A stretch of DNA of 63,553 nucleotides, filler included, from 11 parts of 11 records of this genome joined end to end with filler, not necessarily neighbours in it; one strand, 5' to 3'. Shown: positions 1 to 63,553, numbered from the whole stretch's first letter. A program made the numbers and translations. The notes: generated from the letters alone by a model not told the origin.

Positions 1-109
1 CGGCTGCCCGGGGCGTTCATCTCGATGTAGACGTGCGCCTGGTCATCACAAGCGGCTGCGTAAGTTGTTGGCCACCCGTGTCTCCTACTTTCCGTTGTAT
101 TGAGCGTCG

Positions 110-3100
110 ATGGCCCCGCCGGGCGCGGAGGACCCCCTGCGGGCCATGCTGGCGCAGAAGCTGGCGGCCAGCGCCCGGCTCGAGGCTGCGCTCCGGGTGC
201 GGGACTCGCCCGATCTCTGGGTGCCGGACAAGCCCCGGTTCCTGGCCAACTGGGCCGCCGAGTCGATCGGACGCTCGCTCAAGGCGATCAAAAACCACAG
301 CAGCGAGCTGCCAGTGCTGCTCCCGGGCTTCTGGCGGCTGATCGCGGAGGTACTGTCGCCTCCGGCCGGGCCTGACCGCTAGGCCGCAGCTGGCGCCTGG
401 GCTGGCCGGGGGAGCGGCGCTGCACCCGGGTCTGGCCGACTCAATGGTGGCGGCACTCGGCCAGAGGCGAGCCATACCCGGGGGGCGGCCGACTGACGGG
501 CCGGCTTGCAGCGCCGCGGAGGCCACGTTGGCGGAGGGCGTGTGCCGGGCGGTGTGTCCGTTGCTATCCGGGGGGCTGTGCCGGCCCAAACTGGAGCAGC
601 TGGCCCGGCTTATCGGGGCGATCGGGCCGCACCAACGGGCTGGGATGGCGCAGGCGGGCCAGGCACTCACAGTGGCGGTGGGCGCGCTGCGGACCGCGGT
701 GGGTGTCCGGTGCCCGGTGAGGCCTGACCGTGGCGCAGGCGAAGGAGCATGCGGTGCCCAAGCAAGTGTTCAGCGTGCTGTGCGCCGGCTCTACGCTGGC
801 CGAACTGCTCCGGAGCAGTGCGGAGCCCGAGCTCATGGACCAGGTGCACCTGCTGCTGAGCGAAGCGCTCTTCGGGTGAGGCTGGCCGAGCTGCCGGCCG
901 CTCACACAGAGGGCAGTGAGGCGCACCGGGCAGAGTTCAGGTCTTGGCTGCTGGCGCCAGACCCTGCCAAGGCAGTCGGGTACACCAGTCAGCTCCGGCG
1001 GGCGATTGTGAGCTCCCTCGAGGAGGGATCGGCAGCGGCCGCGGTGCTAGCCTGGCTGCCGGTGCGTCGCGCGAAGGGATCGAAACTGAGCACCTGTGTG
1101 GCAGACTGCGGCGACCGAGTTATTCAGACTGAATCCGGACGCCGAGCCGTCGGCACATCCTGCCAAGAGGCACAAATCGAGTCCCAAGGTGCGCCGCCCA
1201 AGTCGGCCATCTGACCAGCGTCTGCCAGCTCTCAGCTCGTGCCGCATTCTTCCAATTCCTCTGGGGCGCAGTGTTGCTGGCCCCGGCTAGCATGCAGCTG
1301 GAGCACTGCACCCGGCTGTTGCAGCAGCTCTCGCAGCGTCAGGAGGTCTACGGCGGAGCCGGTGACGACGCGCTGATGCAAGAGTTCCTCTCACCTCGTG
1401 TGGCCTGGCTTATCACTCAGCTTGAGAAGAACCCTGCAGCAGCAGTGGCCGCCACGGTGGGTTTCGGTGCAACCAGGCAGCGGGACTGGTCGCAGGTGAT
1501 TGAGAGCCTGGCCAACCTGGACATCCGGATGCTCGAGAGCCAGCTGCCCGCGCTGCTCTCGTTGGCGTGGCCTCAGTTGGGCCAGGAGCCTGTACAGCGG
1601 AGCATGGGTCTGTAGGGGCTGGCTGACTGCAGACTGAGCTGGGAGCAGGTGTTTTGGTGAAGGTGTATGCGGCCGCCCGCAGGTTGGATCACCTGCTTCA
1701 GCTGGTAATGCGCTCTGCTGGCACTGCTGGGGCTTTGCTGGCTGCATCCGAGCAGTGGCAGCTAGCACTGCGGTCCGGCTTCAGGACATTGCCTCCTCGC
1801 CAGGTTTTACCTGGGTCCAATGGCTGCTGAGCGAAGTCCAGGTGAAGCCGTTGTGGGAAAGCTTGCTAGCGCAGAGCCAAGGTCCACTCCGTAGCCTTGC
1901 TCTAGCTCAAATGGCACAAAATGTAGCTGTGACAGCAGTCAATGCTGCTGAAATGCGGGAGCTGGCCCTCCTCACAGCCGCTGCTGTGGCCGAAATTAAG
2001 CCGAACGGTGGTTTTGAGTTAGTCTCAGCAGTGCACAGTGGTTGTCTTCACGCGGTGTTAGCAGCTGACAACCTGGGCACGCACGAGGCCGGCGAAAATG
2101 AGCTCAAGACGCTGTTTGCGCCGCTTTGGTGGGATGAAATCCCGCAGGGCACGGACGCCAGTGTACTCGGTCGAGGCTTCATGTCATGCTGGCAGGCAGC
2201 AAAGATCCTTGACGACAAAGACCTGCAGAGCCGCGCCGCAAAGCAGCTTTTGTGGGCCGTAACAAATGCAGAGGTCAATTTTGTGGGGGTTTGGATGCTT
2301 TCAGAGCTTGCATCACTTTGCGAGCGATGGCAAGATTTCGAGGTGGCCACGGTGTTGGGTCACGTGGTGCGGGCGCATCAATTTGATGAGGCGTCAAGAG
2401 ACGGCTTGCTGTACTGTAGCGATTTCTATGAGGTTAGGCAGTTCGGGCAGCTGCTCTTACCGGTTTTGTGGCGCTTTGTAGAACTGTGCCTTCAAGGCCA
2501 TTCTTTCCCAGATAGCTTCGCCGGCAAACTTACTGACATCACGTCGCCTGTCAAGGAAATGCGTGCGGCTGTACCTACAAAGGAGGCTGACCGCATTTCG
2601 ATGATCATCTCCGTGCTTCAGATCGCTTCAGGACTGCCTGCAGACTTTGTGCCACCTGGGATGGTGTCAAGCTCGGTTTCGCTTGCAGTTGGTTTGGAAT
2701 CAGCTGTGCCCAAAGCATGGCGTGCAAAGCTGCTCCTAGCAACACGTGCGGCAGTCGCTTCTGGATGCGGTCGGAGCGCTACAGCTGAAGCGCTACAGGG
2801 GGAAATGGAGGTGCTATGGCCATGGCTCCTGCAACTGTGCTCTGAAGCAAGCAGTGAAAGCAAAGGGGAAGTCCAGCATTGCAGTGCGACGATCATGGGT
2901 AGCGTAGTCTTTGCTGTAGCGACCAGTGAGCTCAACTCGACAGAAAGCAAACCCGAGCACGCGCTTCACAGTCTTCTTACTGCATGTCTTCTGCCAGCTG
3001 CCGTGTCAAGGGCAACGCCCGGAGTGCTTGCTATGGTAGCTGCAGCGCTTCAAGCAATCCACAGAGCGCTCAGCCAAACGAGCAGCAGCACACTGCCGCC

Positions 3101-4331
3101 CCAGTGGCTCGAGTATCTTGAACAGCTCGAGGGTGCGGCCATGAAGCACGTCCACAAAGCAAAAACAAGTGCATTGCTCCCTGTTATAGGCGAGCTTCTG
3201 GTTCTTCACACTGAACGGGCTTCAACAAAGCGCGACGATGAGCAGGCCCAAGCGTCACCTTTACTTCGGCAGCTTGGGTTGGCAGTTTCGGCTGCAATGA
3301 GGCAGTGTGTGGCTGCTCCAGAGGACCCAGCCCCCATCACTTTTGTCACAAAGTTAGCTGAAGCTCTCCCTCAGCTGAGACCGAAACCTTCTCGGACCGA
3401 CTTTCGCGTGATTCTGTGTGCAGTGCTCCACTCGTTGGGCAAGTTGGTTGCCAAGGGCCAGAAAGACCCACCGCTCTTTGCTGCCCTCTCGGCCATTGCA
3501 GCAGGTGTCGACGACGAATGCTGCTCGGAGCTGATGACGGCCTTGTCCTCCGAAATGGCATCAGCTATTCCGATCCGGAACCTGGTGGCGCTCAACGTGA
3601 CAAAGAACCTAATGGATACGCTAGCTGCCCGAAGGCTCACGCTGCTGTTCTCCAGCAACAATTTTCGGGTGCTGCCTCAGCTGGCGGAGCTTCTGACGCA
3701 ACGGCACAATGGCCCGTTGGATGCAGAGCTGGCTGCCACCAGCCTTAAACTGCTGCACGAGCTCGTCACAAGAGAGCGAGTGTTTCGCCTCACCGCGCGC
3801 CATATATCTGTGATCATGTCTGTGGTTTCTCACTGTCTTGCCGACTCCTTCCCAATCACCGGAGAAGCGGCCAAGGCAGAGTGCGGTTCTGCAGCTGTTG
3901 CCAAGTACGAACTTTTAGTCGCCATACTGCTCGCCATGGTCAATCATCGAGCAGCAGTTTCGCGCAGTTGCCAGCCAAGCAGCTCAGGCTGCCTGAGATG
4001 GATGTTAGTAGCGCTAGCTGAACACTGTCTCCCAAGCTCGAGTGCCAGACAGCTGTCGCGGCTGCTTGAAGCGACCTCATCGGACCCACAGGCTTCTTTT
4101 AAGAAGCACGCGGCTTACTTCATATCTGACTATATCCAGGTGTTTCATGGATTCTCAGTGGGCGAGGAACTGCTCCGAGAATTGCGACCAGGCGTGTTTG
4201 CAATGCTTGCAGCGTGCGAGGACGAAGAACGGAAGCTGATACACAACAGTGCGCCTCCAGTAGGCAAAACATACTTCAAGCAGCTCGTGGCGGACTATAA
4301 CGACTATTACAAGTACAAAGGAGGCAGTTAG
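110..4331 (+). CDS. URB2: Nucleolar pre-ribosomal protein URB2/Npa2 homologue, multi-exon
   Basis: ATG at 110. N-terminal WVPDKPRFLANW resembles the URB2 N-terminal motif. First intron gtactg...ccgcag at 351-390. Long last exon (ORF 1755-4331) ends FKKHAAYFISDY...LRPGVFAML...GKTYFKQLVADYNDYYKYKG, typical of the Urb2 C-terminal domain. Confidence 0.85.
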
Positions 4332-4844
4332 AACTAGACGGGCCGCGCGAAAAGCAAAGCATGCTAGAGGCTGTGGTTAGAACTAGAGGAAGTGCGTTGG
4401 AAGTGCGTTGGGTAGGTTTATCTCTTCAATTACTCAAGATTAAGCTGGCGCGTTGACCAGCTAAACTGCCAACTTCATACCAGCTTCAGTTAGAGCTAGC
4501 TACTTCTGAATTACGTGGCTTTGTAACAAGCTTGACTAGCTTCATCTGGACTCCATCGCAACTTTTTACAAACAACCAGTTTAAATGATTGGGATGTTTA
4601 ATTACTTGTATAGTAATCTATGTTTTTTGTGTATAGCTAATCTCGAGGTAACAATTGCAATCATTTCAAATTTTAAGAATCTAGAGCTGAGGACGTTCGA
4701 GGATACTGTAGGGGGTACTGTAGGAATCCTTATACTGTGTCATACTGTATAGCTGGGGTATATAATTGTGGTATATATATAGCTCAATTCATGCTCCTGG
4801 GAGTGACTCGAGCCCTTCCAAGAAAGCACGTTGCAACTGGCTGT

Positions 4845-6341
4845 CTACCAATTGTCATGTAGAAAGATGAGGCCACAGGGAGAAAAGCATATCACTAGGG
4901 CCATCAAAGTCTGCATCCATAGTCCTGTGAATTTGCCCAGTGCCTGAAGCTCCTTCGATTCAATATGCTGCAGCCGAATCACATCCACCTGCGACCCGGA
5001 GAGCTTGCTTTCCATGTCTGCAGCAATGACGGCTGAAAGGATGGGGTCCAAACCAAGCTCACCAGTCTCGATGACTGGAGCGGAGAGCTGCAGACTGCCC
5101 AGATTTGGGGCCGAGGTTGACGCCTTGAGCGAGTTTGGCGAGAGTGGCTGCCGAGTCTTCCTGGGTGAGAGCAGTGGTGATGAATCCCGGTGCCGTGGGC
5201 TCAAAAAGATAGGGTTACCGGCTGAATTAGCGGGTTCTACCTGCACGTCGATCAGTTCGGCGATGTTAACCATTTCAGCACCATCGACTTGGCTCAGCGG
5301 TCGGGCTTTGTGCAAACCATCAGGGATGGGCACGTCTGATTGAAGGTAGCTGAGGTAATCGTCCTCCCGCTCCGGCGACATCCAGATTTCCAGGACAAAC
5401 GAGTCCGAGGCTCGCGGGCTGAACCCACATGGATAGCACGGACCAGTAGATGTAAACATGCACCTATGGGGCAGCAGCTTAGGGTCTCCACCGCCAACAG
5501 TTTGATGACGCCTGTAAATTACGCTGGGCGTCGGTCGTGCACTTGTGCCAAGTGACGACTCACGGAGCAGAGCGCCAAGCTGGTGCTCCTGGATCATGAT
5601 TGAGTTCACACTGCCGGTATTGGTCTGGGACAACTCTTGACGGCAGTCGAGCTCGATCAGCTGGTCAGTCTTGACAACACAGATGAAGTCTGGTCCCGGT
5701 CGGGCCCACACGAGGTTGACGCGGAGGTGGCTGGCATAATTGTCCAATGCAAAGCAGCACAGGATCAAGACACACTCCAGGATAAACGTGGCATACGAGC
5801 CCCGTTCATCTCGACTGATCCCACCCTGAGCCACAAAGCAGGAATATAGCGAGCCCACCACCAAAAGTGGAATAAGCGCCACAGGCAGGCCGGCCCCTTG
5901 CGCCCGAGCGGCGGCAGCGAGGTCGATTTGGATGACGAGCATCCGGTTGATGAATGCTGCTGTGACCGCCAGGTTGTGCAAGTACGGCCCGTGCTTGACG
6001 GCGCAGTCTAGCGGGAAGCTGAACCCAATCACCATCAAGCCCGCGAGCAGCCCGTCCAGCAGCATGCGCGGCCGCATCAGCGCAACCTGAGCCGTCTCGG
6101 ACAGCTGGCGGCACGAGACCGCGTGCTCCCAGAAAACGGTCACCTCGTACCCCAGCAGGGCTAGCCCAAAGGTAAGGAGCACCCGTGGGTCTCGGGTCAG
6201 GAAGTGCGAGATGAGTTGGGTCGGACCGCAGTGGCCAACCTCTCCGATCCGGTCGAGCGAGACGTCCAAGACGGCAGTGAGCACGACCAGAGCGGTTGCG
6301 ATGGCCACACGAATGTACGTGAAGACGGAGAGGCCTGCCAT
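4845..6341 (-). CDS. Multi-pass membrane protein (about 6 N-terminal TMs, Ser/Pro-rich region, C-terminal TM), possibly Frag1/DRAM/Sfk1-like
   Basis: Intact 498-aa ORF with hydrophobic segments. PTQLIS, LHNLAVTAAF and FILECV are weakly reminiscent of the Frag1/DRAM family; family call is tentative. Confidence 0.5.
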   Translation of the reverse strand: MAGLSVFTYIRVAIATALVVLTAVLDVSLDRIGEVGHCGPTQLISHFLTRDPRVLLTFGLALLGYEVTVFWEHAVSCRQLSETAQVALMRPRMLLDGLLAGLMVIGFSFPLDCAVKHGPYLHNLAVTAAFINRMLVIQIDLAAAARAQGAGLPVALIPLLVVGSLYSCFVAQGGISRDERGSYATFILECVLILCCFALDNYASHLRVNLVWARPGPDFICVVKTDQLIELDCRQELSQTNTGSVNSIMIQEHQLGALLRESSLGTSARPTPSVIYRRHQTVGGGDPKLLPHRCMFTSTGPCYPCGFSPRASDSFVLEIWMSPEREDDYLSYLQSDVPIPDGLHKARPLSQVDGAEMVNIAELIDVQVEPANSAGNPIFLSPRHRDSSPLLSPRKTRQPLSPNSLKASTSAPNLGSLQLSAPVIETGELGLDPILSAVIAADMESKLSGSQVDVIRLQHIESKELQALGKFTGLWMQTLMALVICFSPCGLIFLHDNW

Positions 6342-6734
6342 GTCTGCGTGGTTCGCTCAGGGCTGATCATCAGTTCGAAGCCGCCGGTTTGAGCCGTTAT
6401 CAAACCGTTAGAACGAACGGCTCAGAACGCCCCGGACCGTTGTTCGTCAGTCAAGTCGAGAGAACTCACGTGTACACGGCCTCGGGACTCCAGCCCACAA
6501 GCACCCAACTAGGCATGAGTCCGAGTCCTCCGTGCATTTGTCGGCCATGTGATCATAACGTACGCGTGTCTCTACGTGTCTACGAATAACTCGTTGATTC
6601 ACAACTGTCTCGTCAGTGCTCATCGTGGCAGCAGTCAAAGGGGTGTACATGTACAATTGATGAGAACCTAATGTACTAAACGAATCAAATTGGCAATGAA
6701 TGGACCGCCGATCAGCGCGCGGCTCATGCATATG

Positions 6735-7436
6735 TTATCGTGAGCGCATTTGTTCCACTAGCCACTCCACTGCTTCCCGGACCGGCTCATCGCCTTGCGC
6801 CGGCCACCAGCGCAGCGACACTGGGGCGTCACAGCACCACGGCCCGTGGCACGCACTGCACAGGCCGACAACTGTGGGGTCCAGCGGGACGGTCTCGGAC
6901 CAACGCCCCGTGTCGGCCAAGTGCCTGCCTATCTGCTCGAGCACCGATGGGGGCACCGCAGCCAGGCAGCCGCCCGGCCGGCGGGCCAGCAGCAGCAGCC
7001 GCACGACGCTCCAGGGCGGTCGGAGCGGCGCCGACGGGACGCAGAGCAGCAGCCGGGGGGAGGTGGTGTCGCCCGGTAGGCCGCTCAGGTTATGCAGGAA
7101 CAGGTTGGCGAAACAGGAGCCATTTGTCGCCATTTGTTCCTGGGTGGCCAGCAGGATAGTCCCGTCTAGCGGCCAAAGCGTGCGCAGCAGTCTGAACGCC
7201 GACATCCCGGCCAGGCTCTCGGGCATGCTGAGCCAGAACAGCTCGAGGAGCGTGGGACCTGCCAGGATCCTTGCGCGCCGGAACTCGCTATACCGGCCGC
7301 ACGCGGGCACCAGCTCGGTGGGCTGGATGGCCTTGAACAGCTTGGAGCACCGGGCGGCCAGGTCGGCTTCCGCGGCCGACGTCATCGTCACCACGGCCAC
7401 TCGAAACGGCTCACTGGCACTGGCACTGCTCCCCAT
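6735..7436 (-). CDS. Hypothetical protein with a degenerate ARF/Arl-like layout
   Basis: Likely start MGSSASAS (myristoylation-like) at 7436. FRVAVV, LELFWL, DGTILL and terminal VREAVEWLVEQM follow ARF secondary-structure order, but G1-G4 motifs are absent. Confidence 0.45.
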   Translation of the reverse strand: MGSSASASEPFRVAVVTMTSAAEADLAARCSKLFKAIQPTELVPACGRYSEFRRARILAGPTLLELFWLSMPESLAGMSAFRLLRTLWPLDGTILLATQEQMATNGSCFANLFLHNLSGLPGDTTSPRLLLCVPSAPLRPPWSVVRLLLLARRPGGCLAAVPPSVLEQIGRHLADTGRWSETVPLDPTVVGLCSACHGPWCCDAPVSLRWWPAQGDEPVREAVEWLVEQMRSR

Positions 7437-7674
7437 ATCTCGCGCTGCAACGGACTTTATGCGGCACTCTTGTATACGAGTATTCATCGATAAGAGTAAG
7501 CGTGGGTATAATGTATTGAATTGTTCAATCGGTGCACTCTCGCAACCTCGTGATAAGCTATAACCCCTTTCGGTCGAGCAAGGCTCCAACCATGGACAAT
7601 CGTCCTTCGGCCCGGATTCAGGCCGATTCGAGCTACGTAGCTGTACCTCGACAAACTAACGGCGATCCACACAG

Positions 7675-8580
7675 CTAGAGGACTGTACACCAGGTGCTCC
7701 AGAACGATTTCTCGTCGGCCTCGCCACTGACATTAGTCCGGGCGACCTCGGATGTTTGTACTTGTCCGCATACGCTGCTCGCCTGTAGCTTGCTCTCAGA
7801 AGGCAGCTGGTCGAGCAGCTCGTCCAGTCGGTCATCCGACACACCCGGGTCCATCCGCCACTCGTGCCTCTCCTTCTCGGCCACCTGCCCCCTCTGATCA
7901 CACACTGGCACCCTGCAGCCCGGCACCGGCGAGCTGAATGAGGCACAGAACCTAACCAGAGCGGTGGCCAGCTCCGGCCCGCCCAGTTCCGTCACTGCGG
8001 TGTCGTCGCACTGCCACACCAGCGCCTTGGGCTTCCCTTTCTGCTCCAGCAGCCAGCGGCGCGCCCCGGCACACCACGCGTGCAGTCCGAGGTTCTTGTC
8101 AGAATCAAAGTGCGACCGGACTAGTCCTTTCAACCGACTGAGCGCTGCGTCGAGCTGCTCCACGCGCACCAGCCCGTTCCCATCCCCGGGATACGCTTTC
8201 AGCATGGCGGCCCACCCGGCCGCCCTGGCCGCCGCCGCCTGCCGATGCGCCTGCTCCCTGGCCGCGTTCTTGCCACGCTCGTGCCGCTCAAGCCAGGGCT
8301 CGTACTCGTTGGCCGGGGCGCAGCACCGGATCGTCTCCTCGCCATCCACAGTCTCCAGCGAGAAACCGCACTGCCGGGCTAGCTGGGCGTCCGCCACCGG
8401 CAGGTCGAAGTGCGGCTCACCAGAGAGGAGCCGCTCGTAGCCTTGGCGGAGCAGCAGCGCCTGGTCAGCCGGGGGCGGTGGCGGGCCGGCCTCTGGGTCG
8501 TGCTCAATCTGGGCCGCCCACGCGTCCTGGTCCCAGCTCGCCTGACACACCGCGCACCACATGGCCTCATCCCAGGCCAT
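7675..8580 (-). CDS. Hypothetical protein with C-terminal CaaX box (CTVL)
   Basis: ORF from MAWDEAMW (8580) to ...STWCTVL*. Probable in-frame 42-nt intron at 7885-7926. Confidence 0.6.
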   Translation of the reverse strand: MAWDEAMWCAVCQASWDQDAWAAQIEHDPEAGPPPPPADQALLLRQGYERLLSGEPHFDLPVADAQLARQCGFSLETVDGEETIRCCAPANEYEPWLERHERGKNAAREQAHRQAAAARAAGWAAMLKAYPGDGNGLVRVEQLDAALSRLKGLVRSHFDSDKNLGLHAWCAGARRWLLEQKGKPKALVWQCDDTAVTELGGPELATALVRFCASFSSPVPGCRVPVCDQRGQVAEKERHEWRMDPGVSDDRLDELLDQLPSESKLQASSVCGQVQTSEVARTNVSGEADEKSFWSTWCTVL

Positions 8581-8820
8581 GGTTGCGGGCAGTGTTACGA
8601 TAACGGAAGCGGACAAATGAGTCAGCACAGAGCACGCTCCGGTGATCCGGACCCACAGCTTTAGAAGCTTTATACCGAGCAACTTGTAGATCTACATCGT
8701 GAATGTTATGTTGACTTTGTAAAATATTTATAAAATGAGTTACGTAGTGCAAACCGAGTGTTGAGTGGTCAAATGAAGAATTATTACAACATTACAGCAG
8801 TATTACAGTAGTGCAAAGAG

Positions 8821-10676
8821 CTAGTCACGCAGGTGAGAGAATTGGAAGTTGACACGGGAAATCCCGAGGCTTTTCTCATTCTCACGACCAGTTCGGCGAA
8901 ACAAAGGCGAACGCTTGACAGGTGGGTCGGAAGCCAAACCCGTCGTGCCTGAGCTCCACTCGCCCTCGGTTTCGTCGCGCTTCGAACGGGCGCTGATCCC
9001 ATCGGCAACCTCCTGCAGCCCACTGGCTGATAAGGCAACCAAACAGCGCACTACCTGATCGTCGAGCACCACTCTAGCGGCCTGGGCCGGAGTGCGGCTG
9101 GGCGATTCAGCTGGACCCGCCCTACACCGCCGGTCAAGCCAGCAGAACCGCAATGCGGGGCACCTTTCGCTCAGGCAGGACACCAGACTGGGTCTGGAGA
9201 TACTGTTGGAATTATCCCACATAGTCGGCGCAGTCTGGTGACCAAGACCGAGACTAGAAGACGAGTCAAGCGCGCTCGTATGCAGAGCAGGCCCGGCCAT
9301 GCCTGCCAGCCCGGCTCGCTTACTGGGTGAGGCGGCTCGGGTCACTGGGCGAAGCAAAGGAGCGGTCCTGCGCGCCGACTGGGAGCTTGACGTTCCGTGC
9401 GAGCTGAGATACTCGGCTCAGATGATTCCGAGTCTTCTCAACCTGAGCACGATCTCAGCCAGCTAGCGCCTTACTGCGCACCGATCGCTCGCCTAGCACA
9501 CTTGCACCCGATTCGACTTCCTGCCATCCTGCTCAGCAAGCTCACTCAGGCCGTCGGCGCGCCTGGAGCAGCGCCGTCAGCTGGGGGCTGCCGGGAGGCA
9601 GCAATTCTGGTGCAAACACCGAACTGGGCCCCGTGCTAGAGCTCGGCGAGAGGCTGTTCAACGGCTGGAAGAGTCGGAGCTACCTCGCGAGGGTTAGACA
9701 GAGACCGGGCCGGGCTGACCTTGCTAGCGTAGCATTGGTCCAGCTGCTGCTGGGCCGCAATCGCCTGCTCGAGCAGAACCGGCAGCTCCGGCACCCACTC
9801 AGCTTGAGCCGACTCGGCCGGTGGCTCCGGCGCGGGCGGCCGCTGCTGTCTGATAAGCAGAGCAGTAACATGGCTGGTCTTGTACCCATGCTGGGCGAGC
9901 CAGGGGACAATGCTAGCCGCGGAGGCTATGGGGACCGGCCCCGGCTGTTTCGAGTCAAGCAAAAGCAGCGCCCAGTCACATCCGGTCGAGAGCTCTTTGA
10001 GCGGTTCGCACGAGTGAGGCGCCACCACTGCCATCCAGTGCCGCCCACCAAACAAGCTCCAGAGTCTCTTGGCCGGCTGCACATTCAGGATGAGCCCACG
10101 CATGCCCGGTTGAGCCAGCTGCTGGTCCAGCTCCTCGGGCTCCAGCGCCCCGCTCGCCCCAGGCTCACCGGCTAGCACCCCCCGCCGATGCACTTCGCAC
10201 TTTTGGAGCAGGAGGGCCTGATCGATGGCGGCGCAGTCGTAGTTACCGAGCACAGGGGTCCGGAGCTGCATCCAGTGGAACAGTCCGAGCAGCTGTTCCA
10301 ACAGGCCCCGCGGCGGGCAGAGCGCCTGCTGGTGGGCGGCGGCCATGTCGGCCAGCGCATCGAGGGTTTCCTTGGAAAGCCACTCGGTCTGAAACAGGTT
10401 GTTCAGCGCGTGCACCGCGCAAAACATCAGCTTCTGCCGCTCGAAATAGATCGGGGTCTGCGCCGCGTCGGCCGACCGCCGCCGGGCCACCATGATGTCG
10501 CACAGGATGAGCCCGAGGGCGATCAAGGCCGCCAGCCCGGAGCCAGGGGTGAGCTCGGCCCCGGCCAGCCAGTGGTGGTGGAGCAGCAGGCTCCCCGCTA
10601 CCAGGGCGGGTTGCCAGCCCAAGAGCCGGTACACGAACAGCCCAAGAGCCCAGCCGAAGAACGTAGGCACTTGCAT
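8821..10676 (-). CDS. Josephin-domain (MJD family) deubiquitinase with N-terminal hydrophobic segments and probable spliced C-terminal extension
   Basis: IYFERQKLMFCAVHALNNLFQ (catalytic Cys), GNYD, GRHWMAV (His), LLDSK (Asp). Candidate introns near 9680-9719 and 9519-9560 let the frame continue toward ORF 8821-9357; the 3' structure is inferred. Confidence 0.85.
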
Positions 10677-10760
10677 CCTCCTCCCGAGCCCGGCTGGCCT
10701 GCAGCAAAATTTTTGATCAGCGCTGCGCCTGCAGCCTGCTGGCCACCGGGTGTCGCGGGT

Positions 10761-12026
10761 ATGACCAGCCAGGCGGTGGCGGTGCTGCTGCTGGCGGTGC
10801 TGCTACTGGCGGGCCGGGCCGAGCCGCCGCGATGCCTGGAGCTGCTGCACTTCGGGCCGGCTGGCGGGCCCCGGGCCTGGTCGCTCCCCGCCGACTGGCC
10901 CGGTTTTGAGATGCTGCGGCGGCACAAACTCGACAAGCTCACCGACCGACTCCCGAGCAGCCTCGGCCGCCGGCTGGGCGTCCCGCTGGCCGACTACCTG
11001 GCCGGACCGCCCAACGGCCGACCGGACCAGCTCTTCTGGACAGCGAGTACCGGGGCGATGCCGCCCAGCGGACAGTTCGAGCAGCTGGTGGCCGCGAGCC
11101 CGGTGGTGCACCCGGTGGCGCAGCGGATCCAGCAGCGACTGGTGGCCTCGGTCGGGCTGAACGGCTCGGGATCGATCGGCCACCGGCACAAGCAAACGTG
11201 GTTCGCGCTGGCGCACGGGCGCAAGCTGTGGCAGATGGCACCACCCGAGGCGCCGGAGCCCAAGGGCTCGGCCTGCGGCTGGACCGGGTGGCTGAGCTGC
11301 GTCCAGTCCCCCGGCGATCTGCTCTGGCTCCCTGATCAGTGGTGGCACCAGACTTGCAACATTGGCGGTTACACGGTCGGGGTAGGCGCGCAGGGTCGAA
11401 CCGACCTGTGGCCGCGGGCGGTGCTCGCGGCCCGGGCCGCTAATCTGAGTGCGCTGGGCGGGATGAGCGTTGAGGAGCTTGTTCAACCCGGTCCGGACGG
11501 GGCGAATGCTCTCCACCACGCAGCTAGCTGGGGGCACACGCAGGCGGTGCGGCTGATGCTGGACAGAGGGGTGCCCGCAGATAGTCGGGCTGACAGGTCC
11601 GAGTACGGGGACGGGATGGGCTACTTGCTGCAGGCCGGCGAGGGCCGAGCGCCGCTGCACTTTGCGGCGCAGGCCGGCCGGATCTCAGTTCTGGAGGCGT
11701 TGCTAGAGGCCGGCTGCGACCCGACGGCAACTGACAGCAGCCACAGCGCCAGCCCAGCCCACCTTGCTGCGCACTCGGGGCACTTGCAGGTGTTAGAGCG
11801 GCTGGAGCGAGCCGGGGCCCCGCTGGATCCGTGGGATGCCAATGGACTTTCGCCGTATGATCTGGCCAAGGAGAGGCGGCAGCAGCATGTGGCGCACTGG
11901 CTAGAGCAACGTGGAGCGCGCGGGCAGGAGTCAAACCTCACTGCGGCCGTATGCGGATTGGTGGCTGCAGCGATGTTTGTTTATTGGAAACGATCAAAGC
12001 GTAGACCAAATCGGCCACACAGCTAA
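10761..12026 (+). CDS. Signal peptide + JmjC (JMJD8-like) + ankyrin repeats + C-terminal TM
   Basis: MTSQAVAVLLLAVLLLAGRA signal. GSIGHRH...GRKLW...CVQSPGDLLWLPDQWWHQTCN JmjC core. Ankyrin motifs NALHHAA, APLHFAA, SPAHLAA. AAVCGLVAAAMFVYWKRSKRR TM with basic tail. Confidence 0.85.
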   Translation: MTSQAVAVLLLAVLLLAGRAEPPRCLELLHFGPAGGPRAWSLPADWPGFEMLRRHKLDKLTDRLPSSLGRRLGVPLADYLAGPPNGRPDQLFWTASTGAMPPSGQFEQLVAASPVVHPVAQRIQQRLVASVGLNGSGSIGHRHKQTWFALAHGRKLWQMAPPEAPEPKGSACGWTGWLSCVQSPGDLLWLPDQWWHQTCNIGGYTVGVGAQGRTDLWPRAVLAARAANLSALGGMSVEELVQPGPDGANALHHAASWGHTQAVRLMLDRGVPADSRADRSEYGDGMGYLLQAGEGRAPLHFAAQAGRISVLEALLEAGCDPTATDSSHSASPAHLAAHSGHLQVLERLERAGAPLDPWDANGLSPYDLAKERRQQHVAHWLEQRGARGQESNLTAAVCGLVAAAMFVYWKRSKRRPNRPHS

Positions 12027-12316
12027 TAGATAAATAATCCGCTTTTGATGGAGAAATGGTGATTCAAATTTTTATTTGAATTATCAGACCACTCTCGTCC
12101 GTCCGCGGGTGCACAGTATACCTACCGACCAGCCCATCGGCTTGACTTCGGCTTGACAAATCTCGGCGGGGCCAGACGTGCTCGCTCTCTCCGAGCTCCG
12201 CAAGAGGTCGAGCTGTCCAGAGGCCGTTGCCGGCAAAGGCGTAGGCAGCCGTCGGGGAATTTTGCTGGCATGCCGGCCAAGGACCAGACGCAGCCACTGG
12301 TGGGGGACGAGCCGCA

Positions 12317-12416
12317 NNNNNNNNNNNNNNNNNNNNNNNNNNNNNNNNNNNNNNNNNNNNTTAATTAATTAANNNNNNNNNNNNNNNNNNNNNNNNNNNN
12401 NNNNNNNNNNNNNNNN
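12317..12416. other. Artificial contig spacer (first of ten)
   Basis: 44 N + TTAATTAATTAA (stops in six frames) + 44 N. Identical spacers at 17833-17932, 23021-23120, 28742-28841, 32119-32218, 38985-39084, 42981-43080, 47754-47853, 50924-51023 and 59007-59106. Confidence 0.98.
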
Positions 12417-13144
12417 GGAGGACGAGGAGCTCAAGAGCATCCCGCACTATGTGCGGCACAACCGCTGCTTCGAGGGCACGCTCAAGCGCGGTGCGCCCGG
12501 CCAGTGTCGACACGCCCGACTGCTGGCAGGCGACGCGCCGCCCGACTGCAGGGTGGTCGCGCTCGATAAGACCGAGACGAGCCTGCGCGGACTGATGAAT
12601 CGCACAGGCAGCCGGGCACAGCGGTACCTGCTGAGCTGGTGTGGCAGGGCCTGTGGTGCTGCTCGGAGCGTCGCACACCTGACCCCCGTTCCGGCTGTCG
12701 CAGCCGCTGCTGCAGCAGCTGTACGCCCAGTACAAATCGGAGGTCCAGTTCCTGCTGGTGTATATCGCTGAAAGCCACGCCGTGGACGAGGTGCGGCCCT
12801 GTGCCTCAGTAGTCCCTCATGTGCGAGCAGTGGCCTGTCGGTGAGACCATAATTAAAAAGCAGCACACCAACACCCCGGAGCGAATCACGGTGCCCAGCC
12901 GGTGCCCCGACGCACGCTCAGCGTGTGCATGCAGGCCTGCGAGGAGTGCCTGGAAGACTTTGGGCTGCAGTGGCCGACGGTGGTTGACTCTGCTGACAAC
13001 GACTTTCACCAGACGTACGCCTGCTGGCCGATCAGGTTCTACTGCATCCTGGATGATGTGCTGGACGTGGTCGCTACCCCCAACGGCGATTCTGGCTACG
13101 ATCTGCGGGAGATAGAGCATTGGGTCGAGCGCGTCCTCCCGTGA
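12417..13144 (+). CDS. Iodothyronine deiodinase-like selenoprotein (5'-partial), Sec codon TGA at 12680-12682
   Basis: Removing introns 12491-12529, 12608-12647 (GC-AG), 12791-12830 and 12891-12934 gives ...GDAPPDCRVVALD...GPVVLLGASHT-U-PPFR...VQFLLVYIAESHAVDEW...KQHT...ER...VVDSADNDFHQTYACWPIRFY...GYDLREIEHWV*. This matches the deiodinase motifs SCTUPPF, YIEEAH and DxMxN..YxAxPERL. Confidence 0.92.
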
Positions 13145-13164
13145 AGCCGACTCAATGATGGGCA

Positions 13165-13254
13165 CCACACTGGATCGTGCGGGCATATGACTGCTTGTGA
13201 GTAATCCCGACTGGAGCTCACAAGCACGAGCCTCACCTGCACCGACCCGTGTGG
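13165..13254 (+). promoter_or_regulatory. Eukaryotic SECIS element (type II-like) in the deiodinase 3'UTR
   Basis: ATGA core 13187-13190. Perfect 10-bp helix TGCTTGTGAG (13192-13201) / CTCACAAGCA (13217-13226). Unpaired AA 13203-13204, apical ministem TCC/GGA, 3' GA 13228-13229. Lower helix GTGCGGG/CCTGCAC and outer CCACAC/GTGTGG. AATAAA follows at about 13256. Confidence 0.9.
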
Positions 13255-13328
13255 AAATAAATAAAATTAGAATCCAGCTTTGTAGATTGCCGTTGGGAGC
13301 CGTCAGCCCGAGCACTCGACGCTGACAC

Positions 13329-14181
13329 ATGGAGCATGTGGATTTCCATCGTGCCCAGGCCAGGCCTGCAGAGGTGCCCCGGTGCAGGCCCACCAGCAGG
13401 GAGCCACTGTCCAGGGGGTCGCCGTCGAAGTCGATGGCGGCCTGACCGCCCCGCCCCCGGCACCGCCGCTGGCCGAGCCGTGGCTAAGTCGGTGGGCCTT
13501 GAGTCTGCTCCTGAGTCTCTGGTGCAGCGCAAGCGGCCGATGCGGTCAACCTATTGAAGCCGGAAACTGGCATCCAGGAGACCACCCAGGCAGCCGGCCC
13601 TGCAGGTGCGGGCGAGCCCGCGCAGGTCTTTCGGCGGGTGCACGGGGCGATGATCGTTCTCTGGTCGGGGCTGGACCAAGCCCTCGAGCTGGTGCCCCGG
13701 CTGCCGGGCAGGTGGGAGCCCCGGGGGCAGCACAGCGGGCAGGGCGGCGAGTATGAGAGCAAGGCGGGCGAGATGAAGAAGGTGTTTGACCGACTAACTC
13801 AGGAGATGCGCAAGTGCGAGGTGGCAGCCCGCAGGCACGGCGCGACCGGGCGGAGCAGGCGCATGCCAAGGCGCTGGACCGCGCATCGGTTGCGTCGCCG
13901 ATGGCGGAGATTGTGAGCCTGGAACTGCAAAAGATGGAGAAATTCGGTCAGCTGGAGGTGCAGCCGTGCGATCGGTGGTTGCTGAATAGCAGCGCAGGAC
14001 AACTTGCAGGAGTGCGAGAGCGAAGAGGATCACAAAGGACTGAAGGCACGCCGCAGTAGCATTGGGCCTGACCGCTGGTCAGGAAATCAAAGCTCGGATA
14101 CAGCGGCAGCGCAACGAGCTTGAGCAAGTGATTCGGGAAGCGTTTGATGAAATGCAAGCAGGCTTGTGTGACGACTATTAG
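13329..14181 (+). CDS. Multi-exon helical/coiled-coil protein, possibly REX1-B-like
   Basis: Spliced model MEHVDFH...VFRRVHGAMIVLWSGLDQALE...EYESKAGEMKKVFDRLTQEMRKCE...EIVSLELQKMEK...VIREAFDEMQAGLCDDY*. Needs a GC-AG intron at 14046-14082. Family assignment is weak. Confidence 0.55.
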
Positions 14182-14389
14182 CCTTGTACGCAGATCATGA
14201 GTACTAGTTCATTTCGAAGGAGCGGTAACATATTTTGAATTTTTTATTCAATTTGTTTTTCTTTTGTTGCACACTTCATATTGGACCTACGGAGCGATTT
14301 GGCCTGATTAATTTAAAGTGACATGCGGTACGTAGTGCGGCACTTGGTTGCCGGTGCATCCGAATTCGAAGAGATTCCGAGCCTATTGC

Positions 14390-16372
<1,983 letters not shown>

Positions 16373-16698
16373 GCGTGAATCAATCGTGGTCCTCGCTCGA
16401 GGAAGGCAAGGTTCCGTTGGGTTCAAGACTTTCGCGCCGTGTTTGGGCTACAGGGTTCGCTTGCCTGCTAAACGCTGAAATCCGAGGTCGATGTTCAATT
16501 TCTGGACACATCGAGCTAAACCGATGTTACGACCGGGGGCGGCAACAGTGGGCCTAAGTATAAGGAAGCTCTTCTTCATAATATAAAAACAACACAATTA
16601 TAGATCGTCGAGAAAGTGTCGCTCGGTGCAATCGTTGCAAGCCTCACGTGCATCAGCGCTCTAGAGTCCTCAATCTCTCCTCAGCTGAGCGTTCGAGC

Positions 16699-17730
16699 TC
16701 ACTGCGGAGGAGCACCCGAGGGGGGACGCATCCCTGGAGGCGGCATGCCCGGCGGCGGCCGCATCCCCGGAGGCGGCATCCCTGCAGCACACAGCTCAGC
16801 AAGCCCGGTACCGAGCAGGTCTCACCCGGCGGCGGTGCCCCTCGCCCCATCATCCCTGGCGGAGCTCCCATCCCAGGGGGCGGCGGCCGCATCCCCGGTG
16901 GTGCCCCCATCCCCGGTGGCGCACCCATGCCTGCTGGCGGCGGCGGCCTCATCCCTGGAGGGGGTCCTGCTCCCCTACCGTAGCTCACTGGAGCGCCTGC
17001 CATCTACAAGCCAGCGGGTCAAGCCGCTCGACGGGGCGGGGCGGGCACCTGAGGTTGCATCATCCCGGGGTCGGGACCGCCAACCCCACGGACAGGACCT
17101 GCGCCTCAGAGCTCGCCAGGCCAGACTGACGGGCGCACCAGAGAGCCCGGCAGGGGCGCCAGACATCGGTGCCGTCGGCAGTCCACGGCCAGCTGCACGG
17201 CCCATCCCCGGACCGCCCTGCATCTTGCCCTCCTTCTGCACAGGCACCGGCCCGGTCACGGCCTGAGTGGGGGCAAGCCCGCGCACACCTCCTTGGGCGG
17301 CGGGCCTTCCACCGAGAGGGACACCACAGTCTCGCCGCGGACCAGCACCAGTCCGAGCATCCGCTTCTCCTCGCGCTCCTCGCCTGCCACACGCCCGCTG
17401 TTCAGAACCGAGCCACACCACCGCGACAGTCTGTCGACAGCTATCGACGGGCGCGCTTACCGCCCTTCTTCTTGTTGATGATCTTGCGGTACTCCTCGCA
17501 GTCACCGAGCACCAGGTTCATGTGGCGGTCGAAGGCCATAAACCGTCCGATCTGCTCGCGCTGAGTGAGCACCGGGGTCCGGGAGCCGGGCGGGGGCGGA
17601 CCAGGTGCCGGTGGTCCGAGATGGTGACGCGCATCCGGTAGTTGATGTGCTGGAGCATCTTGCTCTGCCGGTTGATACTCTGCCCCCCAAGCCACAGCTC
17701 AGCCTTGCTGCGCCTTGGCGAAGAGACCAT
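16699..17730 (-). CDS. SNRPB: Small nuclear ribonucleoprotein SmB/B'
   Basis: Seven introns. Spliced product [51 protein letters not shown]...[29 protein letters not shown], then GRAAGRG and PPPGMR repeats. Confidence 0.95.
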
Positions 17731-17932
17731 GGTGGCAAGCTCGGGAGGGCGAGTGCTCGGCGCGCTCGTGCGCACAGTAACGGAATTCTATCAAGACCTT
17801 GATATCAATGGTGGACCTAACCCTGCGGGGAGNNNNNNNNNNNNNNNNNNNNNNNNNNNNNNNNNNNNNNNNNNNNTTAATTAATTAANNNNNNNNNNNN
17901 NNNNNNNNNNNNNNNNNNNNNNNNNNNNNNNN

Positions 17933-18796
17933 GGCCACTCGCTGGCGGTCAGCTGTGTCCAGGCCACCCAGCTGCTCAACACAGCCGCCAGTCGCTGGCG
18001 GATGAGCCCGGGGGCTGCCGGAGGGTTCGGGCGGCACGCAGTGCACACCATGCTGTACACCTCGTTCCTCAAAGGCGAGGAGCGGGTCACCGCCACGCTG
18101 GCCGGGCCTGACGGGGCCGAGCTGACCGTCGAGTCCGGCAAGCGGGGCGAGAGCCGGGGGTACAGCCACCCGTCGCAGGGTGAAGGCTGGCGCGATCAGT
18201 GGGACGGGAGCATGCGGGTGCTGCGGTACCTCACCAACCAGCCCCGGCCGCACAGCACGGTGACCCAGTTCAGTGGGGGGATCGATCGAGCCTGGAGCGG
18301 GTTTGTCCGGGCCGGGGAGGCGACTTCCGCGGAGACTTTAGTCCAGCTCGACACCGACGGTGGGCAAATAGCCTGGGCCGGTGGGCTGGCGGTGCGCGCG
18401 GTCGCCGCGCAGGGTGGGCGGACGCCGGTGGAGGGGGACAGTGGAGAGCTCTTAGAGCGACTCAGACCTATCTGGGCAGAGGCGGGACTGAGGGCGGCGA
18501 TGGGGGGGGCTGAGTCGACCGAGGCGAGGCTGATGCGGGCGGTCCGCCTGTTGGTGGCCGAGCCGCTCGGACTGGAGCTGCGGCCGGAGCAGGCGGAGTG
18601 CTGCCGGCAGGATTACTATTGCCCGTGCGGTCTGAGAGACCATGCGTCGTTGCTGCTGGGGAGTCTGGGTGAGCAGGAGCTTCGGAGGCTTGCAGAGGAG
18701 CCGCAGACCAAGCAATCGGGCGGGGTTAGTCTAGAGTGCCACATGTGCAATGCGCGGCATCTCGTCCCCTTAGAGGTCCTCGAGTCGCGGCTCTGA
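17933..18796 (+). CDS. Hsp33 (HslO-like) redox-regulated chaperone, 5'-partial
   Basis: LKGEERV, GESRGY, AGGLAV and C-terminal YYCPC...LECHMC (CxC + CxxC zinc centre of Hsp33). Confidence 0.85.
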   Translation, partial: GHSLAVSCVQATQLLNTAASRWRMSPGAAGGFGRHAVHTMLYTSFLKGEERVTATLAGPDGAELTVESGKRGESRGYSHPSQGEGWRDQWDGSMRVLRYLTNQPRPHSTVTQFSGGIDRAWSGFVRAGEATSAETLVQLDTDGGQIAWAGGLAVRAVAAQGGRTPVEGDSGELLERLRPIWAEAGLRAAMGGAESTEARLMRAVRLLVAEPLGLELRPEQAECCRQDYYCPCGLRDHASLLLGSLGEQELRRLAEEPQTKQSGGVSLECHMCNARHLVPLEVLESRL

Positions 18797-18880
18797 TGAA
18801 TAAACTACGGGAATCAATCAAATCATGCAAAATTTGCCATGTATAATTATCTGGAGTACTGGTACGAGTACAGATTTATA

Positions 18881-21800
18881 CTATCCTCGTATCCTCTTGA
18901 AAAAGAGCATCGCTAATATCCAACTCAGAACCAAAGCGAGAAACGCACATAGAAGCTGATTTGTTGCTAGGCTCACCGACGTAATAGGCTCTCCGTCACA
19001 CACACGCTGCTCGTGACTTATCGGGACCTCTTGCCAAGCGGGCATCCCTTTGGGCGCATGCAGATACCATGTCGACTGGTCGGCGCCACTTAAATTCGAA
19101 AGACAGCTCGAGAAATTGTCCAAGTTCTGGTGGCTGTTAGAGTAGGAGATGATTTGGACTCGGCTCGACAGCGCAGAGCTCTGCCACATGCCTGCAAGAT
19201 CCAGCATGATCTTGGCTACTGCACCGTTGTCTTGCCACTCAGGGCCAGGAACTTGATCACTCTCAAGCTTCAGGCTGTTGGTGTGCGCTGTTGGCGTCAC
19301 TAGATGGACAGATACATTCACGCCCTGTCGCCACGACGGGCAGTCGTGGCCTGCAGCAAGCTCCTCATTCAGCAAGATGCTCGACCGCTTAGCGTCTTGG
19401 TAATCCCGCCACAGCGCCTCGTCTGTTTGGCCATACAAAGAAAGCACTACGATCAGCTCCCTCGGTCGCGTCCTGCACTCGTACAGCACCCGACCTGCAC
19501 TACGGACGAGCGCTGCACTGTAGCATGCCCACAGTGCCCGCTTGCCACCACAAGCACCGTCGTCAAGCTGCTGCTGCCACTTCTGCTTTGGCCAAAACCA
19601 AGTGCCACCATCGGCAGTGCTCTTGAATAGCCGTCCGCAGAGAAGGTCAGTCAACTGTTGAAAATTCTGGCCCACGAATACAGTCTCGTCCAGGTGTGAA
19701 ACCAGATCAGCCGTCTGCATGCTACCTGGCCGGGCCCACAATAACAGCCGGCTCTGATCTGCGCACTGTGGCAAGTTTTTAACCCAGCGCTGCAGTTCTA
19801 CGTCCCAGTATTTCTCGAATAGGTGAACAAGAAGTGTCGTGTCCTTTCCCAGGTACACACTGCTCAGCGCAGCCCCTAGCTTGGCATGCACCCAATTCAC
19901 AGAAGCGTCACTGGCGTCGGCCTTCAGAGGGACTGGCTTGGCAAACCACTGGCTAAACACTTCCACAGGGCACTCCGACTTGTATTCCGAGGCACCAGTG
20001 CCAATGCAGCACTCCACCCTATCGTTCTCTTCGACTACGGCCTTGGCCAGGTCCGACTGATCTGCACTGGCAGCTACATGGCCCACCTTGCCATGTACAC
20101 GGATCTGCCAGGTTACCTTGTCATGGAAGAAATCGGCTACTAAGGCCCGAAGATGCTGCTGAAATGCTGCAAGGATTGCTGAGGCAGACTCAGCCCCACT
20201 TAACACGTCTACATGAATTGCTTTGTGCTTCTGTTGCATTCGGAACGAGTAGTCGCCCCAGCAGACAACTGCCAGATGCCTGAATAATGTTGGGGGATAC
20301 GTGGATCCAATTTCAGCCGAATGCCGAACCACAAGAGACTGCAGCATCTCGAAAAGGCCTGCAGGGGGTATCGCTTCGAACAGTATGCTAATTCTGGATT
20401 CCTCCTGAATGTCCGCAGCTGAGGTTTCTTTGATGTGATTTGGTGGCTCTGGAAGCAATGCTGGGACCAGATACTCTGAGCCATTCGAGACCGGTATTTC
20501 ACAAATGAGCCGGAATCTTTTCATTAACCGGATCAGAAACTGTTGGGTCTTTGCTGGATGCTCAACAAGGAGCAACGCAGCCAGCTCTGGAAGCAAGACG
20601 CCGTATCCAGTCAGTAGCCTCCAGCAGTGCTTGAGCTCAGCGGCTGCACGCTTGTCTTGCTTGTGGCGATGCTTGCTGAAGTCACGAATAAAAGCTGTGA
20701 AGTATTGTACAGTTGCTTGAGGAGGTGCAATCACGTACTGGTCCAATCCAGGTGCGTCGTAGTAGAGCACTTCGCCGATGTTGTGGAACGTGGAAAGCAT
20801 CACCTTAATTTTCTCTGGCTTCACTCCAAACGAGATCGCTAGATCAGCCACCTTGGAAAAAGCCATGACACTTTTGCCTTCATCTCCCTGCTGCTGCAGC
20901 GCATCAAGTACTCGCACCCATCTGAAGGGGATCTTCCGGCTGATTCCCCCAAATTTATCCTCGGCTATAACTGCTTCTACCGAACCTCGCAGTTGTGCCA
21001 CGCTCTCATGCTCAGTCGTGCCGTCGCCCTGCGTGTTGTCAATGGCAAAGAAGCACCGATTCTGACACTCATCAAACTTCAATTCCCTCCATGAGTCTGG
21101 GTGCGTTTTGCTTAAATGCGCCTCTAACCTGCAGACTATCGGGTCAGGGCAGCAAAGGGAGGAACACACCTGCTCGAGAGCCCATCTAGCCACTGTGCAC
21201 ACCGCTCCTCGCAACGGAAGGTTTGCTTCAGTAAGTCGAGCCGAGAGAAGCAGAGCAGAATCACGCTGCCATCTGTGTGGATGGCGGTAGTCGACAGCCT
21301 GCCCTCTAGTTCTGTCCTCGCCCTAGTTTCGTGGTTGTAAAAGTCCATCAAACTCACCACATGGATGACTGACCCGTTCCTAGAGAACAGCAATGCTTGA
21401 GTTGAACCGAATACATCTTGTCCAGCATTGTCCCAAATTCTAAGTCGGCAGCCACGGTGCTCCCACTTACCGATGTATGTGTTAATGGCAGCATAGTCCA
21501 CCTGCTGCTGCAGCCCTGAGCCATTGTCACAGTCGCGCTCGGGGCCTGACTCGTTCCGTGCTGCGTCTAAGTCAGAAGAAGTGGCGGCCGATGACGGCAC
21601 ACTTGTGCACTCACCACTGGCGTTTGCACCGGTAGAGCGAACATCAGCACTCAAAGTCGCCCGATCGTCATTTTTTGTGGTGACTGGTCTGGAGCTTTGC
21701 TCAAGCAGGACACCCGCAAGCGCAAGCTCGATTTCCTTAACATCCGGTTCGTCTTTCCATCCCGCTGTGTTGACATCCTGCGTGGTGACGGAACTCAACT

Positions 21801-22896
21801 CCACGAGCTCTGTGCTGTCGTGCCCCGGGTTGAAGCTCTGCTTCATCAAGCTCCGCACTAGCGAGGTCTTCCCCGCCCCCGAAGGCCCGACTATCGTCAG
21901 AGCAAATCTGTTCAACGCAATCATCGCCCGCTCCGCTAACCCACACGACTGCTCTATTGCACTGTAATTCACCAGCAGCTCGCACGCTTCGTTCAGCGCC
22001 CTGGCCGCCTCCGGCTTGCGATTAGCTGCGGCCACTTCTCCCAGCGTTCCCGGCACCAGCTCCAGTCCTGCGAAGCGCTGCCCGACTCTCGCAAAACCCG
22101 CGATCGGCCCAAAGCTCCAGACGCAGCCTTCGTCGCTGCGTGCAGCCCTTGCTGCCACCCCCGACCCTTGCCGCCACCCCCTTCCCTCCTCGGCGCGGAA
22201 GCAAGCCCCGACGAGCGACGGGTTCTGCTCAGCCCACGCGGCTGCACTGCTGTAGCTGTCTCGCTTTATCGCGGACCAGATCGGACCGAGCAGCGCTTCG
22301 GCCTTGCGCCGGAGCTTATCGAGAACCTAATACTATCTACCCGCACACTAGCAATCTCACCAGGCACGCCCCGCCCCACCCGCCGTGCAGCTCCAGCTCG
22401 AGCTGGCAGCCAGCCCAGCCCGCACAACCTGCACAACCCCACAGCCAGCACAGCCCCTCTCCAGCGGCGCGAAGCGCCCCTTCAGAAACTTGGGGGGCGG
22501 CATCCCGGGGGCAAATCGACCCGCTCCTGCAACATAAGCACCCGTAAAGAACCGCCGAAAGACGGCGGACCCGATGGGCACACTCCTGAGTACGTGCAGG
22601 GCGGGGCGCGTACCGTCGGGCTGCAGAACCACACGAACGCGCCGTCTCGGGCACCGCGCACCTGCCCGATCATCGCGGTCAGTCCTGCCCGGCCGGCGGC
22701 AACTCGCCTTGGTCCATAGCAACGATCTGGCGCCGGCGGTCCGGACCGCGGAGCAAACCGCTGCCGGCTCACCGGTGGGAAACGGTTCCCCCGCAATCCC
22801 CCGAGACCGTTTCCCACCGCCCGAACGACGGCGGCGGGCACGCCCGGGCCTCTGCAGCCGCACTGGGCTCACCCATGAGATGGCCGACCTGCCCAT
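18881..22896 (-). CDS. Roco protein (Roc GTPase + COR) with C-terminal TM; 5' exons uncertain
   Basis: IVGPSGAGKTSLVRSL, HDST, LRIWDNAGQDVF. Intron 21130-21170 joins to FFAIDN...KIPFRWVRVLDAL...MLSTFHNIGEVLYY...YLVPALLP (COR). Terminal LLCAFLALVLSWILAMLFFKRIRG. Confidence 0.88.
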
Positions 22897-23257
22897 CCCC
22901 TCACACCAGTCAGCGGACCAACTCAGCGGCCGTCGTGCCGGCCTGCAGAACGGCTCTCAGTGAGAGAGTCCAATGACCGTTTTCCTAGTGCCGTTGCTCA
23001 AACGGTATAAATATCAGCTCNNNNNNNNNNNNNNNNNNNNNNNNNNNNNNNNNNNNNNNNNNNNTTAATTAATTAANNNNNNNNNNNNNNNNNNNNNNNN
23101 NNNNNNNNNNNNNNNNNNNNCAGGCCGTGGTCCACTTGAGGTGCTTCCACGCGGGAACTTCAATGGTTGGCACAACATCGCTCGACGACATGTTGCAAAA
23201 ATTGAATTTGTGTCCGAACTGAAACCTCTTGACCTCTTGAGCGCCAGCTGCAGGGCA

Positions 23258-24499
23258 ATGACGGGTGCCGTGCTGGCTGCTGCAGCGCGCAGCGCTCGGC
23301 GCTTCCCTCTGTCGGACCGTGCCGCCGCGCTGGCTGGCTCTGGAGGTGCCGCCGCCCGGGTCTGGGAAGAGGTCCGGAAGGCCTCGGCCCAGCCCGGGGT
23401 GATTAATATGGGCCAAGGCTTTCCGGACTTCCCCGGCAGTCCAGTGGCGCGCTCGGTGGCGGCCGAGGCCGTGGCGGCCGGCGAGGCGAGCCTGAACCAG
23501 TACAGCCCGCAGCAGGGCCTCCTCGCCCTCCGGCAGTCGGTCTGCCAATTCTACGAGCGGCGGTACGGCAGGCCGGGCTGGGACGCGGCCTCCGAGGTAG
23601 TGATCACTGCGGGTGCCCAAGAGGCCCTGGCGGCCGCGTTCAGCGCGTTCATCAACCCAGGCGATGAGGTTGTGCTGTTTGAGCCCATGTATCCATTCAT
23701 GCTCGGAGCGCTGCGCCTGGCCGGCGGTATTCCCAGGGTGGTAACTCTACAGCACGAGGACGGCTTCGCGATCGACATGGCCGCGCTGCGCCGGGCTGCG
23801 TCCTCGCCCAGGGCGCGCATGCTGGTGCTCAACTCACCGCACAACCCCACTGGCCACGTGGTGTCCCAGCTGGAGCTCGAGGCAGTGGCCTCAGTGTGCT
23901 GCGAGAATGACCTGATTGCAGTGTCAGACGAAGTCTACGAGCATGCCGTCTTCCCCGGTGCCGGCCGCCGCCACCGCCGGCTGACAGACGTGGAGGGCAT
24001 GCGCGACCGCACTATCACACTCGGATCGGGCGGGAAGCTCTTTGCTCTGACAGGCTGGCGCGTGGCATGGGCGACAGGGCCCGAGCATCTCATAGAGCCG
24101 CTCGGAGCTTCTCACACGCACTTTACATACAGCGCTCCCACGCCACTGCAGGCGGGTGTGGCGGCCGCTCTTGAGGCCGAGGACGGCTTGGCCGAGGTTG
24201 GAACTTTGTTTGGCGGGAACTTTGAGCTGCTGTCTGCCGCACTGATGGAGGGCACAACCGCCACGTCCGTCTGCCCAGCCAGCGGGGGCTACTTCCTTGT
24301 CGCGAGCGTGCCCGGGGCGGACATGGACTGGTGCCGGTCATTGGCGGAGGAGAAAGGAGTAGCTGCCACGCCGGTGTCGGTGTTCTACGCCTCGGACGTA
24401 GACGAAGTGTTTCGAGGTGGGCCGTGCTCGCTGGTGCGGTTCACTGTGTGCAAGTCGCGGGCTTACATAGAGAGAGTCTGCGCCGCCCTAACAACGTAG
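23258..24499 (+). CDS. PLP-dependent class I/II aminotransferase (kynurenine/glutamine/methionine aminotransferase-like)
   Basis: INMGQGFPDF, NQYS, LNSPHNPTG, SDEVYE, GSGGKLFALTGWRV (PLP lysine). Ala/Arg-rich N-terminus resembles a targeting peptide. Confidence 0.92.
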   Translation: MTGAVLAAAARSARRFPLSDRAAALAGSGGAAARVWEEVRKASAQPGVINMGQGFPDFPGSPVARSVAAEAVAAGEASLNQYSPQQGLLALRQSVCQFYERRYGRPGWDAASEVVITAGAQEALAAAFSAFINPGDEVVLFEPMYPFMLGALRLAGGIPRVVTLQHEDGFAIDMAALRRAASSPRARMLVLNSPHNPTGHVVSQLELEAVASVCCENDLIAVSDEVYEHAVFPGAGRRHRRLTDVEGMRDRTITLGSGGKLFALTGWRVAWATGPEHLIEPLGASHTHFTYSAPTPLQAGVAAALEAEDGLAEVGTLFGGNFELLSAALMEGTTATSVCPASGGYFLVASVPGADMDWCRSLAEEKGVAATPVSVFYASDVDEVFRGGPCSLVRFTVCKSRAYIERVCAALTT

Positions 24500-24627
24500 A
24501 ATGCCTACCGTTATTTAAATTCTGATCTTATTTTAGTCTTTCTGTGGTATAGAGCGAGGCCTCGTCGCGCATTCCGTAAAGCTATCCGTATTCCATAAGC
24601 ATTCTGCATAATCTGCACGATTAATAT

Positions 24628-26103
24628 TCATGCTGATTCATGATCAACTCTACTATAGTCATCCGCATCCGTCGCGTCCGAAGAATCGCTGTCGTCCAAA
24701 GAGGTCTTGAATGCAAGGCCGCAAGTGCACACGTGCGCTACAGCCGGCAGAACACACAACCCAACATGATTGAGTAGCGGGGCGATGCACATGCCAGCCA
24801 CAAAGATTGCTACAAATGCGGCCATCTCGCCCAGCATTATGGCCAGTCCTGCGACCAAATACGAATGCCCCGCCGCCACTGTGGCCTGGCCAACATAGAT
24901 CGGCAGCACCAGAAACACGCAGCCACCACCCACTGCAAGCATTGTGTATCCGTATACACAATATGACAAGAGCATGCCAATAAGTCCTGGCAGCCACCAC
25001 AGCAGGAGAGACACTGCCAGCAGTGCAAGCAAAGCCACAGCCGCAGCTAGCGACAGCAAGCCGAGCTCAGGCAGGCCAATTGACATGCCAAGCGACAGTT
25101 CCTCAGAGCCGAGCCGAGCCCGGATCGCCGCCCAGCTGCGGTTGGCATGCCGGGTCACAAACTGGACCCTCCCGGCTGCCCGGCTGAATACACTCACCAG
25201 CCGCATATGGCGTGCCTGCTCGACAACTGGCGGCTGGATGCTCACTATCAGCACGAGCAGCAGGCAGCCGAGCCCTGACAGCCCGCTGACCACTCCCTCA
25301 GCCTCCCCTATCCCATCCATACTCAACACACGCGGGGCTGGCAGCTTGTCAGGCTCGGTGGTCCCAGCAACAACCAGAGCCAGCACCGACCGGGGCCAGC
25401 TCGGGTCAGCCCAGTGGGCTCTCCAGGGCGGCTGGCCTGAGCGAAACATGCACTCGGCACACCGCAGCACCATGACCGCAGGCACGAGCAGCACCGTGCT
25501 TAAGAACCGCTGAGCCACCGAACTGGCCAGCACCGCCAGGCTGGAAAGCCTGAACCGCAGCTCCCGGTCCGCGTCCGCCCGAACGAGGCCGAAGTACCCC
25601 GCGGCCGCCACGAGCCCCAGCCAGACCAGTGCGCAGCTGTCCATATAGAGCCCCGCCAGCAGGTCCGGCCCCGCCACAAGGTTTAGAAACCCGACGACCG
25701 GCTCGCCCGCCACCCGCAGTGCGAGCACACTCACCGTGCCGGCCAGAAGGTAGAGCTTGCCGGCCCGGGCTGCTAGTTTGCCAGCGGCCCACCCGTCCAG
25801 GGTGAGCACCCCACTCACCAGCGCCAGCGCGCCGGCCAGCATGTGCATGCACAGTGCGAGGGGCGGGGTGGGGGAATCGGGCACTTGTATAGGTACATAC
25901 GCAGCCCCCACCCCCCGCACGGGTGCTCGCGAGTACCACAACGAGTATCCGGGAAGGTAGCCGGGCCCTGTGGCGAAGATCCATCGGGACACATACACGG
26001 AGAACAGCAGCAGCACAGGGCCCGCCACCTCTGGCACCGACCCCCGAGGCCGGCCGGCCTCGCCGCCGAGCAGGCCGTCGTGCTCCGGATCACTGACACT
26101 CAT
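24628..26103 (-). CDS. Multi-pass membrane protein, DUF2306-like N-terminal region
   Basis: 491-aa ORF with many hydrophobic segments; MHMLAGALALVSG...AGKLYLL pattern. Confidence 0.6.
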   Translation of the reverse strand: MSVSDPEHDGLLGGEAGRPRGSVPEVAGPVLLLFSVYVSRWIFATGPGYLPGYSLWYSRAPVRGVGAAYVPIQVPDSPTPPLALCMHMLAGALALVSGVLTLDGWAAGKLAARAGKLYLLAGTVSVLALRVAGEPVVGFLNLVAGPDLLAGLYMDSCALVWLGLVAAAGYFGLVRADADRELRFRLSSLAVLASSVAQRFLSTVLLVPAVMVLRCAECMFRSGQPPWRAHWADPSWPRSVLALVVAGTTEPDKLPAPRVLSMDGIGEAEGVVSGLSGLGCLLLVLIVSIQPPVVEQARHMRLVSVFSRAAGRVQFVTRHANRSWAAIRARLGSEELSLGMSIGLPELGLLSLAAAVALLALLAVSLLLWWLPGLIGMLLSYCVYGYTMLAVGGGCVFLVLPIYVGQATVAAGHSYLVAGLAIMLGEMAAFVAIFVAGMCIAPLLNHVGLCVLPAVAHVCTCGLAFKTSLDDSDSSDATDADDYSRVDHESA

Positions 26104-26384
26104 CTCGCTTGAACAGGGAGGGTAGATCTAACGGACTTCAGCCTGAGGGCAGTAGCTCCACGGCGTACGAAGACACGAAGAAGGTTGCTGCAAGTTAATC
26201 CACTTGCGGTTCGGAATACTCGTATCGATCTCGACAGACTCTATGTAATCGTTAGATCTTTCATACGGTATCAGACATTTATACCTTGTCTTCCATGATA
26301 TTCTTGGTAATATTTGGGTATACTACGGTTGGATCTAGGTTGGATCTAGGCTTGAGCCCAGCATGATGCAGCACAACGCCACGA

Positions 26385-28481
26385 TCACGCCGCCACCTTG
26401 GGCCGACCTTGCTTTTGCTCGAGAGCGAGCCGCCGCTCTCTCCGAGTCCTGTTGGACTCGCGGCGCTTCAGCGGGATCTGTGTCTCTTTCTCACTCGAGC
26501 TGGCATAGTACTCGCTGAACTCGTGCCTACTGATCTGCTGGTTGCCGTCCATGTCCATTCGCACAAACACGTCCTTCCATCGGGTGCCGTGCGCTCGGAT
26601 CTTGTCCAGCAGCACTGGGTCGAGCCTGCACGCCCTCTTGATCTCACTGTGTGAGAGCACTCCGTTCTTGTCCTTATCAATCGAGTCGAATACCACATCA
26701 GCAGCGTACCGCAGACTAGCATCATGCGCAGCAGCCAGCATCGTGTCGGCCCCCCTCTCGAACTGGGCTTGCTCCACCTGCTCGCTCAGCAGCGCCTGGT
26801 AGAACAGCAGATACCTGACCGCACTGTCAGCCCCAGTCCAGCAGCCAGCTCACTCGTCAAACGTGATCTGCCCGTCCCCATCCGCATCGAGTCTCCCAAA
26901 CAACTCATGATTCTGCTCCGCCGTCCACTGGCCCCGGTGCAGCGCATACGCCACATAGTGCAGCTCTTCCGGGGCTGCCGGCAGTCAGTTGAGCCAGCAA
27001 GGGTTGACACCGAGTTGTCCGTCGCCGTTGAGGTCAAGATTATCAAACACTTTCTTCAGTCGCGCCACCCGATCCCTCTGCTGCTCGACCCCCCCGGCGG
27101 GCGCTGTGGTCGGCGGGGCCGCTGATGGGTCGACTAGCGCGTCGAACACGAGCTGTTTGAGCCCCGCGTTGACTATTTGCTCTTGCCGCAGGCCGTCTGA
27201 ACGGAAGCTCCGCCCGTCCACACGGCGCCAGTCCAACCCAGCGAACCCGAACCCTTGCAGCACCGCCCGGGACACGGCGCAGTTGAACTTGACCGCCTTG
27301 TTGTCACCGTTGGCAACTAGAACAAACCCACTGCCCCAGCCGCTCAATGGCCGCCCCGCTCTAGGCAGGCACCTTGGGCCCTGCTCGGCGCCAGGGCCTT
27401 CAAAGCAGACCATGTACAGCCCACGGAACCCTGCCCCCGCTGCTAGACACAGCCGGCGGCCGGGGCACCGTCGTTGGCGGCCTGGTGGATGAGGAACTTG
27501 TTCGGGCCGCCGGTCGCAACAAACACGCCCAGTCCGGACCGCGCACCCATGAAGTCGATCGCACCCATGTCCACCGGCTCGTCGATCATTGCCCGGGCGG
27601 TGGCCTGGCTGATCGGGCCCGAGCCCAGCCGGTTCTTGTAGGCGAGCGCCAAGTGCCTAAGGAAGCTCGCCAGAGCCCTCGGAGTCCCGTGAGCTGCCAC
27701 AGATCAGTCCGCCCACAGGCACACACACACCGCCGGCAGCGAAACCCGGGAACATCAGCCGACCGTGGCATCCGCCCACAGCCGCGCCGTTATCCAAGTA
27801 GCCGGAGGCCATTGGAATCAGCTGCCCAGCTTCCGCAGTTTGCAGCTCCGACTCCTGAGAGAATGAAAACTCTCCCGTCATCCCGCACTCGGCCAGGAAC
27901 TCGCGGCAGCTGGCCTGGCACGCCGCGCGCGAGCCGGCCATCCGCTCGATGATGTGCTGCAGCACGATGAACCCGCCCCCGGAGTATTCAAATCGCTGGC
28001 CGGGCGGTTTGGCCACCCCGATCGAGGCGTACCCGTGGGCCCCCGCGAGGAGGTCCAGAAGCTCCGGCATTCCGCCCGGGGCCCCGGGGCTGATCCCGAA
28101 CACGTACGGCATCGGGAGCCCGGTGTGGTTCATCAAGTGCCGCACTTGCACCTCGCGCGCCCACTGGGCCGGGGCCTTGTCGGCCGGCCGGAGCCGGAGC
28201 GGCGAGCCGATCGAGGTGAGCAGCTCGTTGACGGGGGTAGTTAGCGGGATCCCGGCCCTGCCGAGCCACTCGATCGCCATGGCCGACCCGACCGTCTTGC
28301 TAAGGCTGCACAGCTGGACCCAGCTTTCGGGCAGCATCGGCTGGCCTCCCGCGGACCGGCAGGCCACCCCGGCGGCCAGGTGGGTGCGGCGGCCGCCGTG
28401 CAGCAGCCCGAGCGTGGCGCCGGCCACCTTGTGCTCGGCCAGCAGCCGATCAAGATCCGTCGCGTCCAGGGCAAAGGGCAT
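26385..28481 (-). CDS. Beta-lactamase-family serine hydrolase fused to four EF-hands, multi-exon
   Basis: SLSK (SxxK), LMNHTG, PGQRFEYSGGG, HQAANDGFRG. The same spliced frame continues to DLNGDGQL, DADGDGQI, DKDKNGVL and DMDGNQQI EF loops. ORF 26985-27413 carries both the hydrolase end and the first EF-hand. Confidence 0.85.
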
Positions 28482-28564
28482 CACGGAGGGTTGCGTGCCG
28501 GGTGCCGTTCAGTTGCCGCTACAAAAATCAAAAAGAAAGAAACAGCAGATCGGGAGGTTACTAC

Positions 28565-28741
28565 ATGCCGGCCGTGGAGAAGAAGCTCCTCTCGCGGGGC
28601 GGGAACTCCGTGCCCATGTCCTCGGGCCAATCGGCCTACCGCAAGCGAATCGAGGAACGCCGGGCCAAGCGAGCCGATCCAGCTGACGGCGACAAGGCCG
28701 ACGACGGGCTGGTAGTGAAGGAGGTGCGCCCCCCCCCCCCC
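28565..28741 (+). CDS. 5' fragment of an unknown gene
   Basis: MPAVEKKLLSRGG...LVVKE, then a GT donor and poly-C at the contig end. Confidence 0.45.
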
Positions 28742-28841
28742 NNNNNNNNNNNNNNNNNNNNNNNNNNNNNNNNNNNNNNNNNNNNTTAATTAATTAANNN
28801 NNNNNNNNNNNNNNNNNNNNNNNNNNNNNNNNNNNNNNNNN

Positions 28842-30594
28842 TTGCCTCTACCTTTGCCCTTGCCCTTACCGTTGTGCTCAATCTTGGGAGCCACTGCTTT
28901 AGGCCTTGGATTGGGCACAAGCGCCTCTGCCTCAGCCCCCTCAACAGGAGGAGGCTTTGGCCGCCTCTTGCGTCGGTTGCGCTTTCTTTTCGGCTTGTCG
29001 TCGCCACCTGCAGCAGCAGCAGCTCGAACCGGAGACCTTTGGTCTTGCTCGTCGGCAGGGGCACAAGGTGCACAACTCAGCATGGGCTGTTTAAATGCTT
29101 CTTGAGCAGCAATCCCGATAAAGTTTTCTTCGCCGTCATCGAATCCAGCACACTTGAGACAGCCGATCACAAATGGAATGATGATGTTGCCCTCGTGGTG
29201 CTCGGAATGGTTTGCCTTCAGATTCTTGGGGTGCGGGATGCCTAACGGACACTTGTCAGGCCCAGGGCAAGGAAAGTCTTTGTCTTGGGATGGTATGCTG
29301 TGGCATCGCTCGCAATAGTGGTTCCAAAGGCAGTCGTAGGTGGCCACATTGCAGCATGAGTCGCACTTGAAGATGGCGTGCTGCGGTCCGTGCTCCATGC
29401 ACCGCCGGTCGTTCTCGTGGCTTAGTTTGGTCCATACACAAGCCTGACAGCGCAGCTCCGCCGGATCCTGATCCAACTCCCTCTCACAATTCACCCTCCC
29501 GCCACAGAAAAGCTCGGTACAGTCCACGCACTTGTAGATTGCGATCGTATCATCGGCCAGCTGCTGCAGCTCATCAGAGCTCGGCTCTCTGCCCAGATCA
29601 TCAGCGAGCTTGCTGACCAGAGCGGCTTCCTCCTCCTCAAGTACTTTGAGCGACAGAGCCTCGGCGGCCTTTTTTAGCACCAGAGCAGGCTCGATCACCG
29701 CACTGAGGTCCGGGTGCACCATCGGCACCCTACACAGAGGACACCCCAAATAGGTGAACACCATCCTCAGCCCCGGAGGCCCTGCCTCGATCTGGCCTTT
29801 GATACAGTCCAAGCAGAACGCGTGTGGGCAGCCCAGCTGAAGCAGCCTGGTGCTCTCCATGCAAATCATGCACTCGCCGGACAGCTCGGTCTGCTCCTTG
29901 TTGGCCTCCATTTTCGGTTCATTCGGTTGCTTTGGTCGGCTTTTGGGCTTTAGCTCATTGCAGGTGACTGCCACCGCCCGCTGCTTGTTGCCTCTGCTCT
30001 CGACTTCGAAATTGACCGACATTCCCTTGCGCAGCCTCTGGAACACCGGCACAGCTGTCACGCCCCCGCCCCCAGCCCTAGCCGGACCTGGCCTTTGGCG
30101 AGCTGCAGCTCCTTCTGGCGGACCAGGAAGGTCGGAGCTCCAACCTCCATGGCCTCAATCACCCCTATCCTGCGCTTGTAGTCAAACCATTTGACCACCT
30201 GGATAGCCCCAAGATCGCCGAGCCGGCCAGCCCGCTAGGTCACCCCCAGTCGGCGCTCCTCAGCCGGCTGGCCCTCCGGAGCGGCCCCGTCCAGCGAGGA
30301 AGCCCGACGAATCAGGGCAGCCACTTGGGCCGGCGAGGCTTCCACCGCCACCCACGGGGCCAACTCGCGGACTAGCAGCTCTGCGGAGTCGTTCAGGGCT
30401 GGCAGACCGGCGGCCGCATCTCGTGGGTCCACCGCCAGCCCGGCGATCCGATCGTGCAGCCGGCCGAGCTTGTTGCGGACTCCCACACGGAACGCGGGCT
30501 GCTGCGAGGCTGCCCGGACCAGGCTCGCAGGGGCAGCTACTGCGTCCTTCCGCCAGTGGCACTCTGGCAGTGAGGCAGCCCGCACAAGGGCCAT
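28842..30594 (-). CDS. Cold-shock domain + RING + MYCBP2-type tandem-cysteine (RING-Cys-relay) E3 ligase, 3'-partial
   Basis: Spliced G|VVKWFDYKRRIGVI...FLVRQKEL...|RLRKGMSVNFEV...AVAVT (CSD). RING CMIC...CPHAFCLDC...CPLC. YKCVDC..FCGGRVNC, CMEHG..FKCDSCCNVATYDCLWNHYCERCH, CPLGIPHP and GCLKC as in the MYCBP2 C-terminus. Confidence 0.88.
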
Positions 30595-30738
30595 TGGTGT
30601 CGCTGTACTGTAAGGCAACCTCTGTCGATAGTGTCGGCCACTCCTGGGAATCTCCAACGGAAGAACGCCCGCCCGCCTCCGGCCCGCGCAGGCCAGCCTT
30701 GACCGGCCGCCTAGGGCGTTGCCCCAGGGGCTGCGGGT

Positions 30739-32118
30739 ATGGAGGGGGAGGACGGCGTGCCGCTGGGGGACGGGGAGCCGCTACTCGTGCGGGAGCTGGC
30801 CAAGAGCGGCCGGACCCGAGCCCTGCTGCTCGGGCCGTCTGGGCTCTGCTGGACCGCCGGCGAGCGCAGCCTGCGCGAGTGGAGCCCCGGCAGCGGGGAC
30901 AACACAAAGAGCGGGCCGCTGGGCGACGGGGAGGTCACTTGCATCGCGCTGATTGCTGGGCGGCTCTGGTGCGGGCTGGCCAACGGTCGGATCGCTGCGT
31001 TCGACGAGCACACCGGGCGCGGGCTGTTTGAGTTGGAGGTGCCCGGGGGCTCGCACCCCGCCTGACCTGGGCAAAGGTGCACTCGGAGCCGATCGGGATG
31101 ATCGGGCTCGGGTTCGGCCAGCTCTGGGCCTCGTCGAGCGCCGACCAGGTGCCGGCAGCAACCGCCCTGGGTGCCAGCTCTGGCCTGCAGGTGGCTGTCC
31201 TCACCCCGGACGGGGACAACACCAAGGTCGAGCGCCGGTTCGGGCTGCCACCGCCGCCAGTGCCCAAGCCGCGCGTGCTGGAGCAGCAGGCCCGTGAGCA
31301 CGGGTTTGTTGAGGCTACGGAGCACGACCAGGTGTGGCTGTGCACCAACGGGTCGGTCTGTGTGCTGCCAAGGGACTGGAACGGGGCGCCTGTTGGGACA
31401 GGGGCCCGGGCGCGGTACCTGCATCGCCCTCGAGCCGGGCAGGACGCGTTCATGAGCTGCGTGTGCCCAGTAGCCACTGGGCAGGAGATCTGGATCGGGC
31501 AGTCGAGCGGAGTGAGTGGGTTCATGCACCGGGAGGCCGGCGGGGCGCTGCTCATGTATCACGCAGCCTCGCACCAGCTGATAGCCACACTCGATCCAGG
31601 GCTGCAGGCGGGAGTGGTCACTCTGGTGAGCACAGGCCCTCTAGTATGGTGCGGGCTCGAGGACGGCTGCATCTGCCTAGTAGATGCCGCCTCACGTGCG
31701 CCGCGGTTCAAATGGCAAGCACACCGCTCGCCGATTGTTTTCCTCAAAGGTTGCTCGCTGGTGCCCCTGGTGATCACTGGCTCTGCTGCCGGCTCGCTCA
31801 GAGTGTGGGACGCCTCGGAGGCTAATCTATCGTGTGCGGACGCAGGGGGGCTCGCAGGTATCCAAATGATTAGCTCACCAGCCGCCTACAACTTAGTAGC
31901 GCTGATCTTGCGTGGGTAGGGCCATCACAGTGCAAACTAGTGACTCCCCCGCGACCGATCCGGGCGTCGGGATCGACAGACTCCTGGGATCTCGAGTCGT
32001 TTGCAGGGCTACAGCAGCTGCTCGATGGTCCGCCGGCCCACTTTCTGAGACTCTGAGCCTTGACCCAGGCGGTGCGATGGCCCCACTTGCAGCTGCATTC
32101 AAAAGCACAGCGGAGGCA
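30739..32118 (+). CDS. WD40-like beta-propeller protein, 3'-partial
   Basis: Repeats LWCGLANGRI, VWCGLEDGCI, AHRSPI, ITGSAAGSLRVWD; short introns. Confidence 0.75.
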
Positions 32119-32218
32119 NNNNNNNNNNNNNNNNNNNNNNNNNNNNNNNNNNNNNNNNNNNNTTAATTAATTAANNNNNNNNNNNNNNNNNNNNNNNNNN
32201 NNNNNNNNNNNNNNNNNN

Positions 32219-35200
32219 CTTTGCAGGGGCTCGGTGTTGAGCGAATGGTAGGTGGCCGGCTTTCGACCAATTCTTCAACTCGGCTATGAATTCTTCCATG
32301 CTCCCTATAATTTACCAGGGGACACAACTAAGCTTCCCCCAGGCATTTTGAGGGACACAAATTGGCCTGCTACTCCCTGGCTCAGGTAGCCAATCGTGAT
32401 CTGCAAATCAGTCGGGCGGGTGCAGGATCTCTGTGCTGTCGTGCAATTTTACCAACAATGTCGGCAAACGGGCGGGAGCCCTTTATATATTGGGTGTCCA
32501 CATTGCTACAATCGAAGGAAACCGGTTTGTTGGCAACATGGGTAGTGAAGCCACTGGAGCGGTGATGGCTCTGCATGGCGCTGGGGTCGCACCTCCTTGG
32601 AGTATCTTCATCGACCCAGGGTCCGCGATTGGGTCGGTTTGGACTGATAAAGATTTGGACCCACCGCTCAAAGCACCACAGCCTGTGGACGGCTTCGGCC
32701 CAAGCATGGGCACCCTCAACACGTTCAAGGACAACATTCTTGAAGGAAACTCTGCTCTTTTGCCTTCGCCGGGAGGTCTGAGCTGGCCGAGCAATATTGA
32801 CTGGTCAGCAGGTGGGGCCGCCATGTTTTGGGAGGGTATGCTCTTCAAGCAGGCAACTGGCTTGCGCTAATCCAGCTGATTGATGCATGCAGAGCGGCAA
32901 CATCTGGCGCAATAACACTGGCCCTGGGAAAGGCGGTGCACTCCAGCACAAGGCCAGTTCAGAGTGGGCTGCGTGGGAGGCATTTGGGGAGTCGGGAGCG
33001 GGGCGGACGAAACTTTTGCTTGCAATGGTGTGGGCATGGCTCAACTCGTTGGCTCAAGAACATGTATACTCAAATCAACAACTTGGCATCCATGATATTT
33101 GGCATTATATCTCTCAAGACACCTTTGAGGACAACAGCCTTTCGGAGTCGCTTAGCCTCGGTGGCGCTGTCCAATTTGAAGGCAAGTGTAATGTGCCCGT
33201 CTTTGACACTCACTTTTTACGCAACGAGGCCTTAGTCGCCGGAGCAGCAGTTGTGTCTCAGAACAGCAAAATCAGCTTCACTAACTGTGTCTTTGAAGAG
33301 AATTTCACTGTCGAACCTGCCCTACTCAGCTCAGGAGGTGCCCTTTTTCTCCCACAGAATGCTTTTTTGAATATAACAGGCTGTCGATTCAGCAACAACA
33401 GAGCAGGGTTATGGGGCGGGGCTGTCCATATTTTGGCAAGTACAAACATATCCTTTGACTCATGTATATTCATTGAAAATAATGTCGCTGATTCAGGCGG
33501 GGGCATATACTCTATGACTCCCGATGGCAATCCCACCTATTTGAAGAAGTGTACCTTTCAACGCAACTACGTGAACGGAGTTGGAGGCCACGGAGGCGGT
33601 GGGGCAATTTCACTCAAAATAGGAGCAACAATCATCGATGATGGGAGCACATTTGAGGGCAACCACGTGAGCCAGGTCGGTGGAGGAGCGATTCAGATGA
33701 GTCAGGAATCCGAAGCAATCCTGACTGGCTCCACCTTCTTTAATAACTCAGCTACTGGCCTTCCTGGAGGCGGCGCAATCTACATGCAGACGGGGTCGCT
33801 GCTAAATGCCACATCGGTGAATTTCACTGCCAATAAAGCGCTCCAAATGCTCAGCACAACTGATGTGGACCCTGCGCTCTCGCAACTGTGCCCGCGCAAA
33901 TCTGGTGCCAACTTAGCAGAAGGTGGCTCCGGAGGACACATCTATGCAAAATGGCTGCAAGTCCCAGCAGCATGCGGACCAATATCGGAGACCCCGGCGA
34001 CAAGAATTAACCTGAACGACTGTGTGCTTGCGAGCTCATCGGCAATGGCGGGCGGGGTATACTGCGACAGCTGCGATCTGAAGATCGCCGGAGGCACCAT
34101 CAAGCAAAACGGTGACCACCGAAATAACGGCGACTATCCCGACAAGTACCCGGTGCCTGCCACCCAGTTTGGCGGTGGCGTGTATGTCAGTAAGGGCGAA
34201 AACACTAAATTTGCCATGCAAAACGTCCAGTGTGAGAACAACATAGCGGAAATCGGTGGCTGTGTGTACTATGAGAACCGCACTCTTGCCGAGAATCCTG
34301 GCGAGTCGATTGGCGACAACTGGAGCACCGACAGCACGTTCCCAGGCTGCAGCTTTACTGGTAACACAGCTACTGGGTACGGCCCAGACTTTGCATCTGA
34401 CATCAATGAGCTGGTGGTTCGCTACCTGGTCACCTTCCGAGCCAACCAGTCAGCCGAGCTACCGCCAGGTACTGTGGCACCTGCTGACCCTTTGGCAAGA
34501 CCAGTGTACATCGTGACCAGCCCGCAAGCAAGTAGTGAGGTTGTTTCGCTGCTCAACATACAGTCCAACAAGAGCTTCTCGGTTGACTACCGGCCTGGAG
34601 TGCCGTTCGATTTCTATCTCCAGCTCCGGGACTACTTCACTCAGATTGCCACTTCTGATTTGACTGGCAGCGGTGTAGTGTCACAGCTTATACCAGACTC
34701 ATCCCGGCAGCCTGGGCTTAAGGCTGCTGGCATGTCCAGTCAAGGATTGACCAACATCTCGAGGGTATACATTGGCGGAGCAGCCGAGTCTGTCTATGAC
34801 TGGAAAATTGAATCAACGTGGTTCAGGCTAAATGGGGGCAAAGTAACAAGAGAGGACTACATGATCAGTAATGTGTCCTCTACTGCGAAACAGTGCCAAG
34901 TGGGCGAGAAGACTACTTACGACGAGGACCCGGTGATGATACAGCGCGCTGCTGCACGGGGCGAGGATTATGTGGCCTTGCAAGTCATCAAGCGATGCAC
35001 ATGGTGCAAGGGCGGTAGCTACCTTGTCACCACCCCGGCCACTGAATGCAAAGAATGCCCCAAGAAAGGCGCTGACTGCGACCGGGGCGGCAACTTGATC
35101 CAGCCCAAAGGCAACTACTGGAGACACTATGATTCGGATTACATTTACAAATGCAAATACACAGGAGCATGTCTCGGGTCCCCAAACAGCGAGGCGGCTA

Positions 35201-37035
35201 TGGTGCCGACTCCATGTAAAGAGGGCATGATGGGGCCGATCTGTGCGGTGTGCGAGAAAAACTGGGCCAACACTGGAACCACCTGTGTGAGCTGTGACGG
35301 CTTCAAAATAACCAACCAGTTCATTCTCTTCTGCATCGCAATGGGCGTCACGCTGGTTGTGCTGGTGGGTTACATTGTCAGCAAGTGCTGTGGGGATGAG
35401 GACGAGAAGGCGATCAAGTCAACACAAGCGCTCAAAATTCTGATGAAGAAGAAGAAGACGGTAGCTCGCTTGGTGAACATCTTTGGACAGGCCAAGATCC
35501 TTGTGGCTTACTTTCAGGTCGTGATCTGCATCATGCTTGGCGGTGCGGTCGAATTCCCAGCCAATTTTGCCTATCTCATGGACTCATTCGCAATAGTGAA
35601 CATAGACGTTGTCGCTCTGATCAAATCCATGTGCCTCCTGGAAGGAGATTTCTACGCAGTGTGGCTATGGAACTTTTCCCTTCCAATCGTTGTGACCACA
35701 GTTTTGGTTGGGTATACTTGGGCTACTTGGCCCGAGGAGAATGACAAATCCGAGGAGGCGTTGTACCATACCGCCTTCTGCTGGAAAGCCGTACTCATGC
35801 TCCTGTTTTTCATGTACCCGAACTGCACGAGGGTGATGCTCTCCATGTTTAACTGTCAGGAGATCCAGTGGTCCGATTCAGAGACTAAGCATTTTCTCAA
35901 GGCTGACTACCAACTCGAGTGCTATACGGACGATTGGCTCTACTACAGCCCGTGGGCTGGACTGGGTGTACTTCTGTACCCGATAGGTGTCCCGCTCGTC
36001 TTCTACTTCACGATCTACCCTTATGCCAAGAACGATCCCGAACAGCCGCGTGCGCAGACTCTCAATAGCGCGGTGATCAAGGAAAAATTCGATTTTCTCT
36101 ACTGCCGTTTCAGACCCGAGTATTGGTGGTATGAGACGTCCGAGCTGGTGCGTAAAGCGCTGATTGGGGTGCTGATCCCGATGTTTGTGATGCCTGGCAC
36201 GGCCACAAACACACTTTTGTTGCTGACACTGAACTTATTCTATATCTGCTTGATTTTTGTTTGTTGGCCATTTCGAAACGAGGACGACAATGTGCTCATG
36301 AGTCTAAGTCTGATCGCAATCGAAGCCACGCTGTTTGGGGCACTGGTGATCAATGGGCAAATCGACATCACGGACGATTGGAGCGACGGAGTGAACACTG
36401 GACTGCTACTTGGGATTACTCTCACCTTGATCGTACTGTACATCGTGATACTGCTCCGGTTCCAGCTTCCGTTCATTTGCAACCACGGTTTTCCTTTGTG
36501 CTACCTGGACTGTATTAAGGAGTCAAGGCTCAACTGCTTCAAGAAAACTAAGAAGAGCAAACACACCCTCGGTGGCGACGTGTACCCCGATGGCCAGGTG
36601 GGCGTGGCAATGAATCCAATGAATGCAACCGATGTGGTCGAGATGGACGAGAGCGAGCTGGACCAGTTGATCGAGACATATTTCCATCGATACGACCTTG
36701 ACGAGTCGGGCACTATCAACAGCGTGGATGAGCTGCAGCAGCTGACCACAAACCTGGCGTTCAAGCTCAAGCTCAGTCTGACTGGACAAGAGATCGACGA
36801 GACGATCAACAGCGTGGGCCAGTTGGATGACTCGAATGGAATGGTGCTCAGCGAGTACACGACCTGGCTCAAGGAGAATTTCCTCGAGTTTGAGGATCCG
36901 AACGACCCACGGAACCCGGTGAGCGCTGCAATGATGGGCGCTGTCTCGATGAACCAAGATATGCAAATGCAGATGCAGATGATGGGACAGTATGAAGAAG
37001 AGGAATCTGACGAAGATTGGGGCGACGGCGATTGA
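32219..37035 (+). CDS. Large receptor-like membrane protein: beta-helix (GGAI/FxxN) ectodomain, Cys-rich region, about 8-9 TMs, C-terminal EF-hand; 5'-partial
   Basis: Repeated FxxN...GGA(I/L/V). CxxC-rich stalk (CKECPKKGADC, GPICAVC). KILVAYFQV, FLKADYQLEC, FLYCRFRPEYWWYETSELVRK, WPF motifs. DLDESGTINSVDE EF loop. Confidence 0.85.
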
Positions 37036-37454
37036 TGGAACTAAGTTACTTGTATGGCACGGTACTGGACAATCAAAGCATCAAGAGCAAATGCCGTGTC
37101 TTTGCACGCATGAGTTGACGTGTACAAACTACTTCGATTATTGAGCAAGATTGAATATTCGTACGCTATTCATGGGTACAAGTTTACACTGTACATACTG
37201 AAAAATTGTGCGGTATGGAGTCATTGACAAATATTCAAGACCATAATGTTATAATTACTCGTACATGTACTCGTACAAAAAGATGATGAAATAAAAACAA
37301 ACTAATTACTTAGAAAAGTTAGTTGTTGTACGTATACTGGATTACTGGTACTGGTACAGCTGTACGGTACGTGTATAATAATAAGCCCGCAGTTTGGAAC
37401 AAAGCACGATGTGTACCAGCAACGACCGGCGGCCTCTGCGTGTGTAGCTCTCTG

Positions 37455-38771
37455 ATGGCGCTCCTTACCTGTCGGATTTTGTCTCATGTGGTGGTCGTGG
37501 CTCTCAGCATACCGGCCGCCAGTCTGGACGAGGCACAGCCTCCTCCGGCGCCGGTCTGCCCGGACAGCTCGCCCGACGAGGGGCCCTACGCCAGATCTTC
37601 TGCTCACACGGCCCGGGCTGAGGAGCTCCTGCAGCTTGGTGACTTCCGCGGCGCATTCGAGCTCTGGCGACGTGCGGCTGAGCTGCTGCGACGCGAGGAC
37701 CTGGACCATGACACGGATGCAGCGCACCCGTTGCTCAATGGGAGCGCCGAGTATCAGGATATCAATTTCAGGGCGGTCAGTCGGGTGAAACTGCGGCACG
37801 ACGCCGAGCAACTGGAGCACCTGATTGCCAGGGGCATCCTCTCCAACGCGAGCCACGGCCGCCTGGCCAACCTGTATCGGAGACTGCTGAAGGAACTGCC
37901 CGACGCGCAAGACGCGGGTCGCATGGACATCAGGCAGATCATGCATCCCCCGCCACATGATCCGAGCTCCGACCGCCGTGAGATCGGCGGCATGGGTCTG
38001 CTAATGCGCGGTCTGAATCGGGCGGCGCATCTGTGGTGGCCCCACGAAGCTCCAGCCAACTCGACCCTGTCCAAGGATGCCAACTGGAAGGCTGTGCAGC
38101 AGAACTTCTTGAGCAATGGCTCCATCGTGGTAGTCGAGAACGCGCTGAGCCAGGAAACTCTGATGGCACTGAGGGAATGGTGCGAGACCTCCACTATGTG
38201 GTTCAAGACTCGGAGCGCTTACCTCGGGGCCTTCCTAAGAGAGGGGTTCAGTGCGCCTCTACTGCTGCAGGTTGCGCAGGAGCTCCGGGCCGCCATGCCA
38301 GAGTTACTTGGCCAGTACCCGCTGGCCCAGGCCTGGGGGTTCAAGTACTCAAATGTGCCAGAGGACTGGGATATGGCTGATTCGGGTATAGGTCTCCACG
38401 CCGACCAAGGCATGATCTCTATAAATCTCTGGCTGACCGAAGATGAGGCCAATCTGGATCCGGCATCCGGAGGGTTGACCGTCTTCGACACAGCTGCTCC
38501 GCCACATTTTTCAGGGGCTGACTACAATCGTATGCAATTCCGCGAGAGGAATGAAGCATTGGTGAGAAGCGGCCCAAGATACGACGTGCCTTACCGTTGC
38601 AACCGAATGGTCATATTCCGTTCAAGGCTGTTCCACAAGACGATGCCGATTCACTTCCGGCCGGGCTACAAGTCGCGACGCATTAACTTAACACTGGCAT
38701 TCATGGACCCAAAGACGAAATTCAAAGTACCACGGAACCCGGCTCAAGTAAGTGGTGGCTCTCTTCATTAA
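37455..38771 (+). CDS. 2OG-Fe(II) dioxygenase-like protein with hydrophobic leader and TPR-like helix pair
   Basis: GLHADQ (HxD), INLWLT..ANLDPASGGL, VPYRCNRMVIF..LFHKT (distal His), RRINLT. Confidence 0.82.
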   Translation: MALLTCRILSHVVVVALSIPAASLDEAQPPPAPVCPDSSPDEGPYARSSAHTARAEELLQLGDFRGAFELWRRAAELLRREDLDHDTDAAHPLLNGSAEYQDINFRAVSRVKLRHDAEQLEHLIARGILSNASHGRLANLYRRLLKELPDAQDAGRMDIRQIMHPPPHDPSSDRREIGGMGLLMRGLNRAAHLWWPHEAPANSTLSKDANWKAVQQNFLSNGSIVVVENALSQETLMALREWCETSTMWFKTRSAYLGAFLREGFSAPLLLQVAQELRAAMPELLGQYPLAQAWGFKYSNVPEDWDMADSGIGLHADQGMISINLWLTEDEANLDPASGGLTVFDTAAPPHFSGADYNRMQFRERNEALVRSGPRYDVPYRCNRMVIFRSRLFHKTMPIHFRPGYKSRRINLTLAFMDPKTKFKVPRNPAQVSGGSLH

Positions 38772-39530
38772 CATAAAGAACACATCACAATCGATTCGAG
38801 CCTGCGCAAGTAATAAACTTTTAATCCTATCATTATATTTTCGAGAGCCATACGCCCACCCGCTCATGCATATCTGATATGCACGAGTGATGAAAAAAGA
38901 ATTCCCTGCTTGGCTGATCGCACAGCTCGCACATAAATCGCAGGCCCTAGATCACTCCTTCTCTCCCAGTCCAGTCAGCGACATNNNNNNNNNNNNNNNN
39001 NNNNNNNNNNNNNNNNNNNNNNNNNNNNTTAATTAATTAANNNNNNNNNNNNNNNNNNNNNNNNNNNNNNNNNNNNNNNNNNNNGCGCCAGTTACGCAGA
39101 GAGGATTTCACATCGTCCGGCGTGATGGAGATCGCGCCGTCAGACTGGAGGGATCTGATAGCGGTGATGAAACCGAACAAAGCTAGGGACAGCTTGGGGT
39201 GCCACGTGAATCTGCTCAAGGCCTTAGGACGATCTGTGCGGGTCAAGGAGGAGGGTGACTAGAGGGTGACAGGGAGCGGCCGTCGCCAGCAGCATGGGTG
39301 GCGAAGCCACCCAACGGACAGTGACAATCAAGATCTGCAAGGAACAACTCCAAGACACCAAAACAAGTCTTTGATTTCATCCTATACCACAGTTAGTTAG
39401 CATGTGCTTTAGTAGTAGTCTCGACCTTGATCGAAAGAGGGGGGATGTTGTGAAGGTTAGATCAGTCATCCGTGGAATGCCACTCCCCGCCTCACGCCCC
39501 ACCTCAACGGAAAACCGTTGCGTGGCCGAC

Positions 39531-42334
39531 ATGGATCCGTCTGCGTACCTCCGTGGCACGGTCGGCTCGCTGGGCCGGTCGAGCGGGTTCCGTTATGAAG
39601 AGACCGCGGTGGTCACCGCCTGGTTGCCTCTGCCCAACTGTCGGGTGTAGGTCTCATCGGACTCGCCGGCCTGGATGCAGGTTAACAAGGTCCGAGCCGC
39701 GCCCAGCCGTGGCCACGGTAACCGGGTGGCAGGATGTAATGGTGGCCGGGGGGGTGGCCCCGCACCAGCAGTCCGTTGAGGTCCAAGCTGAGTCTTACAA
39801 CCGCAAAGGCCACATCCCATCGTTGGTCGAGCGGCTCCAGGACGCCTCGGGCGCATCCAGGCAGCGCGCCCCGAATCCGATCGGTTGGGATGCCGATGTG
39901 TCACATTCTGTAACAGTGGTCTCAGGCCAATATGAGCTCGGCCACGGTGGGGAGCGGAGGCACTACACCGACCCCGAGGTCTCAGCGGCCTGAAACGCGC
40001 CTGAACCGAGGCAGGGCCGCGGCCGTGCGCTGAACGGAGACTGGCGGATGCCGCCCCCCGACCAGAACATGATCAAGGTGACCGCTGCAGTTAACGCCAG
40101 ACACCGTTTTCCAGGCCAAGGCGCGCGAGTTTGACGCCGGGTATAAACTTGGCTGGACGGGAGCCATGGCCGACAGTTTCGGTGTCGGGCTGGTCAACAA
40201 CTCAACGGTCCGGCTTCGGCAACTATACCACGCCTGAATCAAACAGGTGCACACCACCTCGACGGCATTTGCCACCAAGAAGGCCGACATGACACCCAAG
40301 AAGCTCACCCCCTCCGTCAGGTAACCCCCAGCGATTAATAACTGCTGGGCTGAGAGCAGCGCTGACAGGCACTACGACCCGGGCTCACGGCAGCAGGAGA
40401 TGCTCGTTTTCGAACAGTCACTCAGGTGCACTGTTGATAAAATTCTGATCGAATTCCGAACGGCCAGGTCGGCGATCATGACTCCGACTGTTGTCTCACG
40501 CCAGCCGACTGATGAAGTACTCACACCGTCCCAAGTCCGGGCCCAGCAGCTGGCTCACCGGCACCACGAGCTGTCCGTCCACCGGCAGGTTGTGCTAAAA
40601 TCCGGCTGCTGGGTGTATTTATGGACTAACGGCAGCGGGCGGCGGTCCACCTGGACGAGCGCCTGATTGCAAGCAAAGGCCGGCTGATGGAGCAGCCGGG
40701 ACTGATGCAAATCCTCAAGGCCCAAGCAAGCAGGTCATCCACCGGTCTGATCATAGATCAAATGCATCGGCAGCTCGGCCGTGGCACCCTCTCGCAACCT
40801 GCATCGCCCACCGACGCAGGTGGGCCAGCGAATCCAGGCCTGGCAGGTCTGCCATTATTATCATCATTATCGTCCTTATTTGCCTGTCAGCCGCGGTCGC
40901 TCAATCTGGGCTGCACTCACAAGCGGAGTGACACCACGCTCCGGGTAACAGCCGTTTTGAGGACAACTTTAATAATAGACTGCAGGTGTTCGCAGGGCAC
41001 TCAATGGACGTCTTGGAAGTGACTTCGTATCGCGACTTTCTGTTCACGGCTAGCAAGGATCGGACAATCAAGCTATGGGACCTGGTGAGCAAAGATATGT
41101 GGGCTAAGATCGTCAGATCCTCAGAATCTTTGGCTGAGAGCGGCTGGTGGCAGGTGACCGCCGAGTGTATGTTCACCTACTCCGGACACACCGATTGGGT
41201 GATCGACCTCAAGGCGTGCTCACGTGAACAGAAGCTTCTCCCTCAGACCTACCAGGGCCGGCCTCTGGTGCTTCTCTCAGCTTCTGCTGACAAGACGGTG
41301 AATCGTTTTGATTTCACTTAATTCATGTTCCTCATTCTTTGTCCAGGCCCGTCTCTGGAATGCCACCACCGGCGAGTGTTTCCAGATTCTGTCGGGAGGT
41401 CATGATGAAGCTATCACTTCGCTCGTCTGGGTGCGTATTAACTGATTATACTGAGTTTAGACTGCATCTAACTGTCACATATAAGGTGCGGAATGCTGTG
41501 TTCACTGGCTCAGCGGACTGCTCAATTGGTAAGTGGTGCCCAGACACCGGCAAGCTGGTCGGCCGTTGCATCGGGCACCGGGGCACCGTTTGGAACATTG
41601 CTCAGTCTGCCGGCTTTATCTTCTCATGCAGTGACGACCTGACTGCCCGCCAGTGGGATCAAAAGACCTGCCAGCAAGTCCGTGCCTTCCGTGGGCACAC
41701 TGGGTCGGTCCTTGACCTGTGTTGTGTTCTGTCTGGTGGAATGCCTGGATTTGAGCGAGAGCAGGCAGGGATGTTGTGTACAGTGTCAGAGGATGGATCG
41801 CTCCGAATCTGGCGGACCGGGGTGGACGATCCTGAAGGCGGAAAATGTGTGGCGATGGCCCGAGGGTTTGAGGCGTCGGCCAAGATGGGCGAGATCTCAG
41901 ACCAAGCCACCTATCGTGGAGTAACCCAAGATGTCAAGAAGGAACGTTCAAGGCATTACGCGCACATCTCTGGCTGGCAGTGGATGGGAGCCCTTCACTC
42001 GGTCACAGCTAACAACAAGACTGGGGTAATCTACACTGGGTCAGCCAATGGGATGATCTGCGAGTTTGACCTGAACCAGCGCTCGTGGCAGGAGCTCGAA
42101 GGCACCGAAGGTGTGATGGAGCTGGTCCGGAACCATTACTATATGACCGAAGCCAATCAGTTTGCCAACAGACACACCGGAGAGAAGCGGCTCAAAGGTA
42201 ACTCAATCTATACGCTCCATTTGAGCGAGGACGGTTTCCTGTTTGCCGGATCTGAGGACAGCACCGTACACGAGTTTTGGGTGAGCAAAGCCGGCCGGGA
42301 CCACGAGCTTCTGCAAGGCAATGCCTCAACCTAG
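39531..42334 (+). CDS. Intron-rich WD40 repeat protein; 5' exons approximate
   Basis: GHSMDV..LFTASKDRTIKLWD, GHTDWV, GHRGTVW, GHTGSV repeats. A chain of small exons with GT-AG introns can be followed from ATG 39531. Confidence 0.8.
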
Positions 42335-42562
42335 CTAAAGAGCCTGCGTGTTCCAGCCTCTGAGTTGTGCTACAAGAGAAAACGCCGTCTCTGCTGAATG
42401 AATGTCAGGATATAATGCTATTACATAGACAATGATATGCCGATTCCTTTACATTGACCGCAAATAATGATATTACATTGATTGAATGATAATTATATCT
42501 TATGTTAATACTTATACCGGTATGCGTAGATTACGTAAAATCATGTATATCATTTCAACTAC

Positions 42563-42608
42563 ACCGTAGATTTCAACTATAATACACAGTGTAGTTGAAA
42601 TCTACGGT
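42563..42608. repeat. Perfect 17-bp inverted repeat with 12-nt loop
   Basis: ACCGTAGATTTCAACTA (42563-42579) and TAGTTGAAATCTACGGT (42592-42608). Confidence 0.9.
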
Positions 42609-43080
42609 AGGGTAGTTCGTTAGAAATCCGTCGTGGCTTGGTGGTAAGTTGGTGGGATTGATGTAACTCTTGAGCACGTCGATTGTCCGCTTGTCTTGCG
42701 CTTGTCCGACCTGAAGTTTTTTTAAAATCATGAGGCAACTTTATTCAAGTAAAGCCCCCCCAGAATTAAACTGAGACGCGTACGTTGGTTTGCAACCATA
42801 AAGAGCGAAGATAGCAATGTTGGCTCAGGAGAGTGAGTGGAAGCGGACGTGCTGGCCATCTTTGTGAAATGAGTGCCTCTCTCCTCTACCCATGACGTCC
42901 ATGACTGGTCATCTGGCATCCACTTCCACTCTCGTACGATCCAGTGGCATCCTTGTTTTCGTAACTGTGATACCACAAACNNNNNNNNNNNNNNNNNNNN
43001 NNNNNNNNNNNNNNNNNNNNNNNNTTAATTAATTAANNNNNNNNNNNNNNNNNNNNNNNNNNNNNNNNNNNNNNNNNNNN

Positions 43081-45673
43081 CGAGCTCCTCGATCTTGTCG
43101 TTCAACTTCTTCATCTCGTTCACCGAAAACTTGGGCGACGCTCCTGCTTGCATGGATTTCTGAGCCGCCTGCAGGTCGTGCTCCAACTTCGCAATCTGTT
43201 CTCTACACTGTTGCAATTCGTCGGCATCGTCGCTTTTTGACTCAGCCCCAGCCTTGGGCGCCACCTTCTTTTTTATATTCGTCTTGGCCTGTTCCAGCTC
43301 CTTTTCCTTCTGAAGCTCCGCCACCTGGTCCCGTAGCTCCACTTCAGTTGCTTTCAAAGCCGCAATCTCGTTATTCAGAGCCGTCTGGGCTTCCTTCTCC
43401 TTTGCTACCATTGCAAACGCCTGCCAGCAGCATTATATGCAGTCGATTGCCGCCAGTGTCACCTTAGCGTCAGCTGCTTCCTTGGCTTCAAGCACTTGCT
43501 GAGCAGCGAGCTGCTGAGACTCCTTCAGCTCCTTTTCTGCCTGCTCTGCCCGCTGCTCCGCCTCGTCCTTGATCAAGTTGGATGCCGTTGCGGCAGCATC
43601 CGGACTGGTTACTGGCAGCTCCTGCACCCCGCATATCTCACCGGCCGCGCTTGGGCAGTGAAGCCACCGCTTGGCCAGGTTGGTTTGCGTGCCGCAGCTT
43701 TTCCTCGAGCGTGGCGACCGACAACTTAAGCTCGTGTTCAGTCCTCCTGAGCGCCTGCATGTTGATCCCTTGCTCTACGTGCGCCCCTCGGATCCCGTCC
43801 CGCTGCTCTTGCAGCACCTTGCCCCCTGGTGAGTGGCCTGGCACTGTGGCGAGCACCTCCAACGCTGCCTCTAGCTGCACCTGCGCTTGCAGACTTCCTT
43901 CGAGCTGCCAGCACACGTCAGCCAAGCAGTGGCTGGTCAGTGAGTAGGGGCACACCTCCATGCTGTACTGGTTGTACTGGTCCTGGAACATGGCAGCCCG
44001 ACTGTACGCACTGTCTCGCTCCGATTTGGCCACCGCCAACTCGTCCCTCACAAGCTGCAATTCCGCCTCGAAAGCCTCGACCTGGGCCTGCCCGCCCAGC
44101 TCACAACGCTCACGCGGCTGCCACCTGCATCGCAGCCTGCGTGATGGCGCCCTCGCCGCGCTCAAGCTCCCGCTGTCGCTTCAGCGTGAGAAGCTCTGAC
44201 TTGAGCTCACTCTGAGGCGACGAGAGAACAGGCGACCGGGACCTCCTCGTCAACCCTCGCGGCTGTATCGGAGACGGCGGCGAGGCCGCCCGAGGCGGCG
44301 TCGGAGTTCGGCGGGGTCGGATCCCGGGCGTTAGCGCCACGTTTAGCTCCGACCGGAGTTCGTCTCGCTCCCGTCGCAGAGTAGAGACCTGGCGGTATTC
44401 AGGAGCTGGGGCAGGCTGGAGGGGACCTCCTGTTGTAGCATGTTCTGCACAGATGCTCCGTTAGAAGAGAGCTTGCTTCGGCCGTCGGGCTGGGTCTGAA
44501 GCGCGGTGGAGAGCGAAGCGGTGCAGTCATCGGAGCCTTTGACCAGACAATCACCCACCTTGTGCACAGTCACTCAGTCGGGAATCGTACATGAGCGCAC
44601 CGTGCATAGAGAGGTTACAGCCGCGTCGTGCCCAACCAGCGTCTGCAGCCATTCACCAGAGTGCAGACGCCAGGCCCGGACGGTAGTATCGGCGCTGCCA
44701 GAGTAAATCAAACCATCTGCCACGCAGAGCGAGGTGACGGACGAAAAGTGTCCTGTTAACGTCCGAATGTGTTGGCCTGACTGGACGTCCCACTGGATGA
44801 TGCTCTGATCGCATGACCCAGTGATCAGCACGCTGCCGTCGCACCAGACCGCTAGCACCCCCGCGCTGTGCCCTTCAAACACCTGAGTCAGTTCTCCAGT
44901 TGTGGCGCTCCATTGGAGGCTTCGGCCGTTCTCACACCCGGCGTACACCGCGCCTCCCACAGCACTCACGCACCAGATGCAGCCGGCCGCTTGGGCCGCC
45001 TCGTACAGCGCAATGCACTGCCCGGCCCCGGGGCCTTCGAGGCTCCACTTGCGTATAGTCGCATCTGCACTCGAAGACAAGACTCCGTGCGCGTGGATCG
45101 CCAGGCCCCAAACCGCGTCCTGATGCCCTGCCCCGGCTGCTCAGCCGGGCAAACCGAACAGCCGCCCACCCGCCAGCGTCCGGATGCACTCCCCCCGGTC
45201 TAGACTCCACTGCCTGAGCGTGCAGTCCGCGGACCCCGAGACCATCCAGTCAAACCCTGCAGCCCAGTCGGGTCTGAGCCGGCTCGGCGGGCACCTGGGC
45301 TGCAGATGCACGAGGTGACCCAGTCGGTGTGCCCGAGCAGCGTCATCAGCACCGACCCTGTCACAGAGTCCCACTGCTTTATGCTCCCATCTTCGCTCGC
45401 AGTCAGCACGCTCTCGCGCGGGCCGGCGCACACGCACCGGACTGGCCCGCCGGTCAGCGGCGCCGGGCGTGCGGGCTGACCTGGCTGGCTGTGCCCCGTG
45501 AAGGTGCGGAGTAAGTGCCCGCCCTGCCTGGTGTCCTGCGAGCTCGCAAATCCGCCTCCATTGGCGGTGGGCCGGACCGACAAGCCAGCGAGCCCCAGCC
45601 CGGCTGGGCTGGGCTGCTGGGCTGCCGGGACCACTCGGGGCTTTGCCCGCGGCGGGTCGATCCAGCCGCTCAT
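43081..45673 (-). CDS. WD40 repeats followed by a long coiled coil, multi-exon, 3'-partial
   Basis: Start MSGWIDPP at 45673. GHTDWVTS, GHSAGVLAV, GHFSSVTSL and GHDAAVTSL repeats. E/K/Q/A-rich exons at 43081-44210. Confidence 0.8.
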
Positions 45674-45747
45674 CGGCCGACCATTTCGTCCCCCTGAGCT
45701 CGTCCCCACTCGTCCACTGCCTCGCGCCGCAACGGCCGTTCAACAGC

Positions 45748-47002
45748 ATGGCCAGCTTCATAGGGGCACTCCGGCCGGGCCAGCCCATCCGGGAGGTGGC
45801 CCACGCCGACGGCTCACTGGCGCTGCTCTCGCCGCAGGGCGGCTGCACTCGCTACCCCCTCTCCCAGGCGGGCGCCCCGGCCGATCCGCCCCGAGCCGGG
45901 CCACAGGAGGCCGCGCCGCAGCTGCTGGCCTCAGGCGAAGGCCTGAGCATGTGTATCGCTGAGCAGGCGGCCGGCCAGCTCCGGCGGGGCTCAGGCTTGG
46001 TCTCAGGTGCTGCTGCTGCTGCTCTTTGGCCCAGCCGGGCTCCGACTCGCCGCGTGGGGACCGGACGGGCCGCTCAGCCTTCAGGTCGGGTGGCCTGGCT
46101 GCCCCGAATCGCTCACCGGGGAGCCCGAGTGCGGGCCGAGCCTGCGGCCACAGCCAGCGGGGGTCAGGGCGGGGCTGCCGGTCAGAGCGGACGGGGAGGC
46201 GCGGCTGCATGCGGCCCAGGCGCGGCCGGGTGGGATGGCCGGGGCCAGCCGGGGGAGCAGGGGATGGTTGGGCTCGAGAGTCAGGAGCTCGGCGGGATGG
46301 TGCTCTGGCGGGTGAAGGTGGGCCGGCCGGTCAGCCGCCGCTTAGCGCCAGGCTGTAGCACCAAGATAAAATAGTTCGGCTGGAAATGCTGCTCCGTTTC
46401 GCGGTTCCCAAATGGACAGCGGTCGGACTCAGCCCGGCGTTGGTTGCATTCAGCCAGGGTTTACCGGTCATGCGACGGGCGGGCGAGCCGGGGGCAGGGG
46501 GGGCGCTGCTGTGGGCGCCAGTTGAGGATTTAGAAGGCTCCGAGCAGTCGCTGCAGACAGTGCAGCTGCCAGGCTCAACTGTGACCCGGCTCAGGCCGGT
46601 GGGGGAAGCCGTGGCGGCGGTGGGAGCCGACGGAGTGCACCTGCTCAACGCCTCGGGTACGGCCTGGCCTGTGCGCGCTGAGGCGGCAGACAGGTCGGCT
46701 GATTCGTGTTTTGATGCCCGGGATTGCGATGGTCCGCAGCACGCCGTGACGAACGGCTCAGTCCGGGGCAGGTAAGCGACCTAGCGCTCTTGAGCGAGAC
46801 GGCCGGGCGGGTCGCGGTGCTCGGGCGGCACCGGACCATATACTTGTGTAACGGGCTGAGGCCGGAGACCGAGGCGGGCGAACTGAAGGTGGAGTGCGTC
46901 GGGGCTGTGCTGAATGAGCAACCCGTGAGCCGGCTCGAGGCGATCCAGCCTGATTGCGTGCTGGCGCTGTCCGAGGGCAGTCTGGCCTTCTGGTTGGTCT
47001 AG
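45748..47002 (+). CDS. Hypothetical multi-exon protein, beta-propeller-like
   Basis: MASFIGAL start; exons in ORFs 46007-, 46386- and 46724-47002 ending LALSEGSLAFWLV*. Confidence 0.55.
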
Positions 47003-47194
47003 CCCCGGCGGTGGCTGGGACTCAAAGTCTTCACGGCCAGTGCCCCATTGGCAATCAGTGATGATTGTCATGATCATGATGTTGTCCTAATGTTGTCCGA
47101 AGGAGTGCGTTAGCATCTAGGAATTGAGAAGTATTAAATTTTTATTATATCTGGAGCTTACAGAGTCGCGGTCGTGGATGTTAGCAGAATATGA

Positions 47195-47753
47195 TCACCA
47201 GAGGAAAGTGAAATAGACCATCGTGACCAAACTAAGCGTCAACACTACCAAAATGCCACACTTTTGGCTAGTTGCTACACCCCGCCGAGTCAGGCCAGCC
47301 ATGCGGCGGGCGTACAGGTGGAGCTCTCAAGCAAGTCGGTCAGCTTCTTGGACGAGACCTTCACTCTATCCAACAGATCTGCCTGGTTCTTTCCCGTTTC
47401 CTCTAGCATCCTGAACCAGCCAGCTCAGCCAGCAGATACGCCCGAGCCGACCGGTTTTGGCTGACCAGCTCGGCGTTCATGTCCAGCGAGACCTGCTGCA
47501 GCCGGTCTACGCTGTCTCCGATCTCGCCCATCATCTCGTCTTGCTCGGCCATCAATTGCTGCCCCGCCGTCACGGCCTGCCCCGCCCAGCCTACACCTGC
47601 TGCTCCATCTTCTCGTCCTCTAGGATCAGATTCCCCCGGAGCTCAACCGCAGTCTCCGTGGCGTTCCCCAGCTGAAGCGCCTGCCCGTCCGACATCCCTC
47701 AGTCTTCAGCTCGTGAGAGGGCGCCAGGGGGCGAGGGGGGGGGGGGGGGGGGC
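47195..47753 (-). CDS. Qc-SNARE (syntaxin-6/Tlg1/SYP61-like), 5'-partial; absent from ORF track
   Basis: Spliced ...MEQQ|QLMAEQDEMMGEIGDSVDRLQQVSLDMNAELVSQNR|MLEETGKNQADLLDRVKVSSKKLTDLL...CGILVVLTLSLVTMVYFTFLW*: SNARE heptads with zero-layer Q and a C-terminal TM. Confidence 0.85.
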
Positions 47754-47966
47754 NNNNNNNNNNNNNNNNNNNNNNNNNNNNNNNNNNNNNNNNNNNNTTA
47801 ATTAATTAANNNNNNNNNNNNNNNNNNNNNNNNNNNNNNNNNNNNNNNNNNNNCCCCCCCCCCAAGTCCGAGCGGGCGCCTGAAGCAAAACTCGGATCTG
47901 CTTCTCTGATTGATCTGCCATCACCCAGAGCGAATCCTCCTGCTCCAATCTGCAACTGTATAATTT

Positions 47967-49735
47967 TTATTTAGCGCCCGTCATTTCACTCGCCTCGGCG
48001 CTCTCATCTCTGTGGCAGGCGAGGCTCTTGTCGGATGCACGCACCTGCTACTGAGTCACACCAAGCTGCGGTCGACGGTGCACTGCTGCGACCTCTCCAC
48101 AGCTGGAGGTGCAATCTCCCGCTCCTGCTCCTGCAGGGGCACCTCTACTGGAAGCCTTTCCCGCGCAGCCTGCCCTAGACTAGCCCCAACAGCAACAGCC
48201 CACTCACCTTTGTGGCTTTGGACAGTGCAAGCTGCTGCTGACTCTCCAGTTGGGCACCCCGCATCTGCTCAAGCTGCCCATGGGCTCACCGCATGTCAAC
48301 GGACGCAGTCGCACCTCCGCCCGCAGCTCTTTGTTCTGCTTGGACAGCCCACGATAGTCCGCACGCGCCCTCTCCAGCACAGCTGAGCCACCCGCTCATT
48401 GGCTTGCCCGGCAGCGGGTCACCAGAGAGCCTCTTCACTCGTGTTGTCATCGCGAGCTCCGATTCCGTAGGCTGTGGAACCGGCCGCTGTGCCCCCGCAG
48501 AGCTCACCCAGTTCAACTCAGAGGGCTGGCCACCTCGACAAGCGGCTGGAGCACAGGCACAAGCTGCCTACGAGCCAGTCAGCGCTCCGTCAAAACAAAG
48601 CCACCTGTGTGCGGCAGACACCAGCAAAGCAGCTGTTGAGTCCACCACGGCAGGTGCGCTGCACTGGGTAAGCCCTGCTGGCCAGATGCCCCACCGATGC
48701 TGGCAGAGCGATAGCCCGTGAGTCAGGCTCACCAGCCATATCGGCCGCTCCTCAACCGCAGCGCCCTGCACCCAGCCCGGTCCGCGCTGCAGCCTGTGCT
48801 CGCACCAGGCAGATGCTGTCCGCCACCACAGTGTCCGACGATGGTCTGAGGTCCCCTCCGTCAAGCCCCCACCTGCGCCGACTCGTGTGCCAAGCAGCGA
48901 CTCGTGTGCTCACGTGTTTAGCTTATCTGATCCTGATGCCACCGACCACACCCGATCGCCCACCAGCGCCAGTCCGGAGATAGGCCGCCGATTGTGCTCG
49001 CCGTCAAAGCTCTTGAGCAGTTGCCCGGACACAGACCACATGCAGATACTCCCGTCCTCGAGCCCTGCACCCGGGCTGAGACTGCACAGCCAGTAGATCT
49101 ACCAGCCCAGATCGACTCCTGCGCAGCAGCCAGGCAGCACACCCCACCGGAGCACTCGCCAAGCGTCCGAAGGCACACGTCCTGCCTACTGTCCCATACT
49201 CTGATCGCCCTGTCGGCGCCGCCGCTCCAAAGTTCTAGCCCGAGCGGCAGCAGCGCCCGCACAGACCCCCGGTGCCCCGACAGCACATCCCAGAGCTCGC
49301 CATCCAGCCGCCACTTCACCACCTCCCCGTCGTCCGCGCCGCTCCACACCGCGCCCCGCCCGGCGGCCAGGCTCCGGACTGGCCCGGTGTGCGCCCTGGC
49401 CGCGTCAGTGATCAGCACCCCCGACTCGGCCCCGAACAGCAGCAGCCTCCCGTCCGCCGCGCCGGCCCATACGCTGCCCGGCCTCACGGCGATGCCTGAG
49501 CCGGCGGCGCACCGCGGGTCGGGCCAACCGACCGCGGCCAGGCAGGTCACTGCTGCCGGCGTCGGGAGCTCGTCGGCCACCGCGCCCGTCCGCCCGTCAC
49601 GGACTAGCAGCACCGGCCTGCGCACCGGGCTGGGGTCGGCGGGCGGGGAGGGCACCTCTGCCGCTCGCCGGTCCAGACTGTCGAGCCCACCGCCAGCCCG
49701 CAGCTGCACGCGCCACCCACAGCGAGAGCCTGCAT
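47967..49735 (-). CDS. WD40 beta-propeller protein, multi-exon; 3' end approximate
   Basis: VWAGAADG, AHTGPVRSL, VWSGADDG, GHRGSVRAL, LWSGGADRAIRVWD. Confidence 0.78.
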
Positions 49736-49770
49736 GGGCCCCGAGCTGAAACGCAAATCATAAATCAAAT

Positions 49771-50562
49771 ATGGAGCCGCAGGCAGGGGTGCCGCTCGAG
49801 CTGTCGCCCGTGTCAGACATGTCTTCCCTGCCGCGCGACTGGCTGTCGGGCTCGCGCAGCCTATCGGCCAGCCCGCGCTCCCCCCGCCGAGTCTCGACCC
49901 AGTTCCTGCCGCTGCTTGACCGGGTGGCGGCCGGGCTGAGAGTAGTTCGCGAGGAGAGGCGCCAGTGCGACCAGCTTGCTGCTCGCCTGCCCGTGGACGC
50001 CGCGGCCGGAGTGGCCAAGCTCAAGCAAGTGGTGCAGGACCAGCCCTCCAGCCGGGTCGCCCAGTGCGCGGTGCGAAGGCTCGGCGAGCTCGCGCGCAAG
50101 CCGCTCCGGTCGATGAATGTGATGAACGGACAGAGCAGCGGGACCAGCTGCGCTCAAGCGCCGGGCCGACCGGGCGAGGCGGGAGCCGACAGGGTGGTTG
50201 ATGCGCTTCGGAGGGAGAATCGGCAGCTGCGAGCGCAGGCCGAGAGCGCGGCGGAGCGGCTGGCGCAGGCCGAGCGGGCACTGGCAGAGGTGGGCGGCCT
50301 CGGCCGGTGGCCAGCGATCTGCCGGGGGCAGGCGGGCCGGGAGAATGCCAGGCTGAAGTCAGAGCTAGTGGGGTCGGGCCAGCGCAGCCACGCTTTGGCT
50401 GGGTTTGTCGCACAGCAAAGGACGTGGGTGGGCGAGCTGGCTGCCGAGCTCAATAAGCGGGGGGGAGAGAGCGGTGTGTGGCGCGGGATCGTGGAGGCAA
50501 TAGTGGTCTGGCAGCTGCGGTGCTGGCGGGCGCGGGCGGGCTTGCCGGATCATCTGCTCTGA
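49771..50562 (+). CDS. Hypothetical coiled-coil protein
   Basis: 263-aa ORF with heptads (LRRENRQLRAQAESAAERLAQAERAL); probably contains in-frame introns. Confidence 0.55.
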   Translation: MEPQAGVPLELSPVSDMSSLPRDWLSGSRSLSASPRSPRRVSTQFLPLLDRVAAGLRVVREERRQCDQLAARLPVDAAAGVAKLKQVVQDQPSSRVAQCAVRRLGELARKPLRSMNVMNGQSSGTSCAQAPGRPGEAGADRVVDALRRENRQLRAQAESAAERLAQAERALAEVGGLGRWPAICRGQAGRENARLKSELVGSGQRSHALAGFVAQQRTWVGELAAELNKRGGESGVWRGIVEAIVVWQLRCWRARAGLPDHLL

Positions 50563-51028
50563 ATCAAATAGCGTCTTTCGTGAAGCTTTTAATTAATTAC
50601 ATGTAACATTACTCATGATCAGTGACGCTGTGCCAACGTAGTGCCAACGGAGATTACATGTACAAACTGAGTGCATACACTTTGAATCCACGATTAGGTG
50701 TCATCCGATATTCGGATTTAATTCTTCCGGTCGCGGCACATATAGGTGCATAAGTACTTCCTGAAAGTACTTGGGAACGAGGGTCAACGTTTTTCCGGTG
50801 AAAAGGGATGGTCGGATGGACATTCCGACTCACAGTCGGTTAACAGTCGGTAGAGTTAGTATTAGAGTTAGCCAACTATAGTTAGTTAGTGCTTTGATTC
50901 ATAATAAATGGATTGATGTTGGANNNNNNNNNNNNNNNNNNNNNNNNNNNNNNNNNNNNNNNNNNNNTTAATTAATTAANNNNNNNNNNNNNNNNNNNNN
51001 NNNNNNNNNNNNNNNNNNNNNNNCCCGC

Positions 51029-51215
51029 GAGGAGCCGTATAACATTACGTATATAATGAATCACTTTTAAACGTTGAATCTGAGAGAGTAGGTATAATTA
51101 ATATGATGAGGGCAACGTTGAACTATACCTGCAATGGAAAGGGTATGAACGTAAAGACAGCACTTGGGAGCCAATCGAGCACGTCAACTGTACACATCTA
51201 ATCACTCGGTACTTC
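51029..51215 (+). pseudogene. Degenerate chromodomain fragment
   Basis: EEPYNITYIMNHF*, then in another frame YDEGNVELYLQWKGYERKDSTWEPIEHVNCTHLITRYF (51102-51215). Locally AT-rich and interrupted by stops. Confidence 0.75.
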
Positions 51216-51294
51216 ATTGTAGTACAGCTAGTTATTACTAGCTTGATCGAGGGACTCGACGGAAGCTTTGAGAGAGAGAGCCGTTTTTTCTGAG

Positions 51295-54200
51295 ATGGAC
51301 TCGCTCCAGGCCGGGACGGAGGAAGCGAGGGAGAGGTGGCGGCGGCTCCGGCGGGATGACCGGTTGTGCAGGTGGCGCGCCCTCACGGACCGCGAGAAGT
51401 GGCTGGTCGCTGCAGTGGGCGGCACCGGCACTCTGGTGGGTCGCTAGGGCTGGGCCTGCCCACCGCTCGCAGGTGCTGCTCTGGCGGATCTACAGGGCGC
51501 TCCGTCCGGGCGGCCGCAGGACGTGAGCCGGGCACCGGCCCACCAGGCTCACCGCGGGGCAGGTATGAGGCGGCTAAGCGCGGGTTCGTCCCTCAGGAGC
51601 CTCGGGCCGCTGGACCGCAACTGCCCACCGCCCAGTACGCCACCATGCTCGCCGACCCAGCCGCGCCCCCTGAGCCGCCCGCCCCGTGCGCCGAGCTGCC
51701 GGCCAGTACGCCCGAGTCGCCTGAGTCGCCCAGCTCGCCCTCGGGCGGGGGGGCAGACCTGACGCTGCAGGCCGCGTCGGTCCAGGTAAAGGTTGGCCGG
51801 TGGTGCGGCCCGAGCGGCGGGGAGCAGGTGCACGCGGTGACTGCTCTGAGCGAGCTAGTGCTTCGGCTATTCAAGCCGGATGATGGGCTGGCGGTGATGG
51901 TTGCGACCCTGGAGCGCGTACCCGGAGGTGAATCCCTCGTGGGTCAGTGGCGAGCAGGTGGGCAGGTGAGCACATCCGGACAGCGTTCGACGCAGCTGCG
52001 CTGCTCGAGCTGCTGAGCAGCGTGATGTGGCTGTTGCTGGATCAGGTGCTCGAGGTAGCCTGTACCGAGTTCATTAAAAGGAAGCGGAGTGCAGAGGCCC
52101 TCGAGAAGGAATCGGTGGAGGCCCAGCTGATACAGATGGGGCTGGTGGAGCCAGGTGGCAAGGCTGGAGCCATGCCGGAGCTAGTGGAGGCCATCCGGCA
52201 ACTCTGGCAGACCCACGCCAATCCCAGCAAGCAGGAGCAATGGCCTGCTGTGTCGAGCTGGTTCTTTGATGCCTGGCAACAATCACTGCCAGATCTGTCC
52301 ATTCTACAGCAGAAGGGCATCTTTGGCGTGTACCTGGAGCTGTGCACCAGCCACGAGATGGCCGTAACCAAGCAGCAAGGTGACCGTGCTCGATTGCAGA
52401 CTACCTCTGAGCTGCGGCTGCATTTCTTCTCTGTGCTGTGGCGGTGTTTCCATGTGCTGGAGAACTCCTGGCAGCCAATCTGGGCTGCGTTCAACGATCC
52501 GATTCCAACAGGAGCAGATCTATCTATTCCCAGCGTTTCTATAGATGAGCCGGGGCTAGACAGAGAGATGAGCGCCTCAGCTTTCGAAACCATGGATGAT
52601 GATGCATTCGAAGCATTTGCAGGGGATGCAGGCGAGCATTCGCCAGGGAGCCAGGCCAGCAGAGCTTCTTCATTCGCGGATGCCGAGGAGGATATCATCG
52701 ATAGGGTGCCCTTTCCTTTTCGTGTTAAAGTGGACAACATCATACATGATGCGACTGCCTCAGTCGTTGAGGTGATTGCAGGAGATTCGGAAGCACTGAG
52801 GCCTGGCTGGCTTGAAGAGCAGCTGGCACTAGCCATCAACAATGCAGTATCAGCTGTAGACTCGCTGAGAGCCCGTTTTCCCGAAATGCTCGCCCAGGTG
52901 TATCCTCTATTTGGATCGGCAAACTCGTGCACAGGCCCGCGCCGTGTGTTCAGGGGCTCGATGCTTTCAGCCGAGAACCGGCTGCAACTTGAGCCCAAGC
53001 ATGCACGCCAATTGATTTTGCATCAGGCTTTGTCCGTCTTGGAGACGTCACATCTAGTCACTCTACTTCGGTCTGTCGGGATTGCTGCGGGGAGAATGGT
53101 GCAATCCCCAATCAAGACCATTACACATCGCGTCATTGGTACGATGCTAGCGGTGGATCTGAAGGGGTCATTTGATGGTCTGTGCGACCGATTACTCGAT
53201 CCAATCCAGGATTGCTACCATGTGTACGAGCAGCTTGGGAACCAGCACCACATCGACTATAATGCATGGATTGAAAGTGCTATCCCAGCCTTTGGCTCAA
53301 GACTTCACAGGGCCCTTCGATTCACAGACCCAAGTGTGGCACAGTATGAGGAGCGAATTTACCTCATGCACGCGGTCCTATCGATGCTGTCGACTGCAGT
53401 TCCGAGGATGAGTCATTACAACGTTCAAAGATCATTCAAGCAACTGACTGGTGTGTTGATTAAAAGTGTGCAGCCAGCTCTGCGTCTCCTCATGATTGGG
53501 TTGGATATGAAGGAAGACTGGAGCGCTAAAATTCAGCAACACATTGATTCATATCTGTCTCCTGACTTCATCAATCAGAACATTGTTCGTTTCTTACATG
53601 ATAAGCTCACCAACGAGTGGCCTGCTACTTGCCGCTGCAACCAGGAGGTTCGAGAACTGTTCTACCAAATCGAGATGGGCTCAGAGTCTGGCCGGAATTG
53701 CGCAGAGGAGCGCTACCAGCTAGCACGCGTGCTGCTGACTGAGATGTGTGAGCAAGCAGCGGGAGGCGCGGACGCCATGGTTGCCCCTAAGCTAGTTGGA
53801 ATAATTCTCAAGGTACACAGCTTGCTTCAGCGACCACTTTTTCTAAAGCACACCTGTTTCACGCTGTTTGATGAAGTCTTGCATGTGCTCCAAGTTGCCA
53901 GTAGTCCGGCTCTTCTGGAAGCTGCCCTAGAACGCGATTTTGACGCCCCGACAGAGCCGGTTGTACTCTTGGATTATGTCTCAGACAGGGTGGTACATTC
54001 TTTTCTTCAATTTGCCGTCGAGGTCCTCGCTGATGCAGAATATGTCGATGAAGCTAATCAGACGTGGGGTCAGTCTGGACTGGCACATGCAACATGGGCA
54101 GCAAAGTATGTGGTTCCCACCAAAATGGTTGGAGAGCTTGTGATGCAGCCGTTGCGACACATGGCCGACTCGTTGGTCACAGTTGATTCAGTCAATCTCG

Positions 54201-54313
54201 TCAAAGACTTGCTGATGCAGGCGTCCGGTTTCTGTGCTGACTTTGGGCCCGGCACTCTCAAAGATCGATTAAGGTATGGTTTGCCAGAGCTCGAGGTGCC
54301 ACAGAATTTGTAA
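51295..54313 (+). CDS. Large helical hypothetical protein, multi-exon 5' end
   Basis: ATG 51295 (MDSLQAG...) with short introns into ORF 51947-54313. LLQRPLFLKHTCFTLFDEVL is weakly like a sorting-nexin C-terminal motif. Confidence 0.65.
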
Positions 54314-54467
54314 TACAGAATTAACTTTAAACGCTAAACATACGATTACATCTAATTACATCATACTGTATTACAAGTAGATCTACATCGAAACCTAGAC
54401 ATACTTTTATTTTACTACATTATTTGATCATTATTTGATACGATATGAAGTACCGTACGTCCATTTC

Positions 54468-57115
54468 CTACCAAATTTGGTTCGGGCTGGTGATTAGCTT
54501 TGTTGGACCTCGTTTGGAGCACAAGAGCTGCTGGAATTGGTCAAGGGGCTGACAGTGCAAGGGCGTCAGCTCATTACTGGTTGCCTGCACACCTGCGATG
54601 GAGCTGCAACAATGCACCCAACAGCGTTCACAAAGATCCACGTCTGCAGTTCCATAAATCTGAGTCAAGATTGTGCGCTCAGGCACCTTGCTTGCAGGAT
54701 CTAGACACTCTATACGATCGACCGTGTGCCCCAAGTTATTGTCCCCACCTAGCAGCCCCAAACTCACCGCAGCGTTGGTAAATTTCTCATTACCGCTCAC
54801 ATAAACCCTGCCTTTGGCCACTGAAGGCACACTGCCTTTGCGAGCCAGCTGGAGCGGCGCCACGGGCACCCAGCTCATACTTTGCAGATTCAGACACTCC
54901 ACGCTGGTCAGTGCGCCCCCATCCGCACCCGCGCCGCCTATAGCAAACAATTGCTTCCCAAGTAGCACCACAGCAGCCTACCCCGTCACACAAGTCAGTG
55001 GCAGCGATACTAGGCACAACACCGCAGCTCGAGGCATGCCCATCAAAGGCAGTGGTCCCCAGCGACCCGATTTAGGATCAAACCACTCAGCGGTCTTCAG
55101 CGGCTGCCCATACGCTGGTCACTCAGCCAGCTGCAGCTGGCACCGTATGCTCACTCCCGAGACCGCCGACTGCATACACCGCCCCTCCTGATCTGTACCC
55201 ATAGTCTGGTTCGGCCAGCGGTCGCATACCCACCCTGTGACTGCGCACATGTAGCGAGGTTCAAGCATGTTTGGGAGCTTGATCTGGCCCGTGCATTCGA
55301 GCTCAGCCAGAGCTGCGAGACACCCATTCGTGCAGGTACTCGTCATACTTCTCGACGTCAGCCACCGGGTCCAAATTGGGTCGCCTTCGGCCACCTGGTG
55401 CCCTGTGACTGCCAGCTGCTGCCGGTAGCCACCAAGGCGCATCTTGACCTTGTCCATCAAGACGCCAGCCACCAAAGCGGGGATGATAACCACACACGCG
55501 CCCTCAACACTCAGCGAACTCTCCGGGTCTCTCAGCGTGCTCTGATACGCCACACTTGCCCGCGACTCCGGCCGCGCGGATGGGCTGAAACCATACAAGT
55601 TTGGACTCGTTAGTACTGGCAGCCACCTGATCGAGGCTGTGTACGGGTAAAGCAACGGGAGGGTCGGACTAGCCGGGGGTGGACTGGCCAGAGGGCTGCC
55701 TGAGGGCTGGAAGCCGGTCTGTGACAGCTCAGGCGAGGTCGAGACTACCACCGGCCCTGTGTTGGCCTGTGCCTGACATGGCGGATTACGGGCAGCGCAA
55801 ACGGGTGCACCTCGCCATCTGGTGGCAGCACCCTTGGAGGCGACTGGCACACCTTCTGCAGCCGTTGCCATCGGTCCTCCTGGTAGGTTGAAAGCCCCTC
55901 CCGAAACACCTGAGCCCCGATCATCCAGCAATGGCCCGACTCCGCGCCGTAGTGGCATCGGTGCATAACAGCTCAAACTCTGGCCTGGAGAGCAGCTCGA
56001 GCCCTTTAGCCCGATGTAGCTCAAACAGCCGGGCCACATCGTAAAAGCGGCGCATCCGCTTCATCTGTGGCTCGTCCCCGATCGCGGCGAGCAGCCCTAG
56101 CTGGCCGGCGACGAACTCGAATCTGGCCTGCAGCCGCTCGAGTTTGACCTGGTTTGGGTCTGCAGGCTCTGAGAGCTGGCTGAATAGGCTGATCACTGAT
56201 GGCAGGTGGCTGCTGGGAGCACTCTCGCGCATAAACTCGTCCAGGTGCTTGAACTGCTCGTAGTGCTTCTTCTTGTCCCGCCCGAAGACTGGCGGGCGCG
56301 CAAACTGCTTGTCACACTTCTTCATGAAATGTCCGGCCATCAGCATCGAACTCGAGTTGAGCATTTGGTCCTGCAGCATCCGCACCGCCCCGCGGACCGA
56401 CGGCTCCCCGCGCTGGGCTGCCGCCGGATCCGGGGGCGCGATCTGAACCACCACCACCGCCGGCTGCTGGTCGGCCACTGCTGTGACGCTGAGTCGAGAC
56501 GGGTCCACACGCAGCGAGCTCGAGAGTTCTTCAAGCAGAAGCTGGTCGAACCCGAGCACGTACCGCGGCTCGCACTCGAACAGCCGGATCGCCACCTCGG
56601 CGAACTGCGGCTCCACCACCGGTAGCCCAGCCTTGCCCAGCCGGCGGTAGTGCCGGGCCTCGTTCACCAGCGCCCTGAAGATGACGGTTCGCCGGGCGTG
56701 AACAGCCTCGCTCAGCACGGTGTGGATCCGACCGACCGCACCAGCGCGCACCGCCAGCTGGTCGGCCATGCTGGTGGCCACCTGGGCCTCGGCCTCAGCC
56801 AGCTGGACCAGCTGCTGGCAGCTCTGCTCGAAGGCCTCCGGCTCGAGAGAGCCCATCAAGAGCTCGAGCAGCTGGCTCAACTGCGTCGGGCCGACCTCGC
56901 CATTGGGGCCCTGCGCCCGCCGCCAGAGCATCTCCACCGTGCCCTGGCTCGGGCTGCCGGTTCCATGCGCCCACAGCCGGATCAACCCGGCGAACTGGGT
57001 TCGCGAGAGCCCGCCGCTCCCGTCCTTGTCCAGCCGGCCGAGAAGATCCCTGCCGCCCAGTCACCGCTGCCCGGCCAGTCGCGCACCGGGCCTGCTGCTC
57101 GCCCCGGGCACTCAT
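54468..57115 (-). CDS. EF-hand + SEA-like + kelch repeat protein, multi-exon; ends approximate
   Basis: LDKDGSGGLSRTQF EF loop near 57000-57040. Kelch motifs MLEPRYM, AEWFDPKSGRW, LFAIGG...SVECLNLQSMSWVPVAPLQLAR. Joining these into one gene is inferred. Confidence 0.7.
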
Positions 57116-57214
57116 GAGTACCACCACACCAGGCACTGACACAACCAGGCTTGCACTTTGCCAAAGCTGCCGTTATCAAATCGCCAGGCTGAGGCAGGCC
57201 GTAGCACTGATCAG

Positions 57215-58712
57215 ATGCCGGTCCCGACCAACCGTTCGTGCAACCCCATGAACACCGCTCCGAACAGCCAGGCCCGACTAGGCAACCGCCCGCCCAGCTT
57301 GCGACCGCCGGAGCCGAGCCCGCCGGGCAGGGGAAGGCTACGCCGAGCGGCCCCGGGTGGAGAGTGCCTCCAAGGCCATCCCGGAATACGACCCAGAGGT
57401 GCCCGGCCCGGGGGCACGGGGCGAGCCGGCGGGCCAGGAATACCCCGAGAACAACGACCCCAAGTTCAGTCAGATCATCAAGCACGGCTCGGCACTCGAG
57501 TTTTACGATCGGGACTCGGCGCTGCAATACATGAACGGTGCCACGCTGCCTCGGGCGGTGATCACCCCCCAGCAGAGCGACTGACCAACGACGGGATTGA
57601 TATAAACTCGAAAGACCGGTGCGGCTGCCCGGGGCTGGCTGCCCACTGGGACGCAGGTACGGGAACACGGCGGTGCACTACAACTATGACCACCCTGAGG
57701 TGAGCAGGCCGGGGGCGGCGGCGGGAGCGGCGGGCAGGTGCTGACCTGGCTGCTGGAGCACGGCGCGGACATCAACGCGCTGAACAAAGAGAACTGGACA
57801 GCCCTGCATGTCTGCTGCGATGTGAGCTGCACCCCGACACTGCCTGGCGCTCGAGTCACTGAGCGGGTGCCTGCAGAGCTACGACGACAAATATAAGGCG
57901 GCGCTCAATCTGATTGAACGCGGCGCAGGTGGGTAGCGGCCTGGGAGGGCTGCTGAGCCTGGGGTGCAGATCCGAACCTGCAGGGTTGCAAGGGCCGCAC
58001 CCCGCTTCATCTGGTGGCGCCGACGCCCTCCCGGCTGAGCGGGCGCAGGCGTGCCTCAAGCACTTTAAATCGGGCCAGTCCCGGGCCAATCTGATTAAGA
58101 TGCTTCTAGCCAATGGCGCCGACCCTAACATCGAGTGGCAAGAAGGTTATTAGAATCAATCAGTCCGGGTGGCGGGAGGCTCATGCGGGTGCAGGCACGG
58201 CGCTGCACGCGGTGCTGATGGCTTCGCTCAATGTGCGCCGCTCCGTGCACAGCTGGCGCTCACAGGGCCACAGGAGCCGGACCTGGAGCAGCCTGAGGCA
58301 ATGGTGGCTATCTTGGACCACAAGTAAGCCAATCCTTTGCCCAACGCTGACCGTGCGCAGCTGTGATGTCAACACCCGAGCTCAGAGCGACGGGAACACG
58401 GCGCTGCAACGGCTCATCCAGCAAGACGGGAACGGGTGGCCAGCAGGTGGTGCTGAACTGATCCTCCGCTTGCAGGTACAACCCAGAGCACGGCGTGGCA
58501 GTGGCGCAGTACCTCATGTCTAGGAAGGCCGATTACCACACGCCGTGTGGGAATGGCGTGCCGCCCCGGAGGGCCGCCAAGAGCTTGTGAGACAGCCTGA
58601 GGCTGGCTGGCTGAGCGGGGCTGGCAGGGAGATGCGGAGGCTGTTTAATTTGGCGTACGGAGGAGACGCCACTTCGCCTCGCTCGGGCGCGCCTGGGATG
58701 AAGCCGGTCTGA
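57215..58712 (+). CDS. Ankyrin repeat protein, intron-rich
   Basis: Exons encode GIDINSKD, YGNTAVH, LLEHGADINALNKENWTALH, GRTPLHL, LLANGADPN and DGNTALQ. Confidence 0.82.
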
Positions 58713-59289
58713 TGCACGATAGAGTTACATGGGTCAAGCCTCCACTGCAGCTCAAGCTCAGTTGCAATGAGTCGTACGAGTCGCACAGTTGAGCGAGAAA
58801 GGTTTGTCTTGTTGAATTTTGCGAGCACATGATAACTGTATACGTATTATTTTACTTAAATAGCTCAACACTTAATCAATGAATCGTCGAGAGAACCTCA
58901 TGTACAACCTCTAGCGTCGCTGGCAACCGGCCCGTGCACGCTACTATCATCCTGCTCATCAGCCTGAGGGACGCGTGGAGGCCTCCTGGAGTTGCTAGCG
59001 GATCCANNNNNNNNNNNNNNNNNNNNNNNNNNNNNNNNNNNNNNNNNNNNTTAATTAATTAANNNNNNNNNNNNNNNNNNNNNNNNNNNNNNNNNNNNNN
59101 NNNNNNTAGATATCAATAAATGACTTCAACTCTCTATAAAGTCTCTATGATTGTCTGCCCCGATCGCTAGTACAAGTTCTTCACCGGCTTCTCCTACGTC
59201 TCCTACAGTGTGCAAGATTATTACATGTAGTTTTAATCAAGATTTAGTCACCGACTATCATCGATCAAGGTCATTGTTATACATCTGGG

Positions 59290-61173
59290 TCAAACCGCTT
59301 CTTCAGCGAAATACGGCTCTTGCAATTGAGAGTCAAAGTCCGGATCCGCCTCGGTCTTTTGCTGAAGTAGAGCTTTGGCGACGCGCACACTTCCCGAGCG
59401 CGCGCCTGCCATGTTGAGTGCATCTGGTCCTAGTTCGAGCTGCGCGAATGCCCCCAGGATGTAGAAAGGACACTGTTCACCCCACGACAGGTCTGGCTGC
59501 AACAGCGGTAGGCCAGAAACTGTGGTAATTGATTGTTGGTTCATCAACGAGTTGAGGAAGGGAATGCAATGCAAGTCAAGGTTGCCTCCAGTAGCGAGCC
59601 AGATAAGATCGAACTCCCCTTCTGACCCGTCACTGAAATCGACATGGATGAAGCCTCCGCTATCCCAGTTCGCTTCAATCACTTCCACTTCCTCCATCAA
59701 TGTACAAGGCGCTTCATGGGGATCATCCGGCGACTCGGCCTTTTTTAAGAATTCCTGAAACACCTCGTTCGAGACAGAGCCTCCCCCGCGCAGCCCCTTC
59801 ATGAAGGTGACCCTATCGATCGGGTCTTGGTGCTTCCACAGCTTGGCTAGCACTTCAGCACGGCTGTCTCCCATCACACACAGATCGAGATCGAACGGCT
59901 TGATAGTCAGCTTCCTCCGGCATACAATTGTAGCAGTGCACTGGTGGTGCGCGGCGAGCAGGCTTAGGTGGGCTGCTGTTTGACCGCCGCCGACGATGAG
60001 CACGCGTGCATTTGGTCTTGGGACATTACCTTGCCGGAGCCAGCCAACCAGCTCCTGGGAGTGGATGATGCGCAGCGCAGACTCTGAAGCCGATTTGCTC
60101 TGGGCAATTTCGCTGGCGAGATCGTCGACCCAGCAAGGCAACTTTGCACGCATGCCCATGAAAGTTGGGCCCGGCCCCACTGCGGAAACAACTCTCTTAG
60201 CTGTGAGCAGTTGCCCACACGTGAGCCGCACGGCAAACGTGCACGGCTCCCCGCTGGCCCCAGGCACCAGCCGGACGTCGTCAACTGTTCCCCGGCGAAC
60301 CATCGGCGCCACGCCGTACCGGCGCACCAGATCATCGCAAAAGTCGTTGAAGATGCCTGTGCTTGGCAGAGAAAAAGGCCCCCAAAAGCCGACCGCACGG
60401 CAAGCATCGCGGTCCACAAGCCCCATATCCTTGAGCTCGTCCTCGCGATGCTTGGTCTGTGCCCAGACCCGCAGGCTCCTGTAGTCGAACGGGCATGGGT
60501 GAAGGTCAGAGTGCGAGCGGGTGTTCTTTATGCAAAGCGCCGCAAAGTTTTGCTTCCATTCCGCCAGCCATTCGCCATGGGTGTCGACCACCACACACCC
60601 AGGCAGCGCCGTCACCCCATTGTACCGCTTCTTGAGGTGCTTCCGAATCTCGCTCGGCGGTTTGCTCCGTGCCTTTGGCTTCTGCATCGTGTGCACCCGC
60701 TCTGCCTCACTCATCAAGTCTGGCTCGTCGTCGATTAGTCGGCAAAGCAGCGAGAGTGCGTGTGGACCCGCCCCGATCACGACCAGGTCGAGCATCCCGT
60801 CGCCCACCTGGTCGTCGGCCGCAGGGCCATCCGCCTCCGAGCTCGTGGAAGGCGCCAGTGCGTCCTCGATAGAGGCGGCCGACGGGTTGAGGTAGGGCGA
60901 GTCCAGGACAGCAGCGTCGGCCTTATCTACCGTCTCATTGCATTCCCAAGGCTCGGCGTCCGGGTCCGTCGGCCGGCCAGGTGGGTGGCCGGATTGATGG
61001 GCCTCGCTCTGCTGGCCGGGAGAGCTCACGTTGGCTGGGGCGGCCAGCGGGTCGTAGGAGGGCCGGGGTTTGGCTGGCTTCTTCTTCTTCCCGGCAGCAC
61101 AGTCGGCACACGCTGCACGGTGATCGATCCGGTGCCTTGCCTTCTGCAGCTGGTACCTCTGGAGCTCAGGCAT
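59290..61173 (-). CDS. FAD/NAD(P)-dependent oxidoreductase (lysine/ornithine N-monooxygenase-like fold)
   Basis: LVVIGAGPHAL, IIHS, VLIVGGGQTAAHL, IWLATG and LGPDALNMAGAR motifs. Confidence 0.85.
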   Translation of the reverse strand: MPELQRYQLQKARHRIDHRAACADCAAGKKKKPAKPRPSYDPLAAPANVSSPGQQSEAHQSGHPPGRPTDPDAEPWECNETVDKADAAVLDSPYLNPSAASIEDALAPSTSSEADGPAADDQVGDGMLDLVVIGAGPHALSLLCRLIDDEPDLMSEAERVHTMQKPKARSKPPSEIRKHLKKRYNGVTALPGCVVVDTHGEWLAEWKQNFAALCIKNTRSHSDLHPCPFDYRSLRVWAQTKHREDELKDMGLVDRDACRAVGFWGPFSLPSTGIFNDFCDDLVRRYGVAPMVRRGTVDDVRLVPGASGEPCTFAVRLTCGQLLTAKRVVSAVGPGPTFMGMRAKLPCWVDDLASEIAQSKSASESALRIIHSQELVGWLRQGNVPRPNARVLIVGGGQTAAHLSLLAAHHQCTATIVCRRKLTIKPFDLDLCVMGDSRAEVLAKLWKHQDPIDRVTFMKGLRGGGSVSNEVFQEFLKKAESPDDPHEAPCTLMEEVEVIEANWDSGGFIHVDFSDGSEGEFDLIWLATGGNLDLHCIPFLNSLMNQQSITTVSGLPLLQPDLSWGEQCPFYILGAFAQLELGPDALNMAGARSGSVRVAKALLQQKTEADPDFDSQLQEPYFAEEAV

Positions 61174-61620
61174 CTTGCTGCACCCTGGTGCAGGTGCTTC
61201 GTGGACCAAGCCAAGACCTGATGAGATCGTGCACGAGAAGAGAGTTGCGATCGAGGCTCAATGTCGAGGCTCAGCGGCGCGGCGGCGCTGCTTCTACGGT
61301 GGGTACTTGGGTACTCGTAGGAGTCCCAGCTGAGTCCTAGCTAGCCCGGGGCAGCACCTACAAAGTGGTTTCAGTAGAGTAATTCATAATTAAACGATTT
61401 ACAACTCTCGTAGTCCTACGGTCCTGGCATGCCCGGCTTACAAGATCAGATGCCAGATGTCGTGTGTGTATTGAGTGTAGCGCTCATGCATGTACATGTA
61501 CTCTCCGTGGATCACTAAACGTGAGGACCTTACTCGAGATTTGCGCACATGGCTCATCTTCAGAACCGGGATGTGTGCCGGTCTGCAGCTAAACGGTTTA
61601 AATCTCTCTCTCTGTACTGG

Positions 61621-63336
61621 TCAGCAGCTCCAAGCTGCGGCGGCGCCCGGCGCCGATTCTCGATCTCGTCCAGGCACGTACCCATCCTGCCCCCCAGGCT
61701 GGCCTACACACCGGGCTGCCGCGCACCGCTGCAACGTGGTTTCAAGCACTGCCATCAGCTCTTCCTCTTGCTCGGCCACCGGCCCGCCGCCCGACGGATC
61801 TGGCTCGGCCTCCAGCGCGATGAGCATCTGCATCAGCTCCTGGTTATTGGCGGCGATCTGCTCCAGCTCGGCCGCTGTGTTGTGCAGCGTCGGCAGCTCA
61901 GCACCCGGCCAGGTCCCTCGCACCGGTTCCGGCTGCGAGGGCGGGCGCGACGTCTGGCTGATCGGTGCCACCAGCGGCTTAGTCCGGCCCATGGCTCGCT
62001 TCAGGTCTGTAAACTCGATCCGGCCAGCCTTGCGCTTATCGAGCCTCGACCAGACTGCTCCGAATTGTTGATCCGACAGCTGCAATCCGAGCCTTTCGAG
62101 AAGCTCAGCCAGCTGCGGCCGGCCGACCACCCCAGACGACCGCCTGTCCATCCGCCGGAACAGCGCGGCCGCGGATTCGCCGGAGCTGCTCAGTGCTTCA
62201 GAGAAGAGCTTCCAGGCCCTAGCTTTCGGGCCGCTCGTGGGAGCTAAGCTGACGTGGCTGCCCTGCTTGCACGAAGGGCACGCCCCGCAGCCCTCCGGAT
62301 GGCCGGCCGCGCCGACTATCGGCCAGCCCGGCACCACCCCTGCGCCTGGGTCCGAGCTATCGTCTGTCAGCCCATCCCTCGCCGCTACAGCTAGCGCCTT
62401 AAACCCGGGGTTACCCTGCAGCCCGAGCCAACCCAGCGTGCTGTTGGCGCCGCGCATCTCGCGCAGTTTGACTAGACCGTCTTTCCCCATCTGGTTGTGG
62501 CTCGCGTCTAGTCTCCGGATCGCGCTGTCCATGCGAAGCCCGCGAGCGAGCGCATCGGCTGCCAAGTCGCCAAGCTTATTGCTGGGCAGCTCGAGCACAG
62601 TCAAGCAGCCGATCGCGCCGTACTCGTCGCTGGATCTTCCGTTGCACAGCCCGCGGGACCACTGCCACTCGACCTGCCTCAGAGAGTTGCTCTGGAGGAG
62701 CCGAGCTATCGGGCCGGCAGATTCGTCAGTGAGCAAACAGCCGGACACGCGGAGACAGGCGAGCTGTGGCCCTTCGCAGAGCGCCTTGACCAGCGCCGCG
62801 AACGCTGGATCGGTCAGCCCACAGTCGCACAGGGCCAACGCGGTGAGCGTGTGCCGGCAGCTGCGGATCCCAGCCATCAGGCTCCGGAACGGCCGGGCTT
62901 TGGGCAGCTGCAGCCCGGACAGGCGGAGCCAGCGCATCCGCTGGCACTCAGTCATGTTGCTGGCCACGGCCTGGATGAACTTGCTGCAAAGCTCTTTGTC
63001 TGCCACCCCCGGGGCCAACCCGGTGCTCCGCCGCCTTCGGACCGCCCGTGACGGATACCCGCGGCAGCCGCTCTCGGGCTTCTGGCTGACCGTGGCGTTG
63101 AGCCCGGTGAGTCCGGCGGCCTCGGCGATGGTCTGGGCGAGCAGCGGGAGCTGGGTCTCCTCGACGCCGTCCAGGGCAAGATGGAGCTCCTCGTGCCCTC
63201 TGAGCAGCATGCACTCAGACAGGTACCCGGCCATCTGCTTGGCCTTGCGCTTCTGGCACACCAGGCGGAAGCACTCGGCGAACGGCCGCCGCGGCTGGAT
63301 TCCCCCCGCCGCCGGGCTCGGGGCCTTGGGCTCCAT
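61621..63336 (-). CDS. CEP78: CEP78-like LRR centriolar protein with C-terminal EF-hand-like pair
   Basis: RNI-type LRRs with the CEP78-like insert GCLLTDESAGPIARLLQSNSLRQVEWQWSRGL and LGDLAADALARGLRMD...NSTLGWLGLQGNP. EF-like loops DRRSSGVV and DKRKAGRI. Confidence 0.7.
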   Translation of the reverse strand: MEPKAPSPAAGGIQPRRPFAECFRLVCQKRKAKQMAGYLSECMLLRGHEELHLALDGVEETQLPLLAQTIAEAAGLTGLNATVSQKPESGCRGYPSRAVRRRRSTGLAPGVADKELCSKFIQAVASNMTECQRMRWLRLSGLQLPKARPFRSLMAGIRSCRHTLTALALCDCGLTDPAFAALVKALCEGPQLACLRVSGCLLTDESAGPIARLLQSNSLRQVEWQWSRGLCNGRSSDEYGAIGCLTVLELPSNKLGDLAADALARGLRMDSAIRRLDASHNQMGKDGLVKLREMRGANSTLGWLGLQGNPGFKALAVAARDGLTDDSSDPGAGVVPGWPIVGAAGHPEGCGACPSCKQGSHVSLAPTSGPKARAWKLFSEALSSSGESAAALFRRMDRRSSGVVGRPQLAELLERLGLQLSDQQFGAVWSRLDKRKAGRIEFTDLKRAMGRTKPLVAPISQTSRPPSQPEPVRGTWPGAELPTLHNTAAELEQIAANNQELMQMLIALEAEPDPSGGGPVAEQEEELMAVLETTLQRCAAARCVGQPGGQDGYVPGRDRESAPGAAAAWSC

Positions 63337-63553
63337 GGTCGCCGACTCTCGCCCGACTGCAGCGGGGCCACCTGCTTCACACAAACAAAATTGAGGAGAA
63401 TTTCTCCGCGAGCCTGAGCATGAGGGTCAGAGTAAGAGGGAGCCACCGGCAGCCTGTGTAAGGCGTGTGTAAGGTACATGTAGCCCTCTGGGATAGAGCG
63501 CGGGGCGGTGAATACCGGGCTCGAGGTGATCACGAGCGAGGACCGGCGTTTCT

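Follow-up and report, generated by a model that had tools for sequence, protein, structure and literature searches.

The closest known counterparts of the locus presented here are the vertebrate deiodinases Dio1-3, represented among solved structures by mouse Dio3 (4TR3) and mouse Dio2 (9H48). These enzymes combine a thioredoxin fold with a deiodinase insertion and carry selenocysteine (Sec) in an S-x-T-U-P-P-F motif, together with Y-I-x-E-x-H...W, a second His (QH) and an Arg (Arg275 in Dio3), while Sec is encoded by UGA and a SECIS element in the 3′UTR. Among protists, Dictyostelium discoideum harbours a Sec-containing deiodinase homologue with a type-2 SECIS (didA), which was termed “unexpected” in the account of Lobanov et al. 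(2007; PMC2375036), and Velazquez et al. (PMC3205185) state, with the data not shown there, that the didA null mutant keeps its DIF dechlorinase activity. In algae, DIO is listed as one of 42 selenoprotein families, with 80% of members being Sec forms (Jiang et al., 2020; PMC7539508). Furthermore, bacterial deiodinase-like proteins with the motif GSYT-C/U-PPF have been reported from the Sargasso Sea selenoproteome (PMC1088965).

The gene described here lies in a window (the whole stretch of DNA that was analysed) of 63,553 bases, and shares with the vertebrate enzymes the Sec motif, the Y-I-x-E-x-H...W and QH elements, the Arg aligned with Dio3 Arg275 and a UGA followed by a SECIS-like 3′UTR hairpin; the deiodinase-type thioredoxin fold is present in the model of its 71%-identical relative L001, on which alone the fold was tested. 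It differs from Dio1-3 in its identity of only ~28-32% and in having His instead of Cys or Ala at position -2 to Sec. Moreover, the full-length relative L001 lacks the vertebrate-type N-terminal membrane anchor and has a soluble helical domain of ~125 residues in its place (the N-terminus of the window's own gene being missing), which argues against a “vertebrate-type Dio” and not against membership of PF00837. A thyronine substrate is not expected for the window's enzyme. Compared by description, the gene and didA (Lobanov et al., 2007; PMC2375036) are both Sec-containing members of the deiodinase family in protists, each with a SECIS of type-2 layout. The likeness to algal DIO is one of family listing, the description consulted (PMC7539508) mentioning neither the N-terminal domain nor the ASHT-U motif. 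With the bacterial proteins it has PF00837 and the core motif in common; nevertheless, those proteins differ from L001 (22-33% identity, mostly Tyr at -2, often signal peptides or EF-hands) and, where Sec is present, use a bacterial-type SECIS unlike that of the window gene. The gene is a sound, RNA-supported addition to the known protist and algal Sec deiodinase homologues. We consider it very probable that the locus constitutes the 3′ four-fifths of a nuclear, intron-containing and expressed gene of an uncultured marine protist for a soluble PF00837 selenoenzyme, in which UGA would be translated as Sec via the SECIS and which would perform deiodinase-like chemistry.

The window (60% G+C) is a concatenation of 11 short contigs, separated by ten linkers of 100 nt (N44-TTAATTAATTAA-N44), one of which occupies 12317..12416. 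The contig with the deiodinase-like gene spans 12417-17832, base 12417 being the first after the linker, and since the contig begins there, the gene lacks its 5′ part. The first-pass annotation had placed the gene at 12417..13266; its reading frame stands, but the truncation of the 5′ part at the contig joint had been missed. A tblastn search with the N-terminal domain of relatives gave no match on the other contigs of the window. The rest of the window holds ordinary eukaryotic genes (Urb2, Roc-COR, ankyrin, Josephin, WD40, Hsp33 and an aminotransferase), and a gene for a DDX3-like DEAD-box helicase is convergent with the deiodinase-like gene. ARAGORN found no tRNA within the window, a result that says nothing on the rest of the genome.

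The evidence for splicing and expression comes from assembled RNA of four poly(A)/cDNA runs of marine metatranscriptomes (X1-X4, from three studies), whose contigs were placed on 12417-13400 with at least 92% likeness; within this interval their coverage leaves out 13155-13400, which holds the 3′UTR hairpin and the putative poly(A) site. The existence of spliced RNA forms identifies the plus strand, on which all features below are located, as the transcribed strand. Exon 1 (12417..12490) is partial, with its frame starting from 12418, and its product covers the final 20-odd residues of the N-terminal domain plus a linker (EDEELKSIPHYVRHNRCFEG...), as supported by an X4 contig. It is followed by intron 1 (12491..12529; 39 nt, GT-AG, phase 1), for which the joint 12489/12529 (cut +1) is seen in one X4 RNA contig with a side of 58. 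Exon 2 (12530..12607; GDAPPDCRVVALD...NRT) rests on RNA contigs, translation and alignment. Intron 2 (12608..12647; 40 nt, GC-AG, phase 1) is delimited by contigs of X1 and X2 that skip 40 nt; the position of the joint is ambiguous over 4 places, and of the five equivalent cuts only the one at +3 (GC..AG) is near-canonical, and a loose end of X4 at this intron runs on into exon 3. Exon 3 (12648..12790) carries the active-site strand and helix (PVVLLGASHT-U-PPF ... VYIAESHAVDE). Intron 3 (12791..12830; 40 nt, GT-AG, phase 0) has its joint in X1 and X2, with loose ends of X3 and X4 matching the start of exon 4. Exon 4 (12831..12890; WPVGETIIKKQHTNTPERIT), with the second relay His, is again backed by RNA contigs, translation and alignment, while the joint of intron 4 (12891..12934; 44 nt, GT-AG, phase 0) occurs in X2 and X3; at the place of this intron, the gene calls P0123 and P0124 of relatives turn into non-homologous sequence. 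The coding part of exon 5 (12935..13144; ACEEC...YACWPIRFY...VLP) ends in the real stop, TGA 13142-13144.

When joined by coordinates and translated, these exons give an open frame of 187 residues with a single internal TGA (12680-12682) in addition to the terminal one, and exons 2 to 5 are joined in a single 330-nt contig of X2. The four introns of 39-44 nt (one of them GC-AG) and the continuous frame proposed in the first-pass annotation were borne out, all four introns being skipped in RNA contigs. The same annotation had named the RNA junctions and the retention of the UGA as the point to check: the TGA at 12680-12682 is covered by four contigs, one from each of the four runs, with no differing letter, and hence the mature transcript retains the UGA instead of losing it by splicing. 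The gene is real, spliced and expressed, and comes from a marine single-celled eukaryote.

Membership of the deiodinase family was evident from exon 3 alone, which matches Pfam PF00837 (T4_deiodinase) over profile positions 104-149 with 37.5 bits (cut-off 27; E 2.1e-9), and exon 5 adds a colinear match to positions 181-236 of 237 (19.4 bits, E 7e-4), in agreement with the continuous deiodinase-family frame claimed at first. Among solved structures, exon 3 matches mouse Dio3 (4TR3, E 1.3e-6) and mouse Dio2 (9H48, E 2e-6), and it also matches thioredoxins weakly; a sequence search of exon 5 alone against the PDB returned no match at E <=10, and a search with exon 5 among longer proteins scored none of its four candidates. 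The in-frame UGA falls on the Sec position of both mouse enzymes, which is mutated from Sec to Cys in the solved forms (SHT-U-PPF against SCT-C-PPF in 4TR3 and SAT-C-PPF in 9H48), as had been anticipated in assigning the TGA to the catalytic position. Exon 3, compared in full with 1.84 billion representatives, yielded 75 matches at E <=0.001, most of them bacterial deiodinase-like proteins. To the homologues found in this manner the spliced product aligns over nearly its full length (P0019, 110.8 bits, residues 7-178; P0015, residues 14-186), and exons 1, 2, 4 and 5 are colinear with them though unused in finding them. In the 77 aligned homologue stretches, the UGA column is occupied by Cys in 75 (one of these being L001's own Sec written as C), by Ser in one and by Trp in one.

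By alignment, the residues of the catalytic relay are kept, namely the Ser and Thr beside Sec and the Tyr, Glu and His of Y-I-x-E-x-H, and so are the Trp five residues on, the K-Q-H His and an Arg that aligns with Arg275 of Dio3. The same residues are described in the Dio2 structure paper as proton relay, His/Trp pair and substrate clamp (PMC11592359). On the other hand, the features from which a distinct subfamily had been guessed in the first-pass annotation, the -2 His and the Ala/Ser pair of YIAESH, lie in variable columns: position -2 to Sec is mostly Tyr (58/77), and the column two before Glu-x-His is mostly Arg. The guess itself held for another reason, as comparison of the sequences indicates that the clade is set apart by a conserved helical N-terminal domain together with a [GA]ASH[TS]-U motif.

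Four loci (L001-L004) were recovered by a scan of metagenome contigs in which exon 5 served as the query; L004 (36% identity) was dropped, as it adjoins a bacterial UvrB-like ORF and is without a clean frame. L001 is an intronless, mRNA-like sequence of 1,087 nt with a frame of 304 codons, a TGA at codon 172 and a TGA stop. Its Sec context (GASHT-U-PPFRLSQP) is identical to that of the window gene, and its protein shares 70.9% identity with the spliced product over 182 aa with one gap. It matches PF00837 with 121.2 bits, 9H48 with E 1.7e-23 and 4TR3 with E 1.6e-20, and in the codon alignment of the two genes TGA stands opposite TGA.

Downstream of the stop, a type-2 SECIS-like hairpin of 90 nt is predicted at 13165-13254 (plus strand) by the minimum free energy (MFE) fold, and is the sole pattern match in the window. 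It comprises an interrupted helix I of 17 bp (13165-13183/13236-13254), an internal loop with A-UGA-C on the 5′ side (13187-13191, AUGA at 13187-13190) and C-GA-G on the 3′ side (13227-13230), an 11-bp helix II (13192-13202/13216-13226), an unpaired AA (13203-13204) situated 12 nt past the UGA of the hairpin core, and a mini-stem of 3 bp (13205-13207/13213-13215). The stop TGA (13142-13144) and the AUGA (13187) are separated by 42 nt, close to the ~43 nt initially given, and two overlapping AAUAAA read from the sequence directly after the hairpin (13256..13265, plus strand) form a putative poly(A) signal, in line with the AATAAA noted at first. With an MFE of -48.8 kcal/mol (z -5.2), the hairpin was not equalled in stability by any of 200 shuffles. 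An author-written SECIS-like pattern (not SECISearch3) matched once on both strands of the 63.5-kb window, as compared with three matches in 20 shuffled windows, a rate at which a chance match within ~200 nt after the stop would arise about once in several thousand. Against Rfam, three stretches of the window's 3′UTR gave no SECIS family at E <=10, the only hits being AS-pc02 and WT1-AS_5 at chance level. The core consensus is given as UGAN/KGAW (PMC3753652); UGAC fits its 5′ side, whereas C-GA-G departs from K-GA-W on both flanks. The element had been called a “textbook SECIS core”: the SECIS-type hairpin withstood examination on the strength of its fold, but the word “textbook” did not, in view of the C-GA-G and of the missing Rfam match.

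The 3′UTR of L001 contains a comparable hairpin, with AUGA, a 10-bp helix, AAA, a 5-bp mini-stem and GA, the 3′ core being G-GA-G. Rfam SECIS_1 aligns to it across the whole model with E 0.0032; its 24.9 bits fall short of the family's gathering score, which is 35. The helix II sequences of the window and L001 are unrelated, and both are fully paired, as should be expected of a structural signal, though a covariation statistic would need more than two sequences. Since L001 likewise has G after GA, the odd 3′ core may be typical of the lineage. The 3′ region of L002 gave no SECIS by Rfam or by a relaxed author-written pattern; an AUGA...GA candidate read by hand in L002 was not used, as it is without the unpaired AA, and the 3′ regions of L002 and L003 are identical and therefore carry no covariation information. 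What can be defended for the window is a type-2 SECIS that is complete in structure but has an unusual 3′ core.

The presence of a SECIS-type hairpin also bears on whether the organism might translate every UGA as one of the standard amino acids (Trp or Cys), in which case there would be no selenoprotein. UGA has been reassigned in some protists, and one homologue call (P0073) has W at the Sec column. With UGA REASSIGNMENT, however, it is difficult to reconcile that the window gene and L001 both end in TGA just where the Pfam profile ends (236 of 237), and that TGA also closes an Hsp33-like ORF elsewhere in the window, close to where its own profile runs out; together with the hairpin, these observations render the proposal extremely improbable. 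Decoding of the internal UGA as Sec remains the preferred reading.

The first-pass annotation had also predicted that gene callers would truncate this gene, and public collections show such truncation across its relatives. A search of 5.8 billion proteins with the L001 protein returned 24 matches, of which the best 15 are 170-212 residues long, share 45-88% identity, have no precomputed Pfam domain and cover the first half only. All 15 stop one residue before the Sec codon, 13 in ...ASHT and two in ...ASHS; the remaining nine are bacterial-type Cys forms. The second half, searched for among shorter proteins, was recovered as 25 separate calls, every one with PF00837 and most beginning at the first Met after Sec, and 16 of the 25 share 63-79% identity with the window's product (the best, P0109, 78% over 116 residues). 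The TGA is directly observed at the Sec place in the window, L001 and L002, the 15 halves being known as protein calls. Comparison across these calls shows, as far as protein sequences can, that many relatives have conserved both the position of the Sec codon and the half that follows it.

That public gene calls end at this codon, and that the window's SECIS goes unscored by Rfam, would also fit a UGA acting as a plain stop, with the N-terminal part alone being made and the remainder left untranslated or decaying as a pseudogene tail. The pattern of substitution between L001 and the window speaks otherwise. Before the UGA (61 codons) pN amounts to 0.218 and after it (124 codons) to 0.232, with pN/pS of ~0.30 on both sides, while pS is 0.74 before and 0.77 after the UGA, that is, synonymous sites are saturated. 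Since pN is similar on either side and pS is saturated, the stretch after the UGA is as constrained as the one before it, and the TGA itself has been kept despite the saturation. Furthermore, the 25 separate calls conserve the downstream part, in which one half of the thioredoxin fold lies together with the catalytic Glu, His, His and Arg, and SECIS hairpins occur in both the window and L001. Termination at the UGA is accordingly regarded as very improbable, and the continuous, Sec-containing product is retained as the preferred one.

All 15 N-terminal halves, as well as L001 and L002, have a strongly conserved helical domain before the deiodinase core. The window keeps the last 20-odd residues of this domain (...EDEELKSIPHYVRHNRC) and shares 78.7% identity with P0080 and P0081 across the 61 residues preceding Sec; by analogy with the relatives, the missing 5′ part of the window gene should encode the remainder of a conserved helical domain of ~110-150 residues without a known fold. 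No Pfam match was found for the domain in L001, and none is precomputed for any of the 15 halves. Folded alone it reaches a pLDDT of 87; nevertheless, a comparison with 48,161 PDB representatives gave a best Z of 4.8 and none >=5, and the best score in the ESM Atlas was 0.77 (P_C10), below the level where chance matches are common. No family assignment from these PDB or Atlas matches was accepted. A literature search found no description of the domain, which is nameless and so not searchable by name, and no paper on deiodinase selenoproteins in MMETSP; this clade-specific domain may thus be undescribed.

The AlphaFold model of the L001 protein (pLDDT 88.9, pTM 0.77) has as its best PDB matches 4TR3 (TM 0.83, rmsd 2.2 over 174 columns) and 9H48 (TM 0.82), both with E of ~1e-14. 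Next follow ResA/TlpA-type oxidoreductases and 1-Cys peroxiredoxins, with E of ~1e-7 and TM <=0.81 on much shorter targets. This second tier of matches, along with the weak thioredoxin matches of exon 3, raises the possibility that the same Sec gene encodes a peroxiredoxin-like thiol peroxidase or a thiol-disulfide/selenenylsulfide oxidoreductase, with Sec as the peroxidatic residue and the C-x-x-C as the resolving one. The close clade indeed keeps a C-x-x-C (ACEEC, ACKEC, ACQEC or ACNEC) and the Cys of Y[AS]CWPIRFY, and the motifs suggest these as candidate resolving thiols. Such a function would also accord with thyroid hormones not being known in protists, as noted in PMC2375036, and with didA not being the DIF dechlorinase, according to PMC3205185. 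Set against it are the retention of the deiodinase-specific relay, Trp and Arg (Dio3 Arg275) in full, and the distance by which the deiodinase structures lead the peroxiredoxin and ResA matches (E ~1e-14 and TM 0.82-0.83 as opposed to E ~1e-7). An oxidoreductase of this type is possible but, on balance, unlikely. As the relay residues are kept and deiodinases are the best structural matches, a deiodinase-like mechanism is ranked first and peroxiredoxin-like redox chemistry second.

In the favoured deiodinase-like mechanism, the UGA at 12680-12682 would be decoded as Sec through the type-2 SECIS in the 3′UTR, ~40 nt past the stop. The resulting selenolate, predicted to lie in ASHT-U-PPF where the first helix begins and presumably backed by the Ser/Thr/Tyr/Glu/His/His relay, the Trp and the Arg, would most likely attack an electrophilic atom of a small substrate. 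The first choice for this atom would be a halogen on an aromatic ring, with reductive dehalogenation proceeding through a selenenyl halide, after which the enzyme could be re-reduced by thiols, perhaps those of the clade's own conserved C-x-x-C.

A more far-reaching proposal is that these sequences form an undescribed, widespread marine-protist clade, in which the confidently folded helical N-terminal domain, of no known fold, would be permanently joined to a Sec-deiodinase core with C-x-x-C and would determine the substrate, a natural organohalogen or some other electrophile. In other lineages, the module would stand behind BTB-BACK or polyubiquitin, implying ubiquitin-dependent regulation, and the clade would have been invisible to annotation because every public call is cut at Sec. 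This proposal is put forward tentatively, and as a whole it seems unlikely to hold.

The knowledge of Sec decoding is unchanged by these findings. They add a well-supported selenoprotein to an uncultured marine protist, in which RNA directly shows the splicing of introns of 39-44 nt and of a GC-AG intron. Apart from this single gene, public protein collections are found to split a whole clade of deiodinase-like selenoproteins at the Sec codon. The clade provides a soluble, conserved and recombinant-friendly member on which the biochemical role of non-animal deiodinase homologues can be tested.

Following the Sec codon, the selenoprotein gene encodes a C-x-x-C motif (CEEC, 12938-12949, + strand) and a further cysteine within YACWPIRFY (13013-13039, + strand), and these cysteines, which are candidate resolving thiols, are kept in the close clade (16 of the 25 C-terminal halves compared) but are not conserved in the more distant clade. 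Homology of the gene calls of two close relatives (P0123 and P0124) ends right after ...NERIE, the site of intron 4 in the window gene, which suggests that the intron position is common to this gene and the related genomes. At the RNA level, a contig from a marine metatranscriptome run (X4, record 8) matches the window over only 32 nt (12691-12722), just 3′ of the Sec codon, and is unlike it on either flank; it is probably a paralogue or a homologue from another organism.

A gene convergent with the selenoprotein gene (14390-16447, - strand) codes for a DDX3/Ded1-like DEAD-box helicase whose tail is rich in RGG, and the ~1.1 kb separating the 3′ ends of the two genes holds no Pfam match. Elsewhere in the window, an open frame of 1,383 codons (32884-37032, + strand) carries right-handed beta-helix and Chlamydia-PMP-type repeats.

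In the database protein P0074 (791 aa), the N-domain (the conserved helical domain ahead of the core) and a Cys-form deiodinase core come immediately after five repeats of ubiquitin; either a precursor of the ubiquitin-fusion type or the merging of gene calls could account for this arrangement. The metagenome contig L002 encodes BTB, BACK, the same helical N-domain as in the relatives of the window gene and a Sec-deiodinase core (active-site motif AASYT-U-PPW) in a single intronless frame of 944 codons (358-3192, + strand). A SECIS was not found 3′ of this frame with a relaxed SECIS pattern and Rfam. The gene is also present in L003 (two metagenome contigs in all) and is a Cullin-3-adaptor-type module fused to a selenoenzyme.
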